Assembly: GCF_040938485.1 (NCBI RefSeq)
Contig: NW_027271798.1
Location: 248,001 to 312,000, forward strand
Direction: 5' to 3'
Source: Diadema antillarum
Taxonomy: Eukaryota
Length of the DNA: 64,000 bases
The notes below the pieces were generated by a model that was not told where the DNA came from, searched no databases, and was given only the letters and a program-made list of their open reading frames with translations. Both the position numbers and the translations under genes were made by a program. Of the stretch, positions 1-64,000 are shown one piece after another (the stretch's first letter is position 1; every line of letters begins with the position of its first letter).

Positions 1-482
1 TCAGTATTCATTAAAACTGACTGTTTATTTTCATTTTCCAGGAATAACGTATGTACATACCAACCTGGTATAAAATCTGGGAACACTAGCAAATTTGGAT
101 CATAGAGCGTGTTTCTACTGAGAGCACCTCACATCCCTGGCATCGCCACGAATTTTGTCCAACGCAGCACCTCGTATTTTACGACCACTCGAGCTGTTTC
201 TACTGAGCGATAAAATACGAGGTGATGCAACGGTGACGTGCAAATGCCGCGATTCCGGAAGTCAGGTATTTTTAAGTCACAGATTTGGGTCACGCGCGCA
301 CTGCCTGTTAATACGATCCGAACCCTGCACTGCTTTGCTACAACTGCGTCGGCTATTTTTTGATTAGCCATTTCTCTTCGTCTTCCCATCCAATATACCC
401 CGAACTAACATACTGGTATCCTGCCACTGATTGATGAGAAATCTTTGGAGATCGAGGGTCCAGTTGAGATTTTCTCAAGGCT

Positions 483-614
483 GCGACATACTAATGCAGT
501 GAGGTCCACGAGGGGTTTTAGCATGTCGCTGCGACATGCTAAAATTTTTGCGCGACATCCTTCAAAACTTGCGACATTCTAAGCGCCATGCCAATAAAAC
601 TGCGACATGCTAAA
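483..614. repeat. cluster of GCGACAT motifs including a 14-bp-arm palindrome
   Basis: five direct GCGACAT copies (483, 531, 552, 571, 602); ttttagcatgtcgc-t-gcgacatgctaaaa at 516-544. Confidence 0.7.
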
Positions 615-1104
615 AGTAACTAACTCGCAAATGACTTACGAGAGTGCTCCTTGTTGAAAGGAGCAGCAGTTTACAAGCGCCAAAAGTTTATCCACAGTCA
701 CCGCACCGATCACAACACAACGCGGCTCAACAACAAGCTATCAGTACAACAGTCTCGCACAACACCACATCACACACTTGCTCACTATCTCCCTCACCTC
801 CCTGCTCACATGTGTATGCTATGGGATTGCGCTCTGATTCGGGATCCACACACACAGCAATTTGTGTGAAGTAACACCTATGCAGCGGCACAGACAGCCG
901 CCTGTATGCATGTGAGAGGGAGAGAGAGGACGGAAAGAGAGGGTCGGAGGCCGAGGGAGGCTGAGGAAGGCTGACACGTGCTCGCTTGTTGTCACGCTTG
1001 TTGTCGGGTTACGCAAAAACAAACGATATGAAATGCATGCCCCCCTTCGCCAAAGGTTGTATTTTATATATATATATATTTTTTTTTTTGCTGCTTTGGT
1101 TTGT

Positions 1105-1370
1105 CTGTTCGTTTGTCTGCCTGTCTGTCTCTCTATTCGCAAAATAGGTCAAAAGTTGGGAACAGATTAGGATGAAATTTCAGGAACGGTTGGTTGGTAA
1201 AATGGCGCAAGGAACAGATGATTAAATTTTGGTAGTGAGAAGGATTTATGATACCACTGGAATTCAACGTCAGGATATCCAGGATTTTTTCTTAGACTTT
1301 GTTTCGTATATTTGAAAGGATTCGTATCAATTCTATAGGAAGCTTGCCATCGGCAATAGCAATTACGCAA
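1105..1370 (+). mobile_element. HINE/DINE-1-like non-autonomous Helentron fragment
   Basis: (gtct)n-like microsatellite followed by a core caaggaacagatgattaaatttt(g/a)gtagtga shared with 56175-56500. Confidence 0.5.
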
Positions 1371-3062
1371 AATTAGATGCGTTCAAAGCATTGCCGCAGA
1401 GAGAAAATTACCTCCATCTTTCGTTAAAAAAAAATCAAAAACAAAAACGAACGATGGAGTAAGCAAATGCAAATTGTTTAATCTTTTTTTTTTTGGTAGA
1501 TTCAGCGGGTTAGTTTTTCTCTAAAAAGCCATGCGTTCCATTTGAACCTTTAGTAAGTTAGATTTTACTCGAGCGCCGAAGTTGAATTTATCCCAAGGAT
1601 CTCGTCGCAATACCGAGTTTCCAATGTGTATTCATTTTCGCGTAGCTTTCGGTGCTGCAAAATTTTGCTAGGGCCTAAGTTTACTACTAAACTAATTTCT
1701 GTCGTTTCTCGCACCTCGTTTGGTACGATTTCTTCCCTTTTATATCACTTTATCCGTTCCCTTTATACTTTGAAGTAATTAAACGTAATTCCGTGTCTCG
1801 CACTGTTATTTTTGTAACGGCGATTTCTCCGCTTCGCTGCAATACTTTTTCGAATCGAAGCGACGGAGCTCGGAGTTTGATCCCAGCAGCCGCTTCGATG
1901 TGCTGTTTGTTGTATTTTCTAAATAAAAATGTTTGTGTTGTTGGGAGGTGTTGATACTTTGTATTTGTTATTTATTTTCCTAGGTATTTATCTCGAGGGA
2001 TTAGGGCCTATGCGTGTTTCTTAATGTTGATAGGAAAAGGCTAAAATGATCTTGAGTGATGTCTGATGGTGATGATGATAACTATGCTGGTGACTGGTGT
2101 AAAAAGACGGATTCCTGTGAATGCTGAGCGTACGTGACGTTTGTTTATTTCCCTTTCCCTCTTACTCTTCTTTCCCCCTTACTCTCCTTTCCCCTCTCAA
2201 GAATGATAAAAAAAGAAATTACATACACCTCACAACAAAAAGAACCACGTGCTATAGCAACCTTCGTAAAGTTCAATCTAAATGTTCAATATCAGCAAAG
2301 AATAAGGGGAAAGCACGAATGACAATAAATAAAAGCGAAGAGATCGTGTATGCAGTCTCTTCGGCTAGAAGAAACTTGACACCCCACCCCTCTCCCTTGT
2401 GGAAATTTCCACAAAAGCAGGTGCCACACCCAGGTGCGTGCCAGACGAAAGAATGCGCGCACTGGAATAAACAGCGTGTAAATATCCTGGAAATATCGAT
2501 CGAAGAACCAGCTCATTAGTTGAATTAAAGGAATCATTGCAAAGATATCATGATTCTATTTCTATAGCCTTTCTTTTGGCGCATAGTAGGAAACATCGAA
2601 CAGTCGATTATAGTGTACTTGATCGAATATCTAATGTTCCCTGAACAATAAAAAAAGGATTGATTATTCAGTCAATTAAAAATGCAATCACAGAAATACA
2701 TGAATTAAAGGTCTCGTATGACCAGACAAATTCACTACGAGTACAATTGTAGGTCCAGTGAGATGCAGTCATCACCTGGTTTAATACAACGTGTAATGAC
2801 AATTAATTCCAGTTCACGCTCATCAAAACTGCTTATTACTTTTCAAAGTTTTGGCTATCAACATTCGTTCGTGGGTGTATTTTGTTTGTTTGTTTGTTTG
2901 TTTGTTTGTTTTGTGTGTTTTTCTCTCGTGAAAGGCGTAATGATTTCTTCGTATCGAACGTAAACTGCATGTTTACCGTAAACAAGCCATTCAGCTCAGC
3001 TCAGCTATGGCGCATTCGATCCATCGAACTTGCAGTAACCTCTTACAGGCAGGATCGAGCAC

Positions 3063-3097
3063 ATGGCGCATTCCTTTAAAGTGAAAACTAAGTTTCG
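3063..3097 (+). CDS. candidate alternative first coding exon of srGAP (MAHSFKVKTKFR)
   Basis: ATG at 3063, in-frame stop upstream at 3036, CG|GTAAGT consensus donor in phase 2 that joins the phase-2 acceptor at 9276 in frame; lies in CpG-rich DNA; no homology support. Confidence 0.45.
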
Positions 3098-4224
3098 GTA
3101 AGTGCTGGAGAACCCGTCTAGCACCATTTCATTTTGAACGTGAAGCCACGTGTTTGCATCGGCGCTTCCACACACAGCGCGGCATTTTGCGATCATCGTT
3201 ATAGCAGAATTTCCGATTCCAGTCAGGGGAAAAGGAATTGGAATACTTCTGAAAATACTGATATTTAAAATCCAATAAAATAAAAAAGCCTGAAAACAAC
3301 GCATGATTATGTTTAAATAGTAAACAACAATTGGAAACACAGAACAGAGTTTTGCATCCGCTCACACAGAAGCTCTCTTGAGAAGATGAAAGCATTCCCC
3401 GTCCCCTGCTAGATAGTGGAAGCTTCCATAATCAGCCCAGCAAGTTTTTGGAGGTACATACAGTTGTACTTGCACTTGTACACATTCATTGCGAGAAAGC
3501 AATCAATCAACGCTGAACATTGCGTAGTTTGGCATCTTTATCGTGCTGGTGACCAGCTCGATCCTTCGGCATGTGTCATAACGTTATGTTTAGAGCCTGT
3601 AGGCCTCATAAGTTGACAAGTTTAATTCAAAATAGCAAAAAAGAAAAAAAAAAGGAGATTGAAAAAATATGAATTCTGGTGGGAAAATACGAATTTTGCA
3701 GCTGCTGAGTACTAATTTTTGCTTCCAAAGGTTGGCAGCTCTGTACTTTGGAAATCTAATTTCTCTCTGGAAAGGCTTATTGTGGATAGAATTATCTAGA
3801 TCTGAGTTTTTGTTAAATGTCATTCAAGTTAACTAAACGTCTGTTTACCAGTAGGCTGCAAAAGTGCAGTTCTCACTTTTCTACACTCATCTCATCTACT
3901 TTGTGAGTACACAGTTATCTTGGCATTTCAATGTGAAACCAGGGAGGTGGCTCCTCCCTGGTGAAACTGAAAGTAAATAATATTAAAGACAGTCAGTGTG
4001 CTGTACTGTAGTACAAGTTCAAGATGTCCTTGTCATTTATCATAGCATCCCCATTGAGGAGTATATCTATTCAAGATATATTCAAAAGGTCTTATGAGTA
4101 AGGAGTAGGACGATATATTAACATTTCAAGAACAATTTAAAATCTTATGTCATAATCAAACAATTAAACATAATTTTTCAAATATTAATGATTTTTATCC
4201 TGGCATTGCAGAGTGATCATGGTG

Positions 4225-4432
4225 ATCAAAGTGTTCAAAATAAGGCTAAGATAGCACCAGAGAGCATCTAGAACCCCAGAGCTTCCAGGGCCCTTAAGCG
4301 GGCCCTGGACCCCGGCCGCAAGGGACTTCGCGCTTCGCGCTCGTGATGTGCGCTTCGCGCACATACTTTCATGCGCAATATCACTTTTTTCCCCCTGCAA
4401 CATGCTAAAATTTCAAGTTGTGGACCACCCTG
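4225..4432. mobile_element. GC-rich short interspersed repeat (MITE-like)
   Basis: abrupt GC/CpG-rich block with internal palindrome cagggccc-ttaagc-gggccctg and cgcgcttcgcgc motifs. Confidence 0.4.
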
Positions 4433-7400
4433 CTAATGTGGTACTCTCGCGATTCGAGACAATATAAAATGAAATAACGTGGTGTAAAATCAAGTAATTG
4501 ATGAGGGCTTAGTAATGCAATAAGTTAGGCGAACAATAGACGATGAATGCCACAATTCACATGTAACGTAACGTATAGGGCCTATAACACATACACAAGC
4601 GAGTTGGTACAAACAAAGCATGATGCGAACACGGTCGCTGTGTGTACACACATATTTTGTACACATGTGTCGAAGGAGTGTGTGCGATGAACCGATTGAA
4701 AAGCGCGGGGAGAAATTCTAGACGTCCGAACACCACGAATTTCGCTACCCGGTGTGTTTCTACTGAGAATCGTCCTTCGCGTCACCATGCATCGACCACC
4801 TCAATAGATGGACGACGGAGCACCTCGCATCAGCCGGCATCGGCCACTACCAGATCTGTTTCTACTAAGGAAAAATTCGAGGTGTCACCACGCATCGGCC
4901 GGTATCACCACACATCGGCTGGCATCACCTCGAATTATCGTCGCTCAATAGAAACACGCTCATATTTAGGCTATTGTACAATGTAAACTGGCAGTAAAAG
5001 CAGCATTTGAAATGCATTCTGATGCTGTTTGCATTTGGGTTTACCCAGCCATACTGATGATTTTCAGCAATTTTCATGTACTTCTAGTGATAGAAATCAG
5101 TACCATCATGGGGCAATGTTTGGGTAATGATATAACTTAAACTACAGGGCTAAAGTACAGTGTACACCATTGATATGACAGATACTTTGTACCTCAAGTT
5201 TTAGAGAAACCAGCATAATTTCATATTGCATGGTCAATCATATAATTTATTTCATTCTCAGCAATGACCTGAAAAAGTGATGATTCATTGTCAGTTTGAC
5301 CAAGGATTTGTGCCACTGCCCTGGTTGGACATAATGTATGAATTATAGAGAAGTGCCAGTCATATAATGGGATGCTTTTTTGGGGGGGGGGAGCAGGGGG
5401 ATTGCATTGCTTGGATACTTACTACACCAAGCCTCACAAGACATTTGTGTATACATTTTAAATGGTACCTTGCACCTTACCCTGTATTTTGAGGAGGAAT
5501 GTTTAGTTACCCTGTGTTCATGTACAAGATGACCATCTTTGAGGAAGAGTGTGAACATGTGGTGATAAATGACGTCAGTATGTGAATTTGTCTTTATACC
5601 CCAGAAAGAAACAAATATTAATGTTGGTATGATCTTGATGAACATTTTTAAGAGAAAGGTGTCATTCTGGTATAACATTTTAGATATGCTGGCAGAAAGA
5701 AAACTCAACATGCCGGCAAACATACCAGTACAAATTTGTCAGTAACCTGGCATCTGTGGTTGCTAGGTATACACAACAAATATTGAGCTAGGGAGACAAT
5801 TTAGTTACACCTGACTATTACATGTAAGTGGCCCTCAATATAGATTCAGATTCAGATTTTATTTTTTATTGTGCACTATAGGAAATCCCTTCTGTTGGAA
5901 TTTATACAAATAATATGCATACATGGATACATGTTTCATACCAGGTACATCATACACATACATGAAATACAGTTCTCAATATGCAATTATGCAATCGTAT
6001 ACTCATAGAAGAGTAAACAAATATGTAATTACCAGTTTATTATATAATTTAGTGCATAATATGTGGGATTTTCAACATATTTCTGTTTAGCGAGTCAGAG
6101 ATTTTTTTGTCATTGTTTACAGTAGCTGCATAGAGCTTTGCTCAGGGTCCTACATAGACAGGTAGCCCTGATATCAATTAACTGTAGTGATATTGATAAC
6201 AGGAAAAATCCTGTATACAATGTATTTATCATTATATCAAAAAGTAAATTCTCTCTTGAATTAGTTGCTACTGCAGACATGTATAAAAGTTTCTTGTGTG
6301 ATATCGTAAGATAGGACACTTTTTTGGTTTTATTTCTTACAGCTTTCTAAACCATCTTCAATCTGTTCAAAAGTTTTTAAACATACATGTAAATATATAT
6401 ACATGTTCATATTACCACTTGTATGGTAGCCATAGACTGTTTAGTACTAACTGACTAATCATGAGCATTGTTCTGTGAAATATTCTGATCATCTATTTAT
6501 CAAATCCATTATGAAGCTTATATTTTTTTTTCTCATGGGGATGGGGCAGAATCAGTCTGATCATGGAGGATGACTGCTAGTAACAATTACTGTTAGCTGT
6601 TTTAAAGGTCTTCTGGTTTGTAAGTGTGCCTGAAAGCTGCTTCACACATTATTTTGTCAGTATTGAGCTTCTGACAGTAGTACTTTATTTCATACAGATT
6701 GATTAACTGTTAATCATTTCTTGTTTGATTCTCTAGAATGGCGTACTGTGCATGTATGCCGTGGAAAAAGAAAACCCACAGAGAAATACTGAAATGCAGG
6801 GCTGTACAAAAAGAGTTCAGTGACATGCATTGAGAGTTTGGTGACATACATTGTACACCTGAAATTCTAATGGATGAAATTTTCGCTGCTGAGAAGGGAG
6901 AAGAGGAGAAAGTGTCTTAAATGTCTGTTAATTTGTGGAATATGCTCAAGGGGCCTGGCTATCGAGTGTTGCCGATGGGGATCAATCTCTCCCATACCCA
7001 ATGGAGTGGAATAAACTGATTCTGCTATTGATCTGTGCCACAACCAATCTTATTGGAATACTTGCGTCTCCGGTGACACCAAGGGTTAATACCCAGGCTT
7101 CCAGTGGCCTAGATCTTGGCAGACTGTTAGTTTTGAAATCATTATTTCCTGTTGTGTGCAATGCCGAATAGTGGGAAGTACTACATGTAGTTTGCTCATA
7201 AAAATGTTTGAATAACTAGACGTGTGTGTGAGTTGTTCCTCATAATGTGTATGATATGTGTATGCACATTTATGAATGTTTGTCAAGACATGAATATTCA
7301 GGACCATCATTGTCAGCGAGGTTGTTTCCTTATTAGGTGAATGAGATTTGTCCCAAGCTGAACTTGATGTGAATGCTGTGGAGGTATTGACCCAGTCCTT

Positions 7401-8189
7401 CCTGCCTGTCTGTCTGTCTGTCTGTTTCTTGAAGCCAGCTAGGTAGATGCCATGTCATCTAAATGGTAGTAATAGACTGCCTTGATGATGGCCCCCCCAC
7501 CAGCTCGGATCTGGCTGAAGAGGTCCCACCCACTGGTCCTGGTAGCTTGGGAATTCCTGGAAGTTAATGTGGTCCTACTGTGACTGTGGCCTCTTCCTCC
7601 ATTCCCTACTCTTCTCTTTGTTAGTCTTACTCTTTACTAACTCTTTAGAGTACCGGTACTTTGTTTTTTGTCGGTAGGCAAGAAGAGGGTCAAAGGTTCG
7701 TGTGACCACTGTCCTAGCACTGTGCTTCTATACACTTACTAATATGGTAAACATTATCTGTGTACACACATTGCAAAATGTTAGTTTTGGCATCAGTTCT
7801 TGTGACCTGCCCGAGGGAAAATTTTAGGTGATATGCAGAGTGAAAGCTATTTTATGAGAATGGTCTAACTGAGCTGACCTTTGTACCAGGATGCACATTA
7901 TGCATCCTCTATAGGGACGTGGTTCCTCAGAAACAGTCACTTTACGAAAAATGCTTCTATGATATGAATCCATGGATATATAAGAAATTATCATTTTTGT
8001 TGTTTGTGTTGAGCGCACTCAAATTTTTTGGAATGATAAATTTGTATGAAGAATTTGTATGTCTCCACCATGAAGTGTCACCAGAGGCATTATGTTTTGG
8101 GGTTGTCTGTTTATCTGTCCTCTCTATCTGCATGTCTGTAATCAATTTTGTGGACAGTGTAACTTATGAACTGTTTACGGTATCCAAAT

Positions 8190-8975
8190 GAAACATGGCA
8201 CATGTGTGTACGAGTGCATGAAGCTGTGTGTATTGTTATTAACTTTTAGGTGCACATGCTCAAGGTCAATGGTCAAGGTCAAATTCTTAAATTTGATTGT
8301 TTCTACCAATCTAAAATGCCCAATGGTATTTTCATGAAACTTTGTGTGTACATATTACCAGATAAAGATTCTCTAGGGAGTTTTGCGCCATGTAGTCAAA
8401 GTTCAAAGAGTAAAGGTCAATTGAAAATGCTAAAACTTTATTTTTTTTCTCCATATCTCAGAAATTGCTCAAGCAATTTTCAGGAAACTTAGTACATATG
8501 CATGTAATGCCAGACAATGATTCTCTTAGGTATTTGGGGATCATGGTGTCAAAGGTCAAGGGTCAAAGGTCCCGTTAAAATGCTGAATTCTGCTATTTAT
8601 GCAGAAATTACACTATTTTTCTCCAGACTGAGGAAATTACTCAATACATGCACTTGATTAAATTAGGCATACATGCATTAATGCACAATGATTCTGCAGG
8701 GAAAGAGTTTGGCCATGGGGTCAGGTAAATGTGTTAAGACTTCACAATATTTTCCATATTTTCAAAATAGCTTAAAGTAATGTGAAAATTGGATATTACC
8801 AGGTAGTGATTATTTGAAGAAAGCTGTGAGCCATGAGGTCAAAGGTCAAGGATCAAAGGTCAAGTGAAAATGCCCAAATAAAAAAGGATACCTAAATAAG
8901 GATACCATGTTTTCCTGCCACTTTGACCGGTATTATACGAGGAGCCATCATCATCGCCATCAACTTTCTTTTTAG
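8190..8975 (+). mobile_element. HINE-like element with tandem ggtcaaaggtcaa core repeats
   Basis: repeated cores similar to 58146-59001. Confidence 0.55.
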
Positions 8976-9275
8976 GGAAGATTATGAATAAAGCATGATC
9001 TTCTATTATGTACTCAATATTTATGGGAAAAAAAGTGTTTTGCTGGTACTAATTTTGCGATTGAAGTTTTGCTACCAGTCATTATTACATTAATTTGAAA
9101 TTTACTAGTTTTGCCTCAAGCCATAACTGTCCACGTTTTACATAATCCACCATGGCAGATGAAAAAGAGAACAGCTGGAATCCTTCTAATTTTTCTGCAA
9201 ACACCATGCATCCCTTGGAGGTTTATTTACGTGAAGTGGCTTGATGATAAATGAGAATTGTGTCTTCTCTTGCAG

Positions 9276-9444
9276 ACGTGAAAAGGATTCCACCCTCCCC
9301 TCACCTCAGATATGCTGGAATCTACTTCTGGAGATGACCAAGAACCACCACCGACAACACACAACCTTAAGCCATGTCTATTCCCATAGCATGGCAAACA
9401 GATACGGCATTTTACGAGATGAGCTGGACAGTGTGTATAGGAAG
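9276..9444 (+). CDS. SRGAP: srGAP exon, F-BAR domain (xREKDSTLPSPQICWNLLLEMTKNHHRQHTTLSHVYSHSMANRYGILRDELDSVYRK)
   Basis: ttgcag acceptor and AAG|gtaagt donor; phase 2 to 0; resembles vertebrate srGAP segment LLSPVNCWYLLLNQVRRESKDHATLSDIY...FKK. Confidence 0.92.
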
Positions 9445-10431
9445 GTAAGTTGTAGCAATGACATCCGCATTGTGTCTGACATTATGATGTTGCCAGGTGA
9501 TATTATACCGTACACTCAAAGTTGGTTCGATAAACCTTGTACAAGTTAGTCTTTTATGAAAGTATCAAAATTTGACTTCACATACAATTATATAAAAGGA
9601 AAGGCAAAAATCGCTCGTGCACAAGTCCAAAAGTGCTCAAGCTATTATCATGCATGACATATATTTAGCATTGATTATTTGTCATAAAAATTTGCAACTT
9701 GATTGGTATTATGCATAAAATCAATAACATTCTTAAATTTTGTTTCCCTTTAATACAAAGATGTATTGTCTCTGTGGTGGGGAATCTTCACCTCTGCTTC
9801 TTATAGAGAGATACAATTTATCAGTTGAGTTCAGACATAGGACTATAAGCTTGAGGCTATGATAGACTTGAAGCTATCTTGACCACAAGAGCCAAAACTT
9901 AAGGCCTCTTGCTGTTTGAACGGAGATGGTATACAAGATGAACCATGATAGCCATGAGCGAGAACTCTTTTGGCAAAAAAACCAAAAAAAAAAACCAAAA
10001 AAAAAAACTTAAGGTCTAGCTCTGTAACAGCAAGATTTTGCACAACCACCCACTGCTCTTGTTGCCAGCTGCTGTGTGAACAGACTTGTGACTATTATAG
10101 CCATAAGTCTTTCTCATTATATAGCCATGTTTACACGCAGTCCATAGCAGCAAGGGAGCAACATTAACCACAAGTGAGCGATAGAGCAAAATACTAGAAT
10201 TGGTGTGTGAACCCAATCGTATCAAGGCTATCTTAGCGTCGAGGCTATGGACTTGCATGTAAATATGGCTAGTTATTCTTATTCTGCCTCTGTGTTTGTT
10301 GAAGACATACATTGTATTTAGCCACTTGTAGAATAGCGTAAACCCAGAGTCCCAATTCTTGAAATATATACCAAATATTTTCATTGATACCAATACATAT
10401 GACCCGAGCATGACCACTATAAAGCAACATA

Positions 10432-10585
10432 TATTTGCGACATTAAATTTTCTGTGAATTGCCACTAGTATTCAGTGCATCTTGATGTAGATAAGAACTT
10501 TCGGGTGCATTTTGATTGTGCAAATCCTGGCTCTCGTACAATTCGTGAAATTAAAATGCACACAAACACTTCTAGTTTTAGAGTA
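10432..10585 (-). mobile_element. partial TA-MITE (family of 26501-26711), reverse orientation
   Basis: matches the reverse complement of the 26501-26711 copy. Confidence 0.6.
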
Positions 10586-12158
10586 TGTAGTTTTGTGAAA
10601 TATATGGATGACAAATGTATGTCAGTATGCTTTCATCTTGCATCTCCTGGTCTTGGCGGTAGATCTCTGTCGATGCTCTGTGGTTCATGCTCACTGATTT
10701 CAACCCACCCCTGGAAAATCTCCTTGCACCTCACTGATTTAGTGCTCCCGAGACCGATCCCATTTGAGCCCATGATTTACTGGTCACATAATATCCAAAC
10801 CCCTCAGATTATAGCAACTGTCTCCAGATACAGCTAGGTGCGATATCTCACAGGAGAGTGTGATAATGTGACTGAAACATTGCAGGTAAAGGGTGACTGT
10901 GGAGTAAGATTCCATGTGTCTTGACACTGCACCTCGAGTTTACATTTTGTAGGTGCGGTCATGGATTTATAATTCACAAAGTGTACACTTCTTTTTATTG
11001 ATTATATTTTTAGACACTACCGTTGCAGCCACAATAAGCCCTTATTGATTGCGATTGGAGGGTTTAAGGAAGTTCTTCATTTTATTAAATGCAAAATAGC
11101 TGCAAAATACCTTCCATATGAAAATTTGTATTAAGTTTATGAGCAAACTTATGCCAGTCATTATATACTATCATATAGATTAGTAGTATAAATCTAGACT
11201 TACTTCCAAGATTAAGTTTTTGAGGCCATGTGGTTCTATGGAGAATGTACTGGAATTATCAATTTAAAAAAAAAAAATGTTGTGTTAAAAGATTGAAATC
11301 ATGTCTAGTTTCCTTCAATTCACTTTCATGATGTAGACTTTGAATAGATTCACAGTTTGTTTCATTTTATTCTTTAATGAATCAGTGTATATCAGTTACA
11401 ATTACCCTTTTGTCCAAGCCAGAGAATGGCGTGAAACAAAAATTAGTGCAAGAGAAACCAGTGTGTACTGCATTTGTGTGCAAATTGTGTACTCTAAAGG
11501 TTTCCATATAGAGCAAGCCAGATTTAAACCATGATTACCAAGTTTTTATGTAAGAGATGTGCAATTTATGCAAAGAAAAAAAAATAAACCAAAAAATAGA
11601 TAAAATAAAAAAGTACCAATGAGAATTGGGGATATGGGAGTAGCTAGATTTTTTTCAGCCGTCCAAACTTTGGTCTGAAATCCTTTCCACACATGTACAA
11701 AACATGCAGTTTGATGTTACAAATTTCCATACAACAGTATAAGCTGGACAAAGAATGGAAGTTTTCCTATGTTTCCTCTTGGTGTTGTGGCCTTCAAGTG
11801 ATGAATACACACAGACATGACAGATTTCTGCAAGCCCTTGATGCACTATGCTATGTCTTTAATCTAGGGATCTGAACTTGAGATTGGCATTCTTATCAGT
11901 TGTTAAGAACCCAAAGTGTTTCAAAACTGAAACACACCACTTGGGTTTAATAAGATGATATAGGATGGGCAGACTTGTATACTGATGAAATATGAATATA
12001 TGATTGTTATCTCAACTTGAAAATTACGGTCTAGAGACGGATCCTTTTCAAAGCGAATGCTAATCATTATGAGAGAGAGTGATAGTGCAGCAGGAGGATG
12101 TGTCAGAGAAAGTGCTCTAGACTCGTACGAAGGCTGATAGTGATATGTTACAGCCCAA

Positions 12159-12735
12159 TTAAAGGACAAGTTCACCTTCATAAACATAAGGATTGAGAGA
12201 ATGCAACAATAATAGTAGAACACATCAGTGAAAGTTTGAGGAAAATTGGACAATCGATGCAAAAGTTATGAATTTTTAGAATTTTTGCGTTGGAACCGCT
12301 GGATGAGGAGACTACTACAGCTTGTGAGTCATATGCGTACAACAGTATAAAGAAAATGTAAAAGAAAATTCAACATATTTTCACTTTTTTCGCATAATAA
12401 AAGAGCACTTGACTTGCCTCTTTCTAAAGGCGGGGGGAACAATATTACCCATAACATTTGTCGGTAACGAGTCAGGGGAATGTGTACTTTTTTCAAAAGA
12501 TGGAATTTTGTGAAATTCTCTTTATATTTTCCTTGTATTGTTGTACGCATGTGACATCTAAGTTATACATACACTGCAGTAGTCTTCTCATCCAGCGGTT
12601 ACTGCACAAAAACTTCAAAAATTCATAACTTTTGAACGGATTGTCTGATTTTCCTCAAACTTTCACTGATGTGTTCTACTAATATTTCTACATTCTCTCA
12701 ATCCTTATGTTTATGAAGGTGAACTTGTCCTTTAA
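12159..12735. mobile_element. TTAA-flanked MITE (piggyBac-type target), family B copy 1
   Basis: TIR ttaaaggacaagttcaccttcataaacataaggattgagagaatg / matching inverted end; about 570-bp homolog at 45700-46264. Confidence 0.9.
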
Positions 12736-15700
12736 CCTTCTTCCCCCCCCCCCCCCCCATGTACAGTATGCATGAAGGCTTTCATTCAGTCATATATCAC
12801 AAATACAAATTACCTCAAAGATAATAATGTTTTCAAATCAACTTGTAGCATCAAAGGAGGAGCTAGAACAATGTATATCAGTCTAGAACTATTTTTATGA
12901 TAACAGTTGAATGCCAGCTGGTCAGGGAACTTATGCTATGGGGACCTTTACTGTAGGAATTCCTGTTTTGTTATGTAATTGAAACCACTTTTGTTTGTCC
13001 TTAGAAGTTTACATGAAGGAGTCTTAGTTTGGGGGACATGTAATGACTACAAGTACATGTAGCATGCATCACAAAAACATCCATGAAGGAAGTGTTTCAT
13101 ATGAGAAAAAGCCAAATTATTGGCAGTTTAATAGTTTCATGGTAAATATTACTTGAGTACTTTATTGTCTGTTCAATCATTACTAAACTGAATGATTGTA
13201 ATGCAGATTTGTTCTTGTACTCCTGTACTGGTTTTGTATTAATTACTGATGCTTACATTTCGCTGTGTTTGTGCAATGTCAATCTTTCAGTAGGGTTCTT
13301 CATCCTGTCAAGACCTGAGCAATACATCATACATTCTATTGTATGAATGCACTGCCTGTTGTTCAAGCATCAACTGACGAATGCAGTGATCATATATTGT
13401 ATAGAGGACTGCCAAGGCTCGGGGTAGAACACGTGCAACTGAAATATTGCATCTACTTCCTGATTGAAATCCCCTCTGCCCATAGCAGGTTCACATGCTT
13501 TGTGCACTGCAGACCTTGTGTATCATAGACTATATTAGCTGGTACCATGTTAGTATAGCTGTAAATCCACACTAGAATATTAGCCATTTATCATTCATGT
13601 TGTGATAAGAAGGTGAAGATTTACTGCAGACAGTATGTGAAGGCCATGAACTATAAAATCTTTATAAAAGGTACTAGTAGTAATGTCAAATACAGAATTA
13701 CTCTGTATAGCATGAATGCTGCACAAGAAAAGTGAGATAAAATTTTTGAGCAAATGAGACAAAATAGATATGTACCAAATATGCATGTTACATGTACAAT
13801 CTGTAGTTGCTGTTACTCTGTCATATAGCATCCCACTCATCTGTGTTGTTTATTTGTTTGTTTGGTTTTCTTTTTTCATACATGACAAGTAAGGTACACT
13901 CCACCCCTCTCTTCTTCTTTCATGGAAAATGACTGCACTGATGCTACTTACTATTTTCATGAATCTCCCTGCTTTGGCTTGTGACGACTTCTGTTTAGAT
14001 AATTGTTCACTCACAGCTATGGGCTATTTTTAACTTATTTGTATAACACTCGGTTTACAAGTACAGGCAGCTACGTGCAGTAATGTGTAAGGATAGTCTC
14101 AAAGTGCAATTAGGGTGCAAGGTAATTTACACATAAATACTGGTATGTCTCCCCCCCCCCCCCCCCCCCCCCCCCCCAAAGCAACAGAAAAGGTATTGCA
14201 AAACTTTGCTTTCCTGTCATGGTAATATTAAGTATTAAAGGTCCAGTTTACCTTTGGGAGCAGTGATTTACAAAAATATTCAAGATATTACATTTGATGC
14301 ATATGTGTAGGTATGTTGTATCACAAAACATCCTACATCCTACATTCGCAATAAAGCCTTAAAAGGAGATAATCAGTATTTTTCTGAATAAACCATAACT
14401 GTAGACGGTTTATTCTGAAAGCATTCTTATTATAACTATTGTTCAGTTTTTGTGTATTTAACAATACTTCACATCGATTATACGGATTCTAATTTTTATA
14501 GTGGATTTTTCTATCCCTAACTCACATTCTAGAACTATTTTAAAACATTAATGGTGGGTTTTTGTTTTATCTGCAAATGGTAAATTATGCCTTTGAGACA
14601 AATGGCATCATTTGATCAGTTGTTCAAGAAATGTTTTTTACCCTCAAAATTCACATGACGATAAGTTCTGGCAATTTAGAATTGTCCATTCATTAACAGA
14701 CAAAACTGAATTCTGCCAGTTCCCCCCCCCCCCCCCTTACTTGTGTAGTAAACAACTGTACATGATCTTCAGGATTTCTTGTTTTATTTCAGATTTTTTT
14801 TTTTCATTTTCTATTTTGCATGGTTGTAAATATGAGAATGTGCATACATGATCGCTTATTTCGACACAGTTTTGCCAGTTTCTGTTATGATTGTCTATAT
14901 CAACTGTACCAGAGGCTTTGAGGTTTTATTTACTGTGTTTGAAGAGATTATTATATGAGTAGGAACCTCACCTGCAAGTCAAAATGTTGTTCGTGCTGGA
15001 AAAAAAATAACTGCCTTCGTAGGATAAGGTAAAGCATAGCATCCTGATGATCGTAATTGATGTTCTTTGGAGGCCAAGCTCTGTTTATTATGAGTGACCA
15101 CCTGTAGAATGAGTCATAGTACACTCATGTTTTCATGTGACTGTCTTTAAAGAAGACATCAGTTTATCATAAGTGCAGGTATGATATTGACATGATAAAC
15201 ATGATGAAGAGCAAATCGTGTAAGATCTTGTGCTGACATTGGTAGTTCTCTTATCTGCAATGTAGTTACACTCATAATTACTGATATCAAGATCCATATA
15301 GTTTGATCCAGGGTTAGATTGGCTGCATCAAAGTTTTGTTTTTGTGTTTGTGTACCGGTATGTGTAAGTGTGTGTGTGTGTGATATTTTATGTACAAAGG
15401 TCGGTGATGCACATGATTTGCAATACGTATTAAAAATTGCTAAATCAACTTTTAAAAGCGAACATTATGTAGTTACTATCCTTGACACAAATTATGTAAA
15501 ATGTCTAAATATTACATGAAAGTGCACAAAATATAAGACTCAAAAGTAGGGCTAATTTATCATACCTGATTCTCAGAATTATTGCTGGTTAGACAAAACA
15601 TCTGGAATTGTATCCAAATTCCTTCAGGATATGAAATTGACGAGATTTTCTGTAGAGTTAGTAGAGGAGAAACAAGCCTGCAGTCCTTTATATACATGCA

Positions 15701-17497
15701 GAGGTCCTTTTAACTTTGAATTATGCTGAAAACTTTTTGACCAATGTTGTATACAATGTACTTGGGCCCTAATATCATTTACAATAACACTAATATTGAA
15801 ATGTTAGAAACTGCATAGGTTTACAAATGCAGGCTATGATGCAGGTACATCCATAAAAGTTAAGCGAAATACCCTTGACAATACTGTACAGTATGCTTAT
15901 TTCACAGTGTCTTTATTTTCTAGAATTTTATAACTCAACCAATATTTGTGAATGAAGATTTCGCAGAAATACTGGTATTGCCTCCCATAATTATTTTATG
16001 CATTTTATGCCATATATACAATTGTACACAGTGAGAAATTGATCTTTTAAGTGCAAAGTGATGATAGTTTGTGCTCATTCTAACAGTGTGATTGTCCATC
16101 ATGAATTCAACCACTTGGGAAGTGGTCTTACAACTGTACAAGTTCCAATTCTTGAAATGTGTCACATTTATAATAACTTGCTTTATTGATTAAATATTGC
16201 TTATTTACCATTATATCTCTCATGCTGTGGTATACAATATATTTACACCTGTAGGCATTTTATAATCAGTCCATTCTCTAAAAGATATGAGAATACTGCA
16301 TCATACAAGGTACAACCATTGTGCATGTAGAAGTCTTCCTTGTCAGTTCCTGTTGTTTAGAACTACCAAATGTCTTTACAGCCCAGAAGTGTGCTAGTAT
16401 AAGATCTCATCGCATTTGTGTTAACTTTAATAGTTTTAATCCTTTTACAACAAAAAGAGGGTTTGTTTGTGATGTAAAGGTCTCATTTGTGCCATAAATG
16501 CATTTTTTTTTGCTTTGTTTTATTTTGATTTGATTTGATTTGTTTTGTTTTGTCATGGCATACTAAGTATTTGTGAATATGTAGGCCCTATTGGCTCATG
16601 TCTGCAAAAGTACAGTTGTATGTACCATGTATGTAGATATTTTGTGCACTGCCACTAAACGTAGAGCATGATGCTACTTCCATGACTCAGTTAAATGTAT
16701 GAAGGCTGCAAAAAATTCTTTTAACCCTGTTTTCATAAAATCTGACACCTATGGCTATAAACTGTTGTCAGTGATATGAGAAAGCAAGTCATGAGAAGTA
16801 TCAGTGTTTATCATTTTGGTCCATTCTTGTAGTATATTTTAAAAAGCAAGTACAGTTGCAGCATGTCGGGGCAACAAAAGGCTATCCTACCAGATGCAGT
16901 AATCTTCATCTTCAAAACTATTTTGGCAAAAGAATTGGCATTGCATATTTGCAGCAGTACTCTTACTGCATTCTTAGTGAATCTCTGAGAGCCAGAAGGA
17001 CATTAACTCTGTACCAAGTCTGTGGAGTTACTGCCACAAATTTGTGAATATGACACTACATGTAGGTGGCTGTACTCTAATGTACAATTAACTGAGCGAT
17101 ACATATTCATGGTAGAAGCCTCATGACAGTATTATGACAACATACTGTAGTCAGTAGATACTTCCTAGTAGACTTCTTTTTATGGGAATGATGGATTTGT
17201 GCAGCAAAACTAGATCCGAATTAGTTTGAGGTGTGGTAGACTGGGAACAAAGATCAAAAGCCTGAACCCATGAAGTTTGTTCTCACAGAGCTTTGCGAGG
17301 GATGTCATTGTTACAATGAGGACTATTACTGCACATGATACAAACCAAGGTGGATAGATCTATTAACCGTAAAGGTACAGTGTACATTCACCTGAGAAAT
17401 AAAGGAGTATTAAATACAGTGGTAATCCGTTGTTTCCATTCTCACTGGCAAAATACCATGGTAATAGGTATTGCGATATTTCAGTTGTTACCATTCT

Positions 17498-17501
<4 letters not shown>

Positions 17502-17551
<50 letters not shown>
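17502..17551. repeat. (CA)n microsatellite
   Basis: perfect CA run of about 25 units; source of the HTHTHT ORFs. Confidence 0.98.
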
Positions 17552-17553
<2 letters not shown>

Positions 17554-20500
17554 GTATTTCTGGCCAGAAAGTACTCTTCTCTGTGGTAAACAATGCACAA
17601 TATGCATATCTCCTATGAGGGACAAAACAGGAAGTTTGTTAGATCACGTGAGAAATAAGTGTATTTTGTGACAATAACGTTGAAAGCTTGCATGTGAATT
17701 TGGTGTGAAGTTTGAATTACCACCCTAAATACCATGGTATTTTTGCTGTGTATTTTGCGGCATTATTTGTTTTCACATTACAAAATACTGTAATATTTTG
17801 CTGTAAATGCGAATCAACCAAATATGTTTGCATGTAGGCAACAACTCATGTTTGACATTTTGATTTCTTCAGTTGGAGCTCACAATTTATTTTGCATCAT
17901 ATTACGTGTTGTATTTGTATGTTCACTCATTATTGTGTATCTTCATTCATTGATTTAATTCATTTATTTCCACAATTCATGAAGTATAGACTGTAAAGAA
18001 ATTACAGACTAATGTAACATATTGGACAAAATATGAATGTGGTGAGGGTCAAGAGAAGCTTTGACATTAAAACTTACCAATTGTAAACTTTTGTATCACT
18101 AATTATATCGATTAAAAATAAATCTTATTCAAGAGGTTACAAAGATTTCAGAGTATGAGAAAAAAAATTATAGTGATATAGTTAGAATGGGCAGTGTGTA
18201 ACACAGTACATGTACAGGTATAGATGGAGAGAAGTGCTGGAAATCAGGTTATCTGTGTGACAAGGAAATGTGGTATGATTTGAACAGTTCTTCACCGTTT
18301 ATATATGTGGTTGAAAGCAAATATGTTGCACACAAAAAAAAAAAAAAATGAATAAGACTTTCATCTTTCTCCAGTCTGCATACACCTTGTGCTAGTCATA
18401 GGATGATGTACAAATCAACATCAGTCCATTTCCCTAGAGAGCACAGTATCATGATTGCCTTCACAGAGAGCAAGTCATAGGGCAGTCATTCATCCTCCTT
18501 TACTGCATATCATTATCAGCCTTCACTCTCCATCATGTTGTCTGTCTGTGTGCAAGGGGAACATGATATCTTTGCTACAACTCAGGGATATCTTCAGTAT
18601 CTGCCTAGTTATAGGTTGAACATTGCTCAAATTGTTCTGTTCTTGACTCTGCAAGATTTGATGTGTTTGTGTACTGCATCGGATGAGAAATTAAAAATAA
18701 TGGAGATATCCAGAGATAATAGCCACTGTGCACATGTGCAAGTGGAACAAAGGCAACAAATTCCTGAAATTGATGGCATATGAGGCAAATGTAGGTCCTA
18801 ATAGTAGTTATAGCAGGTAGAATTGTAAAGTCATCAATGAATGCTGTGTTGCATGGATAACTTTTTAACCATAGCAGTGTCAATCTGACTGATGTGGTGG
18901 TAGTATCACTCATCAAAGATGCCTCATTCTGTTTTGGATATAACCACAAGTTGTTACAAGTAAAGCAGCATTGCAGTTTAATGAGTAATGTGGCTATGAC
19001 AGCCATACAACACTAACAGCAGCAACATTCGTTCAGCATTGTGGATTGTTGTTTTCACTGGCATTCAAGTGACTGTACATCATACAAATATTTGTAGTTC
19101 TTCTGGTAGATTACATTGAACTCTATAGAAACTTCATCCCTCTGACTAAACTCATACATATGACAGTTTCATCTTCCGAATGTTATTCCTTTGATTCAGA
19201 ATGAGCTGTACATTTGTAATTAACCCCATACAGCAGTCTAGACAAATATTTGCACTTCAAACAATTGGAAGTGCACTGCAAGTGTGTGGGAAAAGATTAA
19301 AAAAACACAATTACATAATTAAGTAAGTACATTGTAGTGCATTAAATGATGAATAATAAAGAGAGAGAGAGAGAGAGAGGGAAAAAACCCTTAACATAAT
19401 TTAAAGGCAATTAAGGTACTGAATTCTAAATGGAGTGGTATATAGATGCTGTGATGCTACATTGTAGCTTTATTAGATAATTAGGCAGCCCCAACTACAG
19501 TTTATTAACCTTTGTGTAGTGGCTTCATAAATAAGGTTCAGACAAGATACTTACAAGCACTTATTCTGTTATTGCAGACACCACTTCATTTATTATGATA
19601 GAATACTTCACAAAGTATTCTCTTCCGTAGCAAAATGATCATCTCCTCCAACCGCATTGTAGTTTTGCTTCCACTCAAGTTATTTCCTCTTGTCAGAATT
19701 GTAATGGCTTGTCATATAACATACTGTATCCGAGGCTCATGTTATTGACTACATGTAGGAACACCATGACTGTATCTTCAAGAGAGTGTGCATCCTATCT
19801 GATTGTGCAGTATCTCTGGCAAGGAAGGCACTGGTACAATACAATGTATTGCTTCTTTCCATCTATAGTTGTATATTTGACATCAAACAGAAACATAGGC
19901 CCAAAGTCAAAAAGTAGTTTTAGTTTAGCCCACATATTATGCAAATTTTATTTGTGTTAATGTTCATAGTAGATGACATATGCCAAGAGACATCCAATAA
20001 TTAACGTGCGCTGACACGTGTGTATGAAGAGTCTACCTATTTCATACTTTTTTAATCTATGGACTTAATTTAGACCATGGATTTGATTCAAACTTCCTTT
20101 TTGAATTCAGGCAATAACATTGTTTGTGCCCAGAGTTTATATGAAAAAAAAGAAAAGAAAAGAGATAAATTTGGAATAGAAAGTAGGACATGTACACATG
20201 ATGCCAGCTGGAAAGCTATTGGTGTGTTTATGTCCATTATAAGATGGCCAATATGTACAGTGTATATATACATGAAATCAAATTTGTGCAACATGTTTCT
20301 AATCATATTTAGAGTTACCAGCCATTTAGATTCTGAAATGAGTCTGCGATCTTAAACTCCAAACAGCATTCCATTTAAAACAACTGTGTCTCAAACTCCT
20401 TATATAGTCAGCACTAATTAAAAACAGCTATGTTTCAAACTCCATATAGGCCTATGTAGCCTATCAATCTAACATACAGCTCTATGTGTCGAGACACTCT

Positions 20501-20915
20501 GGATTAAAAGTGTATTCAATAATAATAATAATTCACAATATCTATATAGCGCATTATCACATGAAAATGTCTCTAATTGATACACATTAATATTCATATT
20601 TGACTAGCTTGCTCTCGTTTAGTTAAGTAAAAACAGGATATTTTGATTTTGCTCCTCCCCCCTTTAAAAAAAATGGTTCAAATTTTGTAGATGACAAATT
20701 ATGCATTCTAGTAGAATCGAGCAAAACTTGATTGGAAAATACCTCTGGACTGTGACTGGCCAAATGTATTTTTAGAAACACAATAGACAAAAAGAGATTG
20801 TAGTTTTGCTTTCTGATTCACAAAAGTAACACAAATAGCTTGAAACTTGTATGTAAATGAATGTAAAAAGAAGTTCTTGGAGGATTGTGGAAGGGTTCAT
20901 TGTTTCCCCTCTACC

Positions 20916-21477
20916 TTAAAGGGATGGTATAGCATTGGTTGAAATGAGGATTCAGCTTTTAATGTTTAGCGAGATATTTAGAAACCTCCCTATGAAATGT
21001 TAAAGAGCATACAATTCTAAGGGGAATTTAAGGTTTATTTGATGAAAATTGGTTTTGAAATGACTGAGATATCCCAAAACAAGGTAAAACAAAGCAATCC
21101 TAATAAAAGTCGTGGCCTGTCACAGTTTATTAGGGTTGCCTCGTTGGGGGTCTAGGGCAATTACACCCTGGGCAATTACCCCAGATCCTTCCCCTGGCCC
21201 TAATCCTAATCCTAATCCTAATCCTGAACCTAATCCTAACCCTAACCCAAACTCCTAACCCTAAACCTAACCCTAATCTTTATTCTAACTTTACCACTAA
21301 CCAGTATTTAGCCGGGGGGGGGGGGGGGGGGGGATTGCCCTCTGGGGGTAATTGCCCGGATACGCTCATTGGATATGTCTGCCATTTCAAGACCAAGTTT
21401 CATCAAATAAACTTTGAATTTCTCTAAGAATTACATGTTCTTTCATATTTCATAAGGGGTTTTGCTTTATCTCACAA

Positions 21478-21536
<59 letters not shown>

Positions 21537-21584
21537 GTTGGAAAGTTGCAGTCCCATCTGAACCAAAACTGAACTACCCCTTTA
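20916..21584. mobile_element. TTAA-type MITE family A with nested insertion and (CA)n expansion
   Basis: left end ttaaagggatggtatag, right end actacccctttag; homologous to 36159-36549; interrupted at 21148-21364 and by CA repeat at about 21479-21534. Confidence 0.82.
21148..21364. mobile_element. small element with telomere-like (CCTAAY)n tract and G20 run, 8-bp TSD (hAT-like)
   Basis: gggcaattacccc / ggggtaattgccc inverted ends; cctaat/ccctaa repeats at about 21198-21278; flanks ctcgttgg / ctcattgg. Confidence 0.72.
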
Positions 21585-21791
21585 GCTCTTCAAGGACCAG
21601 GGTAACATCAGATCTGCTGGGAGTCTCTCTAATGCCTCTGTCTCCCAACACAGCCTTCTGTATAACTGTAGTCCTGCCCACCTTTTCACTGGTGCTAGTT
21701 GTTGTTGAAAAAAGTGAATACAAGTCACACTGAAATATCATTCATTGGTCTTCTTCCATACAGGTGACCAAAAAGCATTAAGGAAATGATA

Positions 21792-22002
21792 TACTGTAAT
21801 ACGAGGAATGTTCGCATGCATTTTAATTCTGCAAATTTCGCGAGAGCCAGGATACGCAAAATTAAAATGCATGTGAAAGTTCTTGTCTACACTATACACA
21901 TTGAATGTTAGAGGCAACTCACAAAAATTTCATGCTGCGAAAAAGGCCGTCGGCTCCAATTCGTGAAAATTTCATGCCATGAAAATATTGTGTTTTACAG
22001 TA
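21792..22002 (+). mobile_element. TA-flanked MITE (Tc1/mariner-type), family C
   Basis: tactgta...tacagta ends; about 210 bp; similar to 26501-26711 and 39484-39692. Confidence 0.85.
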
Positions 22003-22948
22003 CCCTGTCTCCTACTTGCCTGAATTGGCTTTCAAGAAATGCTACTGTACTTTTAAGAGCGAAGTGTCCTTTGAAATCATTTGCCTTGCAGTGAGTTTTA
22101 ATTACCCAAGGCAAAGGGGAGAGTGTATAATGTTGTAGTCTTCAGTTGCTGGCTCTTTGTAAAGTGATACTGCTACATTTGTAGTTTTGTGTGAAATGTG
22201 CCTGTGTACCAGTATGTGGAATGAAGGCTGATGTGTTTGTTAGTAGCTTCAAGAGCAATGAATTTCTACTGGTTCCTGTTAAATGTTTTTGATTGACAAG
22301 AGTAGATATAAAGGTTTTGGGCTGACCTCTGGGATCATGTCAACATGAAGACATTATAAACCTTGAGTATGAAGACAGTTGTGCCATGAAAAAAAAAATG
22401 CTGACAAAAGCATCAACTTTCAAGTAAAAAGAAAAAACAACACAACAATAAATGCTAGTCCTTAATAAATGTGTTTTAGCTTGTTAAACTTTTTGTGTCA
22501 CAACTTGTAAATCTATTTTGCAATTTCACACAATTCGTACTTCATAGAATTTTTCATTTTCACTCAAGACAAATTGTGGACTTTTAATCTTGAAATAGAT
22601 ATTTGTTACCTGATACTGTACAAGTACTGTATAATATATTACCGGATACATTCCACTACGCATTATATTTGACACAATGAATTCTATGTATTATACATAG
22701 CAATTATCTCACGACAGTTTCTGTACAGTTAATGATCATATAGGCCTATTGCTTGACTTCAAAATTGTCTATATACTTTTCCTTCCTCCTGGTTATCTTT
22801 CAGTATTAAAAACAACGTTAAAATCTTAGTAACAGGAAAGAATGTGCTTATATTTGAGAAAGTGCAAATCAGCCACTGGTTCCCATGGGAAATGATCTTT
22901 GCACGCTACAGTAACATGAGCATAAACATCTGTAGGGTTTTGTCTCTA

Positions 22949-25030
22949 GGGCAAGTCCAAGATAACGCGCACGTTACGTATGGGACATTCAGAGACTTTT
23001 ATGACCTGAAAAATAGTGTTAATGGCCTTTGATCATATTGAACTTCATCATGGTGATTGATATCTAGGAGAAGTATAATCATGTAAAAAATTGAGAAAAA
23101 TTACCTTGACAATTATATTCTAGAAGAGAAAATATGTGCCGTTACGTATGGGACCAGAAAAATTTTGTTTTTTTGAACATTTTTTTCAACCTCAAAACTC
23201 TCTGAAAGTATATCATTCTACAACTTGTAACTCACTGTGATGAAAGTCACAACACTCAAGATTATCACAGGTAAGTTTCATGTCATTAGGCAAAAAGCTC
23301 TAATTACAGGTTCTAATTAAAGACAGACATGACGCGTTACGTATGGGACAGTTACGTATGGGACAGTTTGTCCCCCATTCATTTAGTGTGTGAAGAACCA
23401 TGTTTATGGGTATTTTGCATAATTATTGAAGTAAAATCAGTTGAAACTACTCAAATACTGATCCAGATTGTCAAGGAAACAATATTCCCTAAATATTCAC
23501 CATCATAATCATATTCAATCATATTTTTATATATTTATGACCAACCTGGGTATGCATGCCCTTTGTCCCCCATTCGTTTAGTGTGTGGAGAACCATGTTT
23601 ATGGGTATTTTGCAAAATAATTTTGCAAAATACCCATAAACAAATTTTTGCATAATTATTGAGGTGGAATCAGTTGAAATTACTCAAATACTGATCCAGA
23701 TTGACAAGGGAACAATATTCCCCAGATATTTACCATCATAATCACATTTAATCATATTCTATATTTTTATGACCAACCTTTAGTATGTATGCCCTATTTT
23801 TATCAGGATAGTTACAACTGAAAAATTGAATAGTTTAAAGTGTTTACTTCCTATGATGAAGGGCAGTTTGCCATTCAGTTTCAATAAAAATCAACTTGAC
23901 ACAAGAAATATCAAGTTTAATAAATAAGCAATACCTGCTGCATGGAACCCCAGTGATCGAGTAGATTATGATGTCTGTCTAGCAGTCAGGTCATTGATTC
24001 GAGTCACACCTCAGTATGTATACCCATGAATTTTGTTGTGGCTACTATTGAAAACTGAATAAGGACAATTTGTGTATCACTTGCAATAAATAAAAAAATC
24101 ATTTTACTTTATTTTTTTTTACGACCATTTCAAATTCGAACTCCATACATAAACTTTGAATTCCTCTAGTCTTACGATTGTATGCTCTTAAGTAATTCAT
24201 ATAATTGGTTTCCAATCATCTCATTAAATGTTGAAAACTGAATCCTCATTTCTACAAAAAACTATACCATCCCTTTAATGCTGATTTTTCATTGTGTATT
24301 TTGCCATTTTCCCCTCCCCCTTTCTGAAAATTGTTCAGTCAAGTTCATGTATTGTTTAAAGTGTCTATAACTCAAAAAGTAGCTACAATGTTGGGATGCT
24401 TTCTTCAGGATGATTGACCATATGTGTACTGAGAGACCTTCCCAGCTAGCTACATGCATTCACATGCAATATGTATGAGGATGTCCCATACGTAACGCAT
24501 TTGTCCCATACGCAACATTATTTCAATGCCTAATAAAAAATGTTTCTTTTACTTTTTTTTTCTTTTTTCTCTGGTATTTAATTTCTCTAAACAATAAATT
24601 AGAACTTTCCAAAAGGGCATTAAAATAACCTTAGCAATTTTAGAAAAAACCTAAAAAAATGACCTCATTTTGTTACGTATGGGACATCTCATGATAGGAC
24701 ACGAGCTAATTTGCATAATCATTTGCATAATCCCTAAATTTTCATACCAAGTTAAACTATGTGATGAACTTCTTATGTCCACATATAAATCAAATATCAT
24801 TTGCTTTCCTTTGAATTAATATGAATTTTTATAAATGTCCCATACGTAACGCTGTGTTTCACATTTATGCAAATGAAGCCCTTGAAATTTGCATAAATTT
24901 ACATAATATCATTTTTTCCTCCATGGAAATCAAAACTTCAACTCATAAGCTTCAAAATGATACCAAACATGTCAATATTGATCGAAGATGAAATTTTGCC
25001 TTCTGAGGGGACCTTATCTTGGACTTGCCC
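22949..25030. mobile_element. 2.1-kb non-autonomous DNA transposon, Sola2-like termini
   Basis: perfect 17-bp TIR gggcaagtccaagataa; TCTA duplicated on both sides; repeated gttacgtatgggac motif, inverted at the right end; no transposase ORF. Confidence 0.8.
24120..24278. mobile_element. right arm of MITE family A nested in the 22949-25030 element
   Basis: ends actataccatccctttaa, homologous to the 36.4-36.55 kb arm. Confidence 0.7.
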
Positions 25031-25171
25031 TCTAAAGCTAAATATATGAATGCAATGATTCAAAGGACTTGCGACATCACAGGCACGGTACAACATGATG
25101 GAAATACTGCATATTTTGCAAAGGGATGAATGATATTCATAAGAACATGTAATGAATATAGGTCAGGAAAC

Positions 25172-25340
25172 NNNNNNNNNNNNNNNNNNNNNNNNNNNNN
25201 NNNNNNNNNNNNNNNNNNNNNNNNNNNNNNNNNNNNNNNNNNNNNNNNNNNNNNNNNNNNNNNNNNNNNNNNNNNNNNNNNNNNNNNNNNNNNNNNNNNN
25301 NNNNNNNNNNNNNNNNNNNNNNNNNNNNNNNNNNNNNNNN
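25172..25340. other. assembly gap (169 N)
   Basis: run of n. Confidence 1.
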
Positions 25341-25656
25341 AACCCATGATAGTAGAATAGCAGTACATAAAGCAGTGGTACTACATGTAGTCTCAGCTGC
25401 ATTATGCACAGTTGTAGGTTCATCCATGGAAGAACAGGAAAGGCAATGCTTGCTACTGGCACACCTGAGGCACAGAATACAGACGCCTCCCTTCACCTCA
25501 GCCAAGGCCTACAGGCAGTAAACCAGAACCACCCCATAGCTAATGAAGGGCATGCAAGGACTATGATGCCTACTTCCATGGAATTTGAATACCTCAGATC
25601 ACTGGTAGAAGCCTTGTTACACTTGATATGTAGGGCTTAAAGAGTAAATAGATCAG

Positions 25657-25833
25657 GGCCCCGTTGCTAGAAACTTTGCGTTTAAACGCAACTTGCAACT
25701 GATTGTCACTGGCCAATCAAAATCATTGTTGCATGCATGTCTTCTTAATAGGGCAGACCCTGAGCCAATCAGAATGGTTGTTTCAAAATTAGCAATTATT
25801 TGCAATTGATTGCAACTTTCTTGCAATGGGGCC
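25657..25833. mobile_element. Harbinger-type MITE with 3-bp CAG TSD
   Basis: cag|ggccccgttgc...gcaatggggcc|cag; carries two gccaatca (CCAAT) motifs. Confidence 0.75.
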
Positions 25834-26500
25834 CAGGCTTGGTAAGACAAAGAAAACTGAATCGTGAAATGTCATATGCAAATGTAAACCATGTATCCAT
25901 ATGTACCTGGGGTAATGGATAGTCTTACTATCAGTATCATAATCAGATTCAGTTTCCACAGACCTTGTAAAGTGTTGGTATAGTAGCTTTTCTGTAAAGT
26001 AACAATATAAAGTCAGTGTACAGATTGGATAACTGGGTAATACCCAAACAATAGCGCATTCTTAACACAAAAACTAGTACACCCCAAAATACAACAAGAG
26101 CAACATAGGCCTAATGTAATTTGAATTCATTTGCAAAATATGGTACATTTACAATGTAACCTTGCAATCTGTATTGTTTGAAACCACTCCTTTCATGCTT
26201 CAAATAAATCTTACTAATTTTTTTTTTCACATGAATAGTACAAACAGAATCTTGTGCTATTGTCAGAGTGCCAAAAAAAAAAGAGTAATTCAACCAGAAC
26301 AAATTTTGCATATCTGATGTTGATTATGAATTAACAAGTGTGTGCAATCAAATTAATCTGGGCTTTACTGAGTACACACACCGTGCATGCACAAATAATC
26401 TTTAAGAAATTGCTAATACTGGTATATGAATTGAGAGTAGAAGGGAAAGAATCCTGAAGGTATGCATCGTTATAAAATGTGTGTGTCCTAGGTAGCGCTA

Positions 26501-26711
26501 TACTGTAAAATGAGGAATGTTTGTGAGCATTTTTAATTGTGCGATTCCTCGAGAGCCAAGTTTCACAAAATCAAAATGTATGTGAAAGTTCTTGTTTACA
26601 CTATATGCATTGAATGTCAGAGGCAACTCCCAAAAATTGCATGCCGCGAAAAAGGCCGTTGGCTCCACTTCGCGAAAATTTCCTGCCGTGAAAATATCGT
26701 GTTTTACAGTA
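26501..26711 (+). mobile_element. TA-flanked MITE family C
   Basis: tactgtaaaa...ttttacagta. Confidence 0.88.
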
Positions 26712-27560
26712 GATCCCCATTACTGTCAGGAACATCTACTATCATAATACTCGAAGTTGTTGTTGTTGTTGCGGCCTTATGTATTTCCTGTTTTATTCCG
26801 GCGTTGCTGGTTTTTCTATCTCCTGAGCCGTCGGCTCCGGGCAGCTGCGACCGGTGCCGTCGGCCGCAGAAGAGTATCCTGCATCGAATGGCGCGGGTTC
26901 CATCCCCGCTCCGCCTCCGTGTCGACGTCGAGGACGAAAAAGAAAAATTAATTAGATAGATGCATAATGCATTTTTGTGCGTGACGAAAGAGCCGAGCGT
27001 TTTAATATCCACCGATCCTGCGCTGGACTCCTGCTTTCTCGACCGTTCATCTTTTAGCTTGCAGAGACAGTGGGATACTAAAGATGATGGATGCGGCGAA
27101 ATCTCTGACATCTTCCGGCGGACGCGCACGCACACACACAATGTACCTCACAGAACTCTACACACTCTGAGTGTGTGTATATTTCTGTGATGTACCTTTG
27201 CCTCCGCCTGTTACGGGTGTGTAATGTATTGACGATGGTTACACGAAGCACTATATCTGCGTGCGCGTGATATGGACTACAAGGGCATTTACGTACAGTT
27301 CACCATTGGCGTCCCCAAATGAAAACAACGAACGTTGTTATTTAATTGTATTTTGCACAACTGCAGAATACTATGCAGCTCAGGTACGTTATTTAGTTTG
27401 CTCGCCGTTTGCTCTCAAGTCCGATGTCATTGTACGCAGACTGTTTAGGACGGCTAAATATATTTGCCGATCGTACCCTTCCATATCAGATTACACGCGC
27501 AGCTGTGTCCATTCGTTTACTGCAGAGCTGCTGTAATCATACATATTCATAAGATGAGCG
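26712..27560. promoter_or_regulatory. intronic CpG-rich island (possible internal or antisense promoter)
   Basis: high CpG/GC density within an otherwise CpG-depleted intron; not matched to other repeats in the window. Confidence 0.4.
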
Positions 27561-27839
27561 GACGTAGGGGAAAACCTCATTTTGCCGACCGCCTATTTTT
27601 AAAATTACAAGTGGAAATAGAATGTGTGGTTCTATGGTCTATCAAACCAAGTTTTGGTGCAAAAAAAAAAGAAAAAAAAGAGGGAGCAAATGAAGATGAA
27701 TAAATTATTCTTCTTTCTTCCATAACATGGGGGAAAAATATTAAAGAAAAAAAAACAAACGAGGTCATGAGACCCTACTCCCACAGGAGCATATTAAACC
27801 TGATGACTATGATCTCCCCCTCCCCAAATGATAACAATG

Positions 27840-27870
<31 letters not shown>

Positions 27871-28640
27871 TAATAATAATAACAATAATAGGAGCAATAA
27901 TTGTAGGCCTAATATTAATTATGATAATGTACAGTCTGAAGCAGATGATGGTTCTATGATATATCAAGCCAAGTTTTGGTTATTAAAAATAAAAAGGAGG
28001 GAGCAAATGAAGACGAAAATATTTCTTTTTTCTCTCATAACGTGGGGAAAAGAAATATGAAAAAAAACAAACAAACCGAGGCCTGGAGACCAGCCGTGGA
28101 TTCCCATGGGTGCCTTTGTGGATGCAAGAGCAGGGGGTAATCAAAGTCATAGTGTTAATATCTTCCCGTTTTGACGGGAACAATCTGTGGGCAGAACTTT
28201 CGGGGAATCTCATTTGCGTTTTTGGTAATTTTCCCTGAATGTTTTTGTTTTTTTGCCCTGCGGAGGTGGAAATGTGTGTGTGCGTGAGGGGGGGGGGGGA
28301 GGGGTGAGGGGCAACAAGACAACTGTTGGACTTCAACGGGTGCAAATAACCCCTCGAAACTCAAGTTCTATAATAACAGCAAGTAGTGGCGGGAATGATC
28401 CCTACCAATGGACCGGATCGCTGGGCACATACTACAAAAATGTATTATTAAATTTCTGGGAAGGGTGGTCATTTAGAAGACAGCACAATTAACGAAAGAA
28501 TGAGAAGACTTATCTTTTTATTTCTTCAATAAAAATGTGCAAAATCGTAAAATTATGAGAAAAAAAATAAAACCCCTCAGACCTGTGGATTTCCACGGGT
28601 GCTGCTAGTACAGTGTAGATTCCCTAAAAACATACAAGTA
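27545..28640. repeat. composite repeat with two about 130-bp direct copies flanking an (AAT)n tract
   Basis: 27633-27775 resembles 27950-28095 (atcaa(a/g)ccaagttttgg...gggagcaaatgaaga); (AAT)n at 27829-27890. Confidence 0.6.
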
Positions 28641-31600
28641 AATGTTATGATTTTATGGAGCAAGCAATTGAATTTCAGGTAAGAATCTACTCCATTGGAT
28701 ACCAGGACTACAGTATACATAGTGAGCAAAATCCAAGTTTAGAATTGCATGCAGTGGTATGTTTTGGGACCTTTGTACTCTCAGTTTTAGGAAATAAACT
28801 TTGAAACCATGATACTACTGTATATATGTACTATTCTTGTGTGCATCCTGTAGGAACCACCCCGATCCAGGATACTATCCTTTTTACTACAAGTTGGGTG
28901 CTGGGCATCTCTTTGTGTGGTGCATGACCTGGCTAAACCTGAACCATTATGCCATATTCATTTTGTCATTGTGTGGTACAACAACAAACTGGTGCCTATT
29001 ATCCATTAGCATCAGACCATGAAAAGGGTGGGATGGTTGGTCTTGACAGTTAAGTGGTTTTGATGTCTGAAAGTCTTTGTTCAAGGAATGCAGCGTGAGT
29101 GACTATTTCCTCAATAGATGTCTGCTTCGACACCATAATGTTCTGTCCTATATACATCTGTATTAGTGTATGCTCACTAGGGTGATGATTTGCCAAGTGA
29201 AATACTCTGTTAGGCATTTTAGGGGAAGTAATGCAACTTGTATGTACTCAATCCTGTATCACATCAGAGATGATATGAAAATGGAGTGTCAATGAGGCAA
29301 ATGTTTTTCTTCCAGCATAAGGCTATCCTTCATGCACTGTTTCAAACTAAATTCTAGACCTCTCACAGTCAGTAAATACAGTTACACTTCTTTTGTGATG
29401 TTTCTTGGAATATGGAGTGATCATCGGTTGGTCTTGATGCAAATTACAAAATAGCAACAAAATGTTGCAAACTGATGCCACAGTAGCCCTTGAAATGCAG
29501 AACCTTGGACTGTCGGCAGCCTCTTTTGATGCATGTAGTGGTGTAATCGATTGTTAGCAATTATTAAATTGCTTCAATCATTATATTGCTTCAGTTGCTT
29601 CAATCAGTATATTGCTTTATCATGCAACATGTTACTGTAAAGGTGAAATTTTCACTTGAGTCATTTTTTGCCCTCTGCAGGAGAAGATGAATTTCAAATA
29701 GCTTTACGTATAACAAGCAAAGATATTGATGTGCATTTATTTTTGCGCTAGTTTCTAGCCACGCAAAATGTGCAAAATTTCCACACTGCAAAGTTTCAAC
29801 ATTTACGGTATATGAACTGAGTAATCTAGTTTGATATTGCAACACTGCCAGATTCACAGTGATGTCGGCTGAATGTTGATTGCTCAACAGAAGGGGCTTG
29901 GTCCAGGCATGGGCAGTGCTGTGTGTGATGAGAACATGCTAATGACTCACAAGATACATCTCTGGTATTCATGGCTTATCATCAGCAAAGCCATACACTG
30001 ATATATGTACACTAATTTACACTAGTATTTTTTTTCTATCATTATTGTGTTTCTTCTACCCTAAAAAGAGCTTTGTTGCTTGCATCATGTTGAGCTTCAA
30101 TTCACTTCTCACTGTCAGACTTTAATTCCAGAGATCACTTTCACTGTTCAGTGGAAATTTTGGAAACATTCACATTTTATAACTGTCTTATTTTGTATTC
30201 TATTTTGATGAAATTCCTTCTTTTCTTCTTGCATATGGATAGCTAATGAATTTGGACTGTAAGTGGCACTTTACTTGAATACAAAATATTGAAATATATG
30301 AAATGTTTCCCTAAAGACTATAGTTCATGTATATATAATATAACAGTTCTGATAAGTGCAAGTCAGCTTGCTAAGTGAATGTTAGAGCCAAGCTGATTTC
30401 CATTCATTAATGAGAAATAGGCAGTGGGTGAGGTATTATGGTTTGAGTTTCCCTGCAGCAACTCTGTGCCTCTGATTGACAGTCCATTCATAATTTCAAT
30501 GTAGTTTGCTTCAACATGTCATGGTGGCTTAAAGAAAACTAGATGCATTTGTTGTGTTAGCTAATACATGGACTGAGGAAGATTGCATTATAGGATGAGA
30601 GGAGATGGCTCGACATAAATGTGAATTGTGTTTGCATGTAGTCAATTTCAGATTTCATCTGCAGTGCATCTAGGTTTTTGTATGAGTGGTTAATGCAGGG
30701 AATGGTGTAGGCTCAGGCAAGTATAACTGTGATTGAATTGAAGAAGAGGAGTGCTAGTCTCTGTCTGAATATTTTGGAGATGGAGCTGAATTAAAAAAAA
30801 CTATGCAATTTTGTCAACTTATGTGTTGAGAAGGAGAACCTCCATATTCTGTGAATGTCCTTAAAGATACTGAGACTATGTTAAAGTTGAATGGAGCTTT
30901 ACAATGAAATGGGAGGAGGGAGTGTTTTGCAAATACATAGTATTGCTTTGATAATTTTTTTTTCATTGTTAGTTTCCTGAAGCGCGGGGGGGGGGGGACA
31001 AGAAACATAGGCCTATACTAGTAACATACTGCAAGCATCAAATGAAAGGTGTGGTCACTGTACTTTGAATCGACTGGTAATGTACTGTATAGGCCCCTAC
31101 ATGGTTTATTTTCATGGATTTTGCTAGCAGAATTTTCAAAATCCAAATTCAAGAAAAGGTTGCCATGTATACCATGTCTCAGGTGAGAAATTGTAATTTT
31201 TCCTTTGAAAAGGGATATTTCTTTCCTACGTGTATCCCATCCATCTACAGTGTATTGTGTTTCTTGGGTGTGAATTGAACCACTCACGAATACTAGGCTC
31301 CTGTCCAAAATTGTTAGATAAATGCTTTACAAAATATGTGGCATTTGCAACAATATACCATAGATATGGGATAAATTTACCAACACAATGTAGTATTAAA
31401 ATTTTCATTGCAATCATAAGCGCTCAAAGAACTGAAGGAACAAGAAAGAAATCATGATTTTCATTTCTTGTTGGCAGATATGAAATGGAATGTGAGCTCA
31501 AAAGACAAAAACAAAACACACATAGAAAATTTAGCTTCATCAGCCTTGGAGTGGGGTCATCAATGCTGATTAACTCATCATAAAATATGAGATTTGTTTT

Positions 31601-33664
31601 CAAATGCAAGATGATATCTTAGAATTATACAGCCTACAGTACCTTGATTAGGTTTGTATTACAGTTGTGGTGGAATAAAGGAGAAAGATCCATGGGTTTT
31701 TTCCTTCCTTTTTTTTTCTCCAGAAGAACAGCTGGGTCCAATTTGTGTGTATTAGAACTTGGCACTCCAAGTATGTATCAAAGGGAAAGTAAATTGCAAT
31801 GGTGAGAAGGTACAATGCACTGTGGGGAATGTTGATGGGCACAAGGCCACATTGGGGGGGGGGGGGGGGGGGGGGGAATCTGTAATATGATATACAGATG
31901 GAAGTCTTTGGAGTATGCTGGTCATGTTCAGAGAATGTTTGTAGAAGGTTTGGGGGGGGGGGGGGTTCCATAACGGTAGGCCATACAGAGGAAGGAAGGA
32001 TAATGTTCCCTGGTGGTAATATCCTGATGGGGGTGATGTTTGCCATCATTTTAGTGTGATGGTGGTTTCATACATACTGCACTGAGGCAGTGTGATATGG
32101 TGCCAATTGAGTCCTTCTAGGAAGTATTGGATAGATGAACTCTTCCTTTTAATCTCTCACCAATCTGTGTATGCTAGCTCTCTGTCTGGTTAGGTAGAGA
32201 GAATGAGCTGTTGAGACATGGCAGTGATATCATGTAGCAATGATGTCATGGAGGGATTATGCTTGCTATGTTCATCTGAGATTGCTGGATTCTGAGATGC
32301 ACATTAATCAAACTCTCATCTTCCCCCACTGTACTTTTCCAGTTCAGCCATTTTACCCCACCATCTCAGCATCAGCAATTCTGATTAGATACAAATTTGT
32401 AATCTTCATCAGGCATAATCAGGGAGAAGAGTAGGGGGAGGAAGGGCAAGAGGTAGGATTGTACAATTATTGTAAATATTTACCAACTTGAGAGGGAAGT
32501 GAAGTCTTCCCCGTCTGGTGAACTCATCAAGGGATGCAGCAACCATCTTCTTGAAGTGTTTGGAGGTGCTATCAGCCCTCTCCTCCTCCTCTCATCACAC
32601 CAAATGAGCCTAAGGCCCGTGGGAGTATTGTAGGAGTATTGATTTGCCCTACAGATAGACGGACTGGGGGAAGTCCAAAGGCAGAAAAAATTCTGACTGG
32701 AGGGGTGTGAATCAGACAGTCATGCTCAGCATGTGTCACACGGTTCTCTTGTGTGGTTCTCTTGTGCGGTTCCCTTGTGCGGTGCAGATTACACACAGCC
32801 TAGCCCATGGCATAGTCGTAAAACTTTCATGTACACTTGAACGCGGCAATCAAGATATTTACGACTGGCCACGCTTTAATGGTTTTGAAAGCACCATTAA
32901 TTTGTGGTCTGTCTTTGTGTAATGCATGGGTCACTAAATATTCATGTTATAAAGGCAATTGACAATGGATGAGTGTGTACCTTTGTGTACGATGGGAGTT
33001 GTCAGAATCCATTATTCGTCACCAACTCTCATTTCATTTGTTTCTATGACTGTGGGTGATAATCATCTGCTTTCTTCTCGGGTATTTTTTTATTCTCAAA
33101 TTTCATCATGTGCCTAATGAAAAGCAGCTGATGTCATACTATTATGTACATTTATATGCCATGTGACCAACAACCTTTGTTTAGGCACAACGTGATATGA
33201 AGATGTCTAAGACATTTTGTCTGTTTGTTCAGAGAGAAAGCTCCCCCCCCCCCCCCCCCCTCCCATTTTGGCCTGGATTAGAAAATAGAAGAAATGATGA
33301 AAATTCAAGCAAACTCTGCCCCCCAAAAAAGTAAAATTTTAATCTTTCGATATTGGCAAATCACCTTTAAATGTATGCCATATTCTCTTCTGTATGAGAG
33401 GATGTATAGGAGCATGATGTCTTTGGCAAACAAGTCTCTCTCTTTGTCTGTCTGGACTTTAAGGCTAGTGACATTTAATGTACAGTGGAAATGAGGAGCA
33501 CTATGTATGCAATGTTGCAGTCCTATAGACCAAAGGTTATCATTGTTAAATCACCTATTCTTATTTAAATATGCTCATCTCTTGTACCTCCCTCAGTAGC
33601 CTCTCTGTGCACTGTGTGAAGGCATTTTGAGGTGATAGCCCTTAAGTGGGTACCTCATTGTCCT

Positions 33665-33893
33665 GGAGACTAGGTGGCAAGCTTGTAGTGATTGTATCAA
33701 GTCTCCACTGGTTGTGGAGATGTCTCCGTGATGTCTCCTGGAGACTAGCGGAGTCTCCGGGGAGAATTGAGCAAGTTCAATTTTGTAGGAGACCTTTTCC
33801 ACTGTCCAGCTGGTCTTGGAGACATCTCAGTGACATTTCAGCAATGTCTCCACATCAGCATTTCTTGATGAGACAAGGCAACCCTGAGGAGAC
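33665..33893. repeat. GGAGAC/GTCTCC motif-rich repeat element
   Basis: ten copies of the hexamer in both orientations in about 230 bp. Confidence 0.7.
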
Positions 33894-34012
33894 CCATGGT
33901 GACCTACAGATAACATGGGATGTCGTTGAGATGTCCCCATAATGCAAATCAGTTGTCACGTTGTTTGGAGATGCCTCAGATGTTAACCTGGTGTGAGCAC
34001 AAGCTATATAGG

Positions 34013-34014
<2 letters not shown>

Positions 34015-34056
<42 letters not shown>
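34015..34056. repeat. (TA)n microsatellite
   Basis: perfect TA run. Confidence 0.98.
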
Positions 34057-34060
<4 letters not shown>

Positions 34061-34171
34061 CTTTTTTGAGTTGCACAAGTTGCTACACTTGATCAGTTGT
34101 GGCAGTTATAGCAATGTCTCCTCCATTGAGATAGGCTCTTTAAAGTGTCACAATTTCATGGATTTCAAATG

Positions 34172-34392
34172 TACTGTTTAAGCTGTTATTTTCACGTACA
34201 GATATTTTCAAGAATGAGGAGATCACAGGTATTTGTAAGAGATTTTTTGAGAGTTTGCGAATTGACACTGATGATATCGTACGTACACTATACCCTAGCG
34301 CGTGGCAACATTTTCACGTGTTGATAAATTCGCGATCACACAGTGATTTAAAAAAAAAAAAAAAACCCGTGAAAATAACGGCCTATGCAATA
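34172..34392. mobile_element. degenerate TA-MITE
   Basis: tactgt...gttattttcacg / cgtgaaaataac inverted arms. Confidence 0.6.
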
Positions 34393-34891
34393 TGTTGAAA
34401 TATTCAGTGTGTACCCATTTGAGTGTTTTGAGCACCTAGTGGGAATACAAATATGGACCACAATGTCATCTCTTTATGCTCATACACACTGATATGTTCT
34501 GTTTGAAAGTTCTGGGATTAAGAGTGCTCACCATGTTTTTCTCTCTGTCTTTTTTTGTTAGCATTAGTTGAGTGGGATGACTAATCCAAGGTTAATATTA
34601 CGTAACATACCATGCAAGATGAAAACACATAATAACTGTGGTATTAAACCATAAAGGCTTCACCTGCTCATAATCCTTTCCAGCCACGAGGGTAAGATAG
34701 GCATTATCTCGATCTTCACAGTGAAACAGGTGTTCTATTCATGTCTGAATGCATTCATTGAAAAGGCATGATCTACATGAAGTCTTCAGTGTTAGAAAGT
34801 CTGCGACTCTTGATAGGGCTGCGAGTCAAACTGTCATTGATCTCTGGAGTAATGATTTGTTCTGTCTTGTTTTTATCTTCCTTTACTGCAG

Positions 34892-34954
34892 AGTCGAGAA
34901 ATGACGGTGGAAGTGCACAATGAAATCCTTAGAGTACTGAATGAGTTATTTGCG
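34892..34954 (+). CDS. SRGAP: srGAP exon, F-BAR (SREMTVEVHNEILRVLNELFA)
   Basis: polypyrimidine-ctgcag acceptor, GCG|gtaagt donor, 63 nt, phase 0-0; resembles SKEIAFQLHEDLMKVLNELYT. Confidence 0.92.
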
Positions 34955-36158
34955 GTAAGTGTCACTGAAAACACTGGGGGTTATAATGGAGTTATAATAC
35001 AGCTGCACATACATAGATCTTCCAACTACAGACAATACGCTATATTAACAATACCAAGGGTGACTCCATGGAATGGCAGAAAGCTTTAGCCATGTAAATC
35101 TCATTAAAGACCAGTGAACATTTATGGAAACTACCAGAAAATGTAGGTAGTTTGACACAGGTTTATTATTCATCTTATTTTAGGTGAACATGACGTGATA
35201 TGAAAGAACATTTTTACATGTAAATATGAAGCTATAAAAGCAAATGAATAAACCCTATCACAGAAAGTATAGTATTCCAAATCCAAGAAAGTTAAAGTTA
35301 AAGTTATGAAACATTAGTGTGTGATCAATGATTAAAAAAAGTATGAGCAAAATGTATATGTAAACATTATTCAAGTTATGGACATTATATCAGGAAGTTA
35401 TGAAACATTTTGATCAGTAATCATGTTTGTGTATATATGTGTATGTGTGTATTAATTTGTATCAGCCTGTGTGACCATTGAACAATTGTCTCTATGTCAG
35501 TTTTTATTGCCTTTATTACACCTGTAGATGTGGTTTGAGAATGTGTTGAATCATTGAAACCATTTAATGAGCTTTCATTGTATCTAATGCTAATGAATTG
35601 AGGCCTTCTCCATGAAGTAATAAAGTAACATATGGAGTCACATTCGTACATGTTGCCACTCTCTATAGGCAGATCATTGTGGGAGTCTCAGATTGAAATG
35701 AACTCACTGTAGTTTGAAATGACCTTTTATGTGGCAGACATAGGGCAACTTTCAAGTCGTCATGACAATGTTATCACAAATGACACCTTTGTGATAATAC
35801 AAGAAGATACAATAATTGATTAATGAGAATGAAATTAAAAGTGAGAAGTCCTTTCATTTTTTAAGCTTCAAATGCAGGATATTTTGGATGAAATGTGATG
35901 CATGCAGTTCAATAATAAACTCCTTCAGACGACATAGCATGGACATCTTAATAGACCTCTTTGAGCAGCTTCTATTTTGATTGCACTGGCTGCATATACC
36001 CTCTTTTTAGTCATAATGTTTGCGTAGGAGGCAAGTAGAAAACATGTGGGAGATGAAGGAAGTTTCCTGCATGAGAAAAAAAAATCTTGATACTTCGCGA
36101 AAACAGACCATTCCAGGAAGTCCCCAAAAATAACATTCTAGTGTGTTTTCAGATTGTG

Positions 36159-36549
36159 TTAAAGGGATAGTACAGTATTGGTGGAGATGAGAATTGAGCT
36201 TTTAACTTTTTTGCGAGATACCAAGAAAATACTTATGGTATAGTACAGGGCATACCATTTTAAGAGGAATTCAAAGCTAATTTGATGAAAATCGGGTTTG
36301 GAATGACTGAAACAGCCAAAAACAAAGTAAAACAAAGCAATCGTAATAAAGTGTGGGTCCCACACTTTATTAGAATCGCCCTTTTTGGGATATCTCAGCC
36401 ATTTCCAAACCAATTTTCATCAAATAAACGTTGAATTCCTCATAAAAAGACACGCTCTTTCATATTTCATAAGAAGTTTCTCATTATCTAACCAAAGAAT
36501 GTTAGAAACCTGAAATTAGGTCTCAACCAAAACTATACGATCCCTTTAA
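36159..36549. mobile_element. complete TTAA-flanked MITE family A
   Basis: ttaaagggat...atccctttaa ends; long inverted arms around central palindrome aataaagtgtgggtcccacactttatt. Confidence 0.92.
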
Positions 36550-36804
36550 CAGACATCTGTGCTCAAAATTACAAACATGGCTTGGTAATTCACACAATGT
36601 CATAAAATCTCCAATACAGTGCTTTTTTTTTTGTCAACCAGTGGTATGAATTTATGCCACTTGATTGCAAAAGCAGCTTTGAATGCCATTTATTAGTTCA
36701 ATTTCAGGGTCAACTATGTTCTGTATAATCATAAAACTGAGTGACACGACAAATAATCATGACTTTTCACTGATGAAAATGTCCCATGTGTCTCCAATTG
36801 CCAG

Positions 36805-36939
36805 GAAACCAAGTCATACCATGCAGCACACGGCAGCTACAAGGCCATGGAAGACAAAATGCAGCAAATTGCAGCCGACTTGGAGAAAGCGAGGAAGAAA
36901 GGGAAAAGAGTGAAAGACCATGAAAGGCAACATGAAAAG
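36805..36939 (+). CDS. SRGAP: srGAP exon, F-BAR (ETKSYHAAHGSYKAMEDKMQQIAADLEKARKKGKRVKDHERQHEK)
   Basis: ccag acceptor, AAG|gtaatt donor, 135 nt, phase 0-0; resembles VMKTYHMYHAESISAESKLKEAE. Confidence 0.88.
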
Positions 36940-37409
36940 GTAATTCAAGGGCTGCCAAATGAGAAAGTAGAACAAATGCATTTTTCCCTCTTGATGATAC
37001 AAAAGGCTTTCTTCTTTTTGAAGTCAGGGAAGATGATGAATGCATGTCTTGTGCTCAGTTGGCTTGATGTAAGAGGAAGAATGAAACATGAATGTTGAGA
37101 AGCTCTATACAGCCATTTCAGCAACAAAAGGGAGCTATTAAGTAGTGCTGAGATATGATGGCCTGTCTGATCTCATCCATAAACTTTGGCCTATATGTAG
37201 GTGCTCACATGACAACTCAGTCCTGGGGGCAATATGTCATTATACATGTGTAGCATGTCTTAAAAGGCCCACTTGTCTATTTTTACGCTTTCCATTGATA
37301 CAGACAGTCTTAGTAATAGACACAGACAATCAAAAAAAGGAAGTTAACGAGAAGTTGTAAGGCTGACAAATGATATAAGAAAGTTTCTAATTGGTTAGGA
37401 AGTGGAAGA

Positions 37410-37935
37410 TACTGTATACGCTATATATTTCGCGTGGGTTTTATTTTCGCGAATTTCGCGAGTCGGGAGCTATTCGCGAAATTAACAACACGCGAAAATA
37501 TTACCTTCCAAAATGAATCCCTTGCCTTGATGATACGAACATTTCAGTATTAGTATACCATGTCACGGCTTACCGAACAGACCATTCTGGCTAAGCTTGT
37601 TTACGCACGTCCACGTCTCATACTTACGAATACTGTAGAGAGCCCATCCATTACCGCAAGGGGACCACTCGTCAGAAATCTAGCACGATGGACTTAACCA
37701 CTTCAAAAATATTGAATTCTAACTTACTAGTTTGCAGAGTTTGATAAGTTTTTTTCATGCAGTGTATAACTAGTATCATTCTTATTTGCTAGTAAGTTGA
37801 AAATTCACACTTTCTTTAAATTGCCACTTCATATTTTCTCTGGTCCCCCAATCGCGAATTTAACCACTCGCGAAAATGTGTGACAGCGGCAATTCGCGGA
37901 AATTTATGTACGCGAAAATTATAGCGTATACAGTA
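37410..37935. mobile_element. 526-bp TA-flanked MITE with CGCGAA-rich arms
   Basis: tactgtatacgctat / atagcgtatacagta perfect 15-bp inverted ends. Confidence 0.88.
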
Positions 37936-39483
37936 TTCAAAATGCTGAAACAAACAAGTTCATACACTTTAGACTGATGCCATTAAAGACCGTGGGATCC
38001 TTTTTAAAGTTTCGTTCGAGAACTCATGTCCTCATCATAAATTGCTTTCTCATCATAATAAGCCTTTTCCTAACACTGACATGAGAGTTTTTATTGGTGA
38101 TATTAAATTGTTTCGCATTGACATGCAGCCATAAATAATTTGAGAAATGTTTAACTGGAGACTCAAATTCTCCCCATGATATATAACATCCGAGCAAAGC
38201 ATATTTTTTCAGTGATTTATAAATTTGAATAAAGTGTTCATTGGATTATGGCTGCTTATGTTCAAAACTGGATTGCTTTCTGTTTTCAATCTTTGTGCTA
38301 ATTTTCTCTCTAAGAATAATGATGAGTAACTCCCCCCCCCCCCCCCCCCCCCATCAAAAAAGAAAAGGATCATGAATTTAAATGAAGGGAACGTGTTGTT
38401 GTGTGGTGGGATGAATTATTTTGGTGAAAGATTTTCTGGGTTTGACAATCATACTTTGCAACAAAAAAAGACCCTTCATGGAGCCTGTTGTGTTTCCCAC
38501 TGTTCCTATCATTTTTCCACTGAGAATTGTAGAAATGAGACGGACTACAAAATCCATCATTACATGTTTAATTGGGTAATTCGAGTGATATTACTTGGGC
38601 AGAACTTATTTAGCTCTATTTCTTCAGAGCTTCTCATGCTATCATCTCTAAGAGAATGACACAGGACTTTTTGTACAATATGTTCTGTAGGGTTTGAAAT
38701 TATATGTTATCAGAAATATTAGACTGTTTTAAATGTGCTTTTTGCTCATGGCACACAGAAGAGCAGTAGCCACCTGGTTGCAAAATTGACTTGAATATAA
38801 TGACACTGATTTTTTTTTTTTTTTTTGCCTCAAGCATTCTGTGTTTAAGTGTTGACTGTCATTGGAGTAGAAACAAAGAGACAGAATGATATACAGATAA
38901 TACACAGTGAGGGCATTTAGTATGAATTTCTCATGCAAGGTACCTATGGAACAATCTAAGATGCCTGAGGCGATAGCCAAGAATGTTCGGACTATTTCGA
39001 TGATATCGAGTGTGGATAATTGTACTAATGCCAGAACAAAACGATGTGTATTATTTCCTGTATAGAATGATGAAGCAGATCCTTGTTGTTTGATAAATCC
39101 CCCTCATCACGAGTAAATCAAACAATGAAATGTTGCCTGATCGCCATGTGAAAGTGCTAGTGATCAGTCATAAGTAAGACTATGTGTTTGGCAAACTAAA
39201 TGCCTGGTCACGTGTATGCTCTCAACCAATTATTTGATTAGGATTTGCTTCATAATTTAATCAGAGTTGTTATGCTAGAATATGACATAATGATAGCAGT
39301 TATGGGATTTAACGGTTTTATATGTGCATATTGAAAAAATTATATTGGTCTCTGAGAAGTGATGTTAGTCTTAATCACAGACATGAATTAAATCCAAGCT
39401 GATTCTTCCACTGAATTGCATGCAACTCTGTACAGCATTTAATTTTGATGAGAGCAGTAAGAAAAACTTCACCTCAAATGATT

Positions 39484-39692
39484 AGTGTAAAACGAAGAAT
39501 GTTCGCGTGCATTCTACCTTCCCGTGTTTCGCAAGAGCCAAGATTCACAAAATTAAGATGCACTTGAAAGTTCTTGTCTACACTATACGCATTAAATGTT
39601 AGAGGCAACTCGCGAAAATTTCATGCTGCAAAAAAGGCTGTCGGCTCCAATTCGTGAAATTTCATGACGCGAAAATATCATGTTTTACAGTA
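39484..39692 (+). mobile_element. TA-flanked MITE family C
   Basis: collinear with 26501-26711. Confidence 0.85.
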
Positions 39693-40956
39693 GTGTGTTG
39701 TAATAACAGAGCATTGATGACTTTTTATGGCTTCTGTGTCCAAACCATTGGGAGAATAGCAGGATGTGACATCATAACTTTATCTAATTTGTTGAAATTG
39801 ATTAAGGCTAACATGGTCATGATGTGTCATTGCACATAAAATTGGCTACTAGCAGCTGTCGTGGGTTACATACTCTGATCACTTAGACAAGTTGTCCCAG
39901 TTGTCCCAATTTTCATCTACCTTTATCAAACAAGTCTGTCTTTGAATTGAACTATATTGGTTATACAAAGTAGGACATATCTTGCTGTGAAAGGTTGTTT
40001 ACCATTACACATGGTATGGTATACCTTTAAAACAGAGAGTGAATGAGCTGTCCGACCACAGTTTGTTACTGGAGCGCTTCATGTAAAATGTCATGGTACA
40101 TATCTCTTTATACATGTGGTGGTGATTTCCTTTTTTTCCCCCCTCTGTTTTCTTTTGCTGCTTGATTTGATGCTGTAACAATTGTATATGGCGAGGCCAG
40201 ACAAGCCAAGCATAGCAAACAAAACATGATTTCCAGGAACTGGGAGAGGTAAAGTTAGAAAGCATGCCAAATTTGATCACTGATAGTGACATGTGGTTTT
40301 CACATTTTTTTCCTCTCTCTTTTCCTGATGAATCTGATGGTACACTACTCAAAACTCACATTATGCCTTCAAACATTTACCATGGGAAATTCCCAAGGAA
40401 ATCCAGAAGTATCCATCCTGTTCCAGCTTAGATATCCTGTGTTTAGGAGAGAGAGAGAAAAAAAATATATATATGTTATGCAGGTGGTGTGTATGTACAT
40501 TGTATAAGGGCATAATCTTTAACAAATTTCTGTTGCTTTGCTTTCTTTTTTTATGATAATTGTCAGTAAATATCACATTGAGCAAGTCTGTAGTACCATC
40601 CAATCAGAAAAAAAAGAAAGAAACCATCAACTTCTGATCTTTTAGTCAGAGCAAAGATTTATATAATGATGAATTTAGTGATTAGATATATCTTTTGCAA
40701 GTAGCAAGTAGCAAAAAATGATACTTTCCAGTATACCTAGATCCTATGGGAAAATATGTGATTAAAATTCTGCGCCATATATACTCCCATACATTTGTAT
40801 CTTTGTAAAAGGCAGTTCGTGCTTACAGACACTGTACATGCACCACCCAGACTATGACACACACACAAAAAGAAGTGAGACAACATCACTGCCTTGAAGT
40901 TGTTGATTCTATTTTGACATTGATGGCAACATTTCCTCTCTTGTCTTTCACTTTAG

Positions 40957-41085
40957 GTCCAACAGAAACTAAGCAGTGCGGAGGTCAAGGCCACAAGAGC
41001 AAGAAATGACTACCTGCTGGTCACGGCTGCAGCTAATGCCACCATACAGAAGTACTTTGGGAAGAATGGGGCAGAGTTAGTTGAT
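40957..41085 (+). CDS. SRGAP: srGAP exon, F-BAR (VQQKLSSAEVKATRARNDYLLVTAAANATIQKYFGKNGAELVD)
   Basis: ctttag acceptor, GAT|gtgagt donor, 129 nt; contains the ARN(D/E)YLL motif typical of srGAP F-BAR domains. Confidence 0.95.
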
Positions 41086-41657
41086 GTGAGTCTGTCTGTA
41101 TTCAGGAGATACCTCACTGGCCTCCGTCCAGTGTTTTCATCTTATACTCAAAAGATGTAATCTTTGCCTCCCTCAGCTGAGGTACTCCCTTCAAGAATCA
41201 GCATCACGAAATTCTTTTCAACCAGTGTTTATGATAACTTACACTTTGTTGATGATGCAGTTGTCATGCATATCCTGTCTGTGAATTCACCTTTTGTCAA
41301 TTTTAACAAGTCAGTGATGTCTTGTATTTACAGTGTATGCTGTTATTATCATAAGGGTTTAATATTTGCAGATTTTGCAAATTACTGTTGGGCTGCCAAT
41401 TTGATAGCACACAAAAATATTAGGAAAGGACAGGTAGTAGTACAGAAGTATGAAGGTCTTGGTGTCAAATCGCAAAAGCAACATCTCATGAAAATGTCTG
41501 TGATCTCGTTTGTGAAAATATCTGTATGCAAAAATAACAGTTTTTGCAGTAAATAATGGAACAAATCATTCTGATTGTCATCTTAAGTGAAATTTTCATT
41601 AACTTTGGTACTTGTGTTTTGAAATATATTTGATTTTCTCCATTCCTTACTTCTAAA

Positions 41658-41820
41658 CTCGGGCAGATCCAGGAATTCCGTAAAGGGGAGGCACCTTTAC
41701 GAAATTAAAGGGGGGTGCAAGTGCCCCATCGCCATTTTTTTTCTTTTTATTTCTTTTATTTGAACAAAAAAATAAAGAGGGGGTGCGCGCCTGGTGCGCC
41801 CCCCTCTGGATCCGCCACTG
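41658..41820. mobile_element. short hAT-like MITE
   Basis: gggcagatccagg / ctggatccgccactg inverted ends (CAGTGGCGGATCCAG type); TSD not clear. Confidence 0.65.
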
Positions 41821-42634
41821 AAACTCTAACTAAATGTTTTTCCTGAAGCCTTTTTTTTTCTCTCAGGTAGTCACGATCTTTAGTAAGCAGTAATACAAGA
41901 GAAAGAATTGATAACATTGTAGGAATATATCTGCACTTTTTCATTAGATGAAAGTCACTGAAGCATCACAAATGGCATTATTTTATTCTGATAATTGGCA
42001 TGGAGCACAGATGGCATAACACGAGGCCTGTCATTCGTGAAGACTGTACTGACAGTCTCTCGGTGAATGACCTTGTGGAGGGGGATACGTTGTGGCCGCA
42101 AACTTGGCCTGCCTTTGTGCGAGTCAGTGTTGGGAACATCTTGGCAGCCCACACATGAGGTTTTGTAGCTGCAATGCATGGTCAGCCATGGGCTCCATGC
42201 AGCCTTCACACACAATGACTGCGATCATGCCTAGAACCAAATTGGGAAGCATTCCTTTTTAGTGGGCTTACTGGATAATATTTAGACACATGCTTCAAAA
42301 CAGGATATTTTCTTGATGTGACTCTGAAATTGGGCCACCTGTTATATTTGTGATACATACCATCTTTTTCACTTGGATCAACCAGGGTAGATAAGGCAAA
42401 AACACAGGGACCTTCATTGACTAGACATATTTGTGTAGTACCATGCAAACTAGCAGCTGATATACCTACTACAACTGTCAATCTTTTACACTGGTGACAC
42501 CTACCCTATCTATGTAACTGCATTGGTGTACAAACAAAATAGCATCAAGAAAAATGAGTGTGCTATATCAGGCATTTTATCATGTCTGCATATTGGAGAT
42601 TGTACATTCATGTTTTACATCTCAGGAACTGTTT

Positions 42635-42640
<6 letters not shown>

Positions 42641-42671
<31 letters not shown>

Positions 42672-44715
42672 ATTGCAATCGCTCTTCGTCCGACGTCCGG
42701 CGTGCATCGTGCGTCGTGCGTAAACTTTTACATTTTCATCTTCTTCTTGAGAACCCCTGGACCGATTTTCACCAAACTTGGCAGGTAGCATCCCTAGGGG
42801 GATAGGATTTCAATTTGTTCAAGTGGGCACCATACCCCACCTGGGGGGCCCCCAGAGGGGCCCAAACCCCCCAAAATTAAGGAATCTTAAAAAATCTTCT
42901 TCTCTAGAACCAGAAGTGATAGAGCTAAGTTTATACTATGAATTAGTACATTGATGACTGTAGTTTCAAGTTTGTTCATGGCGGAATCAGGGGTGCCCCC
43001 TTGGGACCCAGGGGAGGGGGGTGGGGAGGGGTCCTAATGGGGCCCAAATTGTACATTTTCATCTTTTTCTTGAAAATGCCATGATGAATTTTCACCAAAG
43101 TTGGCAGGTAGCATCCCTAGGGGGAAAGAATCTCATTACCATCAAATGGGCACTATGCCCCACCTGGGGGCCCCAGGGGGCCTAAATTTGGACCGAAATT
43201 GTAAATTTTCATCATTTTCTTGAAAACCCTATCACCAATTTTCACCAAACTTGGCAGGTAGCATCCCTAGGGGGATAGAATCTCAATTCCATCAAATGGG
43301 CATCATGCCCCACCTGGGGGGCCCCAGGGGTCCCACCCCCCTCCTGTCAGGAATCTTTACAGATTTTCTCTAGAACTGGAAGTGATTGAGCTACATATAC
43401 TGTAAGTTAACCCTAACTAGACCGGCTATTTAGGTAGCTGATCGAGCCGGGGGGGGGGGGCCTCCCAGGCCCCCCCCCTCCAGATCTCGGCCGTCGACCG
43501 TGCGATTGCGACGAAAATTGGCACACACATTGCCTATGATGTAATCTAAAATACCTTGAAGTTAATTTTTCAAAAAATTATCATTTATGCTAAATTATGC
43601 TAATTTATGCATAATGATGCATGAAATCAGACTATTTGGTATAAATCACAAAATAAAGCTCAAAACAGGCACAATTTTTGTGTTGGTATTCTTTTTAGTG
43701 TCCTTAGCAAATGTAATTAAAAAAAATTGTGATATCAGAAAAAATTCTTAAGTATTTTATTGTTTTTTGCATTTCTTATGTATTTCTCTGTTTTTTCAAC
43801 TTTATGTTTTTCATTGTTTTTTCGATGAAATTTGTCTGCGACATTGCTTCGAACAAGAAAATATGTTATTCATTGATTTTAATCAATAAAACACCAAAAT
43901 AATCATGCTTTTATGAAATTTGCCTGTAAGCACAGTTTGCATTGAAATTGTACACGAATTCACGTTTTTGAGCAATATTTGGTCTGACATGCATGTACAT
44001 ATTTATGCGTAACTTCTGAACCGCGCGCCCGGGCGTCGCAAATTTGGTGTCAAAAGATGCGGGAGACTTGAAAGAAAAAAGTCATGAAATGTTGCGGCGA
44101 TAGCTTTTTGCGATTGCGATACATCGCGCAGAACGTCGAGGGGGGAGGCCCCCCCGCCTAGTTAGGGTTAATACAATGAGTCAGTGTATTGATGACTGTT
44201 GTTTCAAGTTTGTTCATGGGAGAATCGGGGTGCCCCCCCACCCCCTTGGAACCCAAGGAAGCGGGATGGGATGGGGGTGTCCAAATGCGGGCCTAAATTT
44301 TCATCTTCTTGCTGAAAACAACATAATGGATTTTCACCAAACTCGTCAAGTAGCATTCCCATAGGAATAAGATCTCAAAGTGTTTGAATGGGCACCAGGC
44401 TTTCCTTGGGGGCCCCAGGGGTCCAAACCTCCTAAATTAATGAATATTAAATAATATTTTTCTCTAGTTCTTATCAGAAGTGATAGGGCTTTAAGACTTT
44501 TTTCCCAAGCTGCATAATCCAACATTCTATAAAGTACAGTGTACTTGGCAGGTATTTTTACCAGTGTGATGGAATATGTAAATGGACACCATGCCCCCAT
44601 TCTCAAAGCTACCCCCACCACAAGTTTCCAATGTTCTCAGGTAAGAGTCTGCAAGAATGCACGGTAGGTGAACTTGCGATACTCAGGTGAGCGTGTGACC
44701 CCCGGGTCTCTTGTT
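42641..44715 (+). mobile_element. non-autonomous Helentron (HINE-like) with tandem core repeats
   Basis: T-run insertion site; subterminal inverted repeats agctcacctgag / ctcaggtgagc; 3' hairpin gacccccgggtc then tcttgttt; four core repeats containing ttttcatc(t)tt...accaaacttggcaggtagcatccctaggggg. Confidence 0.85.
43411..44167. mobile_element. piggyBac-type MITE nested in the Helentron element
   Basis: TTAA|CCCTAACTAG...CTAGTTAGGG|TTAA; CCCT/AGGG termini with TTAA TSD. Confidence 0.92.
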
Positions 44716-45296
44716 TTATGGTGACATTAAAATTTGTTTCGATGATATACACATATCTTATCATTTTATTGCACTGTTACTGAATTTACTGTTGTTTTGA
44801 AGAGAACATGTACAATGTGTACCAGCAGACATGCACCAGGTAGTTGCTGTTCTATAAAGTAGCCTTGTAAAGTGTAAAATATTTGCAACAATAAATGCAC
44901 ACTTTTGATAAAAAGCATCTTGTTAGCTGGATACGATTTAATGCTGCTACTACGAAGTACTAGGGCATGATTTGATCATTACATATTACTTATATCGTCT
45001 ACCAACTCACTGCTGAACTGGGAGGGAGCTTCAGGAATAAAGTCATGTACTATGATTGAAATCATTTTGCACTTATGATTTCAAAATACTCCAAAACAAT
45101 TCCTTACCCGGGCAAATCGTGTCAGCCAGACAAGGTTCTTGGTAATCCCTTTTGATATATTGCAAGCAAATTCAAGAAGGTAAAAGATGAATTTTGAGTC
45201 CTTCTGAGAAGTATGTTCTAACTGTTAGTAGTTCAAGCAGGCTTCATCCATTGCATCTATAGAAAGTGTGATATTTGTCTTGTTTTATTGAATCAG

Positions 45297-45518
45297 TGCT
45301 TAGACCTTGGCTATGTGCGCAAGACACAGAAGATGCTGTACGCCTTCCAGGCCTCCCAGACCCAACTACTCAGACTCCAGCAGGAAGACCTGCAGCGGCT
45401 GGAGCTCAACATCCGCAGCATGAGTGCATCAAAGGACAAGGACAGCTTCCTGGAGACCCATCGCCATGCCTTCACCACGCCTGAGACATTCCAATTCATC
45501 CCCCACGGAGGAGACACG
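45297..45518 (+). CDS. SRGAP: srGAP exon, end of F-BAR (CLDLGYVRK...HRHAFTTPETFQFIPHGGDT)
   Basis: aatcag acceptor, ACG|gtgagt donor, 222 nt, phase 0-0; CxDLGY and FxFxPHxGD motifs. Confidence 0.95.
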
Positions 45519-45699
45519 GTGAGTTACTGAGGAGCCCCTCCAATGGTCTCTGGGTAGGGATTGTCATGGCATGGCTACTGACAGTGTACACATTTTATTA
45601 TGCCTGCTGAATGTGTGCTATGCAGCCGAATCAAAGTACCCAAGAGCACTCACTGACATAGGTGCCTTCAATATGAACTTCTTTGCCCTGCTCAAGCTA

Positions 45700-46264
45700 T
45701 TAAAGGACAAGTCCACCTTCATATACATAAGGACTGAGAGAATACAGCAATATTAGTTGAACATATCAGTGAAAGTTTGAGGAAAATTGGACAATCCGTT
45801 CAAAAGTTACGAATATTTTAAGTATCTGCGCAGTAACTGCTGGAAGAGAAGACTACTACAGTGTATGATGTCACATGCGTACAACTATATAAGGAAAACA
45901 AAAAGAGAATTTCACAAAACTTTACTTTTTGAATAAAGTGCACATTTCTTCGACTTGCTACTGACGTATGTTAAGGGTAATATTATTCTCCCTGCCTTCT
46001 GAAAGAGAGAAGTCAGATGTTCTTTTGTTATGCGAGAAAAATGGAAATATGTTGAATTTTCTTTATTCTTTCTTTATATCGTTGTACTCATGTGACATCA
46101 CAAGCTAGTAGCCTTTTCATCCAGCCGTGACTGAGCAGAAACTTCAAAAATTCATAACTTTTTAACAGATTGTCCGATTTTGCTCAAACTCTCACTGATG
46201 TGTTCTACTAATATTGCTGCATTCACTCAACCCACATGTCTATGAAGGTGAACTTGTCCTTTAA
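45700..46264. mobile_element. TTAA-flanked MITE, family B copy 2
   Basis: ttaaaggacaagtccaccttcat...atgaaggtgaacttgtcctttaa; collinear with 12159-12735. Confidence 0.9.
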
Positions 46265-47078
46265 TAACAAATAACAATGAATGGTTTGTTAATGAGTGCA
46301 CCACTTGTACATAGTATGTAGATGGCTGTGGCTGTCCTGCACTCATTGTGTCCATACGGAAATTGAGAGAAATACAAGAATACATTAAATGCCAAAATGA
46401 TAGAAAGTCAAAATAACAGTTCTTAGTGTTTCATGGCAGTGGTATTATATAGGATAGAGTCTGTTGAAGCATCATGTTTTATGATTTTATAGTATCAGAA
46501 TTATGTATGTTTCCCTTCATTCTCCCAGGGCTGATTTGAAAGCAGATCTCTTGATTCATAGATGAAATGTACCCTCTCAATATTACAAGCATTTCATTCA
46601 CCATAAGTTCAGTGCAAATGGTGCTCCAGTGTAGTCATCATAGTATTTGCTATCTTTTACTGTTAAATGTGATATTTCTTTAGATATCCTTAAAGAGAGG
46701 CTTTTGAATGATGTGAATACTAACTCAGATATCTTTCCCTTACCAGTGCTAATTGCCATCTATATCAGTTTTAAAAGTAATTAGGTAGGCATCTCAAAAT
46801 GACATTCCATTTATTCAAATGCAACTGAGATCATTGTTTACACTTGTATGATTTGCATCTGACGGGACAGCACATCCATCAGCTTATAGCATTATCTGAT
46901 GTTGTTCAAATACAGTTGAACAAACACATTCTCAGAAGTCTCGTCAGCTTTATGCAGTGTATGAGTGTGTCCAGCATGTGCCGCCGAGTCCTTGCATTGC
47001 ATCCACTCCCAATGCACTTTGTGCCTTGTGAGATGAGATGTGAATCAGTCTTCCCACATCTTTTCTCATGGTTTTCAG

Positions 47079-47183
47079 ACGACCACGATGGTGGCCGATA
47101 TCTACCCGCTCTCCGAGGAACTGAAATCAAAGTCTGACAATCTGAGTGGCCGCATCAAGCACCTAGAGACAGACACGAATGAG
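47079..47183 (+). CDS. SRGAP: srGAP exon, F-BAR extension coiled coil (TTTMVADIYPLSEELKSKSDNLSGRIKHLETDTNE)
   Basis: ttttcag acceptor, GAG|gtgagc donor, 105 nt, phase 0-0; position and character match ELMLRYQQLQSRLATLKIENEE. Confidence 0.88.
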
Positions 47184-48229
47184 GTGAGCAACTTTCCTCT
47201 CCTGCGTCAATATTTGAAGAGACGAGAAGAGTTGGGGTGAATGGTGTGAGTGAGTGGCGGACAAATAGATTTGTCTGGGATTGGTTGGCCGTGCTGGGCA
47301 AATTCTGGAATAGACAAAATTTTATGCATAATTTTTTTTCCCCACTTCGACTGCTGGGTGATGTACCAAGCTTTGAGTGTGATGTGCAAACATTTGGGAC
47401 TCTTACTGAGCTCAAACTGGGCAGCCGTCACTCTGAAAGGAATTTCAATTTTTGCACAGTCGATCCATGTGGATCGCTACTTCATCATGAATGCATGAGA
47501 TAAAGAAATGTTTGCTCGAATGACCAAAGATATCTTTGTATCAAGTCAGTGTAATATCAAACAGACCACGGGTAAGGAGTGAAAGTACTTGATGAAATGT
47601 CGCAGATTATACAGCTGCTGTGAAGATAATCTCCAACCATATAAATATAAGGGCTTATTGGGCTCAATTATCCTGTTGATCTTTGGTAACATGAAGGCAA
47701 GATTAGCTTTAGTAGAGAACTATTTTTTTTATTTTGAGCAGCCTGAGATGACATCATTGTTTTCCCTCTACCCTAGCCTTTTGACAAGGCCTCTTGGCTG
47801 AGGCTTGGAATAAAGACTAACTTCAAGGCAACGAGTAAGTGCAAGACCAAGTTGCGCAGCCCCCTTTTATAATCTGACATGAATTTCTTATTTCACAACT
47901 TTATTTCTTCTCGATTTTGCTACCCAAAAGGTAGCAACCAACCAGAGACCACATTACTCACAATGACATCAGTGTGTTATAAATATGCATAAGCATGCAA
48001 ATACTGTAGCTTGCTCATCGGGACTCTCTAGCGCAGCCTAGAAATCAGCTCATACTATAGTATACCACTATGATTAATTCATGAGAACATGAATCTTTTT
48101 CTTTGTATGGCACAATGTGCCTGGTTGATGGTTGATACCATTTGCTGGCTATTGCTAGTCACCTGGAGCAAACCGCAAGGGGTTGGCATCATTTGCCCAT
48201 TTTCTGGTGCAGACTTGCAGGAGGACAAG

Positions 48230-48425
48230 TTTACCATGTTAGCACCCACTCTTTGTGATGAATGAAGTAGGATCTTTTACGTGAGTGAGTCATGAATCCG
48301 TCACACTTGTGAACTCCATCTACTAAATGTCCTACCTGAGGAACAGAGCAATTTACACTCAATGGGAATCGAACCCGAGTTGGTTGATTGTGATACAGGT
48401 TTGCTACTGACTGAACCATACCGCC
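48230..48425 (-). mobile_element. degenerate tRNA-derived SINE
   Basis: on the minus strand, A-box-like tggttcagtcagta and B-box gggttcgattccc followed by non-tRNA body; no complete cloverleaf. Confidence 0.55.
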
Positions 48426-48490
48426 CTATAACATGAACAATTCATACAATCACGTACATAGTGAAGTGGCAGGGAAAACCTAAGTTTCAA

Positions 48491-48585
48491 AAGGCCTCAT
48501 GGCTGCGCCACTTGGTCTCGCGTTCACCCCTTGCACGCGATACTCGTTGCGGCGAGTTAGTCTCATTCCTCAGCCACGAGGCCTT
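48491..48585. repeat. inverted-repeat (MITE core) remnant
   Basis: aaggcctcatggctg / cagccacgaggcctt arms around a CpG-rich centre. Confidence 0.55.
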
Positions 48586-50569
48586 GTCAAAAGGCTACCG
48601 CTCCCCCTGTTCCTCTCACCCATGGGGAGCAAGGCATCTTGAAAAGCCATCAGTGAGAATGGAACACCTGCAATGTCGGCGTAGATTATTCCATGAGTAG
48701 CTCCAGATGGGAGTCATGCTGAACCACATCCCTCCCCATTTATTAATCACGATACCAGAGGGGTGGTGGTGAGGATCACAGACATGAGAATTGCCTTTGT
48801 GCCTCTCATCCAGGGCCTGCCAGAGCCACAGCTAGGGCTTTCACACTTTACTGACTACTTGTATAAAACATGTTTCTAAACACAATTCATGCTAGTCTTA
48901 ATTTGTATTTTTTCTTGTTTAAATCTAAATGCAAACTTCAATTCTGTTCAAGTGCTTAAGTCTTTATAGTTTGCATTGATAGTTTCATAGTCTGACCTCT
49001 AGAAGCGATTGGGGAGGTGGAGTCTGCCTGAACATGTACTCACTTCCTCAGTGGTGTGTACATATAATATACAACATATGCAGCATATCGAGAGTTACAC
49101 ATTTGATTTACAGGAATTGGTACTTGTGACGCAGCTATTGCATGCAATGTTCATCTGCAAATAGTTGTCAGCAAGGCAATTATGCAAGTGTATGCATGCC
49201 CAGTAACTCTAAATACTTTTGGAAATGCATTTCAAAAGATGATTAAAACAAGTTTGTTTGTTTGTATGTTTGCTTTTTGTATGATAGTGAAAGCCCCCTA
49301 CATGCACACATCATGGTTTTGAGTCCTAGGTTGAGAAAGGTTCTACTACAACTAATTACAGAGAGGATGATGTATCCTAGACAAAGAAAAAATGTATTCT
49401 TACAATGAGATTCATAGGGAGATCCTCTTGTCTTTAGGGCCTATATTGGATTTCAGATGCAATTGAAAATGAAAACTATGCTTGCACATATACAATATAC
49501 AATGATATTCATCACTCAAATTTTCAGTTTATTTTCATGACATTCAGCAGGACTATGAATTGAAATAAATGTAATATCATAATGAAAATTAGTATTATTT
49601 TTTGTATTATTGTCTCCCTCAAAAGCCATATTCCCTGTCAGAAATCTAGCCTTGTGAGAGTGCACTTCTCCATCTGTGTTATTGATCTTGTAGCTTAGTG
49701 TGTATAGACTGGCTGTATGTGCGCTCGTGGAAGCATACATGATATGTTTGGTGTGCCGTCTTTGATACCGCTCACACAGCGTAATGTCTTCCCATATATG
49801 TGATGAGAGAGATGGCAGGGTAATCAGTGTTCCTAGACCGTAACGAATTGAACCTTGATTTTGTTTTAACGAGCGGCAAGGAGAGGTTGCCCCTGATTAA
49901 CGGCAGATAATTATGACTCGAGAGAGCTAGAGCGAAACCTGGCGGCCCATTTTGCAGTTAGAGACTGGATTTTTACTTCATCCGAAGTATGGTCTGTACA
50001 GTCATCTGTCTGTGGGGTTCTAGGAATCTATTAGGATCTGGTGCCAACCAATATTTGTACACCATAGGATATCCTTGTTGTCATTAAATTGTGTAGTAGA
50101 TGAAGAGATCCTTGTTTACTGGAAATATAGATAGGAAAATATCTACAAATAGATGTAACATATAGATATGATGTATATTATGCACATTGAGTAATACATA
50201 AATGAGTATTGAATAGAAAGGTAAATGGACAAAGTGTTATACATGTATTTATACAATATTGTCGCTTTTCAGAAGGAAGTTGTTGAGGAATAGATGATTT
50301 TACTGTTTCAAAAATACTTAGTATCAAATGGATCACTCAAAAGTTATTTTCCATTTTCTGTATTAGCTGTGACATACATTGTACACCCAATATTATGTAT
50401 TGTAGAAGGTAGTTTAAACAATAGTATGAAAATTTCAGTGTTTGAAGTAAAGATGTTTGTGTCCATTGTGTCATGCAGTATATTATAAACAGAAATAACT
50501 TTGTTCAGTATATTTAAGGTCTGTTGGATGTTTGACCTCAAATTATTGAAGTGATCCCAAGTTTAGCAT

Positions 50570-50761
50570 TACAGTGGACTCCCATTATAACGAAGTCCTC
50601 GGGACTGGCAATTTTCTTTCATTATATCGAAATTTCGTTATAACAGAACATATAAACAATAAAAAAAAAAATAGAGTGGATAACGTTTCAGCCTGAATTT
50701 GTACTTCATGGTAACCGGAATTTCGTTATAATCTTGTTCGTTATAACGGGAGTGCACTGTA
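50570..50761. mobile_element. TA-flanked MITE family D
   Basis: tacagtggactcccattataacga / tcgttataacgggagtgcactgta. Confidence 0.88.
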
Positions 50762-52751
50762 TCATTAGGCCTGCTTAGTTAAATTGATTGATCATAAGGA
50801 TTCTAGTATTCTTTCTCCCTCCCTCTGCACATTCTGTCTGACTGTATATACTTGCAAGCATACCTATGTGTGGGTGTGTGTACAGCCCAGATTGTAATAG
50901 AGTTTAGCTTCAATCCAAAACAAATACTGGAGTGCTCTTTTAGCTCATGATAAGCAAAATGGGAATAACGGAACAATTTTCCCAACTTACCAGTGTGAGA
51001 AATGTACTTTGTCCTTTGTCATTCTGTTTGCCTGTAGTATGGGGGGGGGGGGTGATTGGCTTTGTTTGTTTGTTTTTTTAGTCACAGCAGCATGTCATAT
51101 TTGCTTTCGTGTCGCAGGTGACTTTTATCAGAGAAACAAAGATAAAGAAATCTGGATACAATTACTGCCAACCTCATGTGTAGGCACAACTAAGATGCGT
51201 TCCTGTTAGTTGATATCCTTCAAATGGTTCCATGACATTTGTTTGTGCAACAATTGCTCTCATGAAATATCTGCATGCTAAGCCAAACATAAATCTTACC
51301 CACAAACATAATCCTAGCCCTTATCCCAATCCTCACATCAAACTATAACTGAAACTTTATTACAACCCTAACCCTAAGTCCTTGGAGAAAATAACACTGG
51401 AAACATTGTTGCAGGAGCAAATGCAGTGTCAGGCCTTCAAATAGACTGCATGAAACAAAGGAGCTGCATGCTTTTGTAATGAAACGTGACCTGAAATTCT
51501 CTGATAAAAGACAGTGAACACTATGTACTGTGCCAGGGTTGTGTTTGAAGAGATTCTGCCACCCAGACTTAAAGTGTGGGAGGTGAAAGAAGGCATACTG
51601 GCCAACCTAGATAGGATTCTAGCCTCTTACAAACATTTGCCTTCTGTGTGCAGAAATCAAAGTCAAAATACATTGTGTCCCAGATAGTCTCTGTGCGTGG
51701 GCAATTAGCAAAATGATGGAGTATATATGCATGCTTGATTTGTGTCTGCATACTCTCACTGTGTGCTGTCATAACCAATTCCTGGCAAATTGATCAAATC
51801 CTTTTTATGACCAAGCCTTGTCTCATGACCAAGCCTTGTCTCATAACCACACACAGATGTATCTGCCTAACTTGCCACAGAGACTGTTCATTATCTTGAA
51901 TATAAAAATGTTGCCGTACATCATCAATCATAATCAGTTGTAATAAGTGAAACCCTTGACTCTGATATACTTCAAAACCCTATTAATGTATTACATCAAA
52001 TTCTAATATTCTCATTATTGTCAAGCATTTCTTCTCATGATAGAACCTGTTTGCTCTCTATACTTTGGAAAGATTATTGCAATACTGCCTGATGAATCAA
52101 AACTAATTAGTGCAGATTTACATTAGTGGAAATTGTTGGTGTGTAGCTTACCATCATGGGAAACTTAATTGTAAAACCAAAAACATCCGTGGCATGAAAC
52201 TTTTATGAATTGCTGACCATGCAAAAATCACAAGTATATTACATGTACTAGTAAAACGGATTTGTTGAACACGCACTGCTGGTTGATATAAAACACACAA
52301 CAAAACTGAATGCGCACTACTAAACATGCATAGGAGTAGTTGACTTCAGAATTATTACTCAGCCTGACTTGAGCTGTAACATGCACAAGTGTATACATAC
52401 AGTACTCGTATGTATGAATTGGATTAATTCCATTACTTGGAAGGTGTAACTGCTTATTCCTCTTGAGTGTACCTTAAACATACTGGAAATAACAAACTGT
52501 GCACTTTTATACATCGTGAACCTTGCCTATCGATCTGCAACAGTGAAGAAAAAAAGCACTCTATTGCGTATCTTACTTTTGCAGATCTGTGCTCTTTGTG
52601 AAATTTTTGAAAGTTTCATGCACAAGGAAAATTTCTGGTTTTACCATAGTCGTACAGCTTGTACAGTTTAGTGACTTTAATGTGTAAAAATTTTAGATTG
52701 AGATCAGTTCAGCGTATCCCCTACCTGACCCACTATTCCGTTGATGTGTAG

Positions 52752-52934
52752 ATCATGAAGACGCTACAAGACATGCAGAAGATGTGGGCAGACGACACTA
52801 CAAACCTGGCTGATGAGGAGGTGCAGGCACAGTTCCGCATCCTGAAGGCGCACGACTCCAACGCAGAACTGTCGAGGGTGCCCTCCATGAAGCGACCTCG
52901 CAGCAACCAGGAGAAGGAGCTCTACTTTCTCGGT
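52752..52934 (+). CDS. SRGAP: srGAP exon (IMKTLQDMQKMW...PSMKRPRSNQEKELYFLG)
   Basis: tgtag acceptor, GGT|gtaagt donor, 183 nt; resembles KPSIAKRRANQQETEQFY. Confidence 0.9.
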
Positions 52935-53471
52935 GTAAGTCTCACGCGTCAACGCTTCCTGCTGAACAGCACTGGAACTTTCTTTTCTGTTTGAAATTGT
53001 GCGGCCTTAATGCCAGTGAATGCAGTTTGTGATATGCATGTTTTTGTTTTCTAGATGCATTATTATGTGTGACGTCAGTGACGCTTGATTGGGAAAGTAC
53101 AGTAGATTAAAGATCATTGGATGTCAGCTCTTGAATAGACAATTAAGCCTGTATGTCTTTAAAAGTGTGAAGATTCTTGTTAAACTTCCTAACTTCTTAC
53201 TCTCTTTGATGAAATAGATGATTCTCTTATGCATTTTTGTTTGTTGTTCTTCAGCTGTATTGCAAAATCGTGTCAATGCACTTGAAAAATAAAACCTTCA
53301 GGTTTTATTACACTCGATATCATGGGCAGTAGAGTGTGCATGAATGTAATCTACAAACAGATAAACAATCCAGGGAAAACTGAAGAAATTGTCCAAGCAG
53401 CATGCAAGATGTAGGTTAACCAACCCAGACTTAGGTCATCATATTTTCTTTCTTTTCTTCCTCCATATCAG

Positions 53472-53556
53472 AAATTCAAAGAGAACCTTGAGAAAGGGAA
53501 TGCATTGGCACGTATGCAGTCCAGACAGGAGCTGATGAAGGCAGCATTGGGATCAG
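53472..53556 (+). CDS. SRGAP: srGAP exon (KFKENLEKGNALARMQSRQELMKAALGS)
   Basis: long polypyrimidine tract plus atcag acceptor, CAG|gtaaga donor, 85 nt, phase 0-1; resembles KLREYLEGSNLITKLQAKHDLLQRTLG. Confidence 0.92.
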
Positions 53557-54458
53557 GTAAGATAGACGTAGAGTCTCTTTCCTCTGACGGCAGAAACTTG
53601 ATGGTAGGGTTTTACTGTCAATGTTTATTGCAATTCTGTGCCCTTCATGTCAACTGTGTCCATTTTGTGCGAAGATAGCATCACATGTGTGGAATTTGAA
53701 CTCCAGACAGTATAGGGAGTTGGAAGTGTGAAATGCAGGGCAGTGGAATAGTTTGGTTTGCTGTAGAGTTCCTTAAGAGTCGTTGAGATAAAGCTTTCAT
53801 GTTCAGATACTTAATGACCATGAGTAAGGTATTTCAGGAAGTCTTTGCATGGTACCGTTGCCAGTTTGTGGCAACGAGCAGAATGCCCTTCAGGCGTTCC
53901 AAAGCTTGTTGAATTTTCAAAAAATCCTGATTAAAAAAAAGACACACACAAATTTGGCAAAGTTCGTACGAATACATATGAATTTATATGAAAACTAGAA
54001 GCTTAATTGCAGATTAACAAAGTAACACAGGTGTATTCAAGTTGCCACATTTGAGATGTTATGTCTTCTAAAAACTAGCTACAATTTGTATCTTAGCTTT
54101 ATGAAGTCACCTGAGTGTTTCTCTCCATTTGATGAATTGACAAAAGAGTTCATCTGTGGAGAAGTGTGATGGTGGGTATTAGGTCTGGATTTTATTCCAG
54201 GGATTTCACTCCCATTGTCGTGGTGAATTCCCACCGTCTAGATTCCAAAGATGTGTATTAGTGTTAAAATTGCTTATAAAAACAAGACAATTTCATGAAA
54301 GGTAGAAGTTTATATGATGAAAGTAAAATGACAATCTTAAATTTTAAAGTGGGTTGTTACAGGGATGATACTTGGCCATTTTAGAGGATGGTGCTGATAT
54401 AACATTTTTGGCTGCGATTACTCATTGAATTGTCTGATTTTGTTAATTTTTTTTTCAG

Positions 54459-54489
54459 CCCATGAATCCAGTGGCACCTCTGGCTCAAG
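54459..54489 (+). CDS. SRGAP: srGAP 31-nt microexon (AHESSGTSGSR)
   Basis: poly-T-cag acceptor, AAG|gtatgt donor; phase 1-2 is exactly what is needed to join the flanking exons (53556 ends phase 1, 55418 starts phase 2). Confidence 0.82.
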
Positions 54490-55417
54490 GTATGTATTTG
54501 CTGCTGACCTTTTGTCATGTAACATGTTTGCACAGGGTGTTAAAATTCACAAAGAAACTCTTCTCTCTCACAAGGTTATTAAAAAGATGAACAGATACAA
54601 AAACCAAGGAGAAAAGTGGAGTATGATGACACTACTAAACACAATCTCTTATCTTATGTCAATACATCTGCATTTGTCAGTTGTATCTACTATATTAGGA
54701 ATAGAATATATGTCAAGATATTTTGCAAGGTTTTCCCTGACAGTCTTGCATAGTTTAATTAAACTGTTATGAAAGAAGTAAAAATAAAACTTTTTTTTTC
54801 TGCATGAAAATTGTCACAAAGGTGGGATGCCATGTTCCATCTCAAGTGTCAAGAAGCTGACATGCAAAGAACATAATATAGTTAGATTACAAAAGGAGGT
54901 GAGGTATATAAAAGAGGATGTATGTTTCCACAAATAATACTATATTCCAAATTGATTGGAATGAAAGTGCTGGGGGGGGGGGTCGGGGTGGAGTTCGATA
55001 TCCTGTGGAATGTTTGCCTTCAGCTGTCAGATGGCTTTGAGACACAGCTCTCTGTGGCATATAGGAGTTATTAGGCAGCATCTGTCTTTATGACATTACT
55101 TCACAGAGTGTTGAGGATTTAAAATTAAATTATTCTAGCAGTGACTGATGAAGTAGATTCAATAACTTTGAATCATTTTGTCAGAATGTAGTGTTTACCA
55201 AAAATGTTCCTCTTTGCATAGAAAGAATCATCAGAGTTAAACTATTCACTAGTTTGTCTTTTGATCCAAAGTATACCAAGTACCAGTAATGAAAATTTTG
55301 AGCTCAACTGATGATGTGTTGTACTGGTATATGGATGTGTTTCTGTGGATGTGTAGATTGTTGTTTGAAGAGGACCTGTTACAGATAGCTTTTATGTCAC
55401 TGATATTCTATCCACAG

Positions 55418-55514
55418 ACCCCTGAATCACGTTCCTAAGAAGGAGAAGCTGAGGGAGAGACCAGGCTCTGTGTACATGCCTCTCTTTGGGGGAGATCTGC
55501 AGCAGTACCTGGAT
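55418..55514 (+). CDS. SRGAP: srGAP exon entering RhoGAP (PLNHVPKKEKLRERPGSVYMPLFGGDLQQYLD)
   Basis: ccacag acceptor, GAT|gtgagt donor, phase 2-0; LFGGDL motif marks the RhoGAP start. Confidence 0.93.
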
Positions 55515-56071
55515 GTGAGTACAGATAGAACATCACATGAAATACAATGTTATATGAAGGGAAAGAAGGATGTCAGTGTTAATAGCAATTATGATGTAAT
55601 GCTCCTCTCATCCTTGTGATGGAAGTATTCAATCTTGCATCCCTGGAATGTTTGCACCATCTCCTTGACAAAAGACTACAATTTTTTTTTCTGTAGTGGG
55701 CTAGTGAATCATACTGAGCCTTGAGAACTGTTTGTGGCATAATGTCACAAGTTCTTTGGTAAATGCGTGCTAAGAAAAGCCTGTCAGGAGTTGCAGCACA
55801 CATTACTTGCATGGTAGTAGGGAAGAGTAGCCCTTTCTGTGACTTCATCTAGCAAAGACTTTATAAGCTTTATGTGGTATATTTGCTGTATATTTCATCA
55901 CATGTGACTGTAGAATGTCCATGTATTAGAGCCCTGTGTAAACAGATGGGAGCTGGGTGCCTTTTTAATGTTCTTAACTGACAAATGGTGTTATATAAAT
56001 GCTGGTCATAATCATTGTCGTCATCATCATCAATAGTAACGCTGTTGTTCCTCTGTTTCCTTATATTGCAG

Positions 56072-56132
56072 TCTGGCAACTTTCAAATCCCACCTATCGT
56101 TGCAAGCTGCATAGAGTTTATCACAGTATATG
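56072..56132 (+). CDS. SRGAP: srGAP RhoGAP exon (SGNFQIPPIVASCIEFITVYG)
   Basis: ttgcag acceptor, TG|gtgagt donor, 61 nt, phase 0-1; IPxIVxSCI motif. Confidence 0.95.
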
Positions 56133-56174
56133 GTGAGTATACATGTTGGAATTTGTGCGATATCTGTGTATGAT

Positions 56175-56500
56175 AACTTTGGGCTTCAGTCTGACCACTC
56201 AAAAAGTTGTGGACAAATTTGAATATAATTTTCAGGAAAAGTTGATAAAGATTCAAGGAACAGATGATAAAGACTCAAGGAACAGATGATTAAATTTTAG
56301 TAGTGATCTGGATCAACTACGGAATTCAAGCTGTGTGTATTTGAGGAGGTGCTAGGGACACAGCAAGAAATTAACAGAGACACTGTACTAGAAAGGATTC
56401 TTTATCATTGTGAAATTTAGCTATTTTTAGCATATATACATATATATGGTTGGAAATGAGCTTTGCTGAGATCTGCTCTTCAAGTGCTTTTCTACTTCTT
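56175..56500 (+). mobile_element. HINE/DINE-1-like fragment with small internal duplication
   Basis: shares core with 1105-1370; tcaaggaacagatgat duplicated at about 56252-56290. Confidence 0.55.
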
Positions 56501-56581
56501 GTTTTTGTAAGAGACAGTGATATAAAATGACTTGATTGGATGATGTTTTACCTGCTGATGATTTGTTTGTTTGTTCTCTAG

Positions 56582-56659
56582 GCCTCCATCACCATGGCAT
56601 CTTCCGACTACCAGGCTCTCATCTGGAGATCAATGACATGAAGGAGCAGTTTGAGAGGG
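56582..56659 (+). CDS. SRGAP: srGAP RhoGAP exon with arginine finger (GLHHHGIFRLPGSHLEINDMKEQFERG)
   Basis: ctctag acceptor, GG|gtaggt donor, 78 nt, phase 1-1; GIFR catalytic Arg codon CGA at 56605-56607 is intact. Confidence 0.96.
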
Positions 56660-58145
56660 GTAGGTCTTACCTCATAGCTGATTACTAGCTAAAGACACAA
56701 TAGATCTGTTTGATGTCATTTCTCTGCATAGAAGTGAACGGCCACGCCAAGTCCAGGAAAATCTCACTGACACAAACCCACGCACACACATACTGTCACA
56801 TACACTGACATAAAAAGGAAATCACAGAATTTCCTTCCATTTCAAAACGGTTTGAATGAAGATGTCATATCTCTGATAATATCTTCTTTTATGAAGAAAA
56901 AAAAACAAGCAGATATGCTGTGAAAGCTGTTTATGTATGGACAAACTTTGTAACGGTCATTAATTTTAACAGTGTTATTCTTCTTCCAAGAGCATAGGTA
57001 AAAAATGTTTAAGTACAGATTTGCCTAATTGTGCATGTCCTCATGGTAGAGACTGCAGTCTTCTTCGGAATCTTCTTCTTCGACAAAGTACAGGCCACAA
57101 TATGGTGTATCAGTGTACCACATTAGATTTGCACACAACATACTGTACTCATCATCACACTGCTATGTATGTGTCCATGCAAACTTATCGAATAACTTGA
57201 ACACATTACACTTACCTTTATGCTTAGTTCCTGTCCAAGCATTTCATACAGAATAGTCAACATTTTTCTTTGAAAGAATCTTGTGCTGTCTAAATTTCTT
57301 AGTGGTTTAAAGACAACAGAAGTTGTATTAAATGTACATTCCTTCCCTTGCGTAGAACCTTCATCCTGAATCATTATCTTGAACATTCTATTAGTTTTTA
57401 CACATGCACTCCTCAGTTATTGATACATGTATGTTACATGTATGATCCTGGAGGTTAATGTTATTATACACTTCACCCTATGGAGAGAGGAACACATCAT
57501 CTTTATTTATTTGGGGGGGGGGGGGTGATTAAATAACAGCTACCATGTTTTAACCTTCCTTGAGCATATATATTCAGTATCTGCCTCCACCCCCCCCCCC
57601 CCAAAAAAAAAAAAACCAACAACAACAACAACCTACTATCAGTATACTGCACATATAAAGTCTCTGCAGAAAATGTGCATTGAGTTGATTATAGTGTAAG
57701 CTCTCAGATTGTGCAGTTTCATATCTTATTAAAAAAACAACAACAACAATGAACACTCATAGTTTGCAGAATATTCATGGCATGATGCAGTGTGTACATT
57801 TCATCTTATGCCTCCTGACAACTGCCAGAGCATGTAATGTGGATGATACTATAGCCACACAAATTGATGTGTGATTGATCATGAGCCTGTTTTCTGTGCC
57901 ACTTGATGGGACTAATGAGTGGGAGAGTGAAACCAACACCCATTCTACGAAATCTTTTGGTTTCCTTTTCGTAAGGCAGCAGACAATCCTGGACAATGCC
58001 AAAGTGTTTTTTTTTTTAAAGTGTATTTTGTCACAGAAGCGTAGCGAACTTGCAACTGTAGGACGCTAGAAAGTTGAACAGGAAATCTGATAAGTGGCCA
58101 GTAGTTAGTGTAGATAGTGTTTCATGATGAAAAGGATTAGGGTTG

Positions 58146-59001
58146 TTTTTATGTCTCCTTCATGAAGTGGCGCTGGATGCATAATGTTGTGGGTTGTCCA
58201 TCTGTGCATCCGTAATCAGTTTGTGGAGGACGTAACTTGAGAACAGTTTCAGGTAGTCAAACGAAACTTGGCTTATGTATGTAAGAATGAAAGAAGTTGT
58301 ACCCATTGAAATGGGCGTATATGCTCAAGGTCAAAAGTCAAGGTCAGATGCTAAAATTTCACTGTGTTCCTCATATCTCTACAATGCTTGAATTCATTTT
58401 AATGAAACTTAGTGTATACATGTACAGACGTGGATTCTTCATGGAAAGTTTTGGGACATAAGGTCAAATGTCACATAAAAATGCTAAAATTTCACTTCTT
58501 TCCTCCATATCTTGAAAATGGCTTAAAGTATCTTCATGAAACTTTGTGCTTCTATGTGTATTGCCTGACATTGATTCTCTTTGGAAGTTCTTGGGTCAGA
58601 GATCAAAGGTCAAGGGTCAGTGGTCAAGTTGAAATGGTGAAAATCTTATGCTGAAATTGCACAGTTTTCTCCATACCTTTAATAGAAATCATTGAATGTA
58701 CTTTATACACTTGCATTTGTAGGAGGTATACAATTTGTAAATGCATTGTCACACAGGGATTATGCAGGGAAAATTTTAGACTGTGAGGTCAAAAGTGAAA
58801 ATACTAAAATTTCACTTGTTTTCCATATTTTGAAAATGGCTCAAAGTATTGTCTTGAAAATCGGTGTATGATTACCGAATAATGATTATCTGGCCATCAT
58901 GTGAAATTGTTGTCTCACATTGGCAATATTTACTGTTGACCTCTTGTGAGAATAATGTGATATGGCGGAGGCATACCAGTTGCCATAGTGACATTTCTAT
59001 T
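58146..59001 (+). mobile_element. HINE-like non-autonomous Helentron
   Basis: ttttatgtctcc 5' end, ggcggaggcata...ttctattt 3' end, tandem ggtcaa core repeats. Confidence 0.65.
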
Positions 59002-59183
59002 TATTTATTTTTTGTTCTTTCTTTCCAGAGGTGGTCTCACTGACAATATTAAAGGAAGTTGATATTTCACAAACTAATGTGTCTTTACATGAGGGTGTAA
59101 TTAGTGCTGTGGGCTGCAGTTTGCTGGGAGTGAGATAATTATCTTTGTTTGTTTTTCTATGTCGTTGTGTGTGCTATATCCAG

Positions 59184-59318
59184 GCAAAGACCCAATCTAT
59201 GGCCTGGGTGAGGAAGGAGATGTAAATGTGGTGGCCAGTGTGCTCAAGGCCTACTTCAGAGAGCTTCCTGAACCACTCTTCCCTAAGGACAAGTTTGACA
59301 AGTTCATGGATTGCATCA
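59184..59318 (+). CDS. SRGAP: srGAP RhoGAP exon (GKDPIYGLGEEGDVNVVASVLKAYFRELPEPLFPKDKFDKFMDCI)
   Basis: atccag acceptor, CA|gtaaga donor, 135 nt, phase 1-1; DVxxVASVLKxYFRELPEPL motif. Confidence 0.96.
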
Positions 59319-59916
59319 GTAAGAATTACTAGTCGTGACACACATCAAAAGTAAACACATGACATACATGTGTGTCAACTACTTTAGAGATATGCAGAAA
59401 GAATGTTGTAATGTCAAGACAATTCTAAGGGTATAATATCTTTGTGGTAGAATAGAGAATTTACACAGATTCACCATTATATCAACCATTAGTTTTAGAA
59501 TAAATAGTGGTGTTGGGTGTTGAAACTTCACTTCTCTCCCGTTTTATGTACCTATTGGTGAAGTTTGTGATTGTAAAAGTCATGGCTCCATCAACAAGGC
59601 AAGCACCGGACGTGTAGTGGAGGAAACAATCAAACAAACACCTTTCTGTAACATTCTCTCTTAGATTTGTGTCGGTTTTACCATTAGTGTACGCTTAGTG
59701 TCGTTGGACATGAAAGAACATATAGTACTCCTTTCTGCATTAAGCAAGGTCTCTCTTCCATGTTATTTTAATAGGAAATACACATGGTAGAGTGTTTTTA
59801 CAGTTCACTGTAACAATAGTGTGTGTTCTAAGCATTTGTTGGCAGCAGCCGTAAATCATCATGAGTATGTTGTTCCAGTGTGTCCATGGAGATTGTCTGT
59901 GATTCCATTATGACAG

Positions 59917-59942
59917 ATCTACCACCAGGCAGGGAGAGGATG
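59917..59942 (+). CDS. SRGAP: 5' remnant of the expected RhoGAP exon (NLPPGRERM), truncated and fused to a MITE half
   Basis: tgacag acceptor with correct phase 1; (N)LPPGRER aligns position-for-position with vertebrate KLENPAER / RIDNLYER; sequence switches to MITE at about 59942; no LP...MRYLFAFL part found in 59319-61576. Confidence 0.6.
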
Positions 59943-60127
59943 GTCCCAACTTTTATTAGGACAACTTTGTTTTATTATATCTCAGCCATTTTAAAACCAA
60001 TTTTCATCAAAGTAAACTTTTAATTCTAGAATGAGTATGCTCTTTGATATTTCATATAAGTGCTTCTAATTATGTCACAAAGCATTAAAACCTGAATCCC
60101 TATCTCAACCAAAACTAATCCCTTTAA
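59942..60127. mobile_element. right half only of MITE family A, starting at the central palindrome
   Basis: ggtcccaacttttattagg...aaaactaatccctttaa is collinear with 36357-36549; left arm absent. Confidence 0.85.
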
Positions 60128-60130
60128 TCA

Positions 60131-60326
60131 TACAGTGCACTCCCATTATAACAGACATGGTTCTAATGAAATTCTCGTTACAATGAAGTAAAAATTGAGT
60201 TCCCAAAAGTATCATCTTTATATCTTTATATACTTTACTGTTGGGCTGTAGCAAAATTTCGATATAACGAAAGAAAACTGCTCGTGCCGAGGACATACAG
60301 CTGTAGCTATAATGGGAGTGACCTGT
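60131..60326. mobile_element. TA-MITE family D, second copy
   Basis: tacagtgcactcccattataac / gctataatgggagtgacctgt. Confidence 0.8.
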
Positions 60327-60550
60327 GCATGCAAGCCATGTGACATCATCTACACTCTGGGACTTAAGTGGGGGACATGTATTCTTAACAAGTCTTGCTG
60401 CTAGGGATTGTGATTTATATGGAATGAATTCTATTGTACAAAGTAGAATAGACTATTCTCTCTGATAGTAGAAATCCACATTGTCAAATAATTACGAAGG
60501 ATTCACAGAAGAGAGAAGTAATATGTATTATAAAATGGGTTCAAGAATGT

Positions 60551-61103
60551 AGCCAATAGGAAGCGCTGAAATGAGTCACGTGTGCTTTGGTTATTCTAGT
60601 CCCATCGCACTGCGTGTTAAATCCTATTGCCGATCGTCTGCGCGCGGCGGCTCCTTTGAATTGCATGCATACAGTACGCGCTGTCAATCCTGTAAACAAC
60701 TTCTAGTTCGGGCTGCGGGCCGGCTGGCCTTTCTTCCCTTGTGCATAACATGTGTGGCGAACGTATACTCTTATACGTACACTTTGTACAGTACAGTAGA
60801 CCAAGCGTTGTGGGACCAGATGCGTACATGGAGTCACTTTGAAGGGCAAATCCAGCGATTTAACAGGTTAATTCTCACGCCGTCTTCAGAGTATGTTGTC
60901 TAGTAGGCCTATATGAGGAGTCTATATCAAGTCTTTAAGGTAAAGGGTGCATATTCTATGTAACATAAGTAAGTTTTCATGCGGGAACTTAAGTGTCCGG
61001 AAACCCAACCCCCCATCATACTTATACTGTATGTGCGGGATTTCCGAGCGTGACGTGTGTAAATGTTTGGGACGAACATCTTCGGACGTCTTGACCCACA
61101 AAG
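60551..61103 (+). promoter_or_regulatory. intronic CpG-rich island with CCAAT, AP-1 and E-box motifs (possible internal promoter)
   Basis: agccaatagg, tgagtca and cacgtg clustered at 60551-60582; CpG-rich through about 61140; AAG|gtacga donor at 61104. Confidence 0.4.
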
Positions 61104-61156
61104 GTACGAGAAAAACGCTGAAAAATGCTGTTAGTTTTCGAATTTTCGACCCATTT

Positions 61157-61341
61157 TATAAAACAAATGATGCACAGTATTATTTCGTGGCGTTAGTGGA
61201 GGCGTAGCTCACTCTCGGGTATTTACAATGTAGTGCAACATGCACTCGGCTTCGCCTCAAGCATGTTTCACAATTGTAAATACCCTCGAGTGCGCTATAC
61301 GCCTCCACTAACGCACTCTATCCTGTGCATCATTTGTATAA
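61157..61341. mobile_element. palindromic MITE
   Basis: arms caaatgatgcacag / ctgtgcatcatttg and gcgttagtggaggcgta / tacgcctccactaacgc around ctcggcttcgcctc. Confidence 0.8.
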
Positions 61342-61576
61342 GATAACAGGACAGCTCACATTGAGAGTACGCTAAGCCTTTATTGTAAAATTGTGGTTTA
61401 TTGCTTTGTTTTGATTAGTCAGACAAGTGTATCTGTAGGCAACCAGAAGCAAGAAAATATTACATGTAGTGCTGCTGACCAATAAAAGTAGCAGGGCAAG
61501 AGTTAGCATTAGTGCCAGAGCTATGTATTGCTAGTGTGAGAAGAGTCCCTGAATTTCCTGCTTCTTGTTTTGCCAG

Positions 61577-61789
61577 ACTGTCTCAGTACAGTGATGAACA
61601 CATGATGGACACACACAACCTTGCCCTCTGCTTTGGGCCCACCCTCATCAGACCACCAGATGGCTACGACGAGGTTGCCTACCAGGGTAACATCAATGAC
61701 CTCGTGGAGACCATGATCCTCTTCCAGAATGAGATCTTCCCTTCAGAGCCGGGTCCACTCTTCCAGATGGAGAACAATGCAGACCTGAG
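61577..61789 (+). CDS. SRGAP: srGAP RhoGAP C-terminal exon (LSQYSDEHMMDTHNLALCFGPTLIRPP...LFQNEIFPSEPGPLFQMENNADL)
   Basis: ttttgccag acceptor, AG|gtatgt donor, 213 nt, phase 2-2; NxMxxxNLAxCFGPTL-type motif. Confidence 0.96.
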
Positions 61790-62520
61790 GTATGTTTGCT
61801 GAGCATTTCCAAGGCATGCATACTGACTGCAGTCAAGGCACATTACTGATGATTGCTCAGTAGCCTCAATCAGATGAGTGTGTTGGATAGGGAATGATTC
61901 AACTGTAAAAATGTATTGTTTGCTTATTAGGCTACTGAAGCTTTAAGTTTCTAGAATAAAGAAGATTGATACATGAGTATTACTAGTAAAAGTACAAGTG
62001 CATATGAATGCCCAAATGCATATTGAAATTTGGTTAACCCATTATATACCCCCACAATCAAAAGTCACATATTGAGTGTATATTTGCAGCTTTCAGCAGT
62101 TATTGCTATGTGGAACAACTCAATAGTGATAGTGATACATTTGGATGCTGTGATTTGTCAATCTGAAGGCAGCCTTGACTCAGTTTTTTGTCGTTCTTTT
62201 ATTCATAGCCTTGTTTTTTTAAACAGATTGAGGTTGTTTTTAAATTTCTAGAGTATGTATTTCTGGAGTACTTGCAAAAAACTTTCAACAGTAGTGATCA
62301 TGGTTTGTTACTAATATAAAGACTTATGACTGTAGTGATCATAGTGACACTGCAGCATATTCTGCTAATGCTTATTTTACAACTACTGATATTACTGCTG
62401 CTGACGTAATGAAATCACATATTGTAATGTGTGAGTAACAGTTTTCATTGACGTTCATCTCACAGTAGGGTACTTATTAGTCTTAATGTCCAGTCATTTT
62501 GTTCCCCATTTTGATCATAG

Positions 62521-62585
62521 TCCAACAGGCAGCCTGGAAACAATACCAGAATCAGTGATTGATGAGACAGACAGCACCAATGATA
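62521..62585 (+). CDS. SRGAP: srGAP exon in GAP-SH3 linker (SPTGSLETIPESVIDETDSTND)
   Basis: catag acceptor, A|gtaagt donor, 65 nt, phase 2-1, open frame; acidic linker as expected before the SH3 exon. Confidence 0.78.
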
Positions 62586-64000
62586 GTAAGTTCCATCCCA
62601 CTCCAAAGTCTGCTTTTATTGTCTTCTGAATGGTCATGCAAATGGTTACTTCAGTATGATTCAAATGTTGTGGAAAACTAAGGATGTAATTTTCTGTATG
62701 CATGACGTCGCTGGGGTGATAAGACCTCGTATCTACAAAATGTCAAATGTTCAGGAGAGTAAAAAAACATGGCGGCCAAAGCACTATAGTGAATGGGATA
62801 GCCTTTCCTTTGACATGCCGTGGTGGCTTCATTTTTTAAGTAAGACAGTTGGGATTTGGACAGGACATCACTTAACCAATTATTTGACTATTAATCTAAG
62901 AAAGTCATTTTCATCAAAATTGCAGATACAAGGTCTTATCACCCCAGCGACGATAAATATCTTTTACAGTCAACCTTGCTTATCCTTAAATATCCAAACC
63001 TCATTAGAAATGCTATTTGCAGACTGCAGCTTCTCACTGTTCATAACGCCCCAATATTATACCAAGCATTGGAGGGTGAGGAGAAGACATTAGAAGGGTA
63101 AAATGCTGGGAGTGAATAACACAAGCACACAGGACTGTGCTGTCAAATGTTTAGCTTTACAAAAGTACTTGGCGGTTAAAATACAACTAAGTGCTAAAAC
63201 AATAGAGTGGAAAACTTGTTCATTCTCTTTTCATTCTTCTATTGTGGCACTTCACTTTTGTGAAAACAATGCTACTTGCAAAATATTAGTTTCATCTGTG
63301 GACATAGAGAAAGTTGCACTGCAAAATTTTCTTTAAGTGTTTGCTTGCCAATTGCAATTTTAGTCAGTCAGTTTATGATTCGGATGTTGCAATCACACAT
63401 AACTATCATGTTAATATTACAAATAAAATGAAAGCAAATTATAGATATATTCAATAGGATAGCGTAAAGAGTGAAAGGCTGCATCCTGTTGAGGGTTCAT
63501 GTAGATGAGTGACTAAATCGTCATGTCCCTCCAGGATGTTTATAGAAATAATATTGATTGAAACAAAAAGCTGCAGGATTTTTGGCAACCTGACAGCAGG
63601 TTCAATTGAGTGTATGTGTGCAGGATTCTAACACATTCTCTCTGATTCTTGTAATCCTAACAGATTTTAAGTACTGGTATGTACCAGAATAATGGTTTAA
63701 AAATAATTTAGTGGTATATGAAATGATTTTAGTAACATCTGGTTGTATAGAAGATGAGATAATTCAAACTGATAATAACAGTAGCAAAGGAGTTTGTGTA
63801 TTAATGAGTGAAATATGATCTGTAAAAAAGCAGCTGTGTTACTAACTGTAGACTGATGCCAGGAAATGTGGATACACTGTACGTTGTTCAGTGCTTTCTA
63901 TTAGGGAGCTTTTATAGATTTTTGCGACTTGGACGAACAGAGGAAAAACCTGTTTTGGGCATGCTCAAATTTTCTAGTGAAAATCGACCTGGCATCATCC

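Follow-up and report, generated by a model that had tools for sequence, protein, structure and literature searches.

A deletion ending at the apex of a palindromic MITE truncates a RhoGAP exon in a probable srGAP allele of the sea urchin Diadema antillarum

The window analysed here, a 64,000-nt stretch of Diadema antillarum DNA, carries on its + strand most of a sea-urchin srGAP gene, encoding residues ~81-708 as judged by tblastn. When a 71-residue exon query was compared with the full protein library, one protein was 100% identical over the matched stretch: P0001 (XP_072181747.1, 882 aa), the "SLIT-ROBO Rho GTPase-activating protein 3-like" of Diadema setosum. The 90% cluster to which it belongs includes three proteins of D. 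antillarum: P0151, of 882 aa and located on a 2.86-Mb contig of GCA_040938485.1; P0153, an isoform of P0151; and P0152 (XP_071508429.1), of 883 aa and located on another contig of that assembly, 387,685 bp long. For comparison with the window, we used the P0151 locus on contig JBFRCO010000019.1 (L002), treated as the other D. antillarum haplotype, and the D. setosum locus (L001). Pfam matches in both P0151 and P0152 follow the domain order of an srGAP, with FCH at 29-111, RhoGAP at 495-643 and SH3 at 714-756. The gene looks single-copy, judging by a single locus in D. setosum and one per haplotype in D. antillarum; the latter two are listed by RefSeq as separate genes (XP_071495197.1 and XP_071508429.1).

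Within the RhoGAP domain, the arginine-finger block GIFRxxG is intact in the window (GLHHHGIFRLPGSH, encoded at 56566-56664). The srGAP signature ...MRYLFAFL..LSQYSDENMMD.., found in the intact allele and in three distant srGAPs (P0003, P0005 and P0012), is represented in the window by its second half only, LSQYSDEHMMD. The two RhoGAP exons on either side of the gap (Table 1) match solved RhoGAP domains and leave 35-36 domain residues uncovered between them, corresponding to ARHGAP15 chain positions 121-156 and p50RhoGAP 107-141. The upstream exon ends on a first codon base (...FMDCI + A), while the downstream exon starts on a third (A + LSQYSDEHMMD...). As the original prediction had held, they are out of phase, and a direct junction would run into a stop after nine codons, so that the transcript needs an intervening exon of 3k+1 bases (~106 nt).

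The sole candidate for this exon between the flanking exons is a 25-nt stub behind an intact acceptor at 59916/59917, tgacag/ATCTACCACCAGGCAGGGAGAGGAT (tgacag/ATCTACC...; here and below, a slash marks a splice site or junction). In P0001 and P0151, the flanking exons are separated by ...FMDCI NLPPGRERIDQLRDMVSQLPTSVMILMRYLFAFLKK LSQYSDEH..., and the intact exon, in L002 as in D. setosum L001, encodes NLPPGRER followed by IDQLRDMVSQLPTSVMILMRYLFAFLKK. Since the intact proteins begin the exon with NLPPGRER, the stub is the true exon start, as had been proposed from its resemblance to one, and 28 codons are absent from the window. The exon size of about 106 nt, originally given for vertebrate srGAPs, is exact in L002, where the exon spans 106 nt (85344-85449) between the acceptor ...acaacag/ and the donor /gtgagt. 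The deletion removes 28 of the 36 residues between the LKxYFRELPEPL and NLAxxFGPTL blocks, a segment corresponding to beta2-chimaerin 381-411 and ARHGAP15 chain positions 121-156, and the window does not encode a complete GAP helical core. The deleted segment aligns with central helices of solved RhoGAP domains, and LP...I.VMRYLFAFL is unchanged in the three distant srGAPs.

Table 1. Features of the window at and around the broken RhoGAP exon, with the related MITE copies.
Feature	Position	Strand	Remarks
Full palindromic copy, same MITE family; another small element nested beside its centre	20916..21454	.	
Full palindromic copy, same MITE family	36159..36549	.	
RhoGAP exon KDPIYGLGEEGD...LKAYFRELPEPLFPKDKFDKFMDCI	59184..59318	+	Matches RhoGAP structures; P0001/P0151 residues 535-579
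Stub of the 106-nt RhoGAP exon, 25 nt, (N)LPPGRER	59917..59941	+	Same 25 nt open L002 exon 85344-85449
Deletion junction 59941/59942 with GAT microhomology (59939-59941)	59939..59942	.	L002 85369-85748 absent
Surviving MITE apex and right arm, left arm gone	59942..60127	.	99% identical to L002 right arm; 86% to reverse complement of L002 left arm
Stop on stub read-through into the MITE	60021..60023	+	Path D
ATTAAA inside the MITE arm, possible intronic poly(A) signal (candidate)	60084..60089	+	60 nt after path D stop
13-nt micro-exon (SMLS + A) of the XP_071508429.1 model	60890..60902	+	Keeps frame; path matches P0152
Intron read as coding in the RefSeq model, weak acceptor 61506/61507	61507..61576	+	
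Next genuine RhoGAP exon LSQYSDEHMMDTHNLALCFGPTLIRPPDG...	61577..61790	+	

In megablast alignments, the window and L002 were collinear over 59 kb at 98-99.6% identity. Around the stub, window 58001-59941 corresponds to L002 83408-85368 and window 59942-63000 to L002 85749-88811; the two blocks overlap by 3 nt, and the 380 nt between them in L002 are absent from the window as one clean deletion, the sole difference at the site. The lost piece comprises 81 nt of the exon, the splice donor with 105 nt of intron, and a 194-nt MITE left arm. The original prediction had proposed, from the window by itself, that a deletion took the 3' part of the exon, its donor and the MITE left arm and broke at the hairpin centre, and the comparison with L002 agrees with this base by base. 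In L002, the left flank of the missing piece reads ...GAGAGGAT/AGATCAG and the right flank ...AAAAGAT/GGGTCCC; across the junction, the window reads ...GAGAGGATGGTCCC. The right breakpoint falls at L002 85745-85750, 1-6 nt from the apex base of the hairpin (85751). By rough estimate, a right end placed uniformly in the ~1.9-kb intron would lie this near the apex ~0.7% of the time. The event thus has one breakpoint at the symmetry axis of a palindrome and an asymmetric loss, a combination expected of a centre-break deletion.

From 59942, the window continues as ggtcccaactttt..., and alignment with the full copies elsewhere in the window bore out the claim that the stub runs into a MITE centre (ggtccca...) whose left arm is missing. 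The undeleted element in L002 (85555-85933, ~380 bp) starts 105 bp into the intron after the 106-nt exon and is a palindrome centred at ~85744-85751, with 190-nt arms that are ~80% complementary. As single-stranded DNA it is predicted to fold into one long hairpin of -125.4 kcal/mol (shuffled mean -34.3; z = -20.6), with a loop of three bases, GTC, at 85750-85752. Thirteen loci of the family were found in 260 kb (three sequences), 11 of them full palindromes; the only clear solo arms were the window copy and its D. setosum orthologue. The element is highly repeated, with a summed k-mer depth of ~1e5 compared to ~6 in flanking unique DNA across three DNA runs, and an examination of its coding capacity revealed no ORF beyond chance. 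Its flanks read ...CTTTAC/AGGGAT and ATCCCT/TTAATC, in which a short TTA-like target-site duplication is possible. We also considered whether this palindrome is unusually spacer-free among the copies and dropped the idea, because arm ends from BLAST are imprecise and the copy at 36159-36549 is also centre-intact. Nested beside the centre of the copy at 20916-21454 lies another small element (window 21110-21370), whose ends are inverted (GGGCAATTACCCC... / ...GGGGTAATTGCCC); it also contains a run of poly-G and an array of degenerate telomere-like repeats, (CCTAA/CCCTAA)n.

In D. setosum, whose assembly was made by another group, the exon is intact (L001 78546-78653). The orthologous MITE there consists of the left arm only, at 79531-79720 (region 79531-79760), and is again broken at the apex: the junction reads ...AAAAGGTGG/CCCTTTAAT..., with CCC microhomology, and the right arm is gone to the last ~4 nt of the element, after which the right flank follows. 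This arrangement may represent a second, independent apex-anchored loss that removed the opposite arm; alternatively, the right arm may never have been present there. A loss is favoured by the composition of the family, with 11 of 13 loci being full palindromes and only two clear solo arms. Adjoining the left arm in L001 is a 772-nt element (78759-79530) that is 83% identical to window 43408-44167.

Two mechanisms can be proposed for the D. antillarum deletion. A palindromic MITE would fold into a hairpin or cruciform. Its tip might then be cut, the left end resected and the ends rejoined through the GAT microhomology, as in a center-break event; or replication might stall at the hairpin and the nascent strand switch template, guided by microhomology. 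Either route would leave a one-sided deletion anchored at the apex, with exon base 25 joined to the MITE apex, and the resulting allele would lack the 28 codons for the invariant LP...MRYLFAFL helices of the GAP core together with the splice donor. Tip cutting and template switching fit the deletion data equally well. 'Center-break' palindrome revision was reportedly described by Cunningham et al. in 2003 (Mol Cell Biol 23:8740). Cleavage of hairpins by Mre11-Rad50 / SbcCD is documented (PMC3315005), and human PATRR palindromes give rise to asymmetrically deleted alleles (PMC4255720). The present deletion resembles such centre-break deletions in its long near-perfect palindrome, its breakpoint at the symmetry centre, its asymmetric loss and its short microhomology. 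It differs in being a probable natural germ-line variant of an echinoderm, in which the palindrome is a MITE and the loss extends 186 bp past the element into an exon. As an event it adds one further case to a type already described and does not constitute a new kind of system.

We next asked what the window represents. The genome papers describe GCA_040938485.1 as a hifiasm assembly of a single male's sperm DNA that was left uncollapsed, with both haplotypes kept, and totals 1.75 Gb compared to a haploid size of ~703 Mb, with 84.4% duplicated BUSCOs and 2.52% heterozygosity. On these genome-wide statistics, two contigs 1-2% apart are expected to be alleles. We therefore think it probable that the window represents the other haplotype of the D. 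antillarum male that was sequenced and carries a heterozygous loss-of-function allele beside an intact copy. Structural differences between the haplotypes are frequent, with ten indels of at least 149 nt over the 59 kb compared (window 5341-64000), or about one per 6 kb. Excluding one that spans a run of N, eight indels other than the srGAP-exon deletion were examined, and four had clear terminal inverted repeats, in some cases together with target-site duplications, the hallmark of transposon insertion polymorphisms. The srGAP-exon deletion was the sole indel running from unique DNA to a palindrome apex, and the sole one of the ten in coding sequence. Examples of the other indels include a 594-nt palindromic element at 12159-12752 that is present only in the window, and terminal-inverted-repeat elements of 1338 nt and 760 nt present only in L002. 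The window's sole N run (25172-25340, 169 N) lies within 22948-25341, a segment for which the other haplotype gave no alignment at 93% identity or more.

The main competing explanation is that both chromosomes are intact and that the gap was introduced by hifiasm, RagTag, Racon or hairpin-affected reads. The original prediction had offered a loss-of-GAP allele and an assembly collapse as alternatives, and of these the present evidence favours the allele. Palindromes are a known source of sequencing trouble. For the assembly, at ~11x HiFi per haplotype, Nanopore reads from two further animals served for patching and short reads for polishing by Racon, and these steps could have created a false join. 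We searched 58900-62700 in the Logan contigs of three DNA runs and one probable RNA run. Among the contigs listed, in which the MITE and an 813-nt repeat predominate, none crosses 59941/59942, which is also what an artefact would give. An exact search for the junction in JGI metagenome contigs returned no matches, as expected. Run X1 contains a mix of window-like and L002-like variants, and its unique contig stops at 59910, just before a TG/CA difference between the haplotypes; this fits a branch at a heterozygous site and falls short of proof. Against an artefact, unique DNA outside the palindrome accounts for 186 nt of what was lost, and no more than 3 nt are shared at the junction, a pattern unlike either a fold-back collapse or a repeat-driven misjoin. 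Haplotype-specific variants also flank the deletion on both sides, neighbouring ones in the window being an A at 59778 and TG at 59911-59912, the HiFi consensus reaches QV 44.5, and the independent assembly of another species has what appears to be a second apex-anchored loss in the same element. Taken together, these observations make an assembly, patching or polishing error unlikely, although it is the most serious of the alternatives.

A recently duplicated paralogue on its way to becoming a pseudogene would also leave an intact and a broken copy on separate contigs. RefSeq annotates the two as separate genes, and the preprint of the genome paper argued for segmental duplication. However, the paper as published attributes the doubled content to the two haplotypes of a diploid. 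A single copy is present in D. setosum, and the 1-2% divergence between the contigs equals the reported heterozygosity. The broken copy also has no other coding lesion: 0 of 456 compared codons differ in nucleotides between P0151 and P0152, and beyond the affected segment the two protein sequences match at 100%. We consider a duplicate improbable, more so than an artefact. Due to the complete identity of these codons, synonymous differences cannot be used to date the break.

To gain insight into what a heterozygous loss-of-function allele of this kind could produce, we translated the possible transcripts. Skipping the stub (path A) would give ...FMDCI followed by NCLSTVMNT and a stop, for a product of 588 aa. 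Splicing the stub from a cryptic donor, ATG/gtccca at 59942/59943, to 61577 (path B) would give ...GRERM followed by TVSVQ and a stop (593 aa). Read-through into the MITE (path D) would add 27 foreign residues before a stop (614 aa); both this stop and the ATTAAA beginning at 60084 had been predicted and were confirmed. Transcripts with a stop well upstream of later exon junctions are subject to nonsense-mediated decay. The stops of paths A and B are so placed, and decay is the predicted outcome for both. These data suggest that the window most likely carries a null allele or one subject to nonsense-mediated decay, or at best one that yields a fragment with the F-BAR and part of the GAP domain.

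The only path that stays in frame (path C) joins 59917-59942 to 60890-60902 and then to 61507. Its translation is P0152 without any change, and from this match the window is taken to be, or to be identical to, the contig bearing the second RefSeq gene. In XP_071508429.1, the micro-exon and the intron read-through create a scrambled 29-residue GAP stretch, MSMLSTLVPELCIASVRRVPEFPASCFAR, outside of which (residues 588-615) P0152 and P0151 are 100% identical. Protein-homology-guided gene predictors tend to build frame-preserving paths of this sort. If the transcript were real, the allele would be functional and make a full-length protein with 29 unrelated residues in place of 28 from the GAP domain. 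The path is open and in frame and gives the RefSeq protein, and the Pfam RhoGAP match is retained, at 127.2 bits compared to 157.5 bits for the intact protein. The splice sites that it uses are poor by the general splice consensus: the donor is ATG/gtccca, and the acceptor, ...gcaagagttag/, is without a pyrimidine tract. Moreover, srGAPs do not vary in the segment that is replaced, which makes up core helices in solved RhoGAP domains, and the Logan contigs listed included neither a spliced one for path C nor any splice junction entering or leaving the stub. Path C thus appears to be a frame-preserving prediction rather than a genuine mRNA, and a functional allele is very improbable. Finally, there is hardly any chance that the real exon lies intact elsewhere in the intron or window and that the stub is a chance likeness, as the first 25 nt of the intact exon recur unchanged in the stub, and a three-frame translation of 59319-61576, a six-frame motif search and tblastn of the 64-kb window with the intact orthologue P0001 gave no trace of residues 588-615 or of any other remainder of the broken exon.

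A truncated srGAP with a biological role is already known. SRGAP2C is a fixed human duplicate, truncated within the F-BAR extension, that acts by binding SRGAP2A. The original prediction had likened the broken gene to SRGAP2C, and part of the likeness stands: both are srGAP copies predicted to be without GAP function that keep the dimerising F-BAR part. The site of the cut does not correspond: the urchin break lies inside the GAP domain and leaves the F-BAR complete, unlike the truncation of SRGAP2C. In addition, the urchin copy is most likely an allele and its stable product is hypothetical, which makes the analogy a loose one. The deletion also has features in common with the transposon-linked structural variants of highly heterozygous marine invertebrates: the indels that separate the two haplotypes here, at 2.52% heterozygosity, are mostly transposon insertions. 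It differs in being a deletion instead of an insertion. As a speculative extension, the intronic MITE could be a recurrent natural fragile site at which opposite arms have been lost independently at the apex. The allele might then use the ATTAAA of the MITE, escape nonsense-mediated decay and make a 614-residue protein of F-BAR and partial GAP that dimerises with the normal product, as a polymorphic modifier similar to SRGAP2C. We regard this whole scenario as a long shot.

If the heterozygous allele is real, the locus indicates that a hairpin-forming intronic transposon can destroy a neighbouring exon, with the alleles before and after the event available in one assembly. The mirror-image loss in D. 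setosum would open palindrome-apex breakage to study in an animal germ line, and together the two species provide a small lead on the fragility of palindromic MITEs. For comparative work, XP_071508429.1 appears to be an in-frame construct over a broken exon and ought not to be treated as a real paralogue or variant. D. antillarum is a keystone species that has suffered mass mortalities, and one candidate heterozygous loss-of-function variant is now documented in it.

Other features near the broken exon were also recorded. An insertion of ~825 nt at window 60526-61350 is shared by the two D. antillarum haplotypes (L002 86333-87145, 99.3%) and absent from the D. setosum intron. Its k-mer depth was 1e4-4e4, compared to ~6 in unique DNA, and joints from 61338 back to 60526 (back 813) occurred in all four runs, which indicates that the 813-nt unit also exists elsewhere in head-to-tail arrays or circles. 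The insertion includes a 54-nt inverted repeat (61190-61314), and Rfam and tRNA scans of the intron, with the insertion included, found no match. In run X3, guessed to be DNA, a contig of depth 92 skips 61788-62518 with GT..AG ends. It confirms the junction from 61787-61790 to 62519, and as a spliced contig it indicates that srGAP transcript is present and the gene is expressed in that sample.
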